Assembly (NCBI GenBank): GCA_046596195.1 | Contig: JBKJNA010000027.1 | Location: forward strand, 913-64,912 | Length of the DNA: 64,000 nt | Source of the DNA: Acidimicrobiales bacterium | Lineage (GTDB): Bacteria; Actinomycetota; Acidimicrobiia; Acidimicrobiales; GCA-2861595 | Direction of reading: 5' to 3' | Part shown: in pieces, positions 1 through 64,000 of the stretch | Numbering within the stretch: the first letter of the stretch is position 1 | How the letters are laid out: each line of letters begins with the position of its first letter | Notes under the pieces: generated by a model | What the model was told of the DNA's origin: nothing | The model's database searches: none | What the model saw: the letters and a program-made list of their open reading frames with translations, nothing else | Position numbers and translations under genes: made by a program

Positions 1-8
1 GGCCCACT

Positions 9-51
9 CCCGAGGAAATAGAGCGCCAGAATGGCGCTCTCTTTACTCGGG
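9..51. terminator. Palindromic hairpin element, copy 1 of a 4-member family (variant core)
   Basis: cccgaggaaatagAGCGCCA-gaa-TGGCGCTctctttactcggg forms 20-nt arms with 2 mismatches. The flanks CGAG[G/T]AAATAG / CT(a/c)TTTACTCG match copies at 23608, 38338 and 46801. The core differs from theirs but is still self-complementary. Confidence 0.5.
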
Positions 52-64
52 AACGAGGTGAGCG

Positions 65-673
65 GTGACGATCGAGAAGGGCAAGGCGTGGGGTACGCCA
101 GGGGCGCTGCCCGATGACGGCGTCGTCGTGCGCAGTGATTCCGAGGCGCGCGCCGCGCTGGAGGATGCCCGCCGGGAGGGCCGGCCGTTCCCCGCCCTCG
201 GTCTGCTCGGTGGCGACCTATGGCACACCCTCGGTGGACTGAGCGACGAGGCCCGCTTGCGTTCGCCGGAGGCCGTCACCTTCCCGGTCGACCTGGGCGA
301 GGCGCTGGTCGACGGGCGGCCGTACCTGTTCGTGGCCCACCTGGTGGCCCGGGACCGGTTCTGGCGCCACAGCTTCGTCGCCATGAACGCGCAGTGGCTG
401 GGGGAGTGGAACCTGGGGCCCCGGGCCCACCCGGGCGACGCCAAGCTCGACACCTACCAGTCCGACCTCACGCTGTCGGACCTGCCCAAGGTGCGGGCCC
501 GCCTCCACCACGGCACCCACCTGCCGCATCCCCGGATCACCGAGCGCCGGCGCCCGGCCGTGCAGGTCGAGCTGCCCCGGGCCCTCGAGGTGTGGGTCGA
601 CGGCGTCGCCGTGGGACGTGGCCGCACGCTGTCGGTGCGGGTCGAGGCGGACGCGCTCACAGTGGTGATCTAG
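65..673 (+). CDS. Conserved hypothetical protein (weak resemblance to the C-terminal half of diacylglycerol-kinase-like proteins)
   Basis: 202-aa ORF with a GTG start and high GC3. The motif FVAMNAQWLGEWNLGPRAHPGDAKLD resembles the DAGK-like N..y.GG...P.A...DG.LD segment. Confidence 0.5.
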   Translation: MTIEKGKAWGTPGALPDDGVVVRSDSEARAALEDARREGRPFPALGLLGGDLWHTLGGLSDEARLRSPEAVTFPVDLGEALVDGRPYLFVAHLVARDRFWRHSFVAMNAQWLGEWNLGPRAHPGDAKLDTYQSDLTLSDLPKVRARLHHGTHLPHPRITERRRPAVQVELPRALEVWVDGVAVGRGRTLSVRVEADALTVVI

Positions 674-729
674 CGCGCGGACGGCGGTCCGCGTCCGACG
701 GGGAGGTGGGTCGTACGCTGGCGATCCCC

Positions 730-2334
730 ATGGCCCTCCTCCCGCCGGAGACGTTCACCGAGGACGAGCAGGCCGTCCTGCGCCGCTACTTCACCAACCT
801 CGACCGGCCGGTCTTCGCCCTGGTGAACCTCCCGGAGGTCGTCAAGGGCGCCCTGTTCGCCCGCTACTCCCGCTCGGCCAAGAGCCTTCGGCGGCTGTTC
901 CTCGACGAGTTCGTGGTCGACCTCGACATGGCCGGCGACCTCACCGTCGATGCCACCATGGGCGTGGAGCGGGCCGAGAAGCTCTACGACAAGGTGTTCC
1001 TGGAGTACGGCGACGACTCGGTGGCCCAGCTGGGCGGGGTGCATCTGGCCTGCGAGCAGGCGTCGAACCTGCTGACCAAGGTCCTGGAGTGGGGCCGCCT
1101 CATGGCCTACCTGGAGCAGTCCACCCGCTATGTCGCCTACGACGTGCGCGACAACGGCCGGTACCGGTACGTCCGGGACCCGGAGGTGGTGGAGTCGCCC
1201 CTCGGCGCCCGCTACGTGGGCGCCATGGACCGCATGTTCGACACCTACGCCGAGCTCGTGCCCCAGATGCAGGAGTGGTTCGCAGGGCGCTACCCGAAGG
1301 AGGCGGGGGACTCCGACTTCGTCTACCGCCAGTCGATCCGGGCCAAGGCGTTCGACGCCTTGCGGGGCATCCTGCCCGCCGCTGCCCTTTCGAACGTGGG
1401 CATCTACGGCACCGGCCAGGCCTACGAGATGCTCCTCCTGCGCATGCGGGCGTCGGCCCTGCCCGAGGCCCGGGCCTACGCGGCGATGATGCTCGAAGAG
1501 CTTCGCAAGGTGATCCCGTCGTTCCTGAAGCGGGTCGACATGCCCTCCCGCGGCGGCGCCTGGTCGGCCTACCTGGAGACGAACAGCGGCGCCATGCACG
1601 CCGTCGCCGCCCGCCTGCTGGGCGACGAGAAGCCCGAGGAGCGGCCCGCCGTCACCCTGGTGGACTTCGACCCCGACGCGGAGGACAAGCTCGTCGCCGC
1701 CATGCTCTACCCGTACACAGACCTGCCCGACGACCAGATCCTCGCCAGGGTGCGCACATTGGGCGCCGACGAGAAGCTGACCGTGGCCCGGGCCTACGCG
1801 GGGGAGCGGTCCAACCGGCGCCAGCGCCCGGGGCGGGCGCTGGAGCGCATCGGCTACCGCTTCGACGTGGTGTCCGACTACGGGGCCTTCCGGGACCTCC
1901 AGCGCCACCGCATGCTCACCATCGAGTGGCAGGTCCTCACGCCGCACCACGGGTTCGTCCGGCCTGAGGCGGTCGACGAGGCGGGCCGGCAGGACGCGTT
2001 CGACGAGGCCATGGAGCGCTCGGCCCAGCTGCACGGCGACCTGGCCGGCCCCTTCCCGGCCCAGGCCGGCTACGCCGTGGCCCTCGCCTACAAGGTCCGC
2101 TACGCCATGCAGCTCAACGCCCGCTCGGCCATGCACATGCTCGAACTGCGCACCGGCCCCCAGGGCCACCCCGAGTACCGGCGGGTGTGCCAGGAGATGC
2201 ACCGCCTCATCGCCGAGCAGGCCGGCCATCGGGTGGTGGCCGAGATGATGACCTTCGTCGACCACGGAACCTACGACCTCGAGCGCCTGGAATCGGAGCG
2301 CCGGGCCGAGGCTCGGCGCTCGTCCCGCTCCTAG
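730..2334 (+). CDS. Double-length ThyX-like protein (FAD-dependent thymidylate synthase family, fused pseudo-dimer)
   Basis: In-frame ATG at 730 inside ORF 220..2334. The N-terminal half carries ARYSRS (the S.RY part of the ThyX motif) and the C-terminal half carries FRDLQRHRMLT (the RHR part). Product is about 534 aa. Confidence 0.6.
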   Translation: MALLPPETFTEDEQAVLRRYFTNLDRPVFALVNLPEVVKGALFARYSRSAKSLRRLFLDEFVVDLDMAGDLTVDATMGVERAEKLYDKVFLEYGDDSVAQLGGVHLACEQASNLLTKVLEWGRLMAYLEQSTRYVAYDVRDNGRYRYVRDPEVVESPLGARYVGAMDRMFDTYAELVPQMQEWFAGRYPKEAGDSDFVYRQSIRAKAFDALRGILPAAALSNVGIYGTGQAYEMLLLRMRASALPEARAYAAMMLEELRKVIPSFLKRVDMPSRGGAWSAYLETNSGAMHAVAARLLGDEKPEERPAVTLVDFDPDAEDKLVAAMLYPYTDLPDDQILARVRTLGADEKLTVARAYAGERSNRRQRPGRALERIGYRFDVVSDYGAFRDLQRHRMLTIEWQVLTPHHGFVRPEAVDEAGRQDAFDEAMERSAQLHGDLAGPFPAQAGYAVALAYKVRYAMQLNARSAMHMLELRTGPQGHPEYRRVCQEMHRLIAEQAGHRVVAEMMTFVDHGTYDLERLESERRAEARRSSRS

Positions 2335-2372
2335 CTGCATCCCACCGGACCTCTAGAAGTCGTCCCGTGCAA

Positions 2373-2388
2373 TGGTAGAATGCTACCA
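2373..2388. promoter_or_regulatory. Putative VapB operator dyad overlapping a -10-like TAGAAT
   Basis: TGGTAG-aatg-CTACCA at 2373-2388. TAGAAT at 2376-2381 ends 7 nt before the ATG at 2389. Confidence 0.35.
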
Positions 2389-2634
2389 ATGCGAACTACC
2401 ATCGACGGTGCCGGGCGAGTGGTGGTGCCCAAGTCGATACGCGACAGTCTCGGTCTCACGGCTGGTCAACCGCTGGAAATCGTCGAGCGCGATGGCCTGG
2501 CCGAGCTGCGCCCGGTCGGCCAGCGGGTCTGGATCGAGGAGCGCGACGGGGCGCTCGTCGCAGTCACGGAGGACCCGGTGCCGCTACTGACCACGGACGA
2601 CGTACGGGACCTCGTCGAACGCTCCCGGAGGTGA
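2380..2634 (+). CDS. vapB: AbrB/SpoVT-type antitoxin (VapB-like)
   Basis: MRTTIDGAGRVVVPKSIRDSLGL is a typical SpoVT/AbrB swapped-hairpin N-terminus. The gene lies directly upstream of a PIN gene. An alternative ATG is at 2389. Confidence 0.75.
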   Translation: MLPMRTTIDGAGRVVVPKSIRDSLGLTAGQPLEIVERDGLAELRPVGQRVWIEERDGALVAVTEDPVPLLTTDDVRDLVERSRR

Positions 2635-2647
2635 CGACGTCGATACC

Positions 2648-3055
2648 GTGGACACCAGCGTTGCTGTCCCGCTCTTGGCGTCCTGGCACGAGAGCCACGA
2701 TCTCGTGCGCACGGCATTGCACGGGCGAGCCATGCAGATCGGTGCCCATGTGGCGATCGAGACTTTCTCGGTCCTCACCCGCCTGCCGGCGCAGAGGCGG
2801 ATCTCCCCGCCCGACGCCTGGGCACTGCTGCGGGCGGGCTTCGACGGGAGCTGGCTCACTCTGCCGGCGAACGGCCACCGGCTCCTGGTGGAACGCCTGT
2901 CCGGGGCCGGGGTGGGAGGTGGAGCCGTCTATGACGGGCTGGTGGCGGCCACGGCTGCGCACCACCATGCCCGGTTGGTCAGCCTCGACCGGCGGGCCCA
3001 GCCGGTCTACGAGCTGATGGGCGTCGAGGTCGAACTGCTCCGGGAACCGGTGTGA
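2648..3055 (+). CDS. vapC: PIN-domain ribonuclease toxin VapC
   Basis: The N-terminal VDTSV carries the first PIN acidic residue and DGLVAATA sits in the C-terminal half. The ORF is 135 aa and starts 13 nt after the antitoxin stop. Confidence 0.75.
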   Translation: MDTSVAVPLLASWHESHDLVRTALHGRAMQIGAHVAIETFSVLTRLPAQRRISPPDAWALLRAGFDGSWLTLPANGHRLLVERLSGAGVGGGAVYDGLVAATAAHHHARLVSLDRRAQPVYELMGVEVELLREPV

Positions 3056-3117
3056 CTCGGTCAGCCGTCAGATTTGGCCGACCGGCTGAACCACGGCGGC
3101 CCTGGACGACACGGGCA

Positions 3118-3178
3118 TCGGCCCGGGTTCAGGCCCCGACCGCGTGCGCGACCGCAGCGTCGGCCCGGGTTCAGGCCC
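3118..3178. repeat. 19-bp direct repeat TCGGCCCGGGTTCAGGCCC x2 (3118-3136 and 3160-3178)
   Basis: Exact duplicate spaced 42 bp apart. The second copy contains the alr stop codon (3171-3173). Confidence 0.8.
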
Positions 3179-4319
3179 TGTCCCGGACCACCCTGGGCAC
3201 CCGCTTGGAGATGCCGCACAGGATCTCGTAGGCGATGGTGTCGAGGCGGCCGGCCCAGTCGTCGGCGGTGATCTCCTCGTCGCCCTGACGCCCGAGCAGC
3301 ACCACCTCGTCGCCGGCCGCCACGACGTCGCCCGGACCGCAGTCCACCATGAGCTGGTCCATGGTGACGGTGCCGGCGATCGGCCTTCGCCGGCCGCCGA
3401 CGAGCACCTCGCCGGCCACCGCCGACAGCCGCCGGGGCACGCCGTCGGCGTACCCGAGGGGCACGGTGGCCACCACCGAGTCAGCCGCCAGGGTGTAGCG
3501 CAGCCCGTAGGACACCCGCTCGCCGGCGGCCAGCGGCCGGGCCAGGCTCACCCTCGACCGGAGGGAGAGCGCCGGTCGCAGGGGCGGGCAGCCGTCCGGG
3601 AGGGGGACGGGGGAGTAGCCGTATACCGCGATGCCGCAACGGACCATGTCGTAGCGCGACGACGCCTCCGCGAGGGCGCCGGCCGAGTTGGCGGCGTGGA
3701 GCAGGCCGGGATCGATGCCGGCCGTCCGCAGCTCGGCCAGCACCGCGTCGAAACGGTGCAGCTGCGCCGTGGTGTACGACGCCTGGCCCGGCTCGTCGGC
3801 CACGGCCAGGTGCGTCCAGGTGCCGCCGAGGCGCAGACCCGGCGCATCGTCGATGGCCCGGGCGAGGGCGAGGGCATCCGCCGGGTCGGCGCCCACCCGG
3901 TGCATCCCGGTGTCCACCTTCAGGTGTGCGACCAAGGGCTCGCCACCCGCAGCGCCGGCGCTCGAGGCAGCGACCACACCGCCGGGCGTGTAGAGGGTGG
4001 GCGTCAGGCCCGCCGCCCGTACTGCGGCCATGGAGGCGGCGGGTGGCTCGGCCAGCAACAGGACCGGTGCATCGACGCCCCCGTCCCGCAACGCCTGGCC
4101 TTCCTCGACCAGCGCCACCGCCAGCCACGTGGCGCCACCGTCGAGGGCGGCCCGGGCGACGTCGACCGAGCCGTGGCCGTAGCCGTCCGCCTTCACCACC
4201 GCGCAGACGGCGGCGGGGGAGCACCGCTCGATCAGGACGCCGACGTTGTGGCGGACGGCGGCCAGGTCGATCTCCGCCCACGTGGCCCGCCATGCGCCGG
4301 CCACGTTCGTGTCCACCAC
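3171..4319 (-). CDS. alr: Alanine racemase
   Basis: Contains AVVKADGYGHG (PLP-lysine motif) and a C-terminal SYGxxY-type segment; 382 aa. Confidence 0.9.
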   Translation of the reverse strand: MVDTNVAGAWRATWAEIDLAAVRHNVGVLIERCSPAAVCAVVKADGYGHGSVDVARAALDGGATWLAVALVEEGQALRDGGVDAPVLLLAEPPAASMAAVRAAGLTPTLYTPGGVVAASSAGAAGGEPLVAHLKVDTGMHRVGADPADALALARAIDDAPGLRLGGTWTHLAVADEPGQASYTTAQLHRFDAVLAELRTAGIDPGLLHAANSAGALAEASSRYDMVRCGIAVYGYSPVPLPDGCPPLRPALSLRSRVSLARPLAAGERVSYGLRYTLAADSVVATVPLGYADGVPRRLSAVAGEVLVGGRRRPIAGTVTMDQLMVDCGPGDVVAAGDEVVLLGRQGDEEITADDWAGRLDTIAYEILCGISKRVPRVVRDRA

Positions 4320-4367
4320 GGTGGGGGCGACGTTAGCGGACGCCCGAACGTGCCCGGACTTCCGGTT

Positions 4368-4410
4368 CCGGAGCGATCTGTACCCGGGAACCGGTCACAG
4401 ATCGCTTCGG
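4368..4410. promoter_or_regulatory. Long inverted repeat in the alr / LysM-M23 divergent region
   Basis: ccggAGCGATCTGT-N15-ACAGATCGCTtcgg with a perfect 10-bp core (4372-4381 / 4397-4406). The loop contains CCCGGG. Confidence 0.4.
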
Positions 4411-4472
4411 ATCGGCCGCCCGTGATCGGTGCACGCTTCGAGCCAGGCACCGGTCCTGGGAGGCACCCTGTA

Positions 4473-4508
4473 GTTGCTGTTGAGGATGGGGTTGCTGTTG
4501 ACAATGGG
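4473..4508. repeat. 18-bp tandem repeat x2 (GTTGCTGTTGAGGATGGG / GTTGCTGTTGACAATGGG)
   Basis: Adjacent copies at 4473-4490 and 4491-4508 with 2 mismatches, in the leader of the M23 gene. Confidence 0.8.
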
Positions 4509-4567
4509 GTAGGAGTAGCCTTCCCGGTTGACTGGGCGGAGGAGCTCGCGTGCGAGGAGTGCAGGTG

Positions 4568-5377
4568 ATGGCGGGGCTGGTGCTGTTGGCCCTCGCCGGG
4601 TCGGCTGCCGCCGGGCCGGCGCCGTCGACCGGGACGTACAGGGTGAGCGAGGGCGAGACGCTCTCCCGCGTGGCCAAGAAGACGGGCGTGCCGATCGAGG
4701 CACTGGCCAAGGCCAACAACATCACCGACGTCAACTACGTACGGGCCGGCCGGGCGCTTACCATCCCAACGCAGGGGGAGCCGGCGCCCGCCGCCGCCAT
4801 CGCCCCGCTGCCGCCGCTGGCGTCCCCGGTCGTGGTGGCGGGCGGCGGGCGCAGCCATCAGGTGACGTCGGGCGAGAACCTGGCCGCCATCGCCCGCCTG
4901 TACGACACCACCGTGGCCGATCTGGTGGCGGCCAACAATCTGAAGAACGCCAACCTCATCCGCATCGGCGCAGACCTGGTGGTGCCGGGGCCGCCGTGGT
5001 TGTGCCCGGTGCAGGGCGCCCGCCAGTTCTCCGACGGCTGGGGTCAACCCCGTGAGGGTGGGCGGCGCCACCTCGGCGTGGATATCTTCGCTGCCCGCGG
5101 CACACCGGTGGTGGCCAACGTGGGCGGTACCACCCGGCACAGCCTCGGCGCAGTGGCCGGCAACGGCTACTACCTCGACGGCGACGACGGCAACACATAC
5201 TACGGCGCCCACCTCGACACCCTGGCGCCGGCGGGGCGGGTGGAGCGGGGCGCCGTCGTCGGCACCGTCGGCACCACCGGAAACGCCAGAGGCACCACGC
5301 CCCATCTGCACTTCGAGCTCAAGCCAGGAGGCGGATCTTCCGTGAACCCCTACCCGACGCTCCACCAGTGGTGTTGA
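4568..5377 (+). CDS. Secreted LysM-domain M23 family metallopeptidase
   Basis: A signal peptide is followed by two LysM repeats (YRVSEGETLSRVAKK..., HQVTSGENLAAIARL...). M23 motifs are HLGVDI and TTPHLHFEL. The ORF opens at 4550; GAGGAG at 4554-4559 favours a start at 4565 or 4568. Confidence 0.85.
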   Translation: MAGLVLLALAGSAAAGPAPSTGTYRVSEGETLSRVAKKTGVPIEALAKANNITDVNYVRAGRALTIPTQGEPAPAAAIAPLPPLASPVVVAGGGRSHQVTSGENLAAIARLYDTTVADLVAANNLKNANLIRIGADLVVPGPPWLCPVQGARQFSDGWGQPREGGRRHLGVDIFAARGTPVVANVGGTTRHSLGAVAGNGYYLDGDDGNTYYGAHLDTLAPAGRVERGAVVGTVGTTGNARGTTPHLHFELKPGGGSSVNPYPTLHQWC

Positions 5378-6096
5378 ACCGCCGCCTGCAGGGCGCGCTG
5401 GCCCTGGTCGGCGTCCTCGGTGTGACAGTCGGCGGCCAGGCTGCCGCCGCGCCCAAGGGTGCCGCCAGCGAGCCGGGCTCGCGCGTTGTCGTCACCGAAG
5501 GCGACACGCTGTCCGGTCTGGCCAGGTCGCTCGGGGTCAGCGTCGGCAGCCTGGCCCAGGTCAACGGTATCGACGATGTCCACAAGGTGCGGGCCGGGGC
5601 CCGGCTCGTCGTGCCGGGGGCTGCCGCCATCGCGCCACCGGCGGCCAAGTCCGCCGCCGCCAAGGTGCCGGTATCGCTTCCCGAGCGGCTGAAGGCCCAG
5701 CCCGACCGCCTCGCCATGCTCCCCACCTTCGACGCGGCGGCGGCCGAGTTCGGTGTGCCGGCCGATCTGTTCAAGGCCATGACGTGGCTGGAGTCGGGCT
5801 GGCAGAATGAAAAGGTGTCGTCCACCAAGGCGGTCGGCATCGGCCAGCTCATGCCTGACACCGTCGCCTTCGTGAACGGCATCCTCCTCAAGGCGAAGCT
5901 CGACCCGAAGAAGCCGGAGCACAACATCCGCATGTCAGCCCGGTTCCTCGCCTACCTGCTGCGCCAGAACAAAGGAGACGTGTCGCTGGCCCTGTCGTCG
6001 TACTACCAGGGGCTGGCCTCCGTGCGCCGCCAGGGGCCGTTGCCGGAGACGAAGCGCTACGTGGCGAACGTGTTGGCCCTCCGCGCAAAATTCTGA
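5368..6096 (+). CDS. Secreted LysM-domain lytic transglycosylase (SLT family)
   Basis: Signal peptide, one LysM repeat (VVVTEGDTLSGLARSL), then WLESGW...GIGQLMPDT...YYQG, which are typical SLT motifs. Confidence 0.8.
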   Translation: MVLNRRLQGALALVGVLGVTVGGQAAAAPKGAASEPGSRVVVTEGDTLSGLARSLGVSVGSLAQVNGIDDVHKVRAGARLVVPGAAAIAPPAAKSAAAKVPVSLPERLKAQPDRLAMLPTFDAAAAEFGVPADLFKAMTWLESGWQNEKVSSTKAVGIGQLMPDTVAFVNGILLKAKLDPKKPEHNIRMSARFLAYLLRQNKGDVSLALSSYYQGLASVRRQGPLPETKRYVANVLALRAKF

Positions 6097-6453
6097 GCAG
6101 AAAGTCGCGGGCCGAGCAACCCCTCTGACCTGGGAGGACGCGCGAAGCCGCAGGTCACGGCGCCTTGAGGGGGCGTGGGCGGGCGTGCGAGACTGTCCGC
6201 CGTCCCAAGACGCCCCAGACGCCAAGGTCGTGGGCCTCTGGTTCCCCTCGGGGAAGCGGAGGGGGTAGTCGCCGGGCATGCCGGGGTTACCAGGAAGCCA
6301 AGTAGAGAACGTCCCGATAACTCATCGTCGCGGCTGCGAACGGTCGAGCCACCGGACGGCACCAACGGCTTCCTGGGACCTCCGGCACCTTCCCGGATAG
6401 GTTCCGCCCCGGGTGTATCGTTCCGCCCGCCCGAACCGCTCGCAGGGGACGAC

Positions 6454-6918
6454 ATGGCTGAAGACAACGTCGACGAGGAACTCATCGACGAAGACGTAGA
6501 AGGACCCGAGGATCTCGAGGACGCCGATCTCGAGGACATGCCCGACGACGATCTCCTCGACGACGGTCTCGACGTCGCCGTCGACGAGGTCGAGCTGCCC
6601 GACATCGACGACGTGGTCGTGCCGGTGGCGCCGGTGGTCACCCCGGCCGCGTCGGACGACGACGAGGAGGAGGAGGACGACGACGAGGCCGACGAGGACG
6701 ACGTGGAGGCCAGCCTCGATGTGATCCTCAAGGAGAAACTGGTCGTCGCCGACGACGAGGACATCGAGGAGGCGGCCGACCAGGAGGATCGCGTCGAGAC
6801 CACCACCAAGGTGCTGCCCAAGCAGCCCGACGAGTTCTCCTGCCAGTCGTGCTTCCTCGTGAAGCACCCGAGCCAGTTGGCGGACGCCGAGCGCCAGCTG
6901 TGCCGGGACTGCGTGTGA
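6454..6918 (+). CDS. DUF4193 family protein (acidic N-terminus, C-terminal Cys4 knuckle)
   Basis: In-frame ATG at 6454. A D/E-rich tract is followed by FSCQSCFLVKHPSQL...LCRDCV. Confidence 0.7.
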   Translation: MAEDNVDEELIDEDVEGPEDLEDADLEDMPDDDLLDDGLDVAVDEVELPDIDDVVVPVAPVVTPAASDDDEEEEDDDEADEDDVEASLDVILKEKLVVADDEDIEEAADQEDRVETTTKVLPKQPDEFSCQSCFLVKHPSQLADAERQLCRDCV

Positions 6919-7436
6919 CGGCCGAGCGGTCGCCGGTCGACCGGGCCGTGGACCTGCTGATCCACGCGCCCCTGGGCGTGCTGGTCACGGCGCGGGAGGA
7001 GTTGCCCCGCCTCATCGCCAAGGGCCGTCAGGAGGCCACGGGCGCCCGCTTCATCGGCAAGATGGCGGTCGACATGGGCCAGCGGGAAGCGGGCAAGCTG
7101 GTCCGCCAGGCCACCGAGCGTCTGGCCGGCCTGGGCCTGGTGCCCGACCCCCGACGCTCCACCGCCACCACCGAGGAGCCTGCCGCCGACCAGGGCGGCC
7201 AGGCACCCAGCGACCCGGGTCCGGCCTGCCCACCGGCGCCGCCCGCGCCGGTCGTCCGGGCATCCGACGACGCTCTCGCCATCCCCGGCTACGACTCGCT
7301 GTCGGCGCCGCAGGTGGTGCAGCGCCTCGACGGCCTGTCGGCGGACGAGCTCGATGCCGTGCGGGCCTACGAGGCGACCACCCGAGGCCGCAAGACGATC
7401 CTCAGCCGGATCGCCCAGATTCAGTCCGCAGCGTAG
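6915..7436 (+). CDS. Hypothetical protein
   Basis: The GTG at 6915 overlaps the DUF4193 stop as GTGA. The C-terminus IPGYDSLSAPQVVQRLDGLSADELDAVRAYE resembles a Rho-N/SAP-like helix pair. Confidence 0.5.
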   Translation: MTAERSPVDRAVDLLIHAPLGVLVTAREELPRLIAKGRQEATGARFIGKMAVDMGQREAGKLVRQATERLAGLGLVPDPRRSTATTEEPAADQGGQAPSDPGPACPPAPPAPVVRASDDALAIPGYDSLSAPQVVQRLDGLSADELDAVRAYEATTRGRKTILSRIAQIQSAA

Positions 7437-7439
7437 GAC

Positions 7440-7919
7440 ATGGAGGCCGCCCGGCCGGCTATCGAGGCCGACGTGCCCCGGCTGGCCGACCTTTGCCGGA
7501 TGGCCCTCGCCGAGTTGGGGGCCCGGGAGCGGGGCGGGGCGGTGTTCGTGGCGCGCGAGGCGCGGGCCGAACCGGTCGATACCGGGTTGGCGGCCGCGGT
7601 GGCCGACCCCGACGTGGTCGTGATCGCCGGCATGCTCGACGACGTGGTGCTCGGCTATGCCACCGGCCGGGTGGAGGGCCTGCGGGACGGGACCTCGCTC
7701 GGCATCATCGACGAGTTGTTCGTCGAACCGGACGCCCGGGCCATCGGGGTGGGCGAGGCGATGATGAACCAACTGCTCGAGTGGTTCCGGCAGCGGACGT
7801 GCATCGGCGTCGACTCGACGGCCCTGCCCGGGGCGCGCGAGACCAAGAACTTCTTCGAAGAATCCGGCTTTACGGCCCGCCTGCTGGTGATGCACCACCG
7901 GATGAGCCCCCCGCCGTGA
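7440..7919 (+). CDS. GNAT family N-acetyltransferase
   Basis: Contains [20 protein letters not shown] (acetyl-CoA binding Q/RxxGxG/A motif); 159 aa. Confidence 0.8.
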
Positions 7920-7989
7920 CCGGCCCGGGAGGACGGTCCATCAACAGCTCGCTGGTGCAACGTCCCGAAGGGATGGCGCGCCAGTGACC
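7916..7989 (+). repeat. MIRU-like 68-bp interspersed repeat, copy A
   Basis: GTGACCGGCCCGGGAGGACGGTCC...CTGGTGCAACGTCCCGAAGGGATGGCGCGCCA|GTGACC, about 85% identical to the units at 29879-30016. It exactly fills the GNAT-NUDIX gap. Confidence 0.85.
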
Positions 7990-8415
7990 CTGCCCGTGGA
8001 GCACATGCAGACCCTGCGGCCCGAGGTCTGCGTCGGGGCGGTGACCGTCGATGCGGAGCGCCTGCTCCTGGTCCGCCGCGGGCACGGCCCCGCGGCCGGC
8101 GAGTGGTCGGTACCGGGGGGTCGGGTGGAGTGGGGCGAGACGCTGGCCGAGGCGGTCCTGCGCGAGGTGGCGGAGGAGACAGGCCTCGAGGGCATGTGCG
8201 ACGAGCTCATCGGATGGGTCGAGCGCATCGACGACGACCACCACTTCGTGATCCTGGACTTCCGGGTCAGCGTGCTCGACCCGGCCGACCCGGTGGCGGG
8301 ATCGGATGCGGCCGAGGCGGCGTGGGTCCCCCTCATCGACGTGGCCGACCTCAACCTGGTGGACGGCCTGGCGGAGTTCCTCCACGAGCACGGGATCCTC
8401 GACGTCATCACCTGA
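7984..8415 (+). CDS. NUDIX hydrolase
   Basis: Nudix box [24 protein letters not shown]. The start is GTG 7984 (inside the repeat) or ATG 8002. Confidence 0.85.
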
Positions 8416-8477
8416 TCGAGATCCGACGTCGACTCGGTTCACTCCTCGGTCCAACGCCCAGCGGAGTCCGACCACCC

Positions 8478-10313
8478 TCACGAAGCGTCGGTGCTCGGCT
8501 CCAACGGGCGCTCGGACTCGCCGGCGGGCGCTGCGGGCGGAGGGGCCTCGTCGGTCGCCGGCACCTCGGGCACGGCCACCGCGGTGGCCGCTGTGTTCCC
8601 GGCGAATGCCGGCGCCGTTGCCGCGTCGGCGGCCACAGGCTCGGTGGCCGGAGTGTCGCCGGTGACCGCGGGCGCTATCCGTGCCTCGGCGGGCGGCACG
8701 TCTATCGGGGTCGGCTCGGCGGCGGCCGCGTGGTCTTCGCCGGCCGCAGGCCTGGACGGCGTCGTCGGTGCGACATCTGCCGCGGGTGCCTCGCCGGCAG
8801 TCGGTGCCGTGTCAGCGGCGGCAGGTGCGCCAGTGGCAGCAGCAGTGCCGGGGGGCGGCGGCGGCGGGCGGCGGCGGGCGGGGGGTTTGGTGTCGCGACC
8901 CGGCCGGCTGCCGGGGCGGGGGGGACGCGGCGGGCCGGGGGGTGGCGGCATGGTGATGCCGAGGAGGGCCGCCAGCGCCGGCACCCGTCCGGAGGCCTGA
9001 CGGGCGGCCTGCAGCAGGGGCTCGCCCGGCTCGGCCGGCAGCGCCACCGGCTTCACCGTGCGCCGCACGGGGGAGTCGGCCACTGCCTCGAGCAGGGTGG
9101 CCCACCGGTCGGGTGTGGCCTCGGCCGTCATGGCCGCGCCGGCCGCCTCACCGAGGCGGACAGCCAACTCGGCCGGGAACCGCGTCGAGGGATCAGGCGG
9201 GTGGGCGGACAGGCGAAGCGCTCGCACCAGGCGGCCCTCGTCGAGCGAGCCCGACATGTCGGCGACCCACTTCTCCCGCTGCTCCTCCACCCGGCGCTCG
9301 AGGGCCTGACGAAGGGTGCCGGCGAGGATCCGGCCGTCGTCGTCGCGGGCGGCGTCGGCGCCGGACACGACAGAGCGGAGGTCGCGCAGGGACACCTCGT
9401 CGACGACCTTGGCCGCCGCTTCGGCCCGGTCGCGCCACTCGGCTGCCTTCAGCTGGGGGAGCAGTTGCTCCGCCATGGCCACGAGAGGGCCGGCCTGGAC
9501 CTCGGGCTCGCCCTGCTCGCGTAGGCGGGCGTTCTGGGCGTCGACGGCCTGGCGCACGGCCGGGATGCCGCCCCGAAGGACCTGCTCGGCGATGGGGCGC
9601 TGCTCGGGAACGAGCGTCTCCACGACGGCGGAGCGGTGGGTGTTGGCAGGAGCGAGCCGCTTGGGCTTGGGTGCCGCCTCGGTCGGCGCCTCGCGGCGAC
9701 GGTCCCGACCGGGGGTGCGGTGCCCACCCTCAGGACGCGGACCGCGTTCGGGTCGACCGCCTTCGGGGCGGGGAGCACCGGCACCCTGGGCGGCGTCGGT
9801 GCGGGGACGGGCTCCCTCGGGGCGCGGACGCCCTTCGGGCCGCGGCCGCCCGCCGGTGCCCGGGGGTCGACCACCGGTGCGCCCGGCGACGTCGTCGCGT
9901 GGGCGGGAGGCGCCGGCGCCCCGACCGCCGAAGTCCCGGCCGCCGGGGCCGCCGGGCCGGGGCCCGCGGTCACCACGGTCGCCTCGGTCACGGTCGCCAC
10001 CGCGGGGCGAACGGGGCCGCTCGGACTTGGGCACCAGCGACGACGTCACCCCCTGGTGGTCACGCTGGGGGCCGATGATCTCGAGGCGTTCCGGCTCCGA
10101 GCGCTTCTTCTCGCGTGGCGGCAGCACGGCGGTGATGAGGATGCCCTCGATCTCGAAATCGGCGTCGGCGCGCACCACGTCGCCGACCTGTGCACCCTCG
10201 TAGAGCAACGCCGCATCGACCACGCCCTTGGGCTGCTTGGCCCCTGCGGCGCGCCACGTCCACGTGCCGTCACCCTTCGTACTCGTGAGCTCGACTTCGA
10301 TGCGGCGACCCAT
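8478..10313 (-). CDS. Conserved hypothetical protein with a globular N-terminus and long Pro/Arg/Gly/Ala-rich low-complexity regions
   Basis: 611-aa ORF. The N-terminus is MGRRIEVELTSTKGDGTWTWRAAGAKQPKGVV, followed by RPRPEG-type repeats and a structured central domain. Coding GC3 bias is present. Confidence 0.55.
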   Translation of the reverse strand: MGRRIEVELTSTKGDGTWTWRAAGAKQPKGVVDAALLYEGAQVGDVVRADADFEIEGILITAVLPPREKKRSEPERLEIIGPQRDHQGVTSSLVPKSERPRSPRGGDRDRGDRGDRGPRPGGPGGRDFGGRGAGASRPRDDVAGRTGGRPPGTGGRPRPEGRPRPEGARPRTDAAQGAGAPRPEGGRPERGPRPEGGHRTPGRDRRREAPTEAAPKPKRLAPANTHRSAVVETLVPEQRPIAEQVLRGGIPAVRQAVDAQNARLREQGEPEVQAGPLVAMAEQLLPQLKAAEWRDRAEAAAKVVDEVSLRDLRSVVSGADAARDDDGRILAGTLRQALERRVEEQREKWVADMSGSLDEGRLVRALRLSAHPPDPSTRFPAELAVRLGEAAGAAMTAEATPDRWATLLEAVADSPVRRTVKPVALPAEPGEPLLQAARQASGRVPALAALLGITMPPPPGPPRPPRPGSRPGRDTKPPARRRPPPPPPGTAAATGAPAAADTAPTAGEAPAADVAPTTPSRPAAGEDHAAAAEPTPIDVPPAEARIAPAVTGDTPATEPVAADAATAPAFAGNTAATAVAVPEVPATDEAPPPAAPAGESERPLEPSTDAS

Positions 10314-10582
10314 GTCGTCTCAACCTACCAATGAGCGGCGGACGCGACCGATCCCTGTCGTGAAGACGACCGACGTCCGCAACCATCTCCCTACATAATC
10401 ATGCTTTAGCAGGGAGATATCGCCTAGTCCCGGCCCAGTGCGGTTCGACTGCCAAATTGGGCCTTGTCGCTCACCGACTCGCATGCTTTAGTCCAAGGGG
10501 TGTACAAACCGCTCACCCGAGTCAGCAGACCCACGGGAGTGCTGCCAGCCTGCTCGTCAGCGAGGGGCCCGACGTTCGGTCC

Positions 10583-11152
10583 GTGACGCAACGGTTCTCG
10601 ACAGCGCCAACGGCTCGCCTTGAGCTGGTGTTGACGTCGATCATCCTCTGCTACGTCGGCGGCGCGGTCATGTTCACCCTGCACTGCGTCCTTCGGGGCG
10701 AGCACGGGCCGGCGTTGAACGACTGGTACCACTGGCTTCTCGACTCGAGCGTGGGATTCCTGCTGTTGACCCCTGTACTGGGCGTACTCATCCCCCTCTC
10801 CCGGTGGATCGTCCGTCGCCACATCGCCACCAAGCCGCCGGGAGGCCTGGCCGACTGCGCCGTCCTCGCCGGGCTCTTCACCCTGGTGACTGTTCCCGGG
10901 CCGACGATCCACGGCTGGCTCCTCGGCGCCGACACGCCCATGGCCAGGATGGCGACGAGCACATTCGGCGAGGACCCGTCGGTCGCGGCGCGGATGCTGC
11001 ACCGCACCCCACCATCGCTCCTCAGCGAGAGTCTGCTCCAGGTCCTGATCGGGGCCCCCGTCTACCTGGCCTGTACCTTGCTTGCGTTCAAATGCCTGGC
11101 GATTCGGGACCAGCGTGGGAACGCCTACGACAACACCCTCCTCCGCCGGTAG
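10583..11152 (+). CDS. Hypothetical integral membrane protein
   Basis: In-frame GTG at 10583 in ORF 10457..11152. It has 4-5 hydrophobic helices and good GC3 bias, but local GC is lower than its surroundings. Confidence 0.5.
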   Translation: MTQRFSTAPTARLELVLTSIILCYVGGAVMFTLHCVLRGEHGPALNDWYHWLLDSSVGFLLLTPVLGVLIPLSRWIVRRHIATKPPGGLADCAVLAGLFTLVTVPGPTIHGWLLGADTPMARMATSTFGEDPSVAARMLHRTPPSLLSESLLQVLIGAPVYLACTLLAFKCLAIRDQRGNAYDNTLLRR

Positions 11153-11537
11153 ACGGCGACAAGGCGCCAAGAATCATCGGAGTCGGCAGTTTGTCGGGGC
11201 GGGGCCTTCAGCGGCGCCGACGTCAGCGCCGAAGCTTCCCGAGCCGGCCAACCTGGTGGCACTGAAGGGCGAGGTCCAGCGACGAGGGGATGGGCCCGGT
11301 CGCTACTTTGCCCCTGGTGACACGGACCCGAGTACTGGGCCGTCCCGCCAAGTGGGGCAAAAGCCACGCAGAGCCATCGTCGGCTGGTCGCCGCCCACGC
11401 CTTGTGAAGGAATTCAAGGAAACGGGACTTGTGCCGAAACCTCCACTATGCGCAACTTGTGGAAGCGACAAAACTTGACGAACCGGTCACGGCGGACCGC
11501 ACGATTCGGAAGGCATCCCGTGTTCCCTTCGAGAACA

Positions 11538-13220
11538 ATGCATCACGCTGCGTCCCGAGCCGTGCCCCATGCGCGGCGTGCCGTCGTGGTCGCGCTGGCG
11601 GTTGCTGCGTCGCTCCTCGCCCCACTGGCGCTCGCCGGCGCCTCGGGACCAGCCCAGAGGGCACAGGCGACAGCCGGCGGCGGCGACGTGCGTGTCATCG
11701 TGATGTCCCCCGCAGGCGGCGCCTCCGGTGCCGCCGCCGCCGTCGGCGACGTCGGCGGCGTGGTCACCAAGGCGCTCGACCTGGTGGACGGTGTCGCCGC
11801 CACCGTGCCCGCAGGAGGCGCCGCCCGCCTGGCTGGTACACCGGGCATCGCGGTCAGCCCCGACCTGGCGGTGCACGTCCAGGGCGAGGTTGGTGCTCCC
11901 GCCGGCCTGTCGGCCTTCCGCGACGTGGTCGGTGCCACCGAGCTCAACGCCCAGGGCAACCGGGGCGACGGCGTCACGGTGGCGGTCATCGACACGGGCA
12001 TCGCCGCCGTGGGTGACCTGGCCGGGCGCATCGTGGCGGTGAAGGACGACGTGAAGAACGTCATCACCGCCTGCGTGAACCTCTCCGGCGAGGCCGACTG
12101 CGGCGACTCCTACGGGCACGGGACGTTCATGGCCGGCCTCATCGCCGGCAGCGGCGCCGCCTCCGGCGGTCGGTACGCCGGCGTGGCGCCGGGCGCCCGA
12201 CTGGTGTCGATCAAGGTCGCCGGCCGTGACGGCTCGTCGGACGTGTCCACCATCCTGAGCGCCCTGCAATGGGTGGTGTCGTTCAAGGACCGCTACGGCA
12301 TCCGCGTGCTGAACCTGTCGCTCGGCACCGACTCCACCCAGAGCTACCGCATCGACCCGCTGAACTACGCCGTGGAGCGGGCGTGGACCGCCGGCGTGGC
12401 CGTGATCGTGGCCGCGGCGAACCGTGGGCCCGCGCCGCGCACCATCTCCAAGCCCGGCGACGACCCCTGGGTCGTCACCGTCGGCGCCATCGACGACCGG
12501 GGCACGGTCGACCTGGCCGACGACCACCTTCCCGACTTCACGTCCCGGGGCCCCACCGCCGCCGACGGCCTGGCCAAGCCCGATGTAGTCGCCCCCGGGG
12601 CCCACATCGTCTCCCTGGCCGCGCCCGGCAGTGCCATCGCCACCAACTTCCCGAGCACGGTCGGCGGCGGCTACCAGGTCGGCAACGGCACGTCGATGGC
12701 CACCGCCGTCGTGTCGGGCGCTGCTGCCCTGCTCATCAGGGCCGACCCGACCATCACACCCGACCGCTTGAAGTTCGCCCTCATGTCCACCGCCCGACCG
12801 GGCGCCGTGCCCGAGGCGGCCGCCGTCGGAGCGGGCGTCATCAGTGCTCCGGCCGCCACCACCGCTGCGCCCGGCACGGCCAACAACGGGCTCCTCCTGT
12901 CGACGGGCCAGGGCTCGCTCGAAGCCAGCCGCGGCACCGCGCAGGTCCGCACCCAGGGCTTTTTCTCCGTCGTCGTAACCGCCTCGATCACTCCGCAACT
13001 GCTGCCGTGGGATGCCGTCCGGTTCCTCACCGGCTCGTGGGGCGCCGCCTCCTGGTACGCCTCGCCGGCCTACCTGGTGCCGTGGCAGACGCTCCGCTGG
13101 GAGGGACTCACATGGCAGGGCTCGAAGTGGCACGGGTCCAAGTGGCAAGGCGGGTACGACACCACCAGCGTGTACGGCCGGAAATGGCAGGGCTCCGACT
13201 GGTACGGGGCGTGGGACTAG
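11538..13220 (+). CDS. Secreted S8 family (subtilisin-like) serine peptidase with a Trp-rich C-terminal tail
   Basis: ATG at 11538 followed by a signal peptide. The catalytic triad is VAVIDTGI (Asp), HGTFMAGLIAG (His) and GTSMATAVVSGAAAL (Ser). Confidence 0.85.
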   Translation: MHHAASRAVPHARRAVVVALAVAASLLAPLALAGASGPAQRAQATAGGGDVRVIVMSPAGGASGAAAAVGDVGGVVTKALDLVDGVAATVPAGGAARLAGTPGIAVSPDLAVHVQGEVGAPAGLSAFRDVVGATELNAQGNRGDGVTVAVIDTGIAAVGDLAGRIVAVKDDVKNVITACVNLSGEADCGDSYGHGTFMAGLIAGSGAASGGRYAGVAPGARLVSIKVAGRDGSSDVSTILSALQWVVSFKDRYGIRVLNLSLGTDSTQSYRIDPLNYAVERAWTAGVAVIVAAANRGPAPRTISKPGDDPWVVTVGAIDDRGTVDLADDHLPDFTSRGPTAADGLAKPDVVAPGAHIVSLAAPGSAIATNFPSTVGGGYQVGNGTSMATAVVSGAAALLIRADPTITPDRLKFALMSTARPGAVPEAAAVGAGVISAPAATTAAPGTANNGLLLSTGQGSLEASRGTAQVRTQGFFSVVVTASITPQLLPWDAVRFLTGSWGAASWYASPAYLVPWQTLRWEGLTWQGSKWHGSKWQGGYDTTSVYGRKWQGSDWYGAWD

Positions 13221-15724
13221 GACCGACGCCGTCGGGCGACGACGACGACCTGGGGGGTTTCCCGGTCGCCATCCGGTGGCTCTCCCTGGCGCTCGTCGGC
13301 GCCGGGGGAGCCAGCGCGCTCGCCGCCGCCCACCTGAGGGACGCCACCGGCTCACTCCCCCCGCTGGCCGTCCTCGCCCTCATGGGCGCCCTGGTGGGCG
13401 CCGCCTGCCTCCAGTTGCGCTTCTCCTACCGGGACCAGTTCGAGGCGCTCGACCTCTTCGACGCCGTGCTGGCGCCGGCGGTGTTCTCGCTGTCAGGGCC
13501 GGTGGTGGTGGTGGTGGCGGCCGCGGCCATGGCGCTGTCGGAGGGCATCCTCCATACCCGCCCGGTCAAGGCGTTCTTCAACGTGGCCCAGTGGGCGGCG
13601 GCAGCCGGCGCCGGGAGCCTCTGCTACGCCGTGCTGTCCTCCGGCGGCGGCGCCACGGCCCGCAACCTCGGCGCCCTCTCCTTGTCGATGGTGGCGGTGT
13701 CGGTCGTGAACCACGGCGCCATGATGGCCGTGTTCTCCCTCATGCCGGCCGGGCAGCGGGGCCCCGCCGCCGAGGTCGTGCCCGGCCGGCGCTGGGCCCT
13801 CGGCGGCACCGTGAACCTCGCATTGGGTCTCCTGCTGGTGGCGGCCATCGACACCAGCGCGCTGGCCATGGCCCTGTTCGCCGTGCCCCTCAGCATGCTG
13901 CACTGGGCCAACCGGGGCTATGCCGAGGGTCGGGCCGACAGGGCCCGCCTGGCCGGCCTCCAGCGGGCGACCCACGTGCTGGTCGGCCCGCTCGATCCAC
14001 GCGACGCCATCGCCGCATTCCTGGCCGAGGTGCGCGGGTGCTTCGGCGGCGAGGTGGCCGAGCTCACCCTGGTCGACCCCGACGACGACGGGTACCGGGC
14101 GCAGCGTCTCGCCAGCGCCGACCCGGCGTCGGTGCGCAGTTCCCGCCTGCCGCCCGGCGCCGGGACGCTCGCCGTCACGCTGCTGCGGGCGGGTCGGCCC
14201 GCGAGCGTTGCCGGCGCCAGCACCGGGCCGGCCGGGGCGCTGCTGCGAGAGGAGCGGTGGCGGAACTGCCTGGCCGCGCCGCTGATAGCCGACGGAGAAG
14301 TGCGGGGTATCCTGTGCGTCTACAACCGGGGCGGGTTGGAGAGCTTCCAGGCCGGCGAACTCCCGGTGTTGGCCGCGCTGGCGGCCGAGCTGATGGGCGC
14401 CCTGGAGAAGGCCACACTGGTCGAGAAGGTGCTCCATCAGGCGCTGCACGACGCTCTTACCGGGCTCCCCAACCGCACGCTGTTCCACGAGCGGGTCGAC
14501 CGGGCCATCGCCGCCGGGACGGGGGGCGGGTCGGTCGCCGTCATGCTCCTCGATCTCAATCGGTTCAAGGAGGTCAACGACACGCTCGGCCACTACCACG
14601 GCGACCTGCTCCTGCAGGATGTGAGCCGCCGCATCCAGTCCGCCCTGCGCCCCGACGACACCGTCGCCCGCTTCGGCGGCGACGAGTTCGCCATCGTGAT
14701 CCCCCGGGTGTCCGATGCCGGCGATGCCGAGGGAGTGGTGAAGCGGGTCCTGCGGGCCGTCGACGAGCCGTTCGTCGTCCAGGGCCTGGCCCTCGACGTG
14801 GACGTGGCGGTCGGCATCGCCCTGTACCCCGAACACGGAAGCGACGCCGTCACGCTGCTCCAACGGGCCGACGTGGCCATGTACTCGGCCAAGGCGTCGC
14901 AGCGCGGCTTCGAGCACTACGTCCCCGCCAACGACCGCTACAGCCCGCGCCGCCTGTCGCTCGTCACCGAGCTGCGGACAGCCGCTTCCCGGCGGGAGTT
15001 CCAGGTCCACTACCAGCCGAAGTCCTGCCTGCGCACCGGGCGCGTCACCGGGGTGGAGGCGCTGCTGCGGTGGCACCATCCCGTCCACGGCCCGGTGGCG
15101 CCGGACGAGTTCATCCCCATCGCCGAGCAGACGGGCAGCATCCGGGTGCTCACCACCTACGTGCTGCGCGAGGCGCTCACCCAGTGCGCCACCTGGCGGG
15201 CGGCCGGCCTCGATCTCGAGATGGCCGTCAACCTGTCGGTGCGCAGCCTGCTCGACGCCGACCTCCCCGGTGAGATCGCCGCCCTGCTCACCGAGACCGG
15301 CGTGCCGAGCCGGTGCCTCACCCTGGAACTCACCGAGACCAGCATGATGACCGACCCTGGGCGCACGGCCGAGGTTCTGGCCCGCCTCCATGACCTTGGA
15401 CTGCAATTGTCGATCGACGACTACGGCACCGGGTACTCGTCCCTCGCCTACCTGCGCCATCTCCCGGTCGACGAGATGAAGATCGACAAGTCATTCGTCA
15501 TGCGGATGGACGTCGACGACGACGCCGCCGTCATCGTCCGCTCCACCGTCGACCTCGGCCACAACCTCGGGCTGCGGGTGGTGGCCGAGGGCGTGGAGAC
15601 CAACGAGAGCTGGGAGCGACTGGTGGCGCTCGGCTGCGACTCGGCCCAGGGGTACTTCGTGAGCCGGCCGGTGCCCGCCACCGAGGTGGCCGCCCTCGTG
15701 GAGCGGCGCTCCGTCAGTCGTTGA
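13211..15724 (+). CDS. Membrane-bound GAF-GGDEF-EAL protein (c-di-GMP turnover)
   Basis: The GTG at 13211 overlaps the S8 stop. About 8 TM helices are followed by a GAF-like segment, RFGGDEFAIV (GGDEF) and EALLRW...DDYGTGYSSL...KIDKSF (EAL). Confidence 0.85.
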   Translation: MGLGPTPSGDDDDLGGFPVAIRWLSLALVGAGGASALAAAHLRDATGSLPPLAVLALMGALVGAACLQLRFSYRDQFEALDLFDAVLAPAVFSLSGPVVVVVAAAAMALSEGILHTRPVKAFFNVAQWAAAAGAGSLCYAVLSSGGGATARNLGALSLSMVAVSVVNHGAMMAVFSLMPAGQRGPAAEVVPGRRWALGGTVNLALGLLLVAAIDTSALAMALFAVPLSMLHWANRGYAEGRADRARLAGLQRATHVLVGPLDPRDAIAAFLAEVRGCFGGEVAELTLVDPDDDGYRAQRLASADPASVRSSRLPPGAGTLAVTLLRAGRPASVAGASTGPAGALLREERWRNCLAAPLIADGEVRGILCVYNRGGLESFQAGELPVLAALAAELMGALEKATLVEKVLHQALHDALTGLPNRTLFHERVDRAIAAGTGGGSVAVMLLDLNRFKEVNDTLGHYHGDLLLQDVSRRIQSALRPDDTVARFGGDEFAIVIPRVSDAGDAEGVVKRVLRAVDEPFVVQGLALDVDVAVGIALYPEHGSDAVTLLQRADVAMYSAKASQRGFEHYVPANDRYSPRRLSLVTELRTAASRREFQVHYQPKSCLRTGRVTGVEALLRWHHPVHGPVAPDEFIPIAEQTGSIRVLTTYVLREALTQCATWRAAGLDLEMAVNLSVRSLLDADLPGEIAALLTETGVPSRCLTLELTETSMMTDPGRTAEVLARLHDLGLQLSIDDYGTGYSSLAYLRHLPVDEMKIDKSFVMRMDVDDDAAVIVRSTVDLGHNLGLRVVAEGVETNESWERLVALGCDSAQGYFVSRPVPATEVAALVERRSVSR

Positions 15725-16083
15725 CGGCTCGGGCCATGTGTCCTCACCGGTACAGTTCGGCCGTGCCCAGCCGTGTCGCCGAACACGTCGTGCGGCGCCG
15801 GCCATTCGGCCGCCCGCAGCGCCTGCGGGTCGACCTCCACGGCGTCTCCGTCTTCGGCCCCGGCGACCATCACCAGGCCATCCGCTGGGAGTGGATCGAC
15901 TCGATCAGGGTGGCCGGTGGCGTGGTCGTCACCGGCAAGGGCGCCGAGATCCTCCTGCCCCCCGGCGCCTTCGGCCTCGCCCCCGACGCTCTGGCCGATT
16001 GCCTGCGGGAGGCGGGCGACATCGTCAACCGCACCGAGGTGATCGGCCGCCTCGGCGGCGCCGCCCCGCTCCACGGGGACTGA
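15721..16083 (+). CDS. Hypothetical protein
   Basis: 120-aa ORF whose TTG start overlaps the EAL gene stop (alternative ATG at 15736). No motif recognised. Confidence 0.4.
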   Translation: MTARAMCPHRYSSAVPSRVAEHVVRRRPFGRPQRLRVDLHGVSVFGPGDHHQAIRWEWIDSIRVAGGVVVTGKGAEILLPPGAFGLAPDALADCLREAGDIVNRTEVIGRLGGAAPLHGD

Positions 16084-16210
16084 GGCCCGCACGGGCGCTG
16101 GGTCGCACGCGCCGGCGGTCGAAGCGTTCCGGACGAGCGACCGGCTGCGCCATCCGGACGGCGCCAGACGGCATCGGGAATAATGAGCACTCGACCCAGG
16201 AGGATCCCCG

Positions 16211-17047
16211 ATGCGCCGGCTCACGATGTTCCTCACCCTCCTCGCAGCGACCGCGTCGTTCGCGGTGGCCGCTCCCGTCCCCGCACACGCGGCGGTGCTC
16301 AGCGCCACGCTGGTTCCCACGCCCACTGGCCTCGGGTACTGGCTGGCCAACGCCGATGGCGGGGTCTTCGCCTACGGCGACGCCCCGTTCCTCGGATCGG
16401 CCGCCGATCTCCGCCTCAACGGCCCGGTGGTCGGGATGGCCCGCACGCCGACCGGGCAGGGCTACTGGCTGGCCACGTCGGGAGGCGGCGTCTTCGCCTA
16501 CGGCGACGCCAACTTCGTGGGATCGGTCGCGTCCATCCAGGTTTCGCAGCCCATCGTCGACATCGTGGCCACCCCCAAGGGCGACGGCTACTGGCTGGTG
16601 TCGGCTGACGGCGGCGTGATCCCGTTCGGCAAGGCCACGTTCCAGGGGTCGCTGTCGACCACCGGCATCAAGCCGACCAAGGCGGTCGTGGGCATGGCGG
16701 CGACGCCGAGCGGGAATGGATACTGGCTGGTGGGGGGCGACGGTGGCGTCTACGCCTACGGCGACGCACGCTTCGTGGGATCGACCGGCGCCCTCCGCCT
16801 GAACCGGCCCGTGGTCGGCATGGCCCGCACGCCGAGCGGCGCCGGCTACTGGCTGGTGGCGTCCGACGGGGGCGTCTTCGCCTTCGGCGACGCCCGTTTC
16901 GCCGGCTCCACCGGGGCGATCCGGCTGAACCAGCCGGTCCTGCGTATGGCGCCCACGCCCTCGGGCGCCGGCTACCTGCTGGTGGCCTCGGACGGCGGCG
17001 TCTTCGCCTTCGGCGACGCCCGCTTCGTGGGGTCCCCCGCCGCCTGA
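16211..17047 (+). CDS. Secreted repeat protein with six ~42-aa GYWLV..DGGVFAFGDA.F.GS blades (putative beta-propeller)
   Basis: Signal peptide, then 6 tandem repeats. AGGAGG sits 7 nt upstream of the ATG. Confidence 0.75.
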   Translation: MRRLTMFLTLLAATASFAVAAPVPAHAAVLSATLVPTPTGLGYWLANADGGVFAYGDAPFLGSAADLRLNGPVVGMARTPTGQGYWLATSGGGVFAYGDANFVGSVASIQVSQPIVDIVATPKGDGYWLVSADGGVIPFGKATFQGSLSTTGIKPTKAVVGMAATPSGNGYWLVGGDGGVYAYGDARFVGSTGALRLNRPVVGMARTPSGAGYWLVASDGGVFAFGDARFAGSTGAIRLNQPVLRMAPTPSGAGYLLVASDGGVFAFGDARFVGSPAA

Positions 17048-17120
17048 CCGGGGACCGTTAGGCGCCCGCCAGACTAGGGACGCCATACTGGCGACACAGA
17101 CACTCGTGAGCACCTAAGGG

Positions 17121-18878
17121 GTGGGGTACATGGAGACCGGTCAACGGAGGGGCAAGAGCGCCCTGGTACGCAAGCTCGTCGTCATCGTGGCGTGCGTCGC
17201 CGTCACCGCCGGCATGGAGGCGTCCGCCCAGGCGGCTCCCGCCGGCGGTGCCGTCGTGCAGGCGGCACGGCCGGACACCCTTGCGCAGGTCGCCCGGCGC
17301 CGCTGCCGGCCCACACGCCTGCGGCGCTGTCCCGTGGCCAGGAGGGCCGGGCCGGTCCGCGGCGGCACCCTGGTGGTCGCCCTCAGCGCCGACCCCGGCC
17401 AGCTCAACCCCGCCATCACCACGTCGGGCGTCGTGCACCCGGCGGCCGAGCCCATGTTCAACGGGCTGGTGTCGATCGGTGAGGATTCCAGGCCCGCCGG
17501 CGAGCTGGCGCAGTCCTGGCGCATCACCGAGGGCGGCGCCCGGTACACCTTCACCCTGCGCGCCGGCGTGAAGTGGCACGACGGCCAGGCGTTCACCTCG
17601 GCTGACGTGAAGTACACCTACGAGCAGGTGCTCCTGAAGTTCCACGCCAGGACGCGCGCCTCGATGGCGGGCGCCCTCGACGGCATCGACACGCCCAACG
17701 CCCGAACGGTGGTGTTCCGCTTCAAGCGGCCCTACGCCCCACTGCTCCAGCAGATGGACGTCACCGAGGGCCCGATCCTCCCCAGGCACATCTACGAGGG
17801 CACCGATCCCAACACCAACCCGGCCAACGCCAGGCCGATCGGCACCGGACCGTTCAAGTTCGTCTCCTACGAGCAGGGCGCCCAGATCACGCTCGTGCGC
17901 AACCCCACGTACTTCCGCGCCGGGCTCCCCTACCTCGACAGGATGGTCCTGCGGGTGATCCCCGATGCCAACACGCGCATCGCCGCCCTGGAGGCGGGCG
18001 AGGTCGACTGGCTCCCCGGCGTGCCGCTCCCCGCCGCCGACCGGGCCCGGCTCAACTCCAGGCTGGCGCTGACCCGCACGGCGTGGAACCCGGGTGGCGC
18101 CAACTGCATCATCACCATGAGCTACAACCTCGACCGGCCGGCGCTGCGCGACGTGCGGGTCCGCCGCGCCATCGCCCACGCCATCAACCGTGACCAGTTC
18201 CTCTCCCAGGTGCTCTTCGGTGAGGGCAGGGTGGCCGACGCCCCCATCTCGAGCGGCATCCCCTTCGCCCACGCCACCACGGTGCACATCCCCGGTTTCA
18301 GCCCGGCGCTGGCCGGCGAGCTCCTCGACGCCGTCGGCTGGGCCCGGGAGGGTGACGTGCGTGTCGCCCGCGGTGTGTCCGGCGTGCCCGACGGGACCCG
18401 CCTCGCGCTGGACTTCGTGCAGCGGCCGGCCGACGGCAAGTACGGCGAGATCGTGCGCCAGCGCCTCGCCGCGGTGGGCATCCCGGTCACGTTGAAGACA
18501 CTCGAGGACCTGGTGTTCCGGCCCACCATCTTCCGGGACCGCAACTTCGACCTCAACGTCATCTCGTACTGCAACGCTACCGACCCCCAGGTGGGCGTCC
18601 GTCGCATGTACCACTCCAGCCAGATCGGCCCGACCGACTTCACCAACTCCTCCGGCTACCGCAACACCGAGGTCGACACGCTGTTCGACCAGGCCGCCCA
18701 GGCCGTCGACCGCAACGAGGCGCGGAGGATCTACATACGAATCCAGGAGATCCTGGTGGAGGATATGCCGTACCTGTGGTTGGTGGAGACGCTGAGCACG
18801 CGTGCCCATCCCGCCGTGTGCACGGGCTTCAAATACAACAGCGGGCTCTTCGCGGAGGCGGCATTCTGTAGGCGGTGA
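17121..18878 (+). CDS. ABC transporter substrate-binding protein, family 5 (peptide/nickel type)
   Basis: Signal peptide; size and sequence are typical of DppA/OppA-like SBPs; followed by two Dpp-type permeases. An alternative ATG is at 17130. Confidence 0.8.
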   Translation: MGYMETGQRRGKSALVRKLVVIVACVAVTAGMEASAQAAPAGGAVVQAARPDTLAQVARRRCRPTRLRRCPVARRAGPVRGGTLVVALSADPGQLNPAITTSGVVHPAAEPMFNGLVSIGEDSRPAGELAQSWRITEGGARYTFTLRAGVKWHDGQAFTSADVKYTYEQVLLKFHARTRASMAGALDGIDTPNARTVVFRFKRPYAPLLQQMDVTEGPILPRHIYEGTDPNTNPANARPIGTGPFKFVSYEQGAQITLVRNPTYFRAGLPYLDRMVLRVIPDANTRIAALEAGEVDWLPGVPLPAADRARLNSRLALTRTAWNPGGANCIITMSYNLDRPALRDVRVRRAIAHAINRDQFLSQVLFGEGRVADAPISSGIPFAHATTVHIPGFSPALAGELLDAVGWAREGDVRVARGVSGVPDGTRLALDFVQRPADGKYGEIVRQRLAAVGIPVTLKTLEDLVFRPTIFRDRNFDLNVISYCNATDPQVGVRRMYHSSQIGPTDFTNSSGYRNTEVDTLFDQAAQAVDRNEARRIYIRIQEILVEDMPYLWLVETLSTRAHPAVCTGFKYNSGLFAEAAFCRR

Positions 18879-19840
18879 TGGCACGGCCCGTCCTGCGGCG
18901 GGTGGCCGCGGCCCTCCTCGCAATTGCGGGCATCGTGGTCGTCACCTTCATCCTTCTTCACGCCGCCCCGGGCGACCCGGCCGCCGCCCTCGCCGGTGAG
19001 GGCGGCGATCCCGTCCATCTTGAGCTGCTGCGGGCCGAGTACGGCCTCGACCGCCCTCTCCCCCAGCAGTTCCTCACCTATACGGGCAACCTGCTCCGCG
19101 GTGACCTCGGCACGTCGATCGTGCGCGGCCGGCCGGTGTCGGAGGTCATCGCCGAGCGCGTCGGCCCGACGCTGCTGCTCCTGGGCTGCGCCCTCGTCGT
19201 GTCGAGCCTCGGCGGCGTGGCCCTGGGCGCGCTGGCCGCCCGCCGGCCGTACCGGGCCCTCGACCTCACCGTCACCGGCGCCGGCCTGGTCGGCTTCGCG
19301 GTGCCCGCCTTCTGGCTGGCCCAGCTGGCCGTCCTCGTCCTCGGGCTGCGGGCCGGTCTGTTCCCCATCCAGGGCATGACGGACGCCCGGGCCCCCCATA
19401 CCGGGCTGGCGGCGGCCCTCGACGTCGCCCACCACCTGGTCCTCCCGGCGGCCGTCCTGGCCGTCTCGGAGGTCGCCATCGTCGCCCGCCTCACCCGGGT
19501 CAACCTGATCCGGGTGCTCGACCAGGACTTCGTCCGCGTCGCCCGCGGCCTCGGCGTCGCACCCGCCCGCGTTCTGGTGCGCCACGCCCTGCCCAACGCC
19601 ATGGTGCCGGTGATGACCGTGATCGGCGCCCGCTTCGGGACCCTGTTCTCGGGCGCGGTACTCATCGAGACCGTGTTCGCCTGGCCGGGCCTGGGGCAGC
19701 TGCTGGTGTCCGCCACCCGCACGCGGGACTACCCGGTGCTGCTCGGTCTCGTGCTGCTTGCCTCGCTCAGCGTAGTGGTCGCCAACCTGGTCACCGACGT
19801 CGTCTGCGCGCGCATCGACCCCCGCCTGCGCCATGACTGA
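18875..19840 (+). CDS. ABC transporter permease (DppB/OppB-like)
   Basis: 321 aa with 6 TM helices. The start overlaps the SBP stop as ATGA. Confidence 0.85.
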   Translation: MMARPVLRRVAAALLAIAGIVVVTFILLHAAPGDPAAALAGEGGDPVHLELLRAEYGLDRPLPQQFLTYTGNLLRGDLGTSIVRGRPVSEVIAERVGPTLLLLGCALVVSSLGGVALGALAARRPYRALDLTVTGAGLVGFAVPAFWLAQLAVLVLGLRAGLFPIQGMTDARAPHTGLAAALDVAHHLVLPAAVLAVSEVAIVARLTRVNLIRVLDQDFVRVARGLGVAPARVLVRHALPNAMVPVMTVIGARFGTLFSGAVLIETVFAWPGLGQLLVSATRTRDYPVLLGLVLLASLSVVVANLVTDVVCARIDPRLRHD

Positions 19841-21221
19841 AATCGCATCGGCCGACCTCGGCCTCGCCGCCCTCCCCCGGCCGCGCTGGTCCCGTCGCCT
19901 CCTGGGTGTCCCGACCGCGGTGGCCGGGCTCGGCCTGACGGCGGGGACCGTGGCGGTCGCCGCCCTCGCCGGCGTGCTGGCGCCGGGGGACCCCTTCGCC
20001 ACCGTGGCCGAGCCCTTCCTGGCGCCGTCGACCGCCCACCCGATGGGCACCGACGACCTCGGTCGCGACCTGCTGCACGCCGTCGTGCACGGGGCGCGGA
20101 CCTCGATGATCGTGGTCGTGGGGGTGGTGGTGCTCTCGACGGCGATCGGGATCGCCGTCGGGCTGGGGGCCGGCTACGGCGGGCGGCTGGCCGACGAGGC
20201 GCTGATGCGCCTCACCGACATGTTCCAGGCCGTGCCCCGGTTCTTCCTGGCCATACTGGCCGTGGCGCTGTTCGGCCCGGGTACGGCGAACCTGATCCTC
20301 ATCCTGGCCGTGACGTCGTGGCCGCAACTGGCACGTATCGTCCGGGCCGAGACCGGATCGCTCAAGCAGCGGCCCTTCGTCGACGCCGCTCGGGTACTCG
20401 GCGCCACCGACCGCCGGATCCTGGCGCGCCATGTGGTGCCCCACCTGCTGCCGTCGGTCATGGTGCTCGTCTCGCTGACCGCCGGCCGGGTGATCCTCCT
20501 CGAGGCCAGCCTCGGCTTCCTCGGTCTCGGCGACCCCAACGCCATGAGCTGGGGCTACCTGGCCAACAATGCGCAGCGCTTCCTGCGCACGGCGTGGTGG
20601 ATGTCGTTCTTCCCCGGCGCCGCCATCATCCTGGCCGTCCTGGGCTTCACCCTCCTGAGCGACGCCGTCACCGACCTGCACGACCCGTTCACCGCCGGAC
20701 GCCGGGCGCGGCCCGTTCGGGTGGGCGGCCGGCGACGGGCGGCCAGGTGGCTGGTGCCCCTCGGCGCAGGCGCCCTGGCGGTGGCCGGTGTCGTGATGCT
20801 GGGCGGCGGCGGCGGCGAGCTGGCCCCGAAGCCGGCAGGCGGCCCGGCGGTGTCCGCTCCGGGGCCGGCGGGCGGCGGCGTGGCGCCGGCCGACCTGGCG
20901 AAAGGCGACTGCTTCGACCAGCCCGCCGGCGGGTCGGTGGAGGTGACCAGGGTCCCGTGCACCGAGTCGCACACCGACGAGGTCTTCGCCACGGTGCGCC
21001 TCGACGGGGCGCCCGGCAGCGACTACCCGCCGCAGATCGACGATCAGGCGGACGGACGTTGTTACAACGAGTTCGTAACCTTCGTCGGCGCCGACCCCGA
21101 CCGGTCGGCCTTCACCTACGACTGGTACACCCCCACGCGTGCGGCGTGGGAACGGGGCGAGCGACGCGTGCCCTGCGTCGTCGCCGACCCCGACGGCCGC
21201 CCGCTCACGGCGCCGGCCTGA
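19833..21221 (+). CDS. ABC transporter permease (DppC/OppC-like) fused in frame to an extra TM helix and a Cys-containing septum-formation-like domain
   Basis: The first ~285 aa are a DppC-type permease. They are followed by RRRAARWLVPLGAGALAVAGVVMLGG (a TM helix) and GDCFDQ...VPCTESHTDEVFA...GRCYNEF...VPCVV. Confidence 0.7.
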   Translation: MTEIASADLGLAALPRPRWSRRLLGVPTAVAGLGLTAGTVAVAALAGVLAPGDPFATVAEPFLAPSTAHPMGTDDLGRDLLHAVVHGARTSMIVVVGVVVLSTAIGIAVGLGAGYGGRLADEALMRLTDMFQAVPRFFLAILAVALFGPGTANLILILAVTSWPQLARIVRAETGSLKQRPFVDAARVLGATDRRILARHVVPHLLPSVMVLVSLTAGRVILLEASLGFLGLGDPNAMSWGYLANNAQRFLRTAWWMSFFPGAAIILAVLGFTLLSDAVTDLHDPFTAGRRARPVRVGGRRRAARWLVPLGAGALAVAGVVMLGGGGGELAPKPAGGPAVSAPGPAGGGVAPADLAKGDCFDQPAGGSVEVTRVPCTESHTDEVFATVRLDGAPGSDYPPQIDDQADGRCYNEFVTFVGADPDRSAFTYDWYTPTRAAWERGERRVPCVVADPDGRPLTAPA

Positions 21222-21236
21222 CACAAGGGCGGGGGG

Positions 21237-22382
21237 ATGCACCGCCGCAGGCGTCGAATGGACCACGCTGGGGTCGTGGCCCCGACCCCGACGCCGACCG
21301 ACGCTGCCCCCTACGCCGTGACGGTCGAGCGGTTCCTCCAGCGCCTCAGCAACGAGGGTCGCTCCGCCCGCACCCTGGCCGCCTATCGCTACGACCTCGA
21401 TGACACCATGGTCGACGTCGCCATCGGCGCCCGCCTCCTGGCCGACCGGCCCGCCCTCGACCGCCTCGAACCCGTCGACCGCGAGGCGCAGGTGCTGGCC
21501 GCCTTCGAGCGCCTCGACGTGGCCACCGTCACCCTCGACGACCTCGACGGTGCGCTGGCCGAGTTCCGCACCAGGCCCGACCCCCGCTTCGCCCGTCACC
21601 CCGAGCGCTCCCCCGAGGAGCGCTCACCGGCAACCGTGGCCCGGCGCACGGCCGCCCTGCGGTCGTTCTTCGCCTGGTGCTACCGCACGCAGCGGGTGGC
21701 CGCCGACCCGGCCGCCCTGCTCAAGCCGCCCAAGAAGCGCAAGCGCATGCCGCGCGCCATCGACGAGGCGACGGCGAGCCGGGCCCTGGCCGAAGCGGGT
21801 CAGGCGTCAGGCTGGCCCGAGCGCGACCTGCTGATCATGGCCCTGGCCCTGGCGTGCGGGCTGCGGCTCGACGAGATCGCCCGGCTGCGGGTCGACGACG
21901 TGCAGGGCGACCCGCCCGAGGGCGTCATCGTGCGGGGCAAGGGCGACAAGGAGCGCCGTCTCGGCCTCCCGCCGGTGGTGCAACAGGCGCTGGTCGACTA
22001 CCTGCCGACGAGGGCCGAACGGCTGGGCGCCCTGGGCCTGGACGCGACGACCGTGGTGGTGTCGAGCCGGGCCCGCCCCATCCGCTCCCGATCGGGCGAG
22101 GTCGTGGGCACCACCGTGGAGGCCAGCCGGGACACGGTGATCTACGTGGTGGACCGGGTGCTGCGCCACCTGGGCGCCCGGCGCGACGGCGTGCGCGTCC
22201 ACGCCCTCCGCCACACCTTCGCCACCCTCGGGCTGCGCGAGGGCGCCTTCAGCCTGCGCCAGCTCCAGGTGGCGCTGGGCCACGCCAGCCTGGCCACCAC
22301 CCAGATCTACACCGAGGTGGCCGACGAGGAGATCGCCGCCGCCATGCGGCTGCACCCCCTGGGCGGCGGGCCGCGCCGCTGA
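21237..22382 (+). CDS. Tyrosine recombinase / integrase (XerC/XerD family)
   Basis: The N-terminal SAM-like domain is LSNEGRSARTLAAYRYDL. The catalytic region is GKGDKERRLGL...HALRHTFAT...LGHASLATTQIYTEV. The start is uncertain (alternative at 21258). Confidence 0.8.
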   Translation: MHRRRRRMDHAGVVAPTPTPTDAAPYAVTVERFLQRLSNEGRSARTLAAYRYDLDDTMVDVAIGARLLADRPALDRLEPVDREAQVLAAFERLDVATVTLDDLDGALAEFRTRPDPRFARHPERSPEERSPATVARRTAALRSFFAWCYRTQRVAADPAALLKPPKKRKRMPRAIDEATASRALAEAGQASGWPERDLLIMALALACGLRLDEIARLRVDDVQGDPPEGVIVRGKGDKERRLGLPPVVQQALVDYLPTRAERLGALGLDATTVVVSSRARPIRSRSGEVVGTTVEASRDTVIYVVDRVLRHLGARRDGVRVHALRHTFATLGLREGAFSLRQLQVALGHASLATTQIYTEVADEEIAAAMRLHPLGGGPRR

Positions 22383-22427
22383 GCGAGCGGCGGCGCCCGG
22401 CCGGTTGATCCCGCGGCCGGCCGCGCG

Positions 22428-23618
22428 GTGGTAGGCCATTCGTCCATGGACTGCCCGTTGCGCTTCGGCGTCTTCCTCGCACCCTTCCACGCCGTGGGCC
22501 AGAACCCCACCCTGGCCCTCCAGCGCGACCTCGACCTGCTCGAGCACCTCGACAGGCTGGGCTACGACGAGGCATGGGTGGGCGAGCACCACTCGGCCGG
22601 TTGGGAGCTGATCGCGTCGCCCGAGGTGTTCCTGGCCGCCGCCGCCGGCCGCACCAGCCGCATCTCCCTCGGCACCGGCGTCAGCTCGCTCCCGTACCAC
22701 CACCCCTTTCTGCTGGCCGACCGCATGGTCCTGCTCGACCACCTCACCCGGGGTCGGGTGAAGTTCGGCGTGGGTCCCGGCGCCCTGCCGTCGGACGCCT
22801 TCATGCTCGGCATCGCCCCCGAGCGCCAGCGGGAGATGATGGAGGAGTCGCTGGAGGCCATCCTCGCCCTGCTCACCAGCGACGAGCCGGTGAGCCGCAC
22901 GACCGACTGGTTCACCCTGCGCGACGCCCGGCTCCAGCTCCGTCCCTACCAGCAGCCGTGCTTCGAGGTGGCGGTGGCGGCCCAGATCTCACCCGCAGGC
23001 CCCCGAGCGGCGGGCCGCTTCGGCGCCGGCCTGCTGTCCATCGGCGCCACCAGCCTGGGCGGCTTCGACGCCCTCGGCTCGCACTGGCAGGTGGCCGAGG
23101 AACGGGCCGCCAGGTTCGGCCAGACCATGGACCGCAGCCGGTGGCGCCTGGTCGGCCCGATGCACGTGGCCGAGACCGAGGCACAGGCCCGGGCCGACGT
23201 GGAGCACGGGCTGGCCGACTGGGTCCGCTACTTCCGCGAGGTCGCCGCCCTCCAGCTGGCCCCCTCCACCGACGATGCCGGCGAGCTGGTCGACGCCATG
23301 AACGCCAGTGGCTTCGCCGTCATCGGCACACCGGACATGGCGGCCGCCCAGATCGAGCGCCTGGCCGAGCGCTCCGGCGGCTTCGGCGCCTACCTGGTCA
23401 TGGCGCAGGAGTGGGCCGACCCGACCGCCACCCGCCGCTCCTACGAGCTCATCGCCCAAGAGGTGTTCCCCCGCTTCCAGGGCACGGCCGCACGCGCCGT
23501 CGCCTCGCGGGACTGGGCGGCCGAGCACCGGCCCGAATTCATCGGCGCCGCCGGCGCGGCGGTGATGAAGGCGGTCCAGGACCACCACGCCGAGCACGAC
23601 CCGCTTTCGAGTAAATAG
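22428..23618 (+). CDS. LLM-class (luciferase-like) flavin-dependent oxidoreductase
   Basis: Contains RFGVFLAPFH...LGYDEAWVGEHHS, the typical LLM N-terminus; 396 aa. Confidence 0.75.
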   Translation: MVGHSSMDCPLRFGVFLAPFHAVGQNPTLALQRDLDLLEHLDRLGYDEAWVGEHHSAGWELIASPEVFLAAAAGRTSRISLGTGVSSLPYHHPFLLADRMVLLDHLTRGRVKFGVGPGALPSDAFMLGIAPERQREMMEESLEAILALLTSDEPVSRTTDWFTLRDARLQLRPYQQPCFEVAVAAQISPAGPRAAGRFGAGLLSIGATSLGGFDALGSHWQVAEERAARFGQTMDRSRWRLVGPMHVAETEAQARADVEHGLADWVRYFREVAALQLAPSTDDAGELVDAMNASGFAVIGTPDMAAAQIERLAERSGGFGAYLVMAQEWADPTATRRSYELIAQEVFPRFQGTAARAVASRDWAAEHRPEFIGAAGAAVMKAVQDHHAEHDPLSSK

Positions 23619-23646
23619 CCACCGGAATTCGGTGGCTATTTACTCG
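23608..23646. terminator. Palindromic hairpin element, copy 2 (bidirectional terminator-like)
   Basis: CGAGTAAATAGCCACCG-gaatt-CGGTGGCTATTTACTCG is a perfect 17-bp stem. The TAG stops of both convergent genes (23616-23618 and 23636-23638) lie in its arms. Confidence 0.7.
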
Positions 23647-25228
23647 GGAGTGGGGGTCGGGGGCGGGCGTCCCAGGTCGGGATGAGGTGGCGGGCGGCGC
23701 GGGCCTCGTCGACCCGGCCGACCGGCGTGGACCGGGGGGCGGCGGACGCGCCTTCGGGGTCGGCGGCGATGCGCTCGAGGGCCTGGGCCAGGGCCTCCAT
23801 GGTCTGGGGGCTCTCGGTCTCGGTGGGCTCGATCATGAGCGCCTCCTCCACGATGAGGGGAAAGTAGACGGTTGGGGCGTGGAAGCCCTCCTCCAGGAGG
23901 CGCTTGGCCACGTCGACCGCCTTGAGGCCGGCGGCGCGCTTGAGCGACGCCGCCGATGCCACGAACTCGTGCATGCCGGGGCGGTCGTAGGGGATGTCGT
24001 AGGTACCCCGCAGCCGGTGGCGCAGCCAGTTGGCGTTGAGCACCGCCGCCTCGGCCACCTTGCGCAGGCCGTCGCCGCCGTTGGCCAGGATGTACGAGTA
24101 CGCCCGGGCGAGGGCGAGGGCGTTGCCGTGCCACGAGTGGACCCGCCCGATCGACCTCGCCGGCGTCACCCACCCCCACGCACCGTCGTCGCCCATCACC
24201 GGCACCGGGCCGGGCAGGTAGGGCGCCAGCCGTTCGGAGACGGCAACAGGGCCGGCGCCGGGCCCGCCGCCGCCATGGGGCACGGCGAAGGTCTTGTGCA
24301 GGTTCATGTGCACGATGTCGAAGCCCATGTCGCCCGGCCGGGTGACGCCGAGGATGGCGTTGAGGTTGGCGCCGTCGTAGTACAGGAGACCGCCCACCTC
24401 GTGGACGGCGGCCGCGATCTCGGCGATATCCTCCTCGAACAGGCCGAGAGTGTTGGGGTTGGTGAGCATGATCCCCGCCACGTCGTCGTCGAGGCGGTCG
24501 CGCAGGGCCGCCACGTCGACGCAACCTCTGGCGTCTGACGGCACGGTAACGGTGGTGTAGCCGCCGAGGGTGACCGATGCCGGGTTGGTGCCGTGGGCCG
24601 AGTCGGGGATGATCACCTTGGTGCGCTGGCGCCCCTGGTCACGGTGCCAGGCCCGCATGAGCAGCAGCCCGGTGAGCTCGCCCGCCGCGCCCGCCGGCGG
24701 CTGGAGCGTGGCGGCATGCATGCCCGTGACGGCGCACAGGCGGGCGGCCAGATCGGCCAGCACCTCCATCCAGCCCTGGGTGAGGTTGGCCGGGGCCGAC
24801 GGATGGGCGCCGGCCAGGCCGGCCAGCGACGCCGCGTCGTCGCACAGCTTGGGGTTGTACTTCATGGTGCACGACCCGAGGGGGTAGGCCCCGAGGTCGA
24901 CCGAGTACTGCCGGGCGCTCAGCCGGGTGACGTGGCCCACCAGGTCGCGCTCGGACACCTCGGGCAGCGCCAGCGGCTCCGGTCGGAGGTGACCGGCCGG
25001 CACCAGCTCCTCCGCCGTCCACTCGGGGACGCCCGTGGTACGGAACGACCACGCCGACCGTCCCGGGGACGAAAGCTCGAAGACGGTGGGCTCCTCGGCC
25101 CGCCCCATGATCGGGGCGCTCAGGGCCCGCCCGCCGGGGGCGCCCCCCGTCTGTGCCTTCTCCCCGGCCGGGGCCCCATCCCCGGCCTCCTCGCCGAGCG
25201 GGGTCCCCATCCCCGCCGGCGCCGTCAT
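23636..25228 (-). CDS. gcvPB: Glycine dehydrogenase (aminomethyl-transferring) subunit 2
   Basis: Contains FHAPTVYFP, HMNLHKTF (PLP lysine) and DSAHGTNPAS. The ATG overlaps the gcvPA stop as ATGA. Confidence 0.9.
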   Translation of the reverse strand: MTAPAGMGTPLGEEAGDGAPAGEKAQTGGAPGGRALSAPIMGRAEEPTVFELSSPGRSAWSFRTTGVPEWTAEELVPAGHLRPEPLALPEVSERDLVGHVTRLSARQYSVDLGAYPLGSCTMKYNPKLCDDAASLAGLAGAHPSAPANLTQGWMEVLADLAARLCAVTGMHAATLQPPAGAAGELTGLLLMRAWHRDQGRQRTKVIIPDSAHGTNPASVTLGGYTTVTVPSDARGCVDVAALRDRLDDDVAGIMLTNPNTLGLFEEDIAEIAAAVHEVGGLLYYDGANLNAILGVTRPGDMGFDIVHMNLHKTFAVPHGGGGPGAGPVAVSERLAPYLPGPVPVMGDDGAWGWVTPARSIGRVHSWHGNALALARAYSYILANGGDGLRKVAEAAVLNANWLRHRLRGTYDIPYDRPGMHEFVASAASLKRAAGLKAVDVAKRLLEEGFHAPTVYFPLIVEEALMIEPTETESPQTMEALAQALERIAADPEGASAAPRSTPVGRVDEARAARHLIPTWDARPRPPLPSK

Positions 25229-26547
25229 CGGACGACCTTCTCGAAGGTGGCGGCGTACTGGTCGATCTCGGCCCGGGTGCGGCGCTCGGTGACGGCCACC
25301 AGCAGGCCCCCGCCGTACTCGTCGGACAAGGCGATGCCGGCCAGGAAACCCTCGTCGGCCATGCGCTCCACGACGGTGGCGGCGGGCACCGGCGTGCGCA
25401 CGGTGAACTCCCGCAGCGTCGGCGCCCCGACCAGCGGGCTGACCCCGTCGATGCCCAGGAGGGCCTCACGGGCGTAGCGCGTGCCGCGGGCGCACCGCAG
25501 AGCCAGCTCGCGCAGGCCGCCGGTGCCCAGCCATGACAGCTGGATGGCGCACGCCACCGCGATCAGCGTCTGGTTGGTGCACACGTTCGACGACGCCTTC
25601 TCCCGGCGGATGTCCTGCTCGCGCGTGCGCAGGGTGGTGACGTAGGCCTTGCGGCCGTCGACGTCGAGCGTCTCCCCCACGAGGCGCCCGGGCAGCCGGC
25701 GGACGTGCGACAGCCGGCAGGCGAACAGGCCGAGGAGCGGGCCGCCGAACGACATCGGCGTGCCGAAGGGCTGCCCCTCCCCCACCACCACGTCGGCGCC
25801 GAACGACCCGGGCGACCGGAGCAGGCCGGTGGACACCGGGTCTGACACCACCACCAGCAGCGCCCCCGCCCGGTCGGCCACCCGGCGGGCCTCGGCCAGG
25901 TCCTCCAGGCAGCCCAGGTAGTTCGGGTACTGCACGACCACCGCCCCGACCTGGCCGTCGGCCGGCCAAACGGTGACGCCGTCGGCCAGCGGCACGTCGA
26001 CAAGCTCGTGGCCCGTCCCCACCGAGAAGGTCTCCAGTACCGAGCGCCAGCTCGGGTTCACCCCCCGGCTGAGCCAGACGGCCGAGCGCCCGCTGGCCGC
26101 CACCCCCAGGTTGACGCCCTCCACCAGGGCGCTGGCGCCGTCGTACAGCGAGGCGTTGGCCACCTCCACGCCGGCCAGGCGGGCCACCATCGTCTGGTAC
26201 TCGAAGAGCATCTGGAGAATGCCCTGGGCCACCTCGGGCTGGTACGGCGTGTAAGCGGTGACGAACTCGGACCGGAAGGTGAGCGAGCGGGTCGCAGCGG
26301 GCACCTCGTGGTCGTAGACGCCGCCGCCGGCGAAGCACACCAGCCGGGGGAACACGGCATTGGCCGCCGCCAGCCGCCCCATCTCGGCCGCCACGTCGGG
26401 CTCCGACAGGCCTGACGCCATGGCGAGGCCGCCGGCCAGCCGCAGTGCCTCGGGCACGGTGGCAAACAGCTCGTCGGCCGACGACAGGCCGAGGAACGCC
26501 AGCATCTCCGCCACCTCGGCGTCGGTGTGGGGGACGAAGTGGCCCAC
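25225..26547 (-). CDS. gcvPA: Glycine dehydrogenase (aminomethyl-transferring) subunit 1
   Basis: The N-terminus MGHFVPHTDAEVAEMLAFLGL and the motif YTPYQPEVAQG are typical of GcvPA; 440 aa. Confidence 0.9.
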   Translation of the reverse strand: MGHFVPHTDAEVAEMLAFLGLSSADELFATVPEALRLAGGLAMASGLSEPDVAAEMGRLAAANAVFPRLVCFAGGGVYDHEVPAATRSLTFRSEFVTAYTPYQPEVAQGILQMLFEYQTMVARLAGVEVANASLYDGASALVEGVNLGVAASGRSAVWLSRGVNPSWRSVLETFSVGTGHELVDVPLADGVTVWPADGQVGAVVVQYPNYLGCLEDLAEARRVADRAGALLVVVSDPVSTGLLRSPGSFGADVVVGEGQPFGTPMSFGGPLLGLFACRLSHVRRLPGRLVGETLDVDGRKAYVTTLRTREQDIRREKASSNVCTNQTLIAVACAIQLSWLGTGGLRELALRCARGTRYAREALLGIDGVSPLVGAPTLREFTVRTPVPAATVVERMADEGFLAGIALSDEYGGGLLVAVTERRTRAEIDQYAATFEKVVR

Positions 26548-26551
26548 CTCG

Positions 26552-27619
26552 TCAGCCCTTCTTCCCGCTGCCGGCGAAGGGGGGCTTGACGACCCGGGCG
26601 GGCACGAGGTTGTCCCGGATGTCGACCGCCACCTCGGCCCCGACCTCGGTGGCCGGCGGCACGAAGGCGAGGGCGATGCCCCGCCCCAGCACCGGCGAGA
26701 AGTTGCCGCTGGTGACCTCGCCCGCCGGCTCGCCGTCGACGACCACCGGGTAGCCCTGGCGGGGGGGCTGGCGACCTTCCACCAGCAGGCCGCGCAGGAC
26801 CCGGGCGGGGCCCCGCTCCCGTTCTGCGTGGAGGGCGGCCTTGCCGGCGAAAGCCGGCTTGTCCCACGCCACGACCCAGCCCAGGCCGGCCTGCAGCGGG
26901 GTGATCCCCGCGCCCAGCTCGTGGCCGTGGAGCGGGAGGCCCGCTTCGAGGCGCAGCGTGTCCCGGGCGCCGAGGCCGGCGGGGGTGATCCCGCAGCCCA
27001 TCACCGCCGCCCAGAACGACGGCGCGGCGGTGGCCGGCACGGCGCACTCCACGCCGTCCTCGCCGGTGTAGCCGGTGCCGGCGGCCACGCAGGGGATGCC
27101 CTCCCAGTCGAACTCCGCCACCTCGAAGCGGGGGACGGCGGCGGCCTGCGGCGCAGCGATGGACAGCCACTCGCGTGCCAGCGGGCCCTGGACGGCGATG
27201 ATGGCCCGGCCGGCGGTGACGTCCTCGCCGCCGATGGCCTCGACCACCCTGGACGTGTTGGACGCGTTGGGCATCACATCGAAGGCGCCGTCCGGGCGCC
27301 ACCACACGATGATGTCGTCGAGCACCGAGGCGTCGGCGTCGTCGAGCAGGTGGGTGTACTGGGCCCGGCCGGGGCCGATGCGCCCGAGATCGTTGGTGAG
27401 CACGCCGTTGAGGTGCTCGAAAGCCCCTGCGCCCTCCATCCGTACGGTGCCCAGGTGGCTGACGTCGAACGCCACCGCGCCCTCCCTGCACGCCCGGTGC
27501 TCGGCCAGGGTGCCGGCCGGGTACGACAGCGCCATGTCCCAGCCCCCGAAACTGACCATCTTGGCGCCCAGGGCGCGGTGAGCTGCGTCGAGAGGCGAAC
27601 GGCGCAGGGGGTTGGCCAC
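26552..27619 (-). CDS. gcvT: Glycine cleavage system aminomethyltransferase T
   Basis: Contains SPLDAAHRALGAKMVSFGGWDMALSY...AFDVSHLG...GYTGEDGVE. Confidence 0.9.
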   Translation of the reverse strand: MANPLRRSPLDAAHRALGAKMVSFGGWDMALSYPAGTLAEHRACREGAVAFDVSHLGTVRMEGAGAFEHLNGVLTNDLGRIGPGRAQYTHLLDDADASVLDDIIVWWRPDGAFDVMPNASNTSRVVEAIGGEDVTAGRAIIAVQGPLAREWLSIAAPQAAAVPRFEVAEFDWEGIPCVAAGTGYTGEDGVECAVPATAAPSFWAAVMGCGITPAGLGARDTLRLEAGLPLHGHELGAGITPLQAGLGWVVAWDKPAFAGKAALHAERERGPARVLRGLLVEGRQPPRQGYPVVVDGEPAGEVTSGNFSPVLGRGIALAFVPPATEVGAEVAVDIRDNLVPARVVKPPFAGSGKKG

Positions 27620-27689
27620 CTCGTCAGCCTACGGCCGGCGCCTACCCCCGGCACCGATGCCTACACGCCACCGGGGGCGGTAGCGGCCT

Positions 27690-28274
27690 TCAGTCGCCGA
27701 CGGCGAAGTCGAGAGAACGTGGCTCCTGGTCGTCGAGGGCGGCGTCGGCCAGCTGCGACGGCTCCTCGAGCCCGTATTTCACCAGCAGGTTGAGGTAGTC
27801 CCGCTGGTAGAAGATCTTGACGTTGACGTCCGGGTACTGCTCACGGAGGCGGCGGATCTTGGCGTTCTTCTTCGTGACCAGCTTCTGGTTGAGCGTGGTG
27901 ATCTCGATGTACAGCTCGTAGGCCGGCAGGTAGAAGTCGGGACGGAAGGCCTGCACCGGCTTGCCCACCCGGTCGTAGGCGAGAGTGAACTCCGTGGGCT
28001 CGTAGTCCCACGTGATGCCGTAGAAGTCGAGGAGCTTGGCGAACTGGCGCTCCGAGTTGTGGGCGAAGCGGACCTGTTCGTGGGGGAGCGGCTCCCCGTC
28101 CAGGGTGCTATCCCCGGCTGCCGGACCTGGCCAGGCTGCTGCCGTCGCCCTCTCCCTCCGCGTTGACGACGACGGGCGCCGGCACCTCGGGGGCGGGCGC
28201 CAGGTCGGTGATGGCGGCGTCGAGCTCGCGCACGACGCCGGCCAGGGGCACGATGTTGAGCACGCCCTGGCCAC
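27690..28274 (-). CDS. Conserved hypothetical protein with a PD-(D/E)xK-like core; start codon unresolved
   Basis: The C-terminal 135 aa are strongly coding (FAKLLDFYGITWDYEP...RPDFYLP...ELYIEITTLNQK). The only ATG/GTG/TTG in frame upstream of the conserved part is GTG 28274, which is 167 nt inside the MerR gene. Confidence 0.55.
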   Translation of the reverse strand: MARACSTSCPWPASCASSTPPSPTWRPPPRCRRPSSSTRRERATAAAWPGPAAGDSTLDGEPLPHEQVRFAHNSERQFAKLLDFYGITWDYEPTEFTLAYDRVGKPVQAFRPDFYLPAYELYIEITTLNQKLVTKKNAKIRRLREQYPDVNVKIFYQRDYLNLLVKYGLEEPSQLADAALDDQEPRSLDFAVGD

Positions 28275-28608
28275 CCTTGAGCAGGTCGATGATCTCCTCG
28301 CCCGACTGGGCCAGCACGGACTGGGACCCGTGCAGGACCAAGTTGGCGGTTGCTACCTCGGCGCCGCTGTGGCGCAGCACCTCCAGGGCGCGCCGGGCCG
28401 ACTGGAGCGACACGCCGGCGTCGAGCAGGCGCTTGATCACCTTCAACTCGAGCAGGTCCCGGTAGGAGTACCTGCGCTGCGTGCCGCTCCCGCGCGCCTC
28501 GCTGATCGACGGACGCAACAGATCGGTACGGGCCCAGTAATCCAGCTGGCGGTAGGTGATCCCCACGATCTTGCAGACCTGCGGACCGCGGAACCCATCT
28601 TCAGGCAT
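28108..28608 (-). CDS. MerR family transcriptional regulator (Rv1830-like position)
   Basis: HTH sequence VCKIVGITYRQLDYWARTDLL...RRYSYRDLLELKVIKRLLDAGVSL. AGGAGG lies upstream of the ATG. Confidence 0.85.
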   Translation of the reverse strand: MPEDGFRGPQVCKIVGITYRQLDYWARTDLLRPSISEARGSGTQRRYSYRDLLELKVIKRLLDAGVSLQSARRALEVLRHSGAEVATANLVLHGSQSVLAQSGEEIIDLLKGGQGVLNIVPLAGVVRELDAAITDLAPAPEVPAPVVVNAEGEGDGSSLARSGSRG

Positions 28609-28646
28609 CGGGGAAGTGCCCTCCTGTGCCGGCTACGCCGGATGGC

Positions 28647-28671
28647 CCACTGTGACCCGGTGCCACAGTGG
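28647..28671. promoter_or_regulatory. Perfect dyad CCACTGTG-N9-CACAGTGG upstream of the MerR gene
   Basis: 8-bp arms at 28647-28654 and 28664-28671, 39-63 nt upstream of the MerR ATG. The right arm overlaps the first 17-bp repeat unit. Confidence 0.5.
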
Positions 28672-28733
28672 CTGAATTACGACAGTGGCTGAATTACGAC
28701 AGTGGCTGAATTACAACAGTGGCGGAATTACAC
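28666..28733. repeat. 17-bp tandem repeat x4 (CAGTGGCTGAATTACGA)
   Basis: Units at 28666, 28683, 28700 and 28717. The first two are identical, the third has 1 change and the fourth has 3 changes. The sequence is AT-rich relative to the genome. Confidence 0.9.
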
Positions 28734-28756
28734 CGTTGGAACCACGGTACGACGCC

Positions 28757-28793
28757 CCGGCCCGCCCGTCAACGACCGGCCCGGGCGGGCAGG
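28757..28793 (-). terminator. GC-rich hairpin downstream of the bifunctional-nuclease gene
   Basis: GCCCGCCCG-N13-CGGGCGGGC forms a 9-bp perfect stem, extendable to 12. There is no U-tract. Confidence 0.35.
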
Positions 28794-28797
28794 CGGC

Positions 28798-29313
28798 TCA
28801 GGAGCTGAAGTCCTCGGGGCGGATGCCCTCGATGAACTGGCGGAACTGCGAGACGAGCTCGTCGGGAGCGGTCTCGTCGTCGTCGTCCTCGGCGTCGAGC
28901 ACCACGCCGGCGGCGTCGAGGAGGTCGTCCTCAGCGAAGATGGGCGTGCCCGTGCGGGCGGCCAGGGCGATGGCGTCGGACGGTCGGGCCGAAATGACCT
29001 GGGACTCGCCGCCCTGGCGCAGGTGCAGCTCGGCGTAGTAGGTGCCGCTGCGTCCGTCCTCGCCCATCCGAAGCTCGGTGACGACGACCCGCTCCAGCGT
29101 GGCGCCCAGGGCGACGAGGAGGTCCCGCATGAGGTCGTGGGTCATGGGCCGCGGCGGCACGACCTTCTGCAGGGCGAACGCGATGGCGGTGGCCTCGGGC
29201 GCGCCGATGAAGATGGGCAGCGTTCGCCGGGCGCCCTCGACCTCCTGGAGTAACACGACCGGATTGTTGGTGGGCAGCTCAACGCGTACTGCGGCGAGGT
29301 GCATCTCCACCAT
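28798..29313 (-). CDS. Bifunctional nuclease family protein (DUF151; Rv1829-like)
   Basis: Contains NNPVVLLQE...RTLPIFIGAPEATAIAFAL...RPMTHDL...ARPSDAIALA and an acidic tail. Confidence 0.8.
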   Translation of the reverse strand: MVEMHLAAVRVELPTNNPVVLLQEVEGARRTLPIFIGAPEATAIAFALQKVVPPRPMTHDLMRDLLVALGATLERVVVTELRMGEDGRSGTYYAELHLRQGGESQVISARPSDAIALAARTGTPIFAEDDLLDAAGVVLDAEDDDDETAPDELVSQFRQFIEGIRPEDFSS

Positions 29314-29322
29314 GAGCCAACC

Positions 29323-29880
29323 CTACCGTGCGAAGAACTGCTCCACGTGCGCATCGGGATCGGCCCGCAGCGCCGCCAGGTCGCCCGCCGCCACGAGTTC
29401 CAGGTTCCGGTAGCGCTCGGCGAAATCGAGGCCGTAGCCGACCACGAAGTCGTCGCCGATGGTGAACCCGACGAAGCGCACCGGCGTGGGCACGATGCGC
29501 CGGGTGGCCTTGTCGAGCAACGCGCAGGCCTCGAGGCTGCGCGGGCCGCGCCGGCCCAGCTGGCCGAGCAGGTAGGTGAGGGTGAGCCCGGTGTCGACGA
29601 TGTCCTCGACCAGCACCACGTCGCGCCCGGCGATGTCGATGTCGAGGTCCTTCACGAGGCGGACCCGGCCGGTGTCGGGCGCGTACGACGAGATGGCCAG
29701 GAAGTCCACCTCGGGGACGATCGACAGCGCCCGCACCAGGTCGGCCAGGAACGGGACGCTGCCCTTGAGCACGGCGACGAGCACCACGCCGTCGCCGTAG
29801 ACAGCCGAGATCTCGTCCGCCAACCGGGCCACGCCGGCGCGCAGCTCGTGGACCGGGATCAGGACCCGGGCGTCGGTCAT
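29323..29880 (-). CDS. hpt: Hypoxanthine phosphoribosyltransferase
   Basis: PRPP motif VVLVEDIVDTGLTL, with KGS..F.ADL and YGLDF. The in-frame ATG at 29880 gives 185 aa; the ORF extension to 29979 is repeat-derived. Confidence 0.9.
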   Translation of the reverse strand: MTDARVLIPVHELRAGVARLADEISAVYGDGVVLVAVLKGSVPFLADLVRALSIVPEVDFLAISSYAPDTGRVRLVKDLDIDIAGRDVVLVEDIVDTGLTLTYLLGQLGRRGPRSLEACALLDKATRRIVPTPVRFVGFTIGDDFVVGYGLDFAERYRNLELVAAGDLAALRADPDAHVEQFFAR

Positions 29881-30033
29881 GACCGGCCCGGGAGGACGGT
29901 CCCATGAACAACTCGCTGGTGCGACATCACGAAGGGATGGTGCACCAGTGACCGGCCCGGGAGGACGGTCCATGAGCAACTCAGTGGTGCGCCATGCCGA
30001 AGGGCATGGTGCACCAGTGACCGGTCCGGCCCT
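29879..30033 (+). repeat. MIRU-like repeat array: two 69-bp units plus a 17-bp partial unit
   Basis: Units at 29879-29947 and 29948-30016, with partial GTGACCGGTCCGGCCC at 30017-30033. The orientation is the same as copy A, but the flanking genes are on the opposite strand. Confidence 0.85.
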
Positions 30034-30090
30034 TCTGGTCGGTGAAACAGTGCGAAGTTCACACCGATTCGCCGACCGGAACGCGGCGGC

Positions 30091-31155
30091 TCACCCGCCC
30101 GAGAGGCGGCGCAGCGACTGGCGCAACACGGCGGCCCGCAGGCTCTGCCCCAGGCGGGTGAGCTCTTCGAGGGACTCCACCGCCTGACGGCGGGCCTCGG
30201 GGTTGCGCTGCTTGAGCAGCGGCGTGACGATCTGCTCGAACAGGCCGGCCTCGCGTTCGGCCGAGTTCTTGTAGATCCGCAGGTGACGGCCCTCAATGCC
30301 GAAGCTGGCGAAGCCCACGGCCAGGTTGGCCACGACCAGGGCCTCCTCGTCGTAGTACACGGTGCCGGCCACGGGCCGGCCGGCGATGAACCCGTACCTC
30401 TCCAGCTCCCGAAGGCGGTCGTAGGGCAGGCCGGTGGCCGACGCCAGTTCCTCGAGGGAGAGGCTCACGCCGCTCATGCCGGCCGACAGGCTGGTGGCAT
30501 GGGCGGCGGGGGGCGGCGGCCTGGTGGGCGGTGTCAGCGGTTGAGACGGCTCGACCGCCGGCGGGGGGGCTGCAGCAGGGGCGGGGCCAGGGGCCACTAC
30601 GGGTGGGGCGGCCATCGCCACCTCGGCCGCCGGGACAGTGGGCTTGTGGCCGGCGGGGGCCGGCGGAGCGGCAACCGGAGCCGCCGGAGCGGGCTGGGCG
30701 GCAACCGGTGGCGGTGAAGCGAGCGGGCCGGGGGCGGCGGCCGGCGACGCGGGCGCCGCGGCAACCGGGGCGGGAGGAGGCGGGGCGGTGGCGGCAACCG
30801 GCCCGGGGCCCGGTGGCGCCACCGGAGGTGCGTCGACCACGGCGGTGGCGAGACTGTCCCTCCCGGCAGCGGGCACCGGCCCGCCGTCGTCGGCGCCGGC
30901 GTCGTCGCCCGTGCTCACACCGAGGCGGCCCTTGATCACCTTCAGGGGCAGGAAGTGCTCGCGCTGCTGGCGAAGGATCCACCGCAGCCGGTCGACGTCG
31001 GGCTCGTAGAACTTCCGGTACCCCGAGGCCGTTCGCTCGGGGTCGAGCAGGCCCTGGCTCTCCAGAAAGCGGATCTTCGAGATGGTGACGTCGGGGAACT
31101 CGTCCTTGAGGAGGGACAGCACCTCACCGATGGACAGGTACGCCCGGTCCCCCAC
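30091..31155 (-). CDS. MerR family regulator with a long Pro/Ala-rich linker (Rv1828 / FtsR-like)
   Basis: Contains LSIGEVLSLLKDEFPDVTISKIRFLESQGLL...SGYRKFYEPDVDRLRWIL, and a C-terminal second MerR-like dimerisation region. Confidence 0.8.
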   Translation of the reverse strand: MGDRAYLSIGEVLSLLKDEFPDVTISKIRFLESQGLLDPERTASGYRKFYEPDVDRLRWILRQQREHFLPLKVIKGRLGVSTGDDAGADDGGPVPAAGRDSLATAVVDAPPVAPPGPGPVAATAPPPPAPVAAAPASPAAAPGPLASPPPVAAQPAPAAPVAAPPAPAGHKPTVPAAEVAMAAPPVVAPGPAPAAAPPPAVEPSQPLTPPTRPPPPAAHATSLSAGMSGVSLSLEELASATGLPYDRLRELERYGFIAGRPVAGTVYYDEEALVVANLAVGFASFGIEGRHLRIYKNSAEREAGLFEQIVTPLLKQRNPEARRQAVESLEELTRLGQSLRAAVLRQSLRRLSGG

Positions 31156-31161
31156 CGACGC

Positions 31162-31641
31162 TCACACCTCGCCGGCGGCGAGGAAGACGAGCTTGAACTT
31201 GCCGATCTGCACCTCGTCGCCGTGGGCCAGCGGCGCCTCGTCGAGGCGCTCGCGGTTCAGGTACGTGCCGTTCAGCGAGCCGACGTCGCGCACGACATAG
31301 CCAGGGCCCTGGCGCACGAACTCGGCGTGGCGCCGCGACACGGTGATGTCGTCGAGGAAGATCTCGCTGTCGGGATGACGCCCGGCGCGGGTTGTGTCGG
31401 CCTCCAGCATGAACCGGGAGCCGGCGTTGGGGCCCCGCTTCACCATCATCATCCCCATGCCCTCGGGGATGCCATCCATGCTGACGCTCAGGTCGTCCTC
31501 GCCGGCGTCCCCCGCCGCCTCGTTGGTGAACACGATGGTGGTCTCCTCACCTCCGGCGGCCAGCACGCCACCGCACGACGAGCAGAAGTTGGCCCCGGCG
31601 GGATTGCGATGGCCACACCGGTTGCAGAACACGCCATCCAC
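31162..31641 (-). CDS. FHA-domain protein (GarA/OdhI-like) with an N-terminal zinc ribbon
   Basis: Contains CNRCGHRNPAGANFCSSCGG, an EETTIVF motif, and the FHA core GRHPDSEIFLDDITVSRRHAEF...SLNGTYLN. The GTG at 31641 follows the gcvH stop; the longer ORF start at 31692 would overlap gcvH. Confidence 0.8.
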   Translation of the reverse strand: MDGVFCNRCGHRNPAGANFCSSCGGVLAAGGEETTIVFTNEAAGDAGEDDLSVSMDGIPEGMGMMMVKRGPNAGSRFMLEADTTRAGRHPDSEIFLDDITVSRRHAEFVRQGPGYVVRDVGSLNGTYLNRERLDEAPLAHGDEVQIGKFKLVFLAAGEV

Positions 31642-31642
31642 G

Positions 31643-32038
31643 CTATTCCGCCGGAGCGTCGCCCGTGACCAGTGCCCGGTACGCGTCCGCATCGAGCAGC
31701 CCCTCGAAGCTGGTCGCGTCGGTCGGGGCGATCACGCAGATCCAGCCGTCGCCGTAGGGATCCTCGTTCACCCGCTGCGGTGCGTCGACCAGCGCCGAGT
31801 TGACCTCGACGACGTGGCCGGCCACCGGCGCGTAGATGTCGGACACCGACTTGGTGGACTCGACCTCGCTGAACGACGCCCCTACGTCGACGGCCGTGCC
31901 CGGTTCGGGGAGCTGGACGAACACCACGTCGCCCAGAGCGTCCTGGGCGAAGTCGGTGATGCCGATGCGGATGCCGCCCGCGTCCAGCCGGGCCCACTCG
32001 TGGTCGGCGGTGTACCGGAGCTCGGGGGGAACGTTCAT
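31643..32038 (-). CDS. gcvH: Glycine cleavage system protein H
   Basis: Contains YTADHEWAR...GITDFAQDALGDVVFV and the lipoyl-lysine motif EVESTKSVSDIYAPV. In-frame ATG at 32038. Confidence 0.9.
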   Translation of the reverse strand: MNVPPELRYTADHEWARLDAGGIRIGITDFAQDALGDVVFVQLPEPGTAVDVGASFSEVESTKSVSDIYAPVAGHVVEVNSALVDAPQRVNEDPYGDGWICVIAPTDATSFEGLLDADAYRALVTGDAPAE

Positions 32039-32076
32039 CGGTGGAGAACCTCCGTGGGCGGCGCCTGGAGCGCCCG

Positions 32077-32874
32077 TCAAGGGCCGGACCCTACCGGACG
32101 CGCCACCCGGAAGGCGGGGGCGCGGGCGAGGGCGGGCACGTCGAGCTTGGCCGACCGTGCCACCTCGGCCCGGACCCCCCGGAGGGCGTCGAGGGTGTCG
32201 AGCACGCCGCCGGGAATCTTGAGCCCTCCCTCGAGGGTGGTGGCCTGGCCGATGGCGGTGATCCGGAACGGCGCCGACAACGGGCTGGCGTCGAGGAGGA
32301 CGCGCCCCTCCCGCTCGGCCAGCGACGACGCCACGCCGATGCGTATGTCGTTGATGGCCACCGCCTCGGCGCCCGCGTCGCGCAGCTCCTGCACCGCGTC
32401 GATGAGGGCGTCGTAACCGACGGCGCCCTCGGGGTCGTCCACCACCAGGGTGAGGCCGGGGCCGGTGACGGCCACCGTGCCCGCCAGCACCGCCAAGGCA
32501 TCGATCTGGGAACGGGCGGCACGCTCGGCGGTGCCGTCCTGGCGCGAGCTGTTGCGCAGGTTGACGAGCTGGAGCTTGAGGTCGCTGATCTCGTCGCGTA
32601 GGGAGTCGGCCTCGTCGGTGAGGCTGGCCAGGATCCGGGCCAAGTCCTCCTCGCTCTCCGCCTCCAGGCGCTGGCGGAATCGCTCGCTGGCGCCCATCTG
32701 GCTGACGAGGAGGAAGCCGACGACGGCCGTGGCCACCACCACGAGGGCAGGGCCGGAACCGAACGACCGCGCCCGGGCGCCGGCCGCCGGCCGCGTGGGC
32801 GCACCGGTCGGCCGGCCACCGGTCCGCACCCAGCGCCGGCGCAGGCGGCCCAGCTCGGCGCCGAGCGAGATCAC
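32077..32874 (-). CDS. DUF881 domain membrane protein (Rv1825-like)
   Basis: An N-terminal TM helix and coiled coil are followed by a conserved C-terminal domain. The gene is paired with a second DUF881 gene and a small basic protein, as in other actinobacteria. Confidence 0.7.
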   Translation of the reverse strand: MISLGAELGRLRRRWVRTGGRPTGAPTRPAAGARARSFGSGPALVVVATAVVGFLLVSQMGASERFRQRLEAESEEDLARILASLTDEADSLRDEISDLKLQLVNLRNSSRQDGTAERAARSQIDALAVLAGTVAVTGPGLTLVVDDPEGAVGYDALIDAVQELRDAGAEAVAINDIRIGVASSLAEREGRVLLDASPLSAPFRITAIGQATTLEGGLKIPGGVLDTLDALRGVRAEVARSAKLDVPALARAPAFRVARPVGSGP

Positions 32875-32887
32875 ACCGCCTCCGCCC

Positions 32888-33214
32888 TCATCCGCCTACC
32901 AGGCGACGCCTGATGGCGGCCACGTTCTGGAAGATGCGGATGCCGAGCACCACGACGACGGCGGTGACGAGGTCGACCGACAGCTGGTCGCCCAGCCACA
33001 CCAGGGCGATGGCCACCAGGGCGTTCGAGAGGAAGGAGATGACGAAGATGCGGTCGTTGAAGGTGCGTTCGAGCGACGACCGCATGCCGCCCAGGGTGGC
33101 GTCGAGGGCGGCGACGACGGCCATGGCCACGTACCGCGACAGGTCCTGGGGAACGGTGGGCTGGAGCAGCACGGCGACGAGCGCCCCGATGGCGAGGCCG
33201 ATCAGCGGGAGCAT
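32888..33214 (-). CDS. Small basic membrane protein (DUF1290; Rv1824-like)
   Basis: 108 aa with 3 TM helices, lying between the two DUF881 genes. Confidence 0.7.
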   Translation of the reverse strand: MLPLIGLAIGALVAVLLQPTVPQDLSRYVAMAVVAALDATLGGMRSSLERTFNDRIFVISFLSNALVAIALVWLGDQLSVDLVTAVVVVLGIRIFQNVAAIRRRLVGG

Positions 33215-33958
33215 CTAGGAGGGCTGGGCCGAGGTGATCGCCACCCGCCCGGCGTAGGCGGGGACGGTCAGCTCCCGTTGCTGGACACTGAAGCCGAGGC
33301 CGAACAGCTTCGTCCAGCGGTCGAAGCGCCGGGCGATCTCGCTGTCCTCGAAGCCTGTGCGGTCGGCGCCGATGGCCGAAACCTTGTAGGGCGGGCTGAG
33401 GGGGCGGAAGTTCACGACGATGGTGTCCCCCGCCGCCCGGATGGGCGTGGTGGCCACCAGCCGACTGTCGTTGACCGCCACCGCCTCGGCCCCTGCCGCG
33501 AAGAGGGCGTTCACCACCAGTTGGAGATCCGAGTCATGGATGCGGAACGCGCCGGCGTTCTCCTCGGAGTCGGGCTTGCGGGATGAGTCGTTCAAGGTCA
33601 CCGTGAGGCCCTTTCCCTCCACTGCGACGGTGCCGGCCTGCATCGCCAGGGTGGCGGCCGCGTCGGCGTCGGCCCGGTCGAGTTGGCTGCGCCGGGCCAC
33701 CTGGCGTTGCGCGTCGGCCACCTCGCCCCGCAGTACGTGGAGGGCCTCGTCCTGCTCGGCCACCAGTGACCGCCGGCGCTGGATCAGGTCGATCAGCTCG
33801 GTCTTGCGGGGCTGCGCCTCCCGCCGGGCGTCGCCGGCCGACGACGCTGCCGTCACCAGCAGGAAGCCCAGCACGGCGCAGGCACCGGCGAGGACGAGGG
33901 ATGGCGGGCGTCGCACACGTCCATTCTCCCCCGCCGGAGGGTGCCGCTGAACAGCCAA
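33215..33958 (-). CDS. DUF881 domain membrane protein (Rv1823-like)
   Basis: Paralogue of 32077..32874 with the same architecture. Confidence 0.7.
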   Translation of the reverse strand: MAVQRHPPAGENGRVRRPPSLVLAGACAVLGFLLVTAASSAGDARREAQPRKTELIDLIQRRRSLVAEQDEALHVLRGEVADAQRQVARRSQLDRADADAAATLAMQAGTVAVEGKGLTVTLNDSSRKPDSEENAGAFRIHDSDLQLVVNALFAAGAEAVAVNDSRLVATTPIRAAGDTIVVNFRPLSPPYKVSAIGADRTGFEDSEIARRFDRWTKLFGLGFSVQQRELTVPAYAGRVAITSAQPS

Positions 33959-34009
33959 TATGCGCAGGTGCCGATCTGACCGGAGGATGACCAGGCCCGG
34001 CGCCGGGCG

Positions 34010-34516
34010 CTACAGCGACTTCAGGAGCTTGGCGGCCGTGTCCTTGGGGCTGACCTTGTGCCAGGCCTCGGCCACGACACCCTTCCCGTCGACCAGGAAG
34101 GCGGACCGGACGATGCCCATGTACTTCTTGCCGTACATGCTTTTCTCGCCCCACGCGCCGTACGCCTCGGCCACCGCGTGGTCGGCATCGGACAGCAGCA
34201 GGAAGCCGAGTCCGTGCTTCTCGTCGAACATGGCCTGCTTGGCCGGCGTGTCGGGGCTGAGGCCGATGACGACCGTGGCACCTATGTCGGCGGCCACGTC
34301 GCGCAGCCCGCACGCCTGGGCCGTGCAACCCGGTGTGTCGGCCTTGGGATAGAAGAAGAGCAGGTGGCGCGCCTTTCGCCGCCTGAGCGAGCCGCGCAAC
34401 GAGAAGGGCTCGCCGCGTTGGTCGAGCAGGGTGAAGTCGGGGGCTCTGTCACCTGGCTCGAGCAGCACGTTCCCGACTCTACGGTCAGTCGACCGATCCA
34501 GCAGGCACGACCCCAC
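34010..34516 (-). CDS. bcp: Thioredoxin-dependent thiol peroxidase (peroxiredoxin Bcp)
   Basis: Contains GDRAPDFTL...LLFFYPKADTPGCTAQACGLRD. An alternative GTG start is at 34468. Confidence 0.85.
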   Translation of the reverse strand: MGSCLLDRSTDRRVGNVLLEPGDRAPDFTLLDQRGEPFSLRGSLRRRKARHLLFFYPKADTPGCTAQACGLRDVAADIGATVVIGLSPDTPAKQAMFDEKHGLGFLLLSDADHAVAEAYGAWGEKSMYGKKYMGIVRSAFLVDGKGVVAEAWHKVSPKDTAAKLLKSL

Positions 34517-34749
34517 TCCACCCGTTGTCCCGGGCGGCGACCGGAGAACCCGACCTCGCTGTCGGTGCAGGCGTCCCGTGCGGGGCGGGGTGGGGTGCTG
34601 GTACCCCCATCCGCGAGGCCGGGCACCACTCTTCCGCTGATTCGGACGATGTCGTACCGTCGCGACGAGCCGGTCGTTTCATGCCGGCTCTCCGGGGGGG
34701 AGCACCAGAGCATGAGCGCGCACGGCAGGCCCCGCACGACAGGAGCACC

Positions 34750-35031
34750 ATGAGCATCCTCGGTCGACGGGCCCGGCGGCGCGTACCCGGCAGCCGCAGC
34801 GCGGCCTCGGATCCCCTCGTCGCTGCCACTGTTCCAACGAACAACCCCGTGGCCGAGGCCGCCCCGACCGTGATCGACGACGACCTTGGTCGTGTACCCG
34901 ACACGGTGCCGGTGGCGTGGGAGCTGACGTTCGGCCGGTCTGCCCGTATCGACGTCCGTACCGCCCGCCGGCGCCGGTGGTTCGGGCGCCTGCGTGCGGG
35001 TGCCAGCGCGACGAGGCGAGCGGGCGGCTGA
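34750..35031 (+). CDS. Small Arg-rich hypothetical protein
   Basis: 93-aa segment of ORF 34525..35031 with AGGAG 5 nt upstream of ATG 34750. GC3 bias is only moderate and no motif is recognised. Confidence 0.3.
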   Translation: MSILGRRARRRVPGSRSAASDPLVAATVPTNNPVAEAAPTVIDDDLGRVPDTVPVAWELTFGRSARIDVRTARRRRWFGRLRAGASATRRAGG

Positions 35032-35036
35032 GGCTG

Positions 35037-36257
35037 TCAGCGGGTGCGGCGTCCTCCGGCGGCGGCGGCGGCGGGCCGCGGCACGGGCGGTGGCTGCGAC
35101 TCGGCGGGGTCCCAGGAGGTCAGGTCGGCCAGGCGCTTGTCGTTGGAGAACACCTCGACGAAGGGCTGGCGCACCCCGATGCGCTTCTGGAGGCGCTCCA
35201 CCTCCAGTTCCTGGTCCCACAGCACGAGGGTGACCACCACGCCCTCCACGCCCGCACGGGCGGTGCGGCCGGAGCGGTGTAGGTAGGCCTTGTGGTCCTC
35301 GGGCGGGTCGTAGTGGATCACCACGTCGATGCCCTCCACGTGGATGCCCCGGGCGGCCACGTCGGTGGCCACCAGCACGGGGAGCTTGCCGGCGGTGAAG
35401 TCCGAGAGCGCCTTCTCCCGCTGCTGCTGGCGCAGGTCGCCGTGGATGACGCCGACAGCCAGGCCCTCACGCTCGAGCTGGAGGGCGAGGCGGTCGGCCC
35501 CCCGCTTGGTGCGGACGAACACCAGGGTGCGCTGCTGGCTGCGGGCCACCGACGCCGCCACCTTGGGCTTGTCCATCTGGTGGACCTTCAAGAAGCGGTG
35601 GGACATCTCCTCGACCGTGGCCTGGTCGGACTCGACCTCGTGGCGCACCGGGTCCTTCAGGTACATCTTCACCACGTGGTCGACGTCGCCGTCGAGGGTG
35701 GCGGAGAACAGCAGCGTCTGGTGGTCGCTCTGGATGCGGCGCAGGAACCACTCGACCTGGGGCAGGAACCCCATGTCAGCCATGCGGTCGGCCTCGTCGA
35801 GCACCACGTGCTTCACGCCGGCCACGCTGACCGAGCCCCGCTCCCCCAGGTCGATGAGGCGACCTGGCGTGGCGATGACGATGTCGGCGCCGCTCGACAC
35901 CTCGGCCACCTGGCGCTCCATGCTGGCGCCGCCGTACACGGCGGCCACCTTGCGGCCACGGACGGCGGCCAGGGGCGACAGCACGGCGGCCACCTGTACG
36001 GCCAGCTCACGGGTGGGCACGAGCACGAGCGAGTCGGGCCGGCCGGGGGGGGACGGCTTGCTCAACTCGAGCAGGGCGAGGCCGAAGGCGAGGGTCTTGC
36101 CGGAGCCGGTCTTGGCCTTCCCGCACACGTCGCGCCCGGCCAGGGCGTCGGGAAGGGTGAGGGCCTGGATGGGGAACGGCTCCTCGATCCCGTCCCTGGC
36201 CAGGGCGGCGACCAGGTCTGCGGATACGCCGAGCGCGGCGAACGTCGTCTTCTGCAA
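35037..36257 (-). CDS. DEAD/DEAH-box ATP-dependent RNA helicase
   Basis: Q-motif region, AKTGSGKTLAF (motif I), VLDEADRM (DEAD), SAT, and HRSGRTARAG (motif VI). Confidence 0.9.
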   Translation of the reverse strand: MQKTTFAALGVSADLVAALARDGIEEPFPIQALTLPDALAGRDVCGKAKTGSGKTLAFGLALLELSKPSPPGRPDSLVLVPTRELAVQVAAVLSPLAAVRGRKVAAVYGGASMERQVAEVSSGADIVIATPGRLIDLGERGSVSVAGVKHVVLDEADRMADMGFLPQVEWFLRRIQSDHQTLLFSATLDGDVDHVVKMYLKDPVRHEVESDQATVEEMSHRFLKVHQMDKPKVAASVARSQQRTLVFVRTKRGADRLALQLEREGLAVGVIHGDLRQQQREKALSDFTAGKLPVLVATDVAARGIHVEGIDVVIHYDPPEDHKAYLHRSGRTARAGVEGVVVTLVLWDQELEVERLQKRIGVRQPFVEVFSNDKRLADLTSWDPAESQPPPVPRPAAAAAGGRRTR

Positions 36258-36444
36258 CGGGGGAACTCCTCGGTATGCTCAGGGTGGGCCTGCCTCGCAC
36301 CCGAGTCCGAAAGGAGCCGTTGAGGTGAGCCCTCGAACGACGCACCCTGCGTTGCTCGCGAGGCAAGGTTACCTCACCTGGTGTGAACTTCTGTGAACTG
36401 CTCAATCCACCCCGTTCAGTGCCGACGAAGAATGGGAAGGTGAG

Positions 36445-38328
36445 TTGTCTGGACTCGCCACGAAAGGCTTCCTCCTCATGCGCATGACGCCTCCTCCCGG
36501 ACGGCCGGGGCCCGAGCGGAACAAGAGCCGCAACACGCGTTTGCAGATGGTCGGCATCGGGGTCCTGTTCGCGCTGGTCCTGGCCCTGCTGTTCAATCTC
36601 CCCGGTGGCTCAACCTCCAAGGAGGACACGCCCGAGGTCACGCTGTCAGGCGCCGTGCAGGCCATCAAGGAGGGAAAGGTCGCCCGCCTCCACCTGAACG
36701 ACGGCTCCCGGCGGGCCACGCTGCTCCTGTCCAACGGCACCGAGGTCCAGACGGCCTACCCCGTGGGTTCGGGCCCGGAACTCAGCACCACCGCCATCGA
36801 GGCCGACGTCAAGGTTACCGCGGCGCCGAACAAAGCCAGCTCCCCGTGGATGAGCCTGCTTTTCACCCTCCTCCCCGTCGCCCTCCTCATCGCCTTCTTC
36901 GTCTTCTTCATGGGCCCCAAGATGGGCATGAACGTGGGCAAGATGCACAAGTCGCGCCGGGCACCCATCGATGTGCCCGAGACCCGCTTCAGCGACGTGG
37001 CCGGATCCGACGAGGCCGTCTCCGAACTGGCCGAGGTCGTCGAGTTCCTCAACACCCCCGAGCGCTTCATCAACGCCGGAGCGCGCATGCCCAACGGTGT
37101 GCTGCTGGTCGGCCCCCCCGGCACCGGCAAGACCCTTCTCGCCCGGGCCGTGGCCGGCGAGGCGGGCGTGCCCTTCTTCGCCCTGTCGGGCTCCGACTTC
37201 GTGGAGACCTTCGTCGGCGTCGGCGCCTCCCGCGTGCGCCAGGTGTTCACTGCCGCCCGCAAGCTCGGCAGCGCCATCATCTTCATCGACGAGATCGACG
37301 CCGTGGGCAAGGCCCGATCGTCCCAGTCGAGCGGGAGCGGCAACGAGGAGCGGGAGAACACGCTCAACCAGTTGCTGGTGGAGATGGACGGGTTCAGCGA
37401 GTCCGGCATCATCGTGCTCGCCGCCACCAACCGGGCCGACGTGCTCGACGCCGCCCTCACCCGGCCGGGCCGCTTCGACCGGCACATCACCGTCCCCGCC
37501 CCCGACCGGGTGGGCCGCACCAAGATCCTGGAGCTCTACGCCCGCAACCGCCGCTTCTCGCGTGACGTCGACTTCGTCTCGCTGGCCCGGCGCACGCCCG
37601 GTCTCACCGGCGCCGACCTGTCGTCCCTGATGAACGAGGCCGCCCTCGAGGCGGCCCGCCACGGCTCCGGCGAGATCACCAACGCCCACCTCCAGGCCGC
37701 CCTGTCCACCTCGTACATGGGCCGGGCCCGCACGTCGGCCGTCGTCACCGAGCGCGACCGACGCATCACCGCCTGGCACGAGGCCGGCCACGCCGTGGCG
37801 GCCATGCTGCTGCCCCACGCCGACGACCCCGTCTCCGTCACCATTGTCCCCCGGGGCGTGGCCGGCGGCGTCACCTGGATGGGCGGCAACGACAACTCGT
37901 TCCTCACCCGCTCCGAGGCCGAGGCCCGCCTGGTGGTCGCCATGGCCGGCCGGGCCGCCGAGGAGTACCACCTCGACGGCGACTACACCCAGGGGGCGGC
38001 CAGCGACTTCGCCTCGGCCACCGCCCTCGCCACGTCGATGGTCACCGAGTTCGGCATGAGCCCCCTCGGCCCCACCACCCGGTCCAGCTACGGCCACATC
38101 GGCGGCGCCCAGGCCGACCGGGTCGGCGAGGCGGTCGATACCCTCCTCGACCAGGCCATCACCGACGCCCGGAACCTGGTCGCCGACAACTTGCAGCTGC
38201 TCGAAGCCCTCGTTCGCGAGCTCCTGGTAGAGGAGACGGTGAGTGGCCAGGAGCTCTCGGTCCTGGCCGACTGCCTAGGCGACCGCCCGGCCCCGGTTTA
38301 CGCCACGGAGCTGCACCAGCTCCCCTGA
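36445..38328 (+). CDS. ftsH: ATP-dependent zinc metalloprotease FtsH
   Basis: Contains GPPGTGKTLLA, IIFIDEIDA, the SRH region and the Zn site HEAGHAV. TTG start at 36445; alternative ATG at 36478. Confidence 0.9.
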   Translation: MSGLATKGFLLMRMTPPPGRPGPERNKSRNTRLQMVGIGVLFALVLALLFNLPGGSTSKEDTPEVTLSGAVQAIKEGKVARLHLNDGSRRATLLLSNGTEVQTAYPVGSGPELSTTAIEADVKVTAAPNKASSPWMSLLFTLLPVALLIAFFVFFMGPKMGMNVGKMHKSRRAPIDVPETRFSDVAGSDEAVSELAEVVEFLNTPERFINAGARMPNGVLLVGPPGTGKTLLARAVAGEAGVPFFALSGSDFVETFVGVGASRVRQVFTAARKLGSAIIFIDEIDAVGKARSSQSSGSGNEERENTLNQLLVEMDGFSESGIIVLAATNRADVLDAALTRPGRFDRHITVPAPDRVGRTKILELYARNRRFSRDVDFVSLARRTPGLTGADLSSLMNEAALEAARHGSGEITNAHLQAALSTSYMGRARTSAVVTERDRRITAWHEAGHAVAAMLLPHADDPVSVTIVPRGVAGGVTWMGGNDNSFLTRSEAEARLVVAMAGRAAEEYHLDGDYTQGAASDFASATALATSMVTEFGMSPLGPTTRSSYGHIGGAQADRVGEAVDTLLDQAITDARNLVADNLQLLEALVRELLVEETVSGQELSVLADCLGDRPAPVYATELHQLP

Positions 38329-38337
38329 TCCCTGTTT

Positions 38338-38376
38338 CGAGGAAATAGCCACCGGAATCCGGTGGCTATTTCCTCG
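38338..38376. terminator. Palindromic hairpin element, copy 3
   Basis: CGAGGAAATAGCCACCGG-aat-CCGGTGGCTATTTCCTCG is a perfect 18-bp stem between convergent ftsH and trpA. Confidence 0.7.
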
Positions 38377-38393
38377 GAAGCGCCTGCGGTGGC

Positions 38394-39185
38394 CTAGCCG
38401 GCGTCCAGGGCAGCCCTGAACCCGGCCACCGTCGAACCGATCTGGTCGGGCGAGGCGCCGTCGATCAACCGGCGCATGAGGGCGGAGGCGACGACGACGC
38501 CGTCCGCCTCCGCACACGCCTCCACCGCGTGGGCGGGCGTGGAGATGCCGAAGCCGAGGAGGACGGGCTTGTCGGTGTGGGCCTTGAGGCGCTTGGCCAT
38601 GACGCCGGCCGAAGCGGCCAGACGCTGGCGCTCCCCCGTGATGCCCATGGCGCTCACGCCGTACACGAACCCCTGCGAGCGCTCGCAGATGAGGGCCAGG
38701 CGGTCGTCGGGGGTGACGGGCGCCGCCAGCAGCACTGTCTCGACGCCCTCCGACTCGGCGGCCCGGGCCCACGGGTCGAGCTCCTCCAGCGGGATGTCCG
38801 GCACGATGGCCCCGGACACGCCGTTGCCGGAAAGGGCGTGGGCGAAACGGCGGTGGCCGCCCCGGTAGACGATGTTGTAATAGGTCATCGCCACAAGCGG
38901 CACGCCGGCGTCGACGGCGCCCACGGCGTCGAGGATGGCCGTCGGCGTGGCCCCCAGCTCCAGCGCCTTCTGCGACGCCTCCTGGATGGTGGGGCCGTCC
39001 ATCACCGGGTCCGAGAAGGGGATCCCCACCTCGATGGCGTCGGCCCCCGCCGCCGCCATGGCCTCCAGGACCTCGGTCCACCGGGGCCCGAGCCCGCCGG
39101 TCACATAGGGCACGAGCAGCTTGGCACCGGCCGCCCGCCGCTCGCGCAGGTGGCGCTCCAAGAAGCCCGGCTCGGGCACGCTCAC
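38394..39185 (-). CDS. trpA: Tryptophan synthase alpha chain
   Basis: Contains LVPYVTGG...GADAIEVGIPFSDPVMDGPTIQ. GTG at 39185 is preceded by GGTGGAGG; the rest of ORF 38394..39689 is non-coding read-through. Confidence 0.85.
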   Translation of the reverse strand: MSVPEPGFLERHLRERRAAGAKLLVPYVTGGLGPRWTEVLEAMAAAGADAIEVGIPFSDPVMDGPTIQEASQKALELGATPTAILDAVGAVDAGVPLVAMTYYNIVYRGGHRRFAHALSGNGVSGAIVPDIPLEELDPWARAAESEGVETVLLAAPVTPDDRLALICERSQGFVYGVSAMGITGERQRLAASAGVMAKRLKAHTDKPVLLGFGISTPAHAVEACAEADGVVVASALMRRLIDGASPDQIGSTVAGFRAALDAG

Positions 39186-39194
39186 GCCTCCACC

Positions 39195-39281
39195 CCGGCA
39201 CCGGTCAGCCCGGCACTGATCAGCCCGGCACTGGTCAGCGAGATGGGGGCGAGACGGTCCACGCCGGCTGACCACTGCCCG
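39195..39281. repeat. 15-bp direct repeat x3 plus one inverted copy in the trpB-trpA spacer
   Basis: CCGGCACCGGTCAGC / CCGGCACTGATCAGC / CCGGCACTGGTCAGC at 39195-39239. The inverted GCTGACCACTGCCCG at 39267-39281 matches 13 of 15 positions. Confidence 0.85.
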
Positions 39282-39285
39282 ACCG

Positions 39286-40476
39286 TCATCCGGTGCCCAG
39301 CATGCCCATGACGTGCTCGGCGTCCTTGTCGCCCCGGCCGGACATGGTGATGAGCACGGTGGACCCGGTGGGCAGGGCGTCGGTGCCGGCGGCCCGGATG
39401 ACCCAGGCCACGGCGTGGGCGGGCTCCAGGGCGGGGATGATGCCCTCGGTGGTGGCCAGCAGCTGGAGGGCGGCCAGCACCTCCCCGTCGGCGGCGGGCA
39501 CGTACACGGCACGCCCCACGTCGGCCAGGTGGGCGTGCTCGGGCCCCACGCCCGGGTAGTCGAGGCCGGCCGACACCGAGTGGGCCTCGATGATCTGGCC
39601 GTGCTCGTCCTGGAGCAGCTGGGACAGCGAGCCGTGGACCACACCGGGGATGCCCCGGCCCACGGCCGCCCCGCCGGCCGGCTCCACACCCACCAGGCGG
39701 GCGCCGGTGTCCACGAAGCCGGCGAAGGTGCCCGCCGCGTTGGACCCGCCGCCCACGCACGCCACCACGTAGTCGGGGTCGGCGCCGTCGAGGATGGAGC
39801 GGCACTGCCCGCGTGCCTCGTCGCCGATGACCCGCTGCAGCTCCCGGATCATCCACGGGTACGGGTGCGGGCCGGTGACCGAGCCGAGAAGGTAGTGGGT
39901 GGTCTCCACCGACGAGACCCAGTCCCGGAAAGCCTCGTTGATGGCGTCCTTCAGCGTGCGGCTGCCGGAGCCGACCGGCACCACCTTGGCGCCCAGCAGC
40001 TTCATGCGGAACACGTTGAGGGCCTGGCGCTCCACGTCGACCTCGCCCATGTAGATCACGCACTCGAAACCGAACATGGCGGCGGCGGTGGCGGTGGCCA
40101 CACCGTGCTGGCCGGCGCCGGTCTCGGCCACCACACGCGTCTTGCCCATGCGCCTGGTGAGCAGAGCCTGGCCGATGACGTTGTTGATCTTGTGCGAGCC
40201 GGTGTGGGTGAGGTCCTCCCGCTTGAGCAGCACGCGCACGCCGAGCCGCTCGGACAGGCGCCGGCACTCGCTCACCGGCGTGGGGCGGCCGTTGGCCGCC
40301 AGGATGCCGAGGTACTCGTCGTGGAAGGCGGGGTCGGCCCAGGCGGCCCGGAAGGCGGCCTCGAGCTGCTGGCACGCAGGTACCAGCGCCTCGGGCAGGA
40401 ACCGCCCCCCGAACCTGCCGAAACGACCCTCGGGGGTCGGCTCGCGCATCAGCCCCGCAGTGTCCGTCGACTCCAT
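39286..40476 (-). CDS. trpB: Tryptophan synthase beta chain
   Basis: Contains [15 protein letters not shown] (PLP lysine) and GGGSNAAG; 396 aa. Confidence 0.95.
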
Positions 40477-41138
40477 CAGTCTGCCTCCTCCCAGTCGAAC
40501 GGCCCGTCGCCGTCGGTGCCACTCTCGTAGGGGGCCGGGGCGGCCGCCTTGGCCGCGGCCACGAACCGCTGCAGCTTCACCGCGTCCTTGCGCCCCGGCT
40601 CAGACTCCACGCCGGTGCACACGTCGACGCCCCAGGGCCGGGCCTGGCGGATGGCGTCGGCGACATTGCCCGGCGTGAGCCCGCCGGCCAGCAGGAGCCG
40701 GGAGCCCGGAGGCACGCCGTCGACCAGCGACCAGTCGAACACCTGGCCCGAGCCGGGCGACGGTGCGTCGAGCATCACGATCTGGGCGCCGTAGTCCTTG
40801 GCCTTGCGGATGGCGCTGCTGCCGGCCGGGAAGGCGTTGATGACGACGGCCACCCGCTCGGCCACGAACCGGACCTGCTCCGGCGTTTCATGGCCGTGTA
40901 GCTGGGCCGCCTTCAGCCCGATGCCGTTGACGATCTTCACGACCTGCTCGGGGGCTTCGTCGCGGAAGACGCCGACGGTGACGACCTCCGGTGGTAGGCG
41001 GTTGACGATCTGGCCCACCACGGTGACCGAGACCTGGCGGGGCGAGGGGGCGAAGATGAAACCCACCCCGTCCGCGCCCATGGCCACGGCCAGCAGGGCG
41101 TCTTCCTCCGTTGTGGTGCCGCACACCTTCACGAACAC
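40476..41138 (-). CDS. trpF: Phosphoribosylanthranilate isomerase
   Basis: [29 protein letters not shown] is a typical TrpF N-terminus. The stop overlaps the trpB ATG by 1 nt. Confidence 0.85.
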
Positions 41139-41926
41139 GCGGCCGCCGATCGCAGGGCCCGCACGGCGCCGGCCGGGTCGGCGCTGGTGACGAGGGACTC
41201 CCCCACCAGCACGGCGTGGTAGCCGGCGTCGGCCAATCGGGCGACGTCATCGGGGCCGGTGATGCCCGACTCGGCCACCCGCACCACCCCCGGGGGGATG
41301 GCGGCCGCGACCCGCACCGCCCTGTCGGCGTCGACGGCGAAGGTGGTGAGGTCGCGCTGGTTGACGCCGATGAGCGTGGCGCCGGCGGCCAGCGCCCGCT
41401 CCACCTCGGCCTCGTCGTGCACCTCGACGAGGGCGTCGAGCCCGACGTCCGCGGCCAGCGCCCCGAACGCAGCCAACTCCGCGTCGGAGAGGGCGGCCAC
41501 GATGAGCAGGACGGCGTCCGCTCCCATCAGCCTGGCGTCGCACACGTCCCGCTCGGACACGGTGAAGTCCTTGCGCAGCACGGGCAACCCGCATGCCGTC
41601 CGGGCCTCGGCCAGATCGGCAGGCGAGCCGGCGAAGAACGGGGCGTCGGTGAGGACCGACAGGCAGGCCGCCCCGCCCTCGGCGTAGGCCCTGGCCAGCA
41701 CGCCGGCCACGAGGCCCGCAGCCAGGTCGCCCTTCGACGGCGACCGGCGCTTGACCTCGGCGATCACGGCCAGGCGGCCACCGCCGGTGCCGGCGGCCAG
41801 CGAGGCGACGAAGCCCCGGGCCGGCGCCTGGGCCCGCGCCGCCGCGGCCAGCTGGTCGAGCGGCCGGAGGTCGGCGGCCGCCGCGCTTCGATGGGCGGCC
41901 AGGATGGTGTCGAGATAGGTGGCCAC
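41129..41926 (-). CDS. trpC: Indole-3-glycerol phosphate synthase
   Basis: Contains YLDTILAAHR...AVIAEVKRRSPSKGDL...LRKDF...IGVNQRDL. Probable GTG start at 41926 within ORF 41129..42028. Confidence 0.85.
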   Translation of the reverse strand: MATYLDTILAAHRSAAAADLRPLDQLAAAARAQAPARGFVASLAAGTGGGRLAVIAEVKRRSPSKGDLAAGLVAGVLARAYAEGGAACLSVLTDAPFFAGSPADLAEARTACGLPVLRKDFTVSERDVCDARLMGADAVLLIVAALSDAELAAFGALAADVGLDALVEVHDEAEVERALAAGATLIGVNQRDLTTFAVDADRAVRVAAAIPPGVVRVAESGITGPDDVARLADAGYHAVLVGESLVTSADPAGAVRALRSAAACS

Positions 41927-42077
41927 GGCCGGCAAGCGTACCGGGGCGCCTTCTCCACGCCGCCGGGGTGCACGATCACAGCCCGAACAGCCCTCAGAAC
42001 CGGGCTCCTGGCGAGTGTGCAACCCCAACCGCCCGGGGCTTCACACTTCGCTCACAGGGAGGTGCCACGCTTCTCGC

Positions 42078-42779
42078 GTGCAGACCGATCTGGGCACGAT
42101 CGTCGTCGTGGAGGACGACCCCAACATCGCCGACCTGGTGGACCTCTATCTCCGCCGCGAGGGCTACCGCGTATTGCAGGCCGGCGACGGCGAGCAGGGG
42201 CTCGAGCTCGTCTCGCGCGAGCGCCCCCGGCTGGTGGTCCTGGACGTGGGCCTCCCCGGAGCGGTCGATGGATTGGAGGTGTGCCGGCGTCTTCGGGGGA
42301 CCGACCGTGGTGGCGGGGGGGTGGCCACGATCCCGGTCGTGATGCTCACGGCGCGTGACGGCGAGGTGGACCGGGTGCTCGGCCTCGAGCTGGGCGCCGA
42401 CGACTACATCACCAAGCCGTTCTCGCCCCGCGAGCTGGTGGCCCGGGTGAAGGCGGTGCTGCGCCGGACCGACGGCCCCCGCCCCGCCGGCCCCGACATC
42501 CTGGCTGCCGGCCGGGTGGCGGTGGACACCGGCCGGCGGGAGGCTGCCGTCGACGGGGCCGTGGTGCCGCTCGCCGCCCGCGAGTTCGACCTCCTCCGCT
42601 TCCTGGCCGAGCACCCCGGCCTGGCCCTCAGCCGCCGCCAGCTGCTCGACGGCGTGTGGGGCCCGGCCTGGTACGGCGACGACCGCACCGTCGACGTCCA
42701 CGTGCGCCAGCTGCGCAGGAAGCTGGGCGACGCCCTCCCCCTCGCCACCGTGTGGGGCGTGGGCTACCGGCTCGGCTGA
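42078..42779 (+). CDS. OmpR-family response regulator
   Basis: The receiver is IVVVEDDPNIADL...VVLDVGLP...MLTARD and the winged-helix is REFDLLRFLAEHPG...TVWGVGYRL. In-frame GTG at 42078. Confidence 0.85.
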   Translation: MQTDLGTIVVVEDDPNIADLVDLYLRREGYRVLQAGDGEQGLELVSRERPRLVVLDVGLPGAVDGLEVCRRLRGTDRGGGGVATIPVVMLTARDGEVDRVLGLELGADDYITKPFSPRELVARVKAVLRRTDGPRPAGPDILAAGRVAVDTGRREAAVDGAVVPLAAREFDLLRFLAEHPGLALSRRQLLDGVWGPAWYGDDRTVDVHVRQLRRKLGDALPLATVWGVGYRLG

Positions 42780-42786
42780 GAACCCG

Positions 42787-44166
42787 ATGCGCCGCCGCCT
42801 CACCCTCACCATCGTTGGCCTCGTGGCGGCCGCCCTGGTGGTGGCCGGCCTGGGTACCCTCGTACTGGCCCGGGTGGGGGCGCGCAACGAGACGAGGTCC
42901 GACCTGGAGGACCAGGCCATGGCCCTGGCCGACGTGGCCGACGGGCTCCAGCGGCCCCCGGTGCTGACCGCTCTGCGGCGATCGTTGCGGCTCGAGGGCG
43001 CCGACATCGTGCCGGTAGGCCCCGTCCTCGCCGGACGGAACGGGCGCGGATCTCTGCACCCGCCCGCAGCGCCACTGGTCGGCGGCGCCGTCCTGACCGA
43101 GTCGGAGCTCGAGCTGCTGCACAGCGGCACGGCCGTGGTGTCCGGCTGGCGCGGCGACACGGCCTACGCCGCCGCGCCCGTGCATCGGGGCGGCGAGATA
43201 CGCGTGGCCGTCCTGCTCACCCGGAAGCAGTCGTCGGGCCTGGGCACCGCCTTGCCATGGTTCCTGCTGTCGGCTGGCACCGCGCTGGTGGCGGCGGCGG
43301 TGGCGGCCGACCGGCTGGCCCGCCGGTTCATCCGGCCGGTGGCGGCCGCGGCCGACGCGGCCCGGCGCATTGCGGCGGGCGACCTGGCCGTACGGGTCGA
43401 GGCGGCCGGCCCCGGCGCGGAGGCGGAGCTGGCCCGCCTGGCCACGTCCGTCAACGCCATGGCCACCGAGCTGGAGCGGGCCCGGGGCCTCGAGCGCCAG
43501 TTCCTGCTGTCCGTGTCCCACGAGCTGCGCACGCCCCTCACGTCGGTGCGGGGCTTCGCCGAGGCCATCGCCGACGGCGCCGCGCCCGACACAAGGCGGG
43601 CGGCCGAGGTCATCGGGTCGGAGGCCCGCCGGCTGGAGCGCCTGGTGGCCGACCTGCTGGACCTGGCCAAGCTGGACGCCCGGTCCTTCTCGCTCCACAT
43701 GGAGCCGGTCGACGTGGCCGCCGTCGTGGTCGACACAGCCGAGGGCTTCCGGCCGGCGGCCGATGCCGCCGGCCTCTCACTCGACGTGCGCGTCGACGGG
43801 GGCAACAGCGGTTCGCCCGTGTTGCTGGCGATGGCCGATCCGGAGCGCCTGGCCCAGGTGGTGGCCAACCTGGTCGAGAATGCCCTGAAGTTCGCCGCCC
43901 GGCACATCACCGTCACCGCCGGCAGCGAGGACGGCCAGGTCGTGCTGGCGGTCTCCGACGACGGCGCCGGCATCGCCGAGGCCGACCGGGACCACGTGTT
44001 CGACCGCCTCTTCCAGTCGAGCCGAACCCCGGCCCGCCAGGCCGGCTCGGGGCTCGGGCTCACCATCGTGGCCGAGCTGGCGTCGGCCATGGGTGCAGGC
44101 GTCGACGCCCAGTCGGTGCCCGGCGCCACCCGCATGGTGGTCCGCCTCCGGGCGCCCGGGCCCTGA
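42787..44166 (+). CDS. Sensor histidine kinase (2 TM, HAMP, HisKA, HATPase_c)
   Basis: H-box SVSHELRTPLTSVRGF, N-box NLVENALKF, and G-boxes DDGAGI and GSGLGL. Confidence 0.85.
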   Translation: MRRRLTLTIVGLVAAALVVAGLGTLVLARVGARNETRSDLEDQAMALADVADGLQRPPVLTALRRSLRLEGADIVPVGPVLAGRNGRGSLHPPAAPLVGGAVLTESELELLHSGTAVVSGWRGDTAYAAAPVHRGGEIRVAVLLTRKQSSGLGTALPWFLLSAGTALVAAAVAADRLARRFIRPVAAAADAARRIAAGDLAVRVEAAGPGAEAELARLATSVNAMATELERARGLERQFLLSVSHELRTPLTSVRGFAEAIADGAAPDTRRAAEVIGSEARRLERLVADLLDLAKLDARSFSLHMEPVDVAAVVVDTAEGFRPAADAAGLSLDVRVDGGNSGSPVLLAMADPERLAQVVANLVENALKFAARHITVTAGSEDGQVVLAVSDDGAGIAEADRDHVFDRLFQSSRTPARQAGSGLGLTIVAELASAMGAGVDAQSVPGATRMVVRLRAPGP

Positions 44167-44174
44167 GGGGCGAC

Positions 44175-45227
44175 TCAGGGCTTTCGGGTGGTCGTGGTGG
44201 TTACCGGTCTCGTGGTGGGGACGGTCGTGACGGCCGGACCGGTGGTGGTGGTCACCGGTCTGGTGGTGGGGGCGGTGGTGACGGCCGGACGGGTGGTCGT
44301 GGTCACCGGGCTGGTCGTGGGGGTGGTGGAGCCGGGAGGGCGGCTCGTCGTGGCGCCCGGGACAGTCGAGGCGACCGGCGCCGTGGTGACCGGCGTCGGC
44401 GGGTCGGCGCATGCCGGCAACGCCAGCTGGAACTGTTCGGCGCCATTGACGACGAGCCGCAAGGCCTGCACCCCGACGCCCTGGCAGGTCAGCTCCCAGC
44501 GGGCCCGTCCGGTGGCATCGGTCACCGTGGGGTTCGCCAGACCGACGCTCCAGCCCGACCCGCCCGCCAGCTCCACGGTGGCGCCCGCCATGGCCACACC
44601 GTTCACCACCCCGCCCGGGTCGACCGAGCGGTTGCTCAGCTGCAGGACCAGGTTGCTGGTCCCGCCCACGACCGGCGGGTTGGGCGCAATCGCCGGCTGC
44701 GGCGTGGTGCCGAAGTTGCGCTCCAGCTTCAGATCCACCGAATAGGTCTCCGTCGCTCCGACGAAGAAGAAGGCGGGGACGGCGATGGCGATGTCAGGCA
44801 CCCGCCACGCCCGGACCCGGTAGCCGCCGCCGAGCACGTTCTGGGCCGACCAGCTGCCGTCGGGGGCCGAGGCCACGTCGATGCCGGCGACCGACCTGCC
44901 CACCAACCGCTCCACCCGGATCGTTGCGCCGTCCACCGGAGTGCCGTCCGGCCCGACCACCGTGCCCTTGATGGTGCCCTTGCCCGGCCCCACCACCACG
45001 GTGGTCATGGTGGCCCGCCCGGCGGGCACGGCCGGCAGGGCCACCCCGGTGAAGTCCGGCGGGGAGGTGGTGGACGGCCGGGCCTGCGTGCTGGGCGGCG
45101 GCGGCAGCGGGTCGAGAGCGACGTCGCCGCCCGAGCACGCGGCCAGGAGGGCAGCGACCGCCAGTGCGGCCACCACCGACCGCAGCGTGCCACGGGCGCC
45201 GACGGCGGCGCCCGCCGGGCCGAGCAC
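44175..45227 (-). CDS. Lipoprotein with a carboxypeptidase-regulatory-like domain and a Thr/Pro-rich repeat tail
   Basis: Lipobox ALLAACSGG. GTIKGTVVGPDGTPVDGATIRVE is CarboxypepD_reg-like. The C-terminus is (PVTTTTxPAVTTxPTTR)n. Start GTG 45227 lies within the long ORF 44175..46931. Confidence 0.65.
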   Translation of the reverse strand: MLGPAGAAVGARGTLRSVVAALAVAALLAACSGGDVALDPLPPPPSTQARPSTTSPPDFTGVALPAVPAGRATMTTVVVGPGKGTIKGTVVGPDGTPVDGATIRVERLVGRSVAGIDVASAPDGSWSAQNVLGGGYRVRAWRVPDIAIAVPAFFFVGATETYSVDLKLERNFGTTPQPAIAPNPPVVGGTSNLVLQLSNRSVDPGGVVNGVAMAGATVELAGGSGWSVGLANPTVTDATGRARWELTCQGVGVQALRLVVNGAEQFQLALPACADPPTPVTTAPVASTVPGATTSRPPGSTTPTTSPVTTTTRPAVTTAPTTRPVTTTTGPAVTTVPTTRPVTTTTTRKP

Positions 45228-45295
45228 CCACGGACGACGCCGGGCGCGCTCAGGCCGCCGTGGGGGAACCGGATGGGGCGCAACCAGATGGTGCA

Positions 45296-46207
45296 CTAGC
45301 CCACGAGCGGCAGGGTCTCCACGCTGGCCGCCGCCGTCCCGGCCTCCCAGCGCACCTCCACCTGGGCCGGCGTCTCCACGTCCCTGCGCACGTAGGCCAA
45401 CGCCACCACTCCCCCGCCGGCCGGACCGGGGGCCACCGAGGTGAGGGCGCCTACTTCCTTGTCGCCCACGAAGAGCGCGGCGCCCACGGGCGGGGTGGCG
45501 GTATCCACCACCACGCCCCGCAGGTTCCGAGGCACGTTGCCGCCGCGCGAATCGATGCGGGCCACCAGCTCCTGGCCGGTGTAGCAGCCCTTGGTGAAAC
45601 TCACCGTGCGGGCCACGATGCCGGCTTCGGCGGGGATCGTCTTCTCGGTGAGCTCGGCGCCCATGGCCGGGATGCCCGCCTCGATGCGCAGCGTCTGCCA
45701 GCTGTCGACACTGCACCGGCGCACCGGGGGCTCCGACAAGGCGGGCGCCTCGCCGAGCACGTCGACGCCGGGCAGGCCCGGCCAGTCGGCCGGGACCACC
45801 ACGCCGCCGGTGGCGCACGGGCCGAGCTCGGCCGCCCGCGGGCCCCGCAGGGCGAGGCAGTGCCAGTCGATCGGCTCGAGGTCGGCCTTGATGCGGATCT
45901 TGAACCTGCGCAAGCGCTCGATCACGGCCTCGCCGAACCCCTCGTCGACGTCGAGCACGAGCTCGTGCGTGCCCGTGCGGAGCACGCGCACCAGCGCCTC
46001 GACCTTGCCCTGGGGCTGCAAGAGCAGGGAATCGGCCGCCTCCCCGACAGCGAGAGCGGCGACGTCCTGGCTCAGCTGGCCCTGCATCCACGACACGGCG
46101 TCGGGGCCCGAGACCCGCAGGAAGTCCCGGGGCAGTTCGAAGGCCCCCACGTCGTTGCGCATGGCCTGGTAGTCGGGGGACGGGTCCACAGGGGCATTGT
46201 CGCTCAC
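45296..46207 (-). CDS. ygfZ: Folate-binding YgfZ/CAF17 family protein (GcvT-like fold)
   Basis: Contains FLRVSGPDAVSWMQGQLSQDV and KGCYTGQELVARI. Confidence 0.75.
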   Translation of the reverse strand: MSDNAPVDPSPDYQAMRNDVGAFELPRDFLRVSGPDAVSWMQGQLSQDVAALAVGEAADSLLLQPQGKVEALVRVLRTGTHELVLDVDEGFGEAVIERLRRFKIRIKADLEPIDWHCLALRGPRAAELGPCATGGVVVPADWPGLPGVDVLGEAPALSEPPVRRCSVDSWQTLRIEAGIPAMGAELTEKTIPAEAGIVARTVSFTKGCYTGQELVARIDSRGGNVPRNLRGVVVDTATPPVGAALFVGDKEVGALTSVAPGPAGGGVVALAYVRRDVETPAQVEVRWEAGTAAASVETLPLVG

Positions 46208-46235
46208 ACCCGCTCCGGCGAGGGAGAATCAGGTG

Positions 46236-46796
46236 ATGAAGTCCGCGCAGCTCACCGGCCGGCTCCTCGTGGCGACGCCCATCCTGGGCGACCCCAACTT
46301 CGACCGCACCGTCGTGCTCCTCCTCGAACACTCCGAGGAGGGGGCGGTCGGCCTCGTGTTGAACCGCCCGAGCAAGACCGAGGTGGCCGAACCGCTGCCT
46401 GAGTGGGACGAGGTGACGGCCGTGCCGTCGGTGATCTTCGTGGGCGGGCCCGTATCGCAGTCGGCGGTCATCGGCCTGGCCCGCTGCGACAGCGGCGCCA
46501 GCTCCGCCGCCGGCTGGCGGGCGGTGGGCGGGGGCATCGCCATCGTCGACCTCACCGACGCCGCCCCGGACGCAGCCGCACCCATCGAGGCGCTCCGCCT
46601 CTTCGCCGGCTACGCCGGCTGGGGCCCGTTCCAGCTGGAGGCGGAGATCGACGCCGGCGCCTGGTGGGTGGTCGACGCCAGCCCCGACGACGCCCTCAGC
46701 CCTGACCCCGAGGGCCTGTGGTCCGCCGTCCTGCGCCGCCAGCGAGGCCGAGTGGCCATCCACGCCTTCTTCCCCGACGACCCCTCGTCCAACTGA
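46236..46796 (+). CDS. YqgE/AlgH family protein (UPF0301)
   Basis: Contains LTGRLLVATPILGDPNFDRTVVLLLEHSEEGAVGLVLNRPS. The ORF opens at 46197; GAGGGAGAA favours a start at 46233 or 46236. Confidence 0.8.
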   Translation: MKSAQLTGRLLVATPILGDPNFDRTVVLLLEHSEEGAVGLVLNRPSKTEVAEPLPEWDEVTAVPSVIFVGGPVSQSAVIGLARCDSGASSAAGWRAVGGGIAIVDLTDAAPDAAAPIEALRLFAGYAGWGPFQLEAEIDAGAWWVVDASPDDALSPDPEGLWSAVLRRQRGRVAIHAFFPDDPSSN

Positions 46797-46800
46797 CCGT

Positions 46801-46847
46801 TCCCGAGTAAATAGCCACCGGATTCCGGTGGCCCTATTTACTCGGGA
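46801..46847. terminator. Palindromic hairpin element, copy 4 (2-nt bulge)
   Basis: TCCCGAGTAAATAGCCACCGG-att-CCGGTGGC(cc)CTATTTACTCGGGA. The trpE TAA stop (46838-46840) lies in the right arm. Confidence 0.7.
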
Positions 46848-48364
46848 GTGCGGAGGTTGGCGGCGCGGGCGGCGGTCATGCGGCGGGCGGCGGGGACGGC
46901 GGCGAGGAGGGCGGCCGCCTTGTTGCAGCACTCCAGGTCCTCCATGGCGGGGTCGCTGTCGGCCACGATGCCGGCGCCCGCCTGGACGCTGGCCTTCCCG
47001 GCCGGGGTGACGAGCATGGTGCGGATGGCGATGGCGGTGTCGAGGTTGCCGGAGAAGTCGACGTAGCCCACCACGCCGGCGTACGGGCCGCGCTTGGTGG
47101 GCTCCAGCTCGTCGATGATCTCCATGGCCTTGACCTTGGGGGCGCCCGACACCGTGCCCGCCGGCAGGGTGGCCCGCAGCACGTCGATCGGGCCGAGACC
47201 TGGAGCCAGCCGGCCCGACACCTGCGAGCTGAGGTGCATGACGTGGCTGTAGCGCTCGAGGGTGAGCAGTTCGTCGACCTGCTCGGTGCCGAAGCGCACC
47301 ACCCGCCCCACGTCGTTGCGGGCCAGGTCGACCAGCATCACGTGCTCGGCCAGCTCCTTGGGGTGCTCGCGCAGCTCGCCGGCCAGCCGGCGGTCCTCCT
47401 CGTCGGTGCGGCCCCGGCGGCGGGTGCCGGCGATGGGCCGCGACACGACCCGGTCGCCCAGCAGCTGCACCATGGGCTCGGGTGACGAGCCCACCACGGT
47501 GACGGCCGGATGGCGCAGGAAGTACATGTACGGCGACGGGTTCACCTGGCGCAGCGCCCGGTACACGTCGAAGGGGTCGGCGCCGAGGTCGAGGTCGAAC
47601 CGCATCGACAGCACGACCTGGAAGATGTCGCCGTCGAGGATGCGCTCCTTGGCCGCCGCCACCGCCCGGGCGTAGTCCGCAGCGCTCACCGTGCGGGTGA
47701 CGTCGGGCGGCGGCTCGTCGCGCTCGGGCGGTTCCACCACCGGCTCGTCGAGGGGACGGGCGCCGTCGGCCGCCAGCCGGTCGAGGCGGGCCTCGGCGTC
47801 GTCGTAGAGGGCGTCGATGTCGTCAGCCGACGCGTCCGGGGGGACGAAGGCGTTGGCGATCAGGGTGACCCGCTGGCGCCAGTGGTCGTAGGCGGCGATC
47901 TCCCCCACCACCGACAGCACGGCGTCGGGATGGCCCAGGTCGTCGGGCGGGACGTCGGGCAGGCGCTCGACCTCGCGCGCCACGTCGTAGCCCAGGTAGC
48001 CGACCACACCGCCGTGCAGCGGTGGCAGGTCGGGCACCGGCGGCGAGTGGTAGGCGGCCAGCAGCCCCTCGAGAGCGGCCAGCACGCCCCGGTCGAGGGC
48101 CACGCCGGCGGGCACGCCGTTGTCGGCCTCTATGCGCCCGCCCCGGGCCACCAGGGTGGTCGACGGGTTGCGGCCGACGAACGACCACCGGCTCCAGCGC
48201 TCGCCGTGCTCCACCGACTCGAACAGGAACCCGGCGCCGTCGCCCACCACCCGTAGGAACCCGGCCACTGGCGTGGTGAGGTCGCCCAGGATCTCCCGCC
48301 ACACCGGCACCACGGGGGCGCTACGGGTTAGGGCGCGGAAGTCGTCCCTACTGGGGCGGGGCAC
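46838..48364 (-). CDS. trpE: Anthranilate synthase component I
   Basis: Contains [18 protein letters not shown]-type [19 protein letters not shown], and [10 protein letters not shown]. Confidence 0.95.
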
Positions 48365-48797
48365 CGAACGGCCGGTAGAAGCAGGTGAACTCGCCGGTGT
48401 GGCAGGCGCCCTTGCCTACCTGGTCGACGACGAACAGCAGGGCGTCGCCGTCACAGTCGTAGGACGCCTCGACTACGTTCTGGACGTCGCCCGACGTGTC
48501 GCCTTTGGCCCACCGCTCCTGACGCGACCGGCTCCAGTACACCATCCGCCCCGTCTCCAGGGTCTCCCGCAGCGTGTCGGCGTTCATCCACGCCAGCATC
48601 AGCACCTTCCCTGTGGCCCGGTCCTGGGCGATGGCGGGCACGAGGCCAGAGGCGTCGTACCTCACCTGATCGAGGCCAGCAATCGGGTCGGGCGTCACGA
48701 CAGCCCCGGGGGAAGCAGGGCGCCCGGCCACCGCACGCCGCCGAAGGCGGCCCCGATGGCTGGGCGCAACCGCCGGCGAAGCCGGCGGCGAGGACAA
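48348..48797 (-). CDS. hisI: Phosphoribosyl-AMP cyclohydrolase
   Basis: Contains GLVPAIAQD...VLMLAWMN...YWSRSR...WAKGDTSG...DCDGDALL...GACHTGE. The start is uncertain because the N-terminal 30 aa look non-native. Confidence 0.85.
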
Positions 48798-48807
48798 ACG
48801 AGCGGAG

Positions 48808-48830
48808 GCAGACCGGCTCCGCCGGTCTGC
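48808..48830 (-). terminator. Hairpin downstream of the GroES-like gene
   Basis: GCAGACCGG-ctccg-CCGGTCTGC, followed on the minus strand by CTCCGCTCGTTTGTCC. Confidence 0.45.
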
Positions 48831-48876
48831 TGGAGCACGGACAACTCGCTGAGCAAGCTCCGCTTGCGAAGCGAAA

Positions 48877-49203
48877 TCACAGGTACAGCCCCGTGGCGTC
48901 CTCGTTGCGGTCGGAGGCGACGGCGTGCACGTCGCGCTCGCGCAGGATCAGGTACTCCTCGCCCTGGACCTCCACCTCGAAGCGGTCCTCGGGGTTGAAC
49001 AGCACCCAGTCGCCCGTGCGCACGCTGCGCACATTCGGCCCCACCGCCACCACCTCGGCCCACGCCAGGCGCTTGCCGACCTGGGCGGTGGCGGGGATGA
49101 GGATCCCCGACCGGGACCGGCGCTCACCCTCGGCTGCCGGGATCTGCACCAGCAGCCGGTCGGCCAGCATGGTGATGGGCTGCTTGTGGTCGCGCTCGGG
49201 CAC
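48877..49203 (-). CDS. Divergent GroES/Cpn10-like co-chaperonin family protein
   Basis: LADRLLVQ..(mobile-loop region)..SGILIP....G.VVAVGP......GDWVLF......[17 protein letters not shown] follows the Cpn10 pattern. It stands alone with no groEL nearby. Confidence 0.6.
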
Positions 49204-49213
49204 CCCCCACGGT

Positions 49214-49318
49214 AATGGACGGCAGCGGGTGGGGATGGGGTCCCCACCTCGCGGAGGAGGCCGGGGTTGGGGCCCCGGCCGGGCAGATTGAAATGGACGG
49301 CAGCGGGTGGGGATGGGG
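49214..49318. repeat. 27-bp direct repeat x2 (AATGGACGGCAGCGGGTGGGGATGGGG)
   Basis: Exact copies at 49214-49240 and 49292-49318 in the GroES-like / MerR divergent region. The first copy is followed by TCCCCACC, which forms GGTGGGGA-tgggg-TCCCCACC. Confidence 0.9.
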
Positions 49319-49457
49319 CCACTGGTCGTATCGTTACTTCAACTGATGGCACTATACAACGAGGCATGGTCGTGGTAGCGTGGGCCACGTGGCCCCGACC
49401 CCCGCTGCACCCACCGTCCCCCCCGACGGCGAGGTTCGCGGGGCGGCGGGGCCCACG

Positions 49458-50180
49458 ATGACGATCGACGAGCTGGCCCGCCGGGCCGGGTGCACCACCC
49501 GCAACGTCCGGAACCACCAGACGGCTGGCCTCCTGCCCCCGCCGGTGATCGACGGACGGGTGGGTCGCTACGACGAGGGCCATCTGGCCCGCCTGCGCCT
49601 CATCGCCCAGCTCCAGGAGCAGGGTTACTCGCTGGCCGGGATCGCGTCGCTGCTGGAGGCCTGGCAGAAGGGTCACAGCCTGGCCGAGGTACTCGGCTTC
49701 GAGCAGGCCCTCACCGCTCCGTGGACCGACGAGGAGCCCGAGGTCGTCTCCCCCGGCTACCTGTTCGAGCTGTTCCCGGAGAGCGCCACCCGCCCGGATC
49801 TCGTCCTGCGGGCCGTGGAGCTCGGCCTCTTCGAGGCGGACGGGCCCGACGTGCGGGTGCTCAGCCCCCGGCTCGTGAAGGCGGGCGCCGAGTTGGTGGC
49901 GGTGGGGGTGCCCCTGGCCGCCACACTGGCGGAGCTGGGCGAGCTGCGCCGGGACCTCGACCGGGTGGCCACCCGGCTCGTGCACCTGTTCGAGGAGCAC
50001 GTCTGGAAGCCCTTCGCCGACGCCGGCATGCCGGCCGACCAACTTCCCCACGTCACCGACGCCCTCCGGCGCATGCGCCCGCTGGCCGCCGCCACCGTCC
50101 AGGCGGTGCTGGCCCGGGCCATGGAGAGCCGCACCGCCGCGTCCACCACCATGGCGGCGGTCCGGGAAGGCATGCGATGA
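49458..50180 (+). CDS. MerR family transcriptional regulator
   Basis: Contains MTIDELARRAGCTTRNVRNHQTAGLLPPP...GRYDEGHLARLRLIAQLQEQGYSLAGI. In-frame ATG at 49458. Confidence 0.8.
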   Translation: MTIDELARRAGCTTRNVRNHQTAGLLPPPVIDGRVGRYDEGHLARLRLIAQLQEQGYSLAGIASLLEAWQKGHSLAEVLGFEQALTAPWTDEEPEVVSPGYLFELFPESATRPDLVLRAVELGLFEADGPDVRVLSPRLVKAGAELVAVGVPLAATLAELGELRRDLDRVATRLVHLFEEHVWKPFADAGMPADQLPHVTDALRRMRPLAAATVQAVLARAMESRTAASTTMAAVREGMR

Positions 50181-50253
50181 CCACCGCAGGAGCAGCAGCA
50201 CCGACAGCACGGCACCGCACGGCCCCGTCGACGCGCAAGGAAGGAAGCACGCC

Positions 50254-52080
50254 ATGATCGCCTTCGCCGGATGGGGCACCGACTGGCCGTTCGTGGCCGC
50301 GCCCTTCGTCTTCTATTTCTTCACCGTCTTCTGGCTGCTCTGCATGGGCGACCACGAGGGCGAGACCAACCCGATCCGCATGTTCTTCCGGCGCATCTCC
50401 ACCGCCATGGAGGACGTCACCGGGTACCCCGGCTGGGCCATGGCCGGCGCCCTGAGCGGCCTGCTGGTTCTGGCCGTGGCCGCTCTCGGCCTCTACTGGG
50501 ACGTGGCGTACCACATCGATTTCGGCCGGGACAACCAGCTGATGACGCCCAGCCACACGATGATCCTGCTGGGCCTCGGCGGCATGGTCTACGCAGCGGT
50601 GATCGCGGTGATCTTCGCCACCAACGACCGCACGCAGGTGGGCTTCGGGTTCGCCGGCATGCGCATCCCGTGGTCGGCCCTCATGCTCGCCGTCCTCGGC
50701 TTCGGCGGCGTGGCCGCCTTCCCACTCGACGAGCTTTGGCACCGGGCCTACGGCGTCGACGTCACCCTGTGGAGCCCCACCCACCTGCAGCTGGTCGCCG
50801 GTGGCGGGCTCGGCCCCATCGCCGTCCTGCTCATGCTCCTCGAAGGCCGCTCCCAGGCGAGCCCTCGGGCCCTCGGCCGCATCATCGAGGCCACCACCGG
50901 TGGCGCCGTCCTCGTGGGCCTGTCGACCTTCCAGGGCGAGTTCGACTTCGGTGTCCCCCAGTTCCAGGCCCTGTACCTGCCCGTCCTGTTCGCCGTCGTC
51001 ATGGGCTTCGGCCTGGTGCTCGTGCGCATGGCCCTCGGCCAGGGCGGCGCCATCACGTCGGTGATCGCGTTCCTCGTCCTGCGCATCTCCCTTGCCCTCC
51101 TGGTGGGCGGCGCCCTCAACCACACCACGCCCCGCTTCCCGCTCTACCTGGTGGGCGCCGTCTGCGTGGAGGTGGTGGCGTACGTGCTCGGCACCGACAA
51201 GACGCTGCGGTTCGCCCTGGTGGCAGGGGCGGCGGCGGGCACAATCGGCCTGGCCGGCGAGATGGCGTTCGTCGACGTCTCCGGGTGGTTCGACGTCGAC
51301 CCGACCGCCATGCTCCTGCCGGCGCTCGTCATCTGCCTGGTGGCGGCGACGGCGGCGGCCGTCCTGGGCGCCGGCCTGGGCAGGGCGTGGCGGCCGTCGG
51401 GGGACGAGTCCTCCACGCCGATGCCGCTCGCCGCTCTCGGCGTCGCGGGCCTGGCCGTCATCGTGGCGCTGGCGCTGCCGCTGCCCCGCAACGTCGGCCA
51501 GGTCGACGCCGTCATCCGGCTGGAGCCGGCCGGCGACCTGGCCAAGGTGGCGGTCGACGTCACGCCGGCCGATGCGGCCGACAACGCCACCGCCTTCGGG
51601 GTCATGTCCTGGCAGGGCGGCGGCCGGGTGTGGGCCGAGCTCGAGAAGGCCGGCCCGGGACACTGGGTCACCACCAAGGCGGTGCCCATCGCCGGGTCGT
51701 GGAAGTCGATGGTGAGCCTCCAGCGGGCCGACGAGGTGATGGCGGCGCCGATCTACCTGCCCGCCGACGCCGAGATCGGCGCCTCCGCCGTGCCCGCCCT
51801 GCCCGAGCGGTCCGCCCCGTTCGTGCGCAACACGGAGATCCTCCTGCGGGAGGCCAAGGACGGGCCCGGCTGGCCGGCGCTCCTCGCCTACGCCGGCGTG
51901 GCCCTCGTGGCGGCCGTGTGGATCGGCCTGTTCGCCTTCACCGGCCGGCGCCTGGCCGGCGCCGAGCCGCCCCCGCCAGCGCCGCCGGCCGACAGGGGCA
52001 GCGACGCCGGGACCGCCTTTGTGCCTGGCGGCAGGCTCGAGCCCGTCGGCGGCCACACCCGCTCCTGGGCCAACTGGTAG
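50254..52080 (+). CDS. Large polytopic membrane protein of unknown function with conserved His motifs and a C-terminal extracytoplasmic domain
   Basis: 608 aa with about 12 TM helices. Motifs are WDVAYHIDFGRD..TPSH and PLDELWHRAYGVDVTLWSPTH. AAGGAAGG lies upstream of the ATG. Confidence 0.6.
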   Translation: MIAFAGWGTDWPFVAAPFVFYFFTVFWLLCMGDHEGETNPIRMFFRRISTAMEDVTGYPGWAMAGALSGLLVLAVAALGLYWDVAYHIDFGRDNQLMTPSHTMILLGLGGMVYAAVIAVIFATNDRTQVGFGFAGMRIPWSALMLAVLGFGGVAAFPLDELWHRAYGVDVTLWSPTHLQLVAGGGLGPIAVLLMLLEGRSQASPRALGRIIEATTGGAVLVGLSTFQGEFDFGVPQFQALYLPVLFAVVMGFGLVLVRMALGQGGAITSVIAFLVLRISLALLVGGALNHTTPRFPLYLVGAVCVEVVAYVLGTDKTLRFALVAGAAAGTIGLAGEMAFVDVSGWFDVDPTAMLLPALVICLVAATAAAVLGAGLGRAWRPSGDESSTPMPLAALGVAGLAVIVALALPLPRNVGQVDAVIRLEPAGDLAKVAVDVTPADAADNATAFGVMSWQGGGRVWAELEKAGPGHWVTTKAVPIAGSWKSMVSLQRADEVMAAPIYLPADAEIGASAVPALPERSAPFVRNTEILLREAKDGPGWPALLAYAGVALVAAVWIGLFAFTGRRLAGAEPPPPAPPADRGSDAGTAFVPGGRLEPVGGHTRSWANW

Positions 52081-52106
52081 CGAACGAGGGAGTCCCCCCG
52101 GCATCT

Positions 52107-52874
52107 CTAAACGGGGCGAACCGACACGCCGGCGGCGGCCAGATGGGCCTTCGCCTGGGCGACCGTGAGGTCGCCGAAGTGGAACACCGAGGCGGCGAGC
52201 AGCGCATCGGCGCCGCCCTCCACCGCCCCCGCCACCAGGTGGTCGAGCGTGCCCACGCCGCCGCTGGCGATCACCGGGATGTTGCAGGCGTCGACGACCG
52301 ACCGCAGCAGCTCGAGGTCGAATCCGTCGCGGGTGCCGTCGCGGTCCATCGAGGTGAGCAGGATCTCCCCCGCCCCGAGCCGCTCGCACTCGCCCGCCCA
52401 CGCCACCGCGTCGAGCCCCGTGGGCGTGCGCCCGCCGTGGGTGTGCACCTCGAAGCCCGCCGTAGCGTCCGTGCGCCGTCGGGCGTCGATGGCGACGACC
52501 ACGCACTGCGCCCCGAACTCGGTGGACAGGTCGGCCACGAGCTCTGGACGGGCCACGGCGGCGGTGTTCACTCCGACCTTGTCCGCCCCGGCCCGCAGGA
52601 GCGCCCGGGCATCGTCGACGGTGCGCACGCCGCCGCCCACGGTGAGGGGGATGAACACCCGCTCGGCCGTCCTCCACACCACGTCGATCATGGTGGACCG
52701 GGCGCCCGACGACGCCGTGATGTCGAGGAACACGATCTCGTCGGCTCCCGCCTCGTCGTAGCGGGCGGCCAGTTCGGCCGGGTCACCGGCGTCGCGTAGG
52801 TCGACGAAGCGCACGCCCTTCACCACCCGGCCGGCGTCGACGTCGAGGCAGGGGATGATCCTCACGGCTCGCAC
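52107..52874 (-). CDS. hisF: Imidazole glycerol phosphate synthase cyclase subunit
   Basis: Contains [15 protein letters not shown]...GDP and GADKV..NTAA. Confidence 0.95.
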
Positions 52875-53593
52875 GCCAGCACCGCCTCCCGCACGCTGAA
52901 CACGCCCTCGTGGATTGCGGTACCGACGATGGCGCGGGCGAGCGGCCGCCCACCGGCCTCCACCAGGGCAAGGGCCCGAAGGTCGTCGAGCGTGCCCACG
53001 CCACCCGACGCCACCACAGGGTGACGGGTCGCCGCCAGCACGCCGGCGAGGCCATCGAGATCGGGCCCCCCGAGCATCCCGTCGCGAGAGATGTCGGTTA
53101 CCACCACGGCTCCCAGCTCGGCGTCCTCGATCTCGTTCAGGACGTCGGTCAGGGTGCGGCCCGACCCCTCCGTCCAGCCCCGCACCGCAACCTCACCGTG
53201 ACGCGCATCGAGACCGACGGCCACCCGGTGGGGGTGGCGCTGGGCCACGCGCCGCAACAAGCCGGGGTCCTCCAGCGCGGCGGTCCCGAGCACGATCCGG
53301 CTCACGCCGGCCCCGAGGAGCGCCTCAGCCGAGAACTCGTCCCGGATGCCGCCCCCCGCCTGTACCGGGATCGCCACGGCCGCGGCGATGGCGGCGACGA
53401 CGGCCCGGTTCTCGGGCCGACCGGTCCGGGCCGCGTCGAGGTCGACCACGTGGATCCACGACGCCCCGTCCGCCTCGAACTCCTTGGCCACCGCCACCGG
53501 ATCGCCCCCGTACACCTTCTCCCGCGCGTAGTCCCCCTGCACGAGCCGCACGCACGCCCCACCCCGGATGTCGATCGCCGGATAGAGCTCCAT
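52862..53593 (-). CDS. hisA: 1-(5-phosphoribosyl)-5-[(5-phosphoribosylamino)methylideneamino]imidazole-4-carboxamide isomerase (HisA/PriA family)
   Basis: Contains [22 protein letters not shown] and VVDLDAA. The ATG at 53593 overlaps the hisH stop as ATGA. Confidence 0.9.
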
Positions 53594-54195
53594 CAGGAAC
53601 ACGCCTTCGCGAAGTTGGCCAGCACACGCGCACCGACGGCTCCGGACTTCTCCGGGTGGAACTGCGTCGCCCACAGGGGACCGCGTTCGACAGCGGCGAC
53701 CACAGTGCCCCCGTAGTCGCAGGTGGCGACAACGTCAGCAGTCGGAGCAGGCGCGAATGAATGCACGAAGTACACCCAGGGCTCGGGCCCGAGGCCATCG
53801 AGTAGCGCACTCGCGGGGCGGGTGGGAACGAGCACGTTCCACTGCATCTGCGGCCGCTTGACGCCGTCCGGCAACCGGACGACGGTCGCATCGATCACAC
53901 CCAGCCCGTCGATCCCGGGGCTCTCCTCGGACGACGCATACAGCATCTGCATGCCGATGCAGATGCCGAGGAAGGGCGTTCCCGCAGCGATGGCGTCGAA
54001 CGCAACCTTGTCGAGCCCGGTCGACCGGAGCGCTTCCATGCACCGCCCGAACGCCCCGACCCCAGGAAGCACAACTCCCGCCGCACCCGCAGCCGAGGCC
54101 GGATCGCTGACGAGGACGGCGTCCGCCCCGGCCTTCTCCAACGCCTTCTGTGCCGACCGGAGGTTCCCGATCCCGTAGTCGAGGACAGCGATCAC
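53593..54195 (-). CDS. hisH: Imidazole glycerol phosphate synthase glutamine amidotransferase subunit
   Basis: Contains IAVLDYGIGNLRSAQKAL, the nucleophile motif GICIGMQML and HSF. In-frame GTG at 54195. Confidence 0.9.
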   Translation of the reverse strand: MIAVLDYGIGNLRSAQKALEKAGADAVLVSDPASAAGAAGVVLPGVGAFGRCMEALRSTGLDKVAFDAIAAGTPFLGICIGMQMLYASSEESPGIDGLGVIDATVVRLPDGVKRPQMQWNVLVPTRPASALLDGLGPEPWVYFVHSFAPAPTADVVATCDYGGTVVAAVERGPLWATQFHPEKSGAVGARVLANFAKACS

Positions 54196-54259
54196 TGGCG
54201 ATCCCGCCTCGCGGTGTCGGGAGGCATCCCACCGACCCGAACGGCGCCCGCCGATCGGA

Positions 54260-54859
54260 TCACAACGAGCCTTTCGTCGAGGGCACACCGACACCGTCGA
54301 CCCGGATCGCATCGCGCAAGGCCCGGGCCACGCCCTTGAACGAGGCCTCCAGGATGTGGTGCGTATTGCGACCACTCCGCAACCGGATGTGCAACGTGAT
54401 GCCAGCCGACGTGGCGAACGACTGGAAGAAATGCTCCCCCATCTGCGGGTCGAACGGCGGCGTCCCCAGCGGCAACGAATCGGGCGGGCATTCCACCTCG
54501 TAGACGATGAACGGACGTCCGGACAGGTCCAGGGCGACCTCGACCAGGGCCTCGTCCAGGGGCAGGAGGATCGACCCGAAGCGCCGGATCCCCTCCTTGT
54601 CCCCCAAGGCTTCGCGCACAGCCTCGCCCACCACGATGGCCACGTCCTCGACCGTGTGGTGGGTATCCACGTGCAGGTCGCCCCGGGCGACGACCTTGAG
54701 GTCGATACCGCCGTGGCGCCCGAGCTGGGAGACCATGTGGTCGAAGAAGGGCAGGCCGGTATCGACCTCGGTGGCGCCGGTGCCGTCGAGGTCGACCCGG
54801 ACCTCGATCTCGGTCTCCTTGGTCGACCGGGTGCGGGTGGCGGTACGGGGCGACGTCAC
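54260..54859 (-). CDS. hisB: Imidazoleglycerol-phosphate dehydratase
   Basis: Contains TKETEIEV..DLDG, GLPFFDHM, DTHHTVEDV and HHILEA. The GTG at 54859 overlaps the hisC stop as GTGA. Confidence 0.9.
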   Translation of the reverse strand: MTSPRTATRTRSTKETEIEVRVDLDGTGATEVDTGLPFFDHMVSQLGRHGGIDLKVVARGDLHVDTHHTVEDVAIVVGEAVREALGDKEGIRRFGSILLPLDEALVEVALDLSGRPFIVYEVECPPDSLPLGTPPFDPQMGEHFFQSFATSAGITLHIRLRSGRNTHHILEASFKGVARALRDAIRVDGVGVPSTKGSL

Positions 54860-55917
54860 AGGACCTCCGCTACGGCGGCGAGGAACGTGTCGTCCTCGGC
54901 GGGGGTGCCGACCGTGACCCGGAGGCAGCCGTCGAGGCCGGGCCACGAGCTGCAGTTGCGCACCAGCACCGACCGGTCGAGCAGCCCCTGCCACACCTCG
55001 GCCGACGGCCGCGAGCGGGGCCGGAACAGGATGAAGTTGGCGTCGGACGGCCACGTCTCCAGGTCGAGATCGGCCAGGGCGGCGAAAAGGCGGTCGCGCT
55101 CGGCCGCCACCGCCCGCACCCGCGCGTCCATCTCGGCCCGGTAGCGCAGGGCGAGGAGGCCGGCCGCCTGCTTCACCGCGTCGAGGTGGTACGGCAGGGC
55201 CCGCGCCTCCATCTCGGCCACCACCGACGCCGGGCCGATGACGTAGCCGAGGCGGGCGGCCGCCATCGACCACGTCTTCGAGTAGGTGCGCACCACGGCC
55301 AGGCCGGCGTCGTCGTCCACCAGCTCGACGGCCGACCACGGCGCGAACTGGCCGTACGCCTCGTCCACCACCACCAGGCCCGGGGCGAGGTCGACCACGT
55401 CGGTGACCACGGCCGGAGGGTCGGCCCGGCCGGTGGGGTTGTTCGGCGAGCACAGGAAGGTGACGGCCGGGTCGGCCTCGGCCACGACCCGTTTCACCTC
55501 GCCGATGTCGAGGGTGAAGTCGGGGGCCCGGTCACCGGTGGTCACGCCCGTGCCGGTGAGGCGGGCGATGTGGGAGTGCAGCGCGTAGGTGGGCTCGAAC
55601 ACGGCCGCCGTCCGCCCCGGCCCGCCGTAGGTGAGCAGCAGGACCTGGAGCACCTCGTTGGAGCCGTTGGCGGCGAAGACCTGCTCGGGTCGCACCCCGT
55701 GCAGCTCGGCCAGCCCGGCCCGCAGGGCGGTGGCCGAGCGGTCTGGATAGCGGTTGAACGCGATGGCGGCGACCGCTGCGGCCAGCTCGTCGACCCAGGC
55801 CTGTGGTGGCGGGTAAGGCGACTCGTTGGTGTTGAGGCGCACGGCCACGTCGACCTGGGGCGAGTGGTAGCCCGCGCCGAGGCCCTGGTCGGGGCGCGGC
55901 GGGATCAGCGCTGCCAT
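54856..55917 (-). CDS. hisC: Histidinol-phosphate aminotransferase
   Basis: Contains LNTNESPYPPP, a class-II aminotransferase core, and the PLP lysine in YSKTWSMA. Confidence 0.9.
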   Translation of the reverse strand: MAALIPPRPDQGLGAGYHSPQVDVAVRLNTNESPYPPPQAWVDELAAAVAAIAFNRYPDRSATALRAGLAELHGVRPEQVFAANGSNEVLQVLLLTYGGPGRTAAVFEPTYALHSHIARLTGTGVTTGDRAPDFTLDIGEVKRVVAEADPAVTFLCSPNNPTGRADPPAVVTDVVDLAPGLVVVDEAYGQFAPWSAVELVDDDAGLAVVRTYSKTWSMAAARLGYVIGPASVVAEMEARALPYHLDAVKQAAGLLALRYRAEMDARVRAVAAERDRLFAALADLDLETWPSDANFILFRPRSRPSAEVWQGLLDRSVLVRNCSSWPGLDGCLRVTVGTPAEDDTFLAAVAEVL

Positions 55918-57197
55918 CGGAGGTTGACCGACTGGGCGTGGGCGGGCAGGCCCTCGGCGTCCGCGATGGCAGCCACGTGGGGGGCGATACGGGCCAGCGT
56001 GGGCTCGTCGAGCGACACCACGTGCACCGCCTTCACGAAGTCGTCCACCCGCAGGGCGCCCGAGAAGCGGGCCGAGCCGTAGGTGGGCAGGACGTGGCTG
56101 GGGCCGGCCAGGTAGTCGCCCACGCTGGCGGGAGCGAAGGCGCCGCAGAACACGGCGCCGGCGTGGCGCACCAGGGGCAGCAGCGCCTCGGGGTCGGCCG
56201 TCATCAGCTCGAGGTGCTCGGGGGCGATGGCGTTGGCCACCTCGATGGCCTGCTCGGGCCCGTCGACCAGGGCGGTGTAGCCGTTGGCCGCCAGGTTGGC
56301 CTCGATGACCGCCCGGCGCGGGTTGGTGGCGGCCAGGCGGGTGATCTCCGCCTCGATGCGGCTCGCCGCCTCCTCTGACCAGGTGATGAGCCAGCCCACG
56401 CTGTCGGGACCGTGCTCGACCTGCACGATGACGTCGATGGCGGCGTAGGTGACCGGCGTGGTGTCGTCGGCCACGACGACCACCTCGCTCGGTCCCGGGA
56501 ACGAGCCCGGCACGCCCACCACACCCTCGGCCGCCACCTGCTGCTTGGCTACCGAGGTGAACAACCCGCCGGGCCCCACGATCACATCAACCGGGCGGAT
56601 CGACTCGGTGCCGTAGGCCATGGCCGCCACCGCCTGGGCGCCGCCGATCCGGAACACCTCGTCGACGCCTGCCAGCGCAGCCGCGGCCAGGATGCCGGGT
56701 GCCACCGTGGCGCCCTCGGCGGTGGGCGGCGAGCACAGGACGACCTCGCCCACGCCCGCCACACGGGCGGGAATGGCGGTCATCAGCACGGTGGACATGA
56801 GGGGCGCCTCACCGCCGGGGATGCACAGGCCGGCCCGGTCGACGGGCCGGTACAGCTCCCGGAGGACGATGCCGTCGCGCTCGTGGCGGGCGTCCTCGCG
56901 CACCTGGTGGCGGTGGTAGGCGAGGACGTTGGCCCTCGATGCCTCAAGCGCCTCGCGCAGCAGGGGCGGGATCGACTCCAGGGCGGCGTCGATCTCGGCC
57001 TGCGGGACGCGCAGCGCCCCGAGGCGCACACCGTCGAACTTCTCGGTGAGGTTGCGGACGGCGTCGTCACCGCCCGAGCGGACCTCGGCCAGGATCGCCT
57101 GGACGGCGGCGACCGGGAGGTTGGTGGCGGCGGTGGGCCGGGGCAGGCGGGCGCGCCAGTCACCGTCGGTGCCGCGCAGGTCGAGTCGGGTGAGCAT
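55905..57197 (-). CDS. hisD: Histidinol dehydrogenase
   Basis: Contains IDVIVQVEHGPDS and GDYLAGPSHVLPT. In-frame ATG at 57197 (MLTRLDLRG); the upstream ORF extension is non-coding. Confidence 0.9.
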   Translation of the reverse strand: MLTRLDLRGTDGDWRARLPRPTAATNLPVAAVQAILAEVRSGGDDAVRNLTEKFDGVRLGALRVPQAEIDAALESIPPLLREALEASRANVLAYHRHQVREDARHERDGIVLRELYRPVDRAGLCIPGGEAPLMSTVLMTAIPARVAGVGEVVLCSPPTAEGATVAPGILAAAALAGVDEVFRIGGAQAVAAMAYGTESIRPVDVIVGPGGLFTSVAKQQVAAEGVVGVPGSFPGPSEVVVVADDTTPVTYAAIDVIVQVEHGPDSVGWLITWSEEAASRIEAEITRLAATNPRRAVIEANLAANGYTALVDGPEQAIEVANAIAPEHLELMTADPEALLPLVRHAGAVFCGAFAPASVGDYLAGPSHVLPTYGSARFSGALRVDDFVKAVHVVSLDEPTLARIAPHVAAIADAEGLPAHAQSVNLRWQR

Positions 57198-57302
57198 GGG
57201 GAAGGACGATCGTACCGCCGCCCCCGCCACCCCCTTCGGTGGCTGCCCCGGCACCACGTCGGCCACGACGATTCCGAGGAGCGCCGTCCGGCGGGGTGGA
57301 GC

Positions 57303-57318
57303 TGCACGGGCCCGTGCA
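57303..57318. promoter_or_regulatory. Perfect 16-bp palindrome TGCACGGGCCCGTGCA between hisD and a divergent small ORF
   Basis: Self-complementary over all 16 nt. It lies 106 nt upstream of the hisD ATG and 76 nt upstream of ATG 57394. Confidence 0.35.
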
Positions 57319-57393
57319 CCGGTCCTGGCGGCAGGCGACCCGGGACCGCAGCCCACCGGAACGACCGCCGGGCGAGGAGGGCACAATGGGGCC

Positions 57394-57615
57394 ATGTCGT
57401 CGCCCACCGCCGAGTTGTCCTCTCTCGCGACCGCCCTGGACGACGTCGCCAAGCGGGTCACCGCCATCGCCGAGTCCTACGCCGGCGCCCGCAGGGACGA
57501 CCTCGCCACCGAGCTCTACCAGGTCGAACGAGCGCTCGCCGGAGCCCGCAGAGGCCTGGCCAGAGTCCTCGACAGCTCCCGCCCGTCAGGTCGATCAAGA
57601 CCCGGAGCCCGCTGA
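57394..57615 (+). CDS. Small helical hypothetical protein (73 aa)
   Basis: GAGGAGG at 57375-57381. The sequence MSSPTAELSSLATALDDVAKRVTAIAESY... is coiled-coil-like with good GC3 bias. Confidence 0.45.
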   Translation: MSSPTAELSSLATALDDVAKRVTAIAESYAGARRDDLATELYQVERALAGARRGLARVLDSSRPSGRSRPGAR

Positions 57616-57691
57616 GCGGGCCGGAAGACGCCGGTCATCCCCCGCACCGTCAGACTCGTCGAAGGAACCTCCGGTTCCGAGGCGAAAGAGA

Positions 57692-57717
57692 CCGACGGCG
57701 CCCGAAGGCGCCGTCGG
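57692..57717. terminator. Bidirectional-type hairpin between convergent genes
   Basis: CCGACGGCGCC-cgaa-GGCGCCGTCGG is an 11-bp stem. On the minus strand it is followed by TCTCTTTCG. A second small hairpin, GGAACC-tcc-GGTTCC, is at 57664-57678. Confidence 0.55.
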
Positions 57718-57766
57718 CCGAGCGGCGGCGGGACCGCTCTGGGGACGAGAGGCGGGGACTCGTCCC

Positions 57767-58498
57767 TCAGTTGTTTGGAACGACGGGAGCTTCGCCGTTG
57801 TTCCCGGGCGCCGACTCGTGCGCAGGGTCGCCCGGCATCGGCGGCTTTGTGTGCTCGGGGTCGCGCTGCACGACCTGGGTCGCCTTGGCGTCCTTGGAGA
57901 TCACCATGGCCGGCTCGCCCTTCTTGATGCCGGCGGCGTCAGCGATGCCGTGGTACTTGGTGTCGGCGGTCAGGGCGATGGTGACGGTCTCACCGTCGGG
58001 TCGGTCAAGGACGATCCTGGAGCCGTCGGTCGTCGCGTCCACCTTCCCGCGGTCGAAGGTGACCGTCTGCCACGTGCCCTCGGTGGGACCCGGCACCACG
58101 ACGCTTCCGTGCACCGCCTTGCCCAGCAGGCCGAGGCCGGCGTGGCCGGGACGCCCGGGGCCACCGGGGCCCGGGCCCGGATGCCCGGGGCCGTGCGGGG
58201 CGCCGGCGGGCCGACACGCCCGGCGGGCGGCGGCGTCCCCACCTGCGGCCTCGATGCAGGCCCGGACCGCGTCGTGCTTGGCCTGCCGCTCGGCTGCAGC
58301 GAGCGGCGCATGCTGCGTGACGGGGTCGCCCGGGGTGGATGCGTGCGGGACCGTCTCGTCCGTCTGGGCAGCGGCGAGCACGGTGGGCCGCGCGGGGCTG
58401 CCCCCCGCCCAGGCAGCGGCGGCGCCTCCGAACACCAGGCCGGCCAGCACGACCACGGCTGCATTTCGTTTCAGTAGCGACATCGGGTTCTCCTTCAA
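57767..58498 (-). CDS. Secreted hypothetical protein with a Gly/Pro/His-rich linker
   Basis: Signal peptide LLKRNAAVVVLAGLVFGGAAAAWA, a HGPGHPGPGPGGPGRPGH tract and a beta-rich C-terminal domain. Confidence 0.55.
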   Translation of the reverse strand: MKENPMSLLKRNAAVVVLAGLVFGGAAAAWAGGSPARPTVLAAAQTDETVPHASTPGDPVTQHAPLAAAERQAKHDAVRACIEAAGGDAAARRACRPAGAPHGPGHPGPGPGGPGRPGHAGLGLLGKAVHGSVVVPGPTEGTWQTVTFDRGKVDATTDGSRIVLDRPDGETVTIALTADTKYHGIADAAGIKKGEPAMVISKDAKATQVVQRDPEHTKPPMPGDPAHESAPGNNGEAPVVPNN

Positions 58499-58519
58499 CA
58501 GTGGGTGGGCCCTCGGTCC

Positions 58520-59257
58520 TCAGGATCGACGGCCCTCGTGAGGAGAATGCAGCGAACGTGTGAGGGAAGTGTGAGGGGCCTGCGATTTCGCGGCAAGGCG
58601 GCGGGCCGGCACCAGCGATGTCGGGCAGAAGTCGGCCAGCACGCAGGCCTCGCACCGGGGCTTGCGGGCCACGCACACCGCCCGGCCGTGCAGGATCAGG
58701 CGGAGGCTGAGGGCGCCTCCGTCGGCGGTGGGCACCATGGCGTTGAGATCGGCCTCCACCTTCACCGGGTCGTCGTGGACGGTGAGGGCCAGGCGTCGGC
58801 TCAGGCGGCCGACATGGGTGTCCACCGGCAGGCCGGGCAGGCCGAAACCGACGCTGCGCACCACGTTGGCCGTCTTGCGCCCCACGCCGGGGATGGTGAC
58901 CAGGTCGGCCATGGCGGTGGGCACCTCGCCGTCATAGCGGTCCACCAGGGCCGCGGCCATGCCGATCAGGCTTCTGGCCTTGGCCCGGAAGAAGCCGGTG
59001 GGGTGGATGAGGGCCTCCAACTCGCCGGGCTCGGCTCCGACGAGGTCGGCGGGCGTCGGATAGCGAGCGAACAACGCCGGCGTCACCAGGTTCACACGCG
59101 CGTCGGTGGTCTGGGCCGACAGGATCGTGGCGGCGAGAAGCTGGAACGCGTTGTCATGGCGGAGCGCGCACAGCTCGGCGGCGGTGCCCGGGTACTCCGC
59201 CGCCAGGCGGGCAAGCGTCTCCCGCGCCCGCCCCTTGGGGGTTCGGGGCCTTGTCAT
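58520..59257 (-). CDS. nth: Endonuclease III
   Basis: Contains ILSAQTTD, the HhH-GPD motif IPGVGRKTANVV, and the 4Fe-4S cluster motif C.ARKPRCEACVLADFC. Confidence 0.9.
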   Translation of the reverse strand: MTRPRTPKGRARETLARLAAEYPGTAAELCALRHDNAFQLLAATILSAQTTDARVNLVTPALFARYPTPADLVGAEPGELEALIHPTGFFRAKARSLIGMAAALVDRYDGEVPTAMADLVTIPGVGRKTANVVRSVGFGLPGLPVDTHVGRLSRRLALTVHDDPVKVEADLNAMVPTADGGALSLRLILHGRAVCVARKPRCEACVLADFCPTSLVPARRLAAKSQAPHTSLTRSLHSPHEGRRS

Positions 59258-59271
59258 GAGGAGCCACTACT

Positions 59272-60192
59272 TTGGCATTCGTGCATCACCTCGAGGTGAA
59301 GCGGCAGATGGGGCAGGGCGACATCGACGCCGTGCGGGAGCTGCTCGAGGTGGCCACCGAGGCCGACGGCCATCCGCCTCTCGGCGAGCACCAGTGGCTC
59401 GACCTTGTGGAGGGCGGCCGCGCCGGCTTCGCCGGCCTGGTGGCCTGGGAGCCGGGCCACGACCACCCCGTGGGCTATGCCCAGGTCACCCGGGGCGACA
59501 CCAGCTGGGCCCTTGAATTCGTCGTCGACCCCCACCACCGGGACACCGGCTGTGCCATCGACCGGGACCTGGTGCGCGCCGCCCTCGACGTGGTGCGCGA
59601 CGAGGGCGGGGGCCGCATCACCCTCTGGGTTCCGAAACCCACCGAGGACCGCGACAAGGTCGCCACCGATGCAGGCCTGCGTCGCGTCCGGGACCTGTGC
59701 CAGATGCGCCGTCCCCTGCCCGCGAGCCGGCCCTTCGAGCTCGCCACCCGGCCGTTCGAGCCCGGTCACGATGAGACGGCATGGCTCGAGGTCAACAACC
59801 GGGCTTTCGCCGCCCACCCCGAGCAGGGCGGGTGGGATCTCGAGACGCTGAAGCGCCGGGAGGCCGAGCCCTGGTTCGACCCTGCCGGCTTCCTGCTCCA
59901 CGAACGCGACGGCCTCCTGGCCGGGTTCTGCTGGACCAAGGTGCACGACCACGACTCGCCTGCGCTGGGCGAGATCTACGTGGTGGCCGTCCACCCCGAC
60001 TTCCAGGGTGAGGGCCTCGGGCGGCGCCTCGTACTTGCCGGTCTCGACTCGCTGGCCCGGCAGGGGCTCACCACCGGCATGCTCTACGTGGACTCGTCCA
60101 ACGGGGGCGCGGTGCACCTCTACGAGGACCTTGGGTTCACCGTCGACCATGTGGACCGGGCCTACGTCGGCGAGGTGGCGGCGGGAGGCTGA
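59272..60192 (+). CDS. mshD: Mycothiol synthase (two-domain GNAT)
   Basis: 306 aa with tandem GNAT halves. The N-terminal ATEADGHPPLGEH and the second-domain GEIYVVAVHPDFQGEGLGRRL are typical of MshD. Confidence 0.7.
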   Translation: MAFVHHLEVKRQMGQGDIDAVRELLEVATEADGHPPLGEHQWLDLVEGGRAGFAGLVAWEPGHDHPVGYAQVTRGDTSWALEFVVDPHHRDTGCAIDRDLVRAALDVVRDEGGGRITLWVPKPTEDRDKVATDAGLRRVRDLCQMRRPLPASRPFELATRPFEPGHDETAWLEVNNRAFAAHPEQGGWDLETLKRREAEPWFDPAGFLLHERDGLLAGFCWTKVHDHDSPALGEIYVVAVHPDFQGEGLGRRLVLAGLDSLARQGLTTGMLYVDSSNGGAVHLYEDLGFTVDHVDRAYVGEVAAGG

Positions 60193-60246
60193 TCTGCGCC
60201 GCCTGGGTGGCGGCGCAAAACGAGGCGAGGCGGGGCGGCGGTGGCG

Positions 60247-61020
60247 CTATGTGAGGCCGCCGACACCCACTGCGTTGCCGACGGCGAAGGTGACCCCTGC
60301 GGCGGCAGCGGCGATGACGAGCTGGCGGACGGCCGACTTCACGGGCGAGCGGCCGGTGAAGGCGGCCAGGGCCAGCCCGACCCCCACGGAGGCAAGGGCG
60401 CCGACCACCACCGAGGCGAGGGTGGCACCGGCGCCCTTGGCGAAGAACCACGGGAGCAGGGGGAGGATGGCGCCGCAGGCGAATGCCACGAACGACGACA
60501 GCGAGGCGGTGCGTGGCGACCCAAGCTCGTTGGGGTCGATCCCCAGCTCCTCCCGGGCGTGGGTCTCGAGGGCCAGCTCGGGATCGCGCATCATCTCTGT
60601 GGCCAGCTCGTCGGCCGTGTGGGGCGCCACGCCCCGCTCCCGGTAGATGGCGGCAAGCTCCCGCCGCTCGTTCTCGGGCCGGCGCTTGATCTCGATGCGC
60701 TCCAGGTCCAGCTCCCGCTCGAGCAGCTCCGACTGTGCCTTCATCGACACGTACTCCCCCGCCGCCATGGAGAACGCCCCGCCCACCAGGCCGGCCAGAC
60801 CGGCCAGGCGGACGACGCCGGGCGCCGGGTTGGCGCCGGCCACGCCGAGGATGAGCGACACGTTGGACACGAGCCCGTCGCTCACGCCGAAGACCGCGGC
60901 CCGGGCCGCTCCCCCCTGAATCCTGCGGTGGTGGTGCTCGTGGGGTACCTCGGAGGCATGACCGGCACCGGCCGCCGGAGCGGGTTCGGCGCTGGGTGAC
61001 GGTGTCGAGATGCGCTCCAT
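60247..61020 (-). CDS. VIT1/CCC1 family iron/manganese transporter
   Basis: Contains AAVFGVSDGLVSNVSLILGVAGA, a central ferritin-like/EF region, and C-terminal TM helices. Confidence 0.8.
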   Translation of the reverse strand: MERISTPSPSAEPAPAAGAGHASEVPHEHHHRRIQGGAARAAVFGVSDGLVSNVSLILGVAGANPAPGVVRLAGLAGLVGGAFSMAAGEYVSMKAQSELLERELDLERIEIKRRPENERRELAAIYRERGVAPHTADELATEMMRDPELALETHAREELGIDPNELGSPRTASLSSFVAFACGAILPLLPWFFAKGAGATLASVVVGALASVGVGLALAAFTGRSPVKSAVRQLVIAAAAAGVTFAVGNAVGVGGLT

Positions 61021-61041
61021 GTCCCCCTAGCCTACGGGGCT

Positions 61042-62079
61042 GTGGCCCGCTACGACCTCACGCCGACGGACATGGCCGGGCTGCTCGCCAGCGAGCCCGC
61101 CTACCGCGCCCGCCAGGTGTGGGACGGGCTCTACCGCCAGGGCAAAGGGCCCGAGCAGTTGACCGCGCTCCCCCGCATGTTGCGGGACCGGCTGGCGTCG
61201 GAGCCGGCGCTGGCGCCCGCCCTCAGCCTCGACGCCGAGGTGGAGTCGGACGGCGGCGACACCGTCAAGTGGCGTTGGGCGCTGCACGACGGCCGCATGA
61301 TCGAGACGGTCCTGATGCACTACACCGGCCGCACCACCGTGTGCGTGTCCAGTCAGGCCGGGTGCGCCATGGCCTGCGGCTTTTGCGCCACCGGCCAGGC
61401 CGGGTTCGAGCGCAGCCTGACCACCGGCGAGATCGTGGAGCAGGTCGTCCGGGCGGCCGCCAAGGCCCGTGGCAAGGACCGGCGCCTGTCCAACGTGGTC
61501 TTCATGGGCATGGGCGAGCCCCTCGCCAACTACGACCGGGTGTGGGCGGCGGTCGAGCGCCTCCACGCCGACGCCGGCCTGTCCGCCCGCCACCTCACCA
61601 TCTCCACCATCGGCATCGTCCCCGGCATCCGCCGCCTGGCCGCCGCCCCCCTGCCGGTCAACCTGGCGGTGTCCCTCCACGCCGCAGACGACGCCCTCCG
61701 CGACGAGCTGGTGCCGATCAACCGCCGGTACCCGCTGGGGGAGCTGATGGAGGCCTGCCGGGTGTGGGTCGACGCCAAGGGCCGGCGCCTGTCGTTCGAG
61801 TGGGCACTCATCGCCGGCGTGAACGACCGCCCGGCCGACGCCGCCCGCCTCGCCACCCTCGCCCGGGACGTGCGGGCCCACGTGAACCTCATCCCCCTCA
61901 ACCCCACCCCCGGCTTCCTCACGAGGGGCACGCCGGCGGCCGGGGTGCGGGCGTTCGCCGCCCTGCTGACCTCCCTCGGCGTGAACGCCACCGTCCGCCG
62001 CAACCGGGGCACCGACATCGACGCCGCCTGCGGGCAGTTGGCGGCGCAGGTCACCCAGCGCCCGGATAGGACAGACTGA
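61042..62079 (+). CDS. rlmN: 23S rRNA (adenine2503-C2)-methyltransferase, radical SAM
   Basis: Contains CVSSQAGCAMACGFCATG (CxxxCxxC), GMGEPLAN and NLIPLNP. Confidence 0.9.
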   Translation: MARYDLTPTDMAGLLASEPAYRARQVWDGLYRQGKGPEQLTALPRMLRDRLASEPALAPALSLDAEVESDGGDTVKWRWALHDGRMIETVLMHYTGRTTVCVSSQAGCAMACGFCATGQAGFERSLTTGEIVEQVVRAAAKARGKDRRLSNVVFMGMGEPLANYDRVWAAVERLHADAGLSARHLTISTIGIVPGIRRLAAAPLPVNLAVSLHAADDALRDELVPINRRYPLGELMEACRVWVDAKGRRLSFEWALIAGVNDRPADAARLATLARDVRAHVNLIPLNPTPGFLTRGTPAAGVRAFAALLTSLGVNATVRRNRGTDIDAACGQLAAQVTQRPDRTD

Positions 62080-62083
62080 GTCG

Positions 62084-62449
62084 ATGGAGACAGGTCAGTG
62101 GATGAACCGGGGCCAGCCGCAGACCCTGCAGATCGCGGTGTTCCTCCTGTACGCCAACGCCGTGTTCCTGGTGCTCGACATGCTGCGCTACAGCGTGTTC
62201 CCGCCGCTGTTCCTGCTGAACGCGGTCGGCCTCGTGGTCGCCGGCAACCGCATCGCCAACGAGCGCAAGCTGGAGGGCTACGTCCTCGGCGTGATCATGG
62301 CCTTCAGCCCGTTCCTGCTGCGCTGGTACTACGTCGGGCTCGGCAACGTGTTCTCCACCAGCCTCATCAGCCTCATGTTCGAGATCGCCCTCATCGGACT
62401 GATCCTCCACCCCCAGAGCAGGGACTACCAGCGCATCTGGTTCAAGTAG
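62084..62449 (+). CDS. Small hypothetical membrane protein
   Basis: 121 aa with 3-4 TM helices, starting 2 nt after the rlmN stop. Confidence 0.5.
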   Translation: METGQWMNRGQPQTLQIAVFLLYANAVFLVLDMLRYSVFPPLFLLNAVGLVVAGNRIANERKLEGYVLGVIMAFSPFLLRWYYVGLGNVFSTSLISLMFEIALIGLILHPQSRDYQRIWFK

Positions 62450-62503
62450 CAGCTGCTCCCTCGGGGCCGTCCCTCCGTCGACCGATCGAGGAGTTCTGGA
62501 ACC

Positions 62504-62860
62504 TCAGGCCAACACGCCGCTCAGGTGCACCAGGCGGTTCGGCACAGCCCGGTACCAGACCCAGCGACCTCGTTTCTCGCCGACGATCAGTCCGGCGTCG
62601 GCCAGGACCTTGAGGTGATGGGACACCGTCGGTTGCGAGCGCGCCAGCGGCTCGACCAGCTCGCACACGCAGGCCTCCCCGGTGGGAGCGGATGCCAGCA
62701 TGCTGAGAAGCCGGAGTCGGACCGGGTCGGCAAGCACCGCGAAGTCCTTGGCCAACTCGGCGGCACGTTCCTCCGACAGCGTCGACGCCAGCGCGGCCGG
62801 GCAGCATTCGGCGTCGACCACCGCAATCGTCGCCCCAGACCTCGTCGACCTCGTCGCCAT
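62504..62860 (-). CDS. arsR: ArsR/SmtB family metalloregulator
   Basis: Contains LADPVRLRLLSMLA....ACVCEL......SQPTVSHHLKVLADAGLI. ATG at 62860; the ORF opens with TTG at 62878. Confidence 0.85.
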   Translation of the reverse strand: MATRSTRSGATIAVVDAECCPAALASTLSEERAAELAKDFAVLADPVRLRLLSMLASAPTGEACVCELVEPLARSQPTVSHHLKVLADAGLIVGEKRGRWVWYRAVPNRLVHLSGVLA

Positions 62861-62870
62861 GCCACCACCT

Positions 62871-62921
62871 ATTGACAATGATCGATGGTTCGGGTTAACT
62901 CATCGACGTCAGTCTATCAAT
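62871..62921. promoter_or_regulatory. AT-rich imperfect dyad in the arsR / arsI divergent region (candidate ArsR operator)
   Basis: ATTGA-N6-TCGATG ... CATCGA-N10-TCAAT. It contains the hexamer palindromes ATCGAT, GTTAAC and GACGTC. Confidence 0.4.
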
Positions 62922-62932
62922 TCGGAGGCCCG

Positions 62933-63403
62933 ATGTCGCGAGTCCAGCTTGCCCTCAACGTCGACGACATGGATGCCGCCGTGGGCTTCTACTCGAAGCT
63001 GTTCGCCACCGTCCCTGCCAAGCTGCGGCCTGGCTACGCCAACTTCGCAATCGAGGACCCGCCGCTCAAGCTCGTCCTCTTCGAGCAGCCCGGTGCCGGC
63101 GGCACCATCAATCACCTCGGTGTCGAGGTCTCCAGCGCAGCGGAGGTCGGTGCCGCCCAGATCCGCCTGGCCGGGGAGGGGCTCGCCACCGCCTCCGAAG
63201 ACGGCGTCGACTGCTGCTACGCCCGCCAGGACAAGGTATGGGTCGACGGCCCGTCCGGCGAGCCGTGGGAGATCTACACGGTCCTGGAGCACGTCGAGAT
63301 GCCGGGCGGTCAACTGCGGACCGTCGACCCCGAGACCGGCGCCGCCTGCGGCGCGACGGTCGTTGACCAGACCGTCGAGGCAGGCTCGAACCGATGCTGC
63401 TGA
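62933..63403 (+). CDS. arsI: ArsI/CadI family glyoxalase-fold protein (candidate C-As lyase)
   Basis: The VOC fold begins MSRVQLALNVDDMDAAVGFYSKLF, with metal ligands NHLGVEV. The vicinal Cys pair VDCCYARQDKVW is characteristic of ArsI. GGAGG lies 5 nt upstream of the ATG. Confidence 0.7.
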   Translation: MSRVQLALNVDDMDAAVGFYSKLFATVPAKLRPGYANFAIEDPPLKLVLFEQPGAGGTINHLGVEVSSAAEVGAAQIRLAGEGLATASEDGVDCCYARQDKVWVDGPSGEPWEIYTVLEHVEMPGGQLRTVDPETGAACGATVVDQTVEAGSNRCC

Positions 63404-63425
63404 CGGTTCGAGGAGCTCGGGCCCG

Positions 63426-64000
63426 GTGACCGTGACGCCGCTCGGTCGGCGGGCACTGGGCGAGTTCATCGGGACCGCCCTGCTGCTGGCGGCCGTCATC
63501 GGCTCGGGCGTCGCTGCCCAGCGGCTGTCGCCCGGCGACGTCGGCCTGCAGCTGCTCGAGAACGCGGCCGCCACTGCTGCCGCCCTGATGGCCATCATCC
63601 TCGCCATCGGGCCCGTGTCGGGAGCCCATCTCAACCCGGTGGTCACCCTGGCCGACCGCGTCTTCGGCGGGATCACCACCGGCGAGGCGGGCGTCTACGT
63701 CGGCGCCCAGGTAGCCGGTGGAGTCTTCGGTGCTGTGGTGGCCAACCTCATGTTCTCCCTGCCCGCCGTCGAACTCTCGACCAAGGTCCGCAGCTCCGGG
63801 GGCCTGTGGCTCGGGGAGGTCGTGGCCACGTTCGGGCTGCTGCTCGTCATTTTCGCCCTCGTCCGCTCCGGCCGGACCTCGTCCGCCCCCTTCGCCGTCG
63901 GCGCCTACATCGGCGGCGCCTACTTCTTCACCTCGTCCACCAGCGTGGCCAACCCGGCGGCAACGATCGCCCGTGGCCTGAGCGACAGCTTCGCCGGCAT
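63426..64000 (+). CDS. MIP-family aquaglyceroporin (AqpS/GlpF-like), 3-prime partial at the window edge
   Basis: This frame is not in the ORF track because it runs off the window. It reads GEFIGTALLL...SGAHLNPVVT (first NPx box) ...SVANPAATIAR (second NPA box). GTG at 63426, with GAGGAG upstream. Confidence 0.75.
   Translation, partial: MTVTPLGRRALGEFIGTALLLAAVIGSGVAAQRLSPGDVGLQLLENAAATAAALMAIILAIGPVSGAHLNPVVTLADRVFGGITTGEAGVYVGAQVAGGVFGAVVANLMFSLPAVELSTKVRSSGGLWLGEVVATFGLLLVIFALVRSGRTSSAPFAVGAYIGGAYFFTSSTSVANPAATIARGLSDSFAG

What the first reader, a model, noticed from the sequence alone, without database searches (positions are those of the whole stretch)
48877..52080. Three-gene module (divergent GroES-like, MerR, 608-aa His-motif membrane protein) inserted between hisF and hisI
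In M. tuberculosis hisF and hisI are adjacent. Here they are separated by 3.2 kb carrying three genes. The first is a stand-alone, divergent Cpn10-like protein with no groEL and an unusual tail, ...[13 protein letters not shown]. The second is a MerR regulator. The third is a roughly 12-TM protein with paired His motifs (WDVAYHIDFGRD..TPSH and PLDELWHRAYGVDVTLWSPTH) and a C-terminal extracytoplasmic domain. I do not recognise the membrane protein family. The His/Asp/Trp motifs at predicted membrane-surface positions and the MerR partner suggest metal or redox handling, but that is speculation. The combination with a GroES-fold protein is not a module I know.
Basis: inference. Interest (0 to 1): 0.55.

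Follow-up and report, generated by a model that had tools for sequence, protein, structure and literature searches.

The report
MerR-controlled membrane protein with PmoC-like copper sites
The three genes between hisF and hisI are two unrelated units: a GroES-like gene that belongs to the histidine operon, and a self-regulated regulator-plus-membrane-protein pair whose unannotated membrane protein carries metal-binding motifs resembling the copper sites of methane/ammonia monooxygenase subunit C.

Summary
hisF and hisI are separated by about 3.2 kb carrying a Cpn10-like gene, a MerR gene and a 608-aa membrane protein with no Pfam or NCBIfam match.

The "three-gene module" does not hold.
- **Cpn10-like gene:** it is a resident of the Acidimicrobiales his-trp operon, always just upstream of hisI. 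It is there in five contigs that lack the other two genes.
- **MerR plus membrane protein:** this is the real unit. The pair is adjacent in 69 of 80 reference loci, 240 species-level genomes carry the membrane protein, and the his context is seen only in the five closest relatives. A conserved 7-6-7 palindromic operator precedes the pair (window 49333-49352).

The membrane protein has 13 predicted TM helices and an outward-facing beta-sandwich domain. Two outward-facing hairpins carry D-x3-H-x13-H triads that align with the CuC and CuD ligand triads of PmoC/AmoC (hhalign 51-94 % probability, controls far lower). Distant plasmid-borne cousins in cultured actinobacteria lie in copper islands.

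I read it as a copper-site membrane protein, probably redox-active, whose function is untested.

Separately, all 120 Cpn10-like relatives end in GLYL, a proteasome-docking-type tail.

The parts
48877..49203 (-). Cpn10/GroES-like gene (108 aa). It keeps the mobile-loop GILIP, lacks the roof hairpin and has an invariant C-terminal TGLYL. It belongs to the his-trp operon, not to the MerR cassette.
   Evidence: Pfam PF00166 E 1.5e-18. Alignment with E. coli and M. tuberculosis GroES. Context in five other contigs. 120 of 120 relatives end in GLYL. Foldseek top hit is Mtb Cpn10, 1p3h.
49333..49352 (.). Predicted MerR operator: 7-6-7 imperfect palindrome GTTACTTCAACTGATGGCAC, followed directly by a -10-like TATACA (49353-49358).
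   Evidence: Motif GT[TG][AC]CAT-N6-ATG[TG][AC]AC scores >=12/14 in 52 of 67 regulatory regions of the pair, against 2 of 2792 background 200-bp windows. It is the only site scoring >=12 in the 64-kb window.
49380..50180 (+). MerR-family regulator. The ORF runs from the GTG at 49380; the conserved protein starts at the ATG at 49458 (MTIDELARR...). N-terminal wHTH plus a conserved C-terminal helical domain of about 170 aa with no Cys.
   Evidence: PF13411 E 3.7e-18. Nearest solved structure is 2dg6, a putative regulator of S. coelicolor. Conservation over 62 orthologues.
50254..52080 (+). 608-aa polytopic membrane protein of an unannotated actinobacterial family: 13 TM helices, an outward-facing beta-sandwich and a disordered cytoplasmic tail.
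50497..50556 (+). Motif 1, WDVAYHIDFGRDNQLMTPSH: D83/H87/R92/H101, aligned to the PmoC CuC ligands Asp156/His160/(Arg165)/His173.
   Evidence: hhalign. Controls. Ligand identities from PMC12576850 and PMC7584546. Translation.
50719..50784 (+). Motif 2, FPLDELWHRAYGVDVTLWSPTH: D159/H163/H177, with the same x3/x13 spacing as the PmoC CuD ligands Asn227/His231/His245.
   Evidence: In-register alignment in the sub-profile comparison. Weak alignment to the CuC motif, which suggests an internal repeat. Translation.
51481..51843 (+). Extracytoplasmic beta-sandwich domain (residues about 410-530) with conserved WQGGG, WK and PAD. It has no conserved His or Cys.
   Evidence: DSSP of the model. Conservation. 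Translation.
52107..52874 (-). hisF, upstream flank of the variable slot.
   Evidence: TIGR00735 E 9e-109.
48348..48797 (-). hisI (PRA-CH). The likely true start is the GTG near 48697, followed by trpE.
   Evidence: NF000768 E 1.2e-46. Sequence.

Best explanation
The 3.2-kb stretch holds two independent units.

(1) The Cpn10-like gene is a conserved member of the Acidimicrobiales his-trp operon (hisDCBHAF-cpn10L-hisI-trpE-ygfZ). The hisF/cpn10L junction is a variable slot. In this clade the slot has taken up unit (2) on the opposite strand.

(2) The MerR-family regulator and the 608-aa membrane protein form a self-contained cassette. The regulator binds a 7-6-7 palindrome at the cassette's promoter and switches on merR and the membrane gene in response to a non-thiolate, probably organic or stress, signal.

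The membrane protein presents two adjacent Asp/His/His sites at the outer face of the membrane (D83/H87/H101 and D159/H163/H177, with R92). They sit on two helix-loop-helix hairpins that resemble the CuC/CuD core of PmoC/AmoC.

I infer that it binds copper there. I judge it more likely a copper-dependent oxidoreductase acting on a membrane-soluble substrate (about 40 %) than a copper relay or importer in the manner of CopD (about 30 %).

Shown: gene order, the pairing, the operator motif, conservation, predicted topology, and the motif-level similarity to PmoC.
Inferred: copper binding, catalysis, and the regulator's signal.
For: **Pairing**
- A MerR homologue lies directly upstream of the membrane gene in 69 of 80 loci: 34 co-directional and 35 divergent.
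- Six of the other eleven loci are cut off at the gene's start.
- his genes and the Cpn10-like gene are present only in the five closest loci.
- No other neighbour is conserved.

**Operator**
- Conserved palindrome.

**Cpn10-like gene**
- Same his-trp context in five contigs without the cassette. In two of them (L086, L087) hisF is followed directly by the Cpn10-like gene.

**Similarity to PmoC**
- hhalign of family profile A1 against 24 AmoC/PmoC sequences: probability 91.7 %, E 7.8e-7, on exactly the CuC motif.
- The broad profile A4 (25-50 % identity) gives the same register at E 7e-4.
- The best of 32 reversed or shuffled controls scores 25.5, against 57 and 36 for the real comparisons.
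- A sub-profile of residues 62-200 aligns over 107-123 columns, with the second triad in register.
- An AmoC HMM gives weak hits at a consistent position in more than 25 members.

**Conservation and topology**
- The motif residues are the most conserved positions across 70 diverse members and 5 plasmid cousins.
- Positive-inside counts place the motifs outside the cell.

**Copper context of distant cousins**
- CopC directly upstream in M. vanbaalenii.
- CopY, CsoR-like regulators, YHS, P-type ATPases, cupredoxin, multicopper oxidase, TlpA and CcdA in five other plasmids.
- A true CuMMO operon is itself followed by CopC-CopD.

**Fusions**
- C-terminal short-chain dehydrogenase fusions occur in three cluster representatives below 50 % identity to each other, one of them PGAP-annotated in a Frankiaceae MAG.
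Against: - The similarity to PmoC is at motif level. There is no Pfam AmoC hit, phmmer against PDB sequences finds nothing, and Foldseek against PDB gives no hit at E<=1e-3.
- The probability falls to 26-51 % with the broad profile.
- There are no PmoA or PmoB counterparts.
- Asp/His/His sites also bind Zn or Fe.
- The Acidimicrobiales cassette itself has no copper genes nearby, and its regulator lacks metal ligands.
- The copper context comes from cousins at 23-35 % identity.
- Those islands also carry cell-wall hydrolases, so guilt by association is not unique to copper.
- The dehydrogenase domain would sit on the cytoplasmic side, opposite the sites.
Confidence: 0.45

Rival explanations
1. 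Copper relay or uptake protein, analogous to CopD. The outward-facing Asp/His/His sites take copper from periplasmic carriers such as CopC. They then pass it across the membrane or to extracytoplasmic cuproproteins, with no catalysis.
For: In M. vanbaalenii JOB5 the homologue sits directly after copC, where copD normally is. CtaG-like, TlpA and heme-copper oxidase III genes are nearby. Other cousins lie among P-type ATPases, CopY/CsoR-type regulators, YHS and CcdA/TlpA genes, which are trafficking rather than enzyme genes. Conserved intramembrane charges (R277, E306) could line a pathway.
Against: No conserved Met, Cys or His lies inside the membrane to carry Cu(I) across. Conservation is concentrated in four outer loops and the beta-sandwich, which is more typical of an active site. 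There is no Pfam CopD similarity. The dehydrogenase fusions are odd for a carrier. CopC also accompanies real CuMMO enzymes.
Confidence: 0.28
2. One reading: Cpn10-like, MerR and the membrane protein form one functional three-gene module for metal or redox handling, inserted into the his operon.
For: All three lie together between hisF and hisI in the window and in four or five close relatives, L001-L005. The operator lies in the intergenic region shared with the Cpn10-like gene.
Against: The Cpn10-like gene is next to hisI in five contigs that have no MerR or membrane gene. The MerR-membrane pair occurs without it in 64 other loci, in unrelated contexts. The Cpn10-like gene is on the his strand and the pair is on the other strand.
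Confidence: 0.04
3. The membrane protein is not a copper protein. The Asp/His/Arg outer-face cluster is a Zn/Fe hydrolase or transferase site, or a non-metal site, acting on envelope lipids or cell wall. The resemblance to PmoC is convergent.
For: The architecture (polytopic core, conserved acidic and His residues in outer loops, C-terminal extracytoplasmic domain) recalls envelope-modifying enzymes. Peptidoglycan hydrolases, deacetylases and Mur ligase genes recur near the plasmid cousins. The PmoC CuC site is known to accept zinc in crystals (my knowledge). The Acidimicrobiales contexts show no copper genes.
Against: No Pfam or Foldseek similarity to any GT-C, acyltransferase or hydrolase family. 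Both PmoC triads, the Arg and the RD/TPSH flanks are matched in the same order and spacing, well above controls. Six of seven plasmid contexts carry explicit copper or heavy-metal genes.
Confidence: 0.23

Closest known systems
PmoC/AmoC subunit of copper membrane monooxygenases (Pfam PF04896)
   Same: Two consecutive helix-loop-helix hairpins on the outer side of the membrane carry D-x3-H-x4-RD-...-TPSH and [N/D]-E-x-x-H-x13-H. This gives the same ligand order, Arg partner and spacing as CuC (Asp156/His160/His173) and CuD (Asn227/His231/His245). D83 to D159 is 76 residues, against 71 from Asp156 to Asn227. Profile-profile match is above controls.
   Different: It is not detected by the Pfam AmoC model. 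There is a one-residue insertion before TPSH, and Asp replaces Asn in the second triad. The motif core sits inside a 13-TM, 608-aa single chain with a beta-sandwich. There are no PmoA/PmoB partners or similarity. It is paired with a MerR regulator and found in Actinomycetota that are not known methane or ammonia oxidisers.
CopC-CopD copper uptake/resistance pair (CopD, PF05425)
   Same: It is a polytopic membrane protein encoded directly after copC in one cousin and within copper islands in others. Its presumed metal sites face outward.
   Different: No sequence similarity to CopD. The window's own locus has no copC or other copper gene.
MerR-family regulators with a non-metal C-terminal domain (S. 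coelicolor putative regulator, PDB 2dg6; Rv1828-type)
   Same: N-terminal MerR wHTH, and a palindromic operator between or next to the promoter hexamers of the regulated gene. The nearest solved relative is 2dg6, E 2.7e-6, extending into the C-domain. A faint Rv1828_C hit appears on the Frankiaceae orthologue.
   Different: None of the Cys/His ligands of MerR, CueR, ZntR or SoxR are present. The effector is unknown. The promoter spacer length is not the clear 19-20 bp of classical MerR promoters.
GroES/Cpn10, phage T4 Gp31 and the chloroplast Cpn11/20/23 cap on ClpP (PDB 7ekq)
   Same: Cpn10 fold (Foldseek 1p3h, E 3e-6). The mobile loop with its hydrophobic tripeptide is kept (GILIP). Like Gp31 it lacks the roof hairpin. 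7ekq, where a co-chaperonin ring caps a 7-fold protease, is among the structural hits.
   Different: 36-44 % identity to GroES, below all NCBIfam GroES cut-offs. No groEL is adjacent. It is embedded in the his operon, has an N-terminal extension and carries an invariant C-terminal GLYL tail.
Bacterial proteasome activators Mpa/ARC and Bpa (C-terminal GQYL; HbYX-type motif)
   Same: An extreme C-terminal G-x-Y-L with a penultimate Tyr, on a flexible tail of a presumably ring-forming protein. Bpa itself was discovered by searching for this tail (PMC8223512).
   Different: GLYL rather than GQYL, on a GroES fold that would form a 7-fold ring. No binding data exist. The presence of a 20S proteasome in this genome was not checked.

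Membership tests
AmoC/PmoC (PF04896) | Match to the family HMM above the Pfam gathering score | tested here: not met
   No Pfam hit even at E<=10. A home-built AmoC HMM gives only 6-11 bits, confined to the CuC motif.
AmoC/PmoC (PF04896) | CuC ligand triad Asp-x3-His-x12-His with the following Arg-Asp | tested here: met
   D83-x3-H87-x4-R92-D93-...-H101, with x13 (one inserted residue). Near-invariant in 70 diverse members. Aligned by hhalign.
AmoC/PmoC (PF04896) | CuD triad Asn-x3-His-x13-His on the next hairpin | tested here: inconclusive
   D159-x3-H163-x13-H177 has the same spacing, with Asp for Asn. It is in register only in the extended sub-profile alignment, probability 51 %.
AmoC/PmoC (PF04896) | Partner subunits PmoA and PmoB encoded alongside | tested here: not met
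   None among the neighbours. No similarity of any part of the protein to AmoA or AmoB.
AmoC/PmoC (PF04896) | Same three-dimensional helix packing around the sites | not testable with these tools
CopD (PF05425) | Family HMM match, and a gene next to copC | tested here: not met
   No Pfam hit. copC adjacency is seen only in a cousin at 35 % identity, not in the window or in the 80 loci.
MerR family | N-terminal MerR-type winged HTH | tested here: met
   PF13411 E 3.7e-18, residues 27-94.
MerR family | Palindromic operator at the promoter of the regulated gene | tested here: met
   A conserved 7-6-7 palindrome in 52-63 of 67 regulatory regions, and rare in background. Binding itself was not tested.
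Metal-sensing MerR subgroup (MerR/CueR/ZntR/CadR/SoxR) | Conserved Cys (or His) ligands in the C-terminal effector region | tested here: not met
   No column with Cys at >=30 %. The only invariant His is in the HTH. All NCBIfam metal-regulator models score far below cut-off.
GroES/Cpn10 co-chaperonin | Cpn10 domain and fold | tested here: met
   PF00166, 67 bits against a cut-off of 21. Foldseek top hits are all Cpn10.
GroES/Cpn10 co-chaperonin | Scores as a GroES equivalog; roof beta-hairpin; gene linked to groEL | tested here: not met
   Best NCBIfam score is 48.6 bits against a cut-off of 96. There is a 10-residue deletion of the roof hairpin. No groEL was found in the window or in nine other contexts.
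GroES/Cpn10 co-chaperonin | Mobile loop with the hydrophobic tripeptide that binds GroEL | tested here: met
   SGILIP is invariant or near-invariant (115 of 120 GILIP) and predicted disordered. Binding was not tested.
HbYX/GQYL proteasome-docking proteins | Hydrophobic-Tyr-X at the extreme C-terminus of a ring-forming protein | tested here: met
   ...TGLYL at the C-terminus, with GLYL in 120 of 120 relatives while the linker varies. The tail is disordered in the model. Ring formation is inferred from the GroES fold only.
HbYX/GQYL proteasome-docking proteins | Co-occurrence with, and binding to, a 20S proteasome | not tested
   No prcB was found in the about 1 Mb of held DNA. The literature places the pupylation machinery in Acidimicrobiales (PMC3511204).

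The most novel reading that the evidence does not exclude
The 608-aa protein is a single-chain, stand-alone relative of the PmoC catalytic core. It would be a membrane-embedded copper oxygenase or oxidase that uses a CuC/CuD-like pair of sites, without PmoA or PmoB, to oxidise a lipid-soluble substrate. In some lineages it would be coupled to a fused dehydrogenase. It is widespread in Actinomycetota and switched on by a ligand-sensing MerR regulator. That would give a much simpler system for studying the disputed CuC/CuD chemistry of methane and ammonia monooxygenases. A second, independent novel reading: the his-operon Cpn10-like heptamer uses its invariant GLYL tails to cap a 7-fold protease, either the 20S proteasome or ClpP.
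Probability: 0.2. Interest if true: 0.85.

Novelty: new variant of a known kind. Interest (0 to 1): 0.6.

Why it matters
Which metal site of particulate methane and ammonia monooxygenase does the chemistry is a long-standing question. The CuC/CuD pair in subunit C is the current favourite, but it is hard to study in the three-subunit, trimeric enzyme.

This family is unannotated and abundant: 240 reference species and more than 2000 clusters at 50 % identity. It keeps both ligand triads in one polypeptide, and its cousins sit in copper islands of culturable mycobacteria and streptomycetes. That offers a tractable handle, and at the least a new player in actinobacterial copper biology.

The work also corrects the gene-context picture. 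It defines a MerR operator that can be tested directly. It flags a GroES paralogue fixed in a histidine operon with a proteasome-docking-type tail.

Tried and rejected
**Searches that found nothing**
- Pfam, NCBIfam and PADLOC on the membrane protein, its beta-sandwich and the MerR C-domain: no hits. The one exception is a PADLOC match to the MerR HTH only.
- Foldseek of the model against PDB: nothing at E<=1e-3, best TM-score 0.1-0.19.
- PDB sequence searches with the profile and with residues 60-200: nothing.
- Rfam on 48300-52300: nothing.
- The promoter/terminator scan gave only a weak hairpin at the Cpn10-like stop codon.

**Ideas considered and rejected**
- A fused PmoC+PmoA+PmoB "single-chain pMMO": rejected, no similarity to AmoA or AmoB.
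- Bis-heme cytochrome b, suggested by the two His pairs 14 residues apart: rejected, because each pair spans a hydrophilic loop and both lie at the same membrane face.
- A GT-C-type glycosyltransferase or other envelope enzyme: no supporting similarity.
- A defence system: no PADLOC support.

**Methods that did not work**
- A generic palindrome search in the regulatory regions picked up GC-rich chance repeats and was replaced by a motif-based score.
- Looking for further conserved neighbours of the pair found none beyond clade-level synteny with housekeeping genes.
- A search for groEL, canonical groES or prcB in the about 1 Mb of held DNA found nothing, which is uninformative.


Full report
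**What is there.** On the minus strand the window carries hisC, hisB, hisH, hisA and hisF (52107-52874), then hisI (48348-48797) and trpE (family assignments). Three ORFs lie between hisF and hisI.
- A 108-aa Cpn10-like gene on the his strand (48877-49203). Pfam Cpn10 gives E 1.5e-18, but the best NCBIfam GroES score is 48.6 bits against a cut-off of 96.
- A MerR-family gene on the plus strand (49380-50180, HTH at residues 27-94).
- A 608-aa gene on the plus strand (50254-52080) with no hit in Pfam, NCBIfam or PADLOC, even at E<=10.

GC content is uniform at about 0.70-0.77 across the region.

**The Cpn10-like gene belongs to the his operon, not to a module.** Its relatives are very numerous and highly conserved (top 120 clusters at 73-97 % identity). 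Those that carry a source name are all from Acidimicrobiales/Acidimicrobiaceae MAGs. In five independent long contigs the order is hisD-C-B-H-A-F, then 0-2 variable genes, then cpn10-like, hisI, trpE and ygfZ.
- In L086 and L087, hisF is followed directly by the Cpn10-like gene.
- In L088 a BsuPI gene intervenes.
- In L081 a PLP enzyme intervenes, and in L082 a PLP enzyme plus a 231-aa ORF.
- None of these contigs has the MerR or membrane gene.

The hisF/cpn10-like junction is thus a variable slot, and the Cpn10-like gene is a fixed his-operon gene in this order.

**The MerR gene and the membrane gene are the real unit.** A scan of one genome per species found relatives of the membrane protein in 240 genomes. 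Most are Acidimicrobiales/Acidimicrobiia, with MAGs labelled Pseudonocardiaceae, Solirubrobacterales, Egibacteraceae and Dormibacterales as well. In the 80 loci kept:
- A MerR homologue lies directly upstream in 69, co-directional in 34 and divergent in 35.
- Six of the remaining eleven loci are truncated at the gene's start.
- The his genes and the Cpn10-like gene are present only in the five closest relatives, L001-L005.
- Clustering of all other neighbours found nothing shared beyond clade-level synteny with housekeeping genes: DUF58, transglutaminase, DinB, GT2, PIG-L, inositol monophosphatase.

In a Frankiaceae MAG, MerR is divergent from a two-gene operon made of a 370-aa unknown gene and the membrane gene.

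**A conserved operator.** The regulatory regions share a 7-6-7 palindrome, GT[TG][AC]CAT-N6-ATG[TG][AC]AC, for example GTTACATCAGATGATGTAAC. In the clearest cases it lies between a TTGACT-like -35 and a TANNNT -10.
- It scores >=12/14 in 52 of 67 regulatory regions and >=11 in 63.
- In 2792 random 200-bp windows of the same loci it scores >=12 in 2 and >=11 in 50.
- The motif was defined on these same regions, so the contrast is somewhat inflated, but it is very large.
- In the window the site is GTTACTTCAACTGATGGCAC at 49333-49352, immediately followed by TATACA. It is the only site scoring >=12 in the 64 kb.

This is the classic MerR arrangement and points to autoregulation of merR plus the membrane gene. 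Protein binding was not tested.

**The regulator is not a metal sensor of the known type.** Across 62 orthologues the C-terminal domain of about 170 aa is well conserved. It has no column with Cys at >=30 %, and the only invariant His is in the HTH. All NCBIfam models for CueR, MerR, ZntR, CadR and SoxR score far below cut-off. The nearest solved structure is a functionally uncharacterised S. coelicolor regulator, 2dg6.

**Anatomy of the membrane protein.**
- *Family size.* It has more than 816 relatives in the word-indexed search; every one that carries a source name is called "hypothetical protein", and none has a Pfam domain. An exhaustive profile search found 2191 cluster representatives at E<=1e-3.
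- *Fold.* The AlphaFold model is confident (pLDDT 85, pTM 0.86). It shows 13 TM helices, a beta-sandwich at residues about 418-522 between TM12 and TM13, and a disordered tail.
- *Topology.* Averaged over 70 members, loops on one side carry about 17.5 Lys+Arg and the short loops on the other about 2.2. This puts the two His motifs, the E229/PQFQ loop, the NHTxPRFPLY loop and the beta-sandwich outside the cell.
- *Conservation.* Across members at 25-50 % identity, the near-invariant residues include D83, H87, R92, D93, H101, D159, W162, H163, D169, W173, P175, H177, E229 and P235-Q236, plus a few others.
- *Geometry.* Each motif is the end of one TM helix, an 8-residue loop and the start of the next helix. 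The two motifs are weakly similar to each other.

**Resemblance to PmoC/AmoC.**
- *The lead.* From memory I recognised D-x3-H-x4-RD-x-x-x-TPSH as the CuC-site motif of subunit C of the copper membrane monooxygenases, and I tested the idea.
- *Ligands from the literature.* CuC is ligated by Asp156/His160/His173 and CuD by Asn227/His231/His245, with Arg165 in the hydrogen-bond network (PMC12576850). These correspond to Asp136/His140/His153 in N. europaea AmoC (PMC7584546).
- *Reference set.* I retrieved real AmoC/PmoC sequences and aligned 24 of them. Their invariant core is EQDxxWHQxxxRDTxFTxSH ... NEWGHxF....E.F..PLHWGF.
- *Whole-profile comparison.* The 40-sequence family profile against AmoC gives probability 91.7 %, E 7.8e-7, score 57, on exactly this motif. 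The 70-sequence diverse profile gives the same register at probability 26 %, E 7e-4, score 36.
- *Controls.* A reversed AmoC alignment and 30 block-shuffled versions never exceeded score 25.5, E 0.022. AmoA and AmoB profiles gave E 0.35-0.8.
- *Sub-profile comparison.* Residues 62-200 against AmoC 112-250 align over 107-123 columns at probability 94 % and 51 %. In the latter, D159/H163/H177 fall on the CuD ligands.
- *HMM check.* An unfiltered AmoC HMM gives weak hits at the same position in more than 25 members, against one spurious hit in reversed sequences.
- *Reading.* This is a real, motif-level similarity that covers both ligand triads in the same order, spacing and membrane side. Whether it reflects distant homology or convergence is open. 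The Pfam AmoC model does not see the protein, and Foldseek against PDB gave no significant match. That test is weak for all-helical membrane proteins, and the more sensitive libraries could not be run.

**Copper context of cultured cousins.** tblastn against plasmids found homologues at 23-35 % identity that keep every motif residue. None of them has a significant Pfam match either; the only hit, Acyl_transf_3 on the S. mirabilis protein, falls below its gathering score. Their neighbourhoods, as annotated in the records, are as follows.

| Plasmid host | Neighbouring genes |
|---|---|
| M. vanbaalenii JOB5 | copC directly upstream; cytochrome oxidase assembly protein, TlpA, heme-copper oxidase III, CbtA |
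| M. chubuense NBB4 | TlpA, CcdA, CopY-family repressor, TetR |
| S. mirabilis P16B-1 | cupredoxin protein, DUF5134, HMA protein, P-type ATPase |
| M. aubagnense | YHS protein, TetR, CopY/M56 pair |
| Leifsonia shinshuensis | four-helix-bundle copper-binding protein, metal-sensitive regulator, two P-type ATPases, YHS |
| Streptomyces sp. F2 | multicopper oxidase, CcsB/ResB, DUF5134, cupredoxin |

A genuine CuMMO operon fetched as a control is itself followed by CopC and CopD. Copper is therefore the best-supported metal. The evidence is by association, at a distance of 23-35 % identity, and cell-wall hydrolase genes recur in the same islands.

**Fusions.** Three cluster representatives below 50 % identity to each other carry a C-terminal, hence cytoplasmic, short-chain dehydrogenase domain. 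One is a PGAP-called 843-aa protein of a Frankiaceae MAG, found on three contigs. An FAD/NAD-domain fusion sits on a frameshift-ridden contig and is not trusted.

**How it most likely works.**
- *Shown:* an autonomous regulator-target pair with a conserved operator, and a membrane protein with two outward-facing Asp/His/His sites that match the PmoC copper sites.
- *Inferred:* the sites bind copper, and the regulator activates the operon on binding a non-metal effector.

I lean towards a copper-dependent oxidoreductase acting on a membrane-soluble substrate (about 40 %). Three things favour it: conservation is concentrated in four outer loops plus the beta-sandwich rather than in a transmembrane pathway; no intramembrane Met, Cys or His is conserved; and dehydrogenase fusions exist. 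A CopD-like copper relay is the main rival (about 28 %). A non-copper envelope enzyme remains possible (about 23 %).

**The Cpn10-like protein in its own right.**
- It is 36-44 % identical to E. coli and M. tuberculosis GroES.
- It keeps the mobile loop (SGILIP) and lacks the 10-residue roof hairpin, as phage T4 Gp31 does.
- It has an N-terminal extension and a 12-residue C-terminal extension whose linker varies while the last residues do not. All 120 cluster representatives end in GLYL, 119 of them in TGLYL.
- The loop and tail are disordered in the model. Cpn10 structures are the top Foldseek hits, and they include the chloroplast co-chaperonin cap on ClpP, 7ekq.
- G-x-Y-L with a penultimate Tyr is the docking motif of the bacterial proteasome activators Mpa and Bpa (GQYL), and Bpa was found through exactly this tail (PMC8223512).
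- Acidimicrobiales are reported to carry the pupylation machinery (PMC3511204).

A heptameric GroES-like ring with seven HbYX-type tails would match the 7-fold alpha ring. This is a lead only. I could not check whether these genomes also hold a canonical groES, groEL or prcAB (one search was uninformative).

**Verdict.** The copper assignment and any catalysis remain to be shown.

Noticed in passing
window 48877-48912 (C-terminus of the Cpn10-like gene): The extreme C-terminus GLYL is kept in 120 of 120 relatives while the preceding linker varies. It resembles the GQYL/HbYX proteasome-docking tail of Mpa and Bpa, here on a presumably 7-fold GroES-like ring that lacks the roof hairpin.
   Followed up: partly
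window 49214-49240 and 49292-49318: A perfect 27-nt direct repeat (AATGGACGGCAGCGGGTGGGGATGGGG), 78 nt apart, in the intergenic region between the Cpn10-like gene and merR. It occurs nowhere else in the window or in any fetched locus, including the 94 %-identical relative L001. It is probably a recent local duplication.
   Followed up: partly
L081-L082, L086-L088 and window 46838-55917: Acidimicrobiales have a his-trp supraoperon, hisDCBHAF-cpn10L-hisI-trpE-ygfZ, which in L081 and L082 runs on through one more gene to trpC-trpF-trpB. The hisF/cpn10L junction is a hot spot for inserted genes: a PLP enzyme, BsuPI, a 231-aa ORF, or the MerR cassette.
   Followed up: partly
L093-L096 (plasmid cousins), just before the beta-sandwich domain: The plasmid subfamily has a conserved A-x-A-H-D-P-G-Q-G after the preceding TM helix. 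It looks like a signal-peptidase site that would expose an N-terminal His, as in the histidine-brace copper sites of PmoB, CopC and LPMOs. The window's subfamily lacks it.
   Followed up: no
L083/L084 6001-8532 (Frankiaceae MAG) and proteins P0250, P0277: Family members fused at the cytoplasmic C-terminus to a short-chain dehydrogenase. In L083 a 370-aa gene with no Pfam match lies between the divergent merR and the fusion gene.
   Followed up: partly
L094 6573-7445 and L098 10312-11175: DUF5134 membrane proteins and small cupredoxin-domain proteins recur next to the Streptomyces cousins. They are possible partners of the family in copper islands.
   Followed up: no
window 48698-48876: In this window the Cpn10-like stop codon and the probable hisI start (GTG near 48697) are about 180 nt apart, with a weak hairpin at the stop. 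In L081/L082 the two genes overlap. No Rfam family matches the gap.
   Followed up: partly
window 44175-45290 (-): The gene after ygfZ encodes a probable secreted protein that ends in a long Thr/Pro-rich repeat (...TTRPVTTTT...). Its counterparts in L081 and L088 carry a faint to weak CarboxypepD_reg hit.
   Followed up: no
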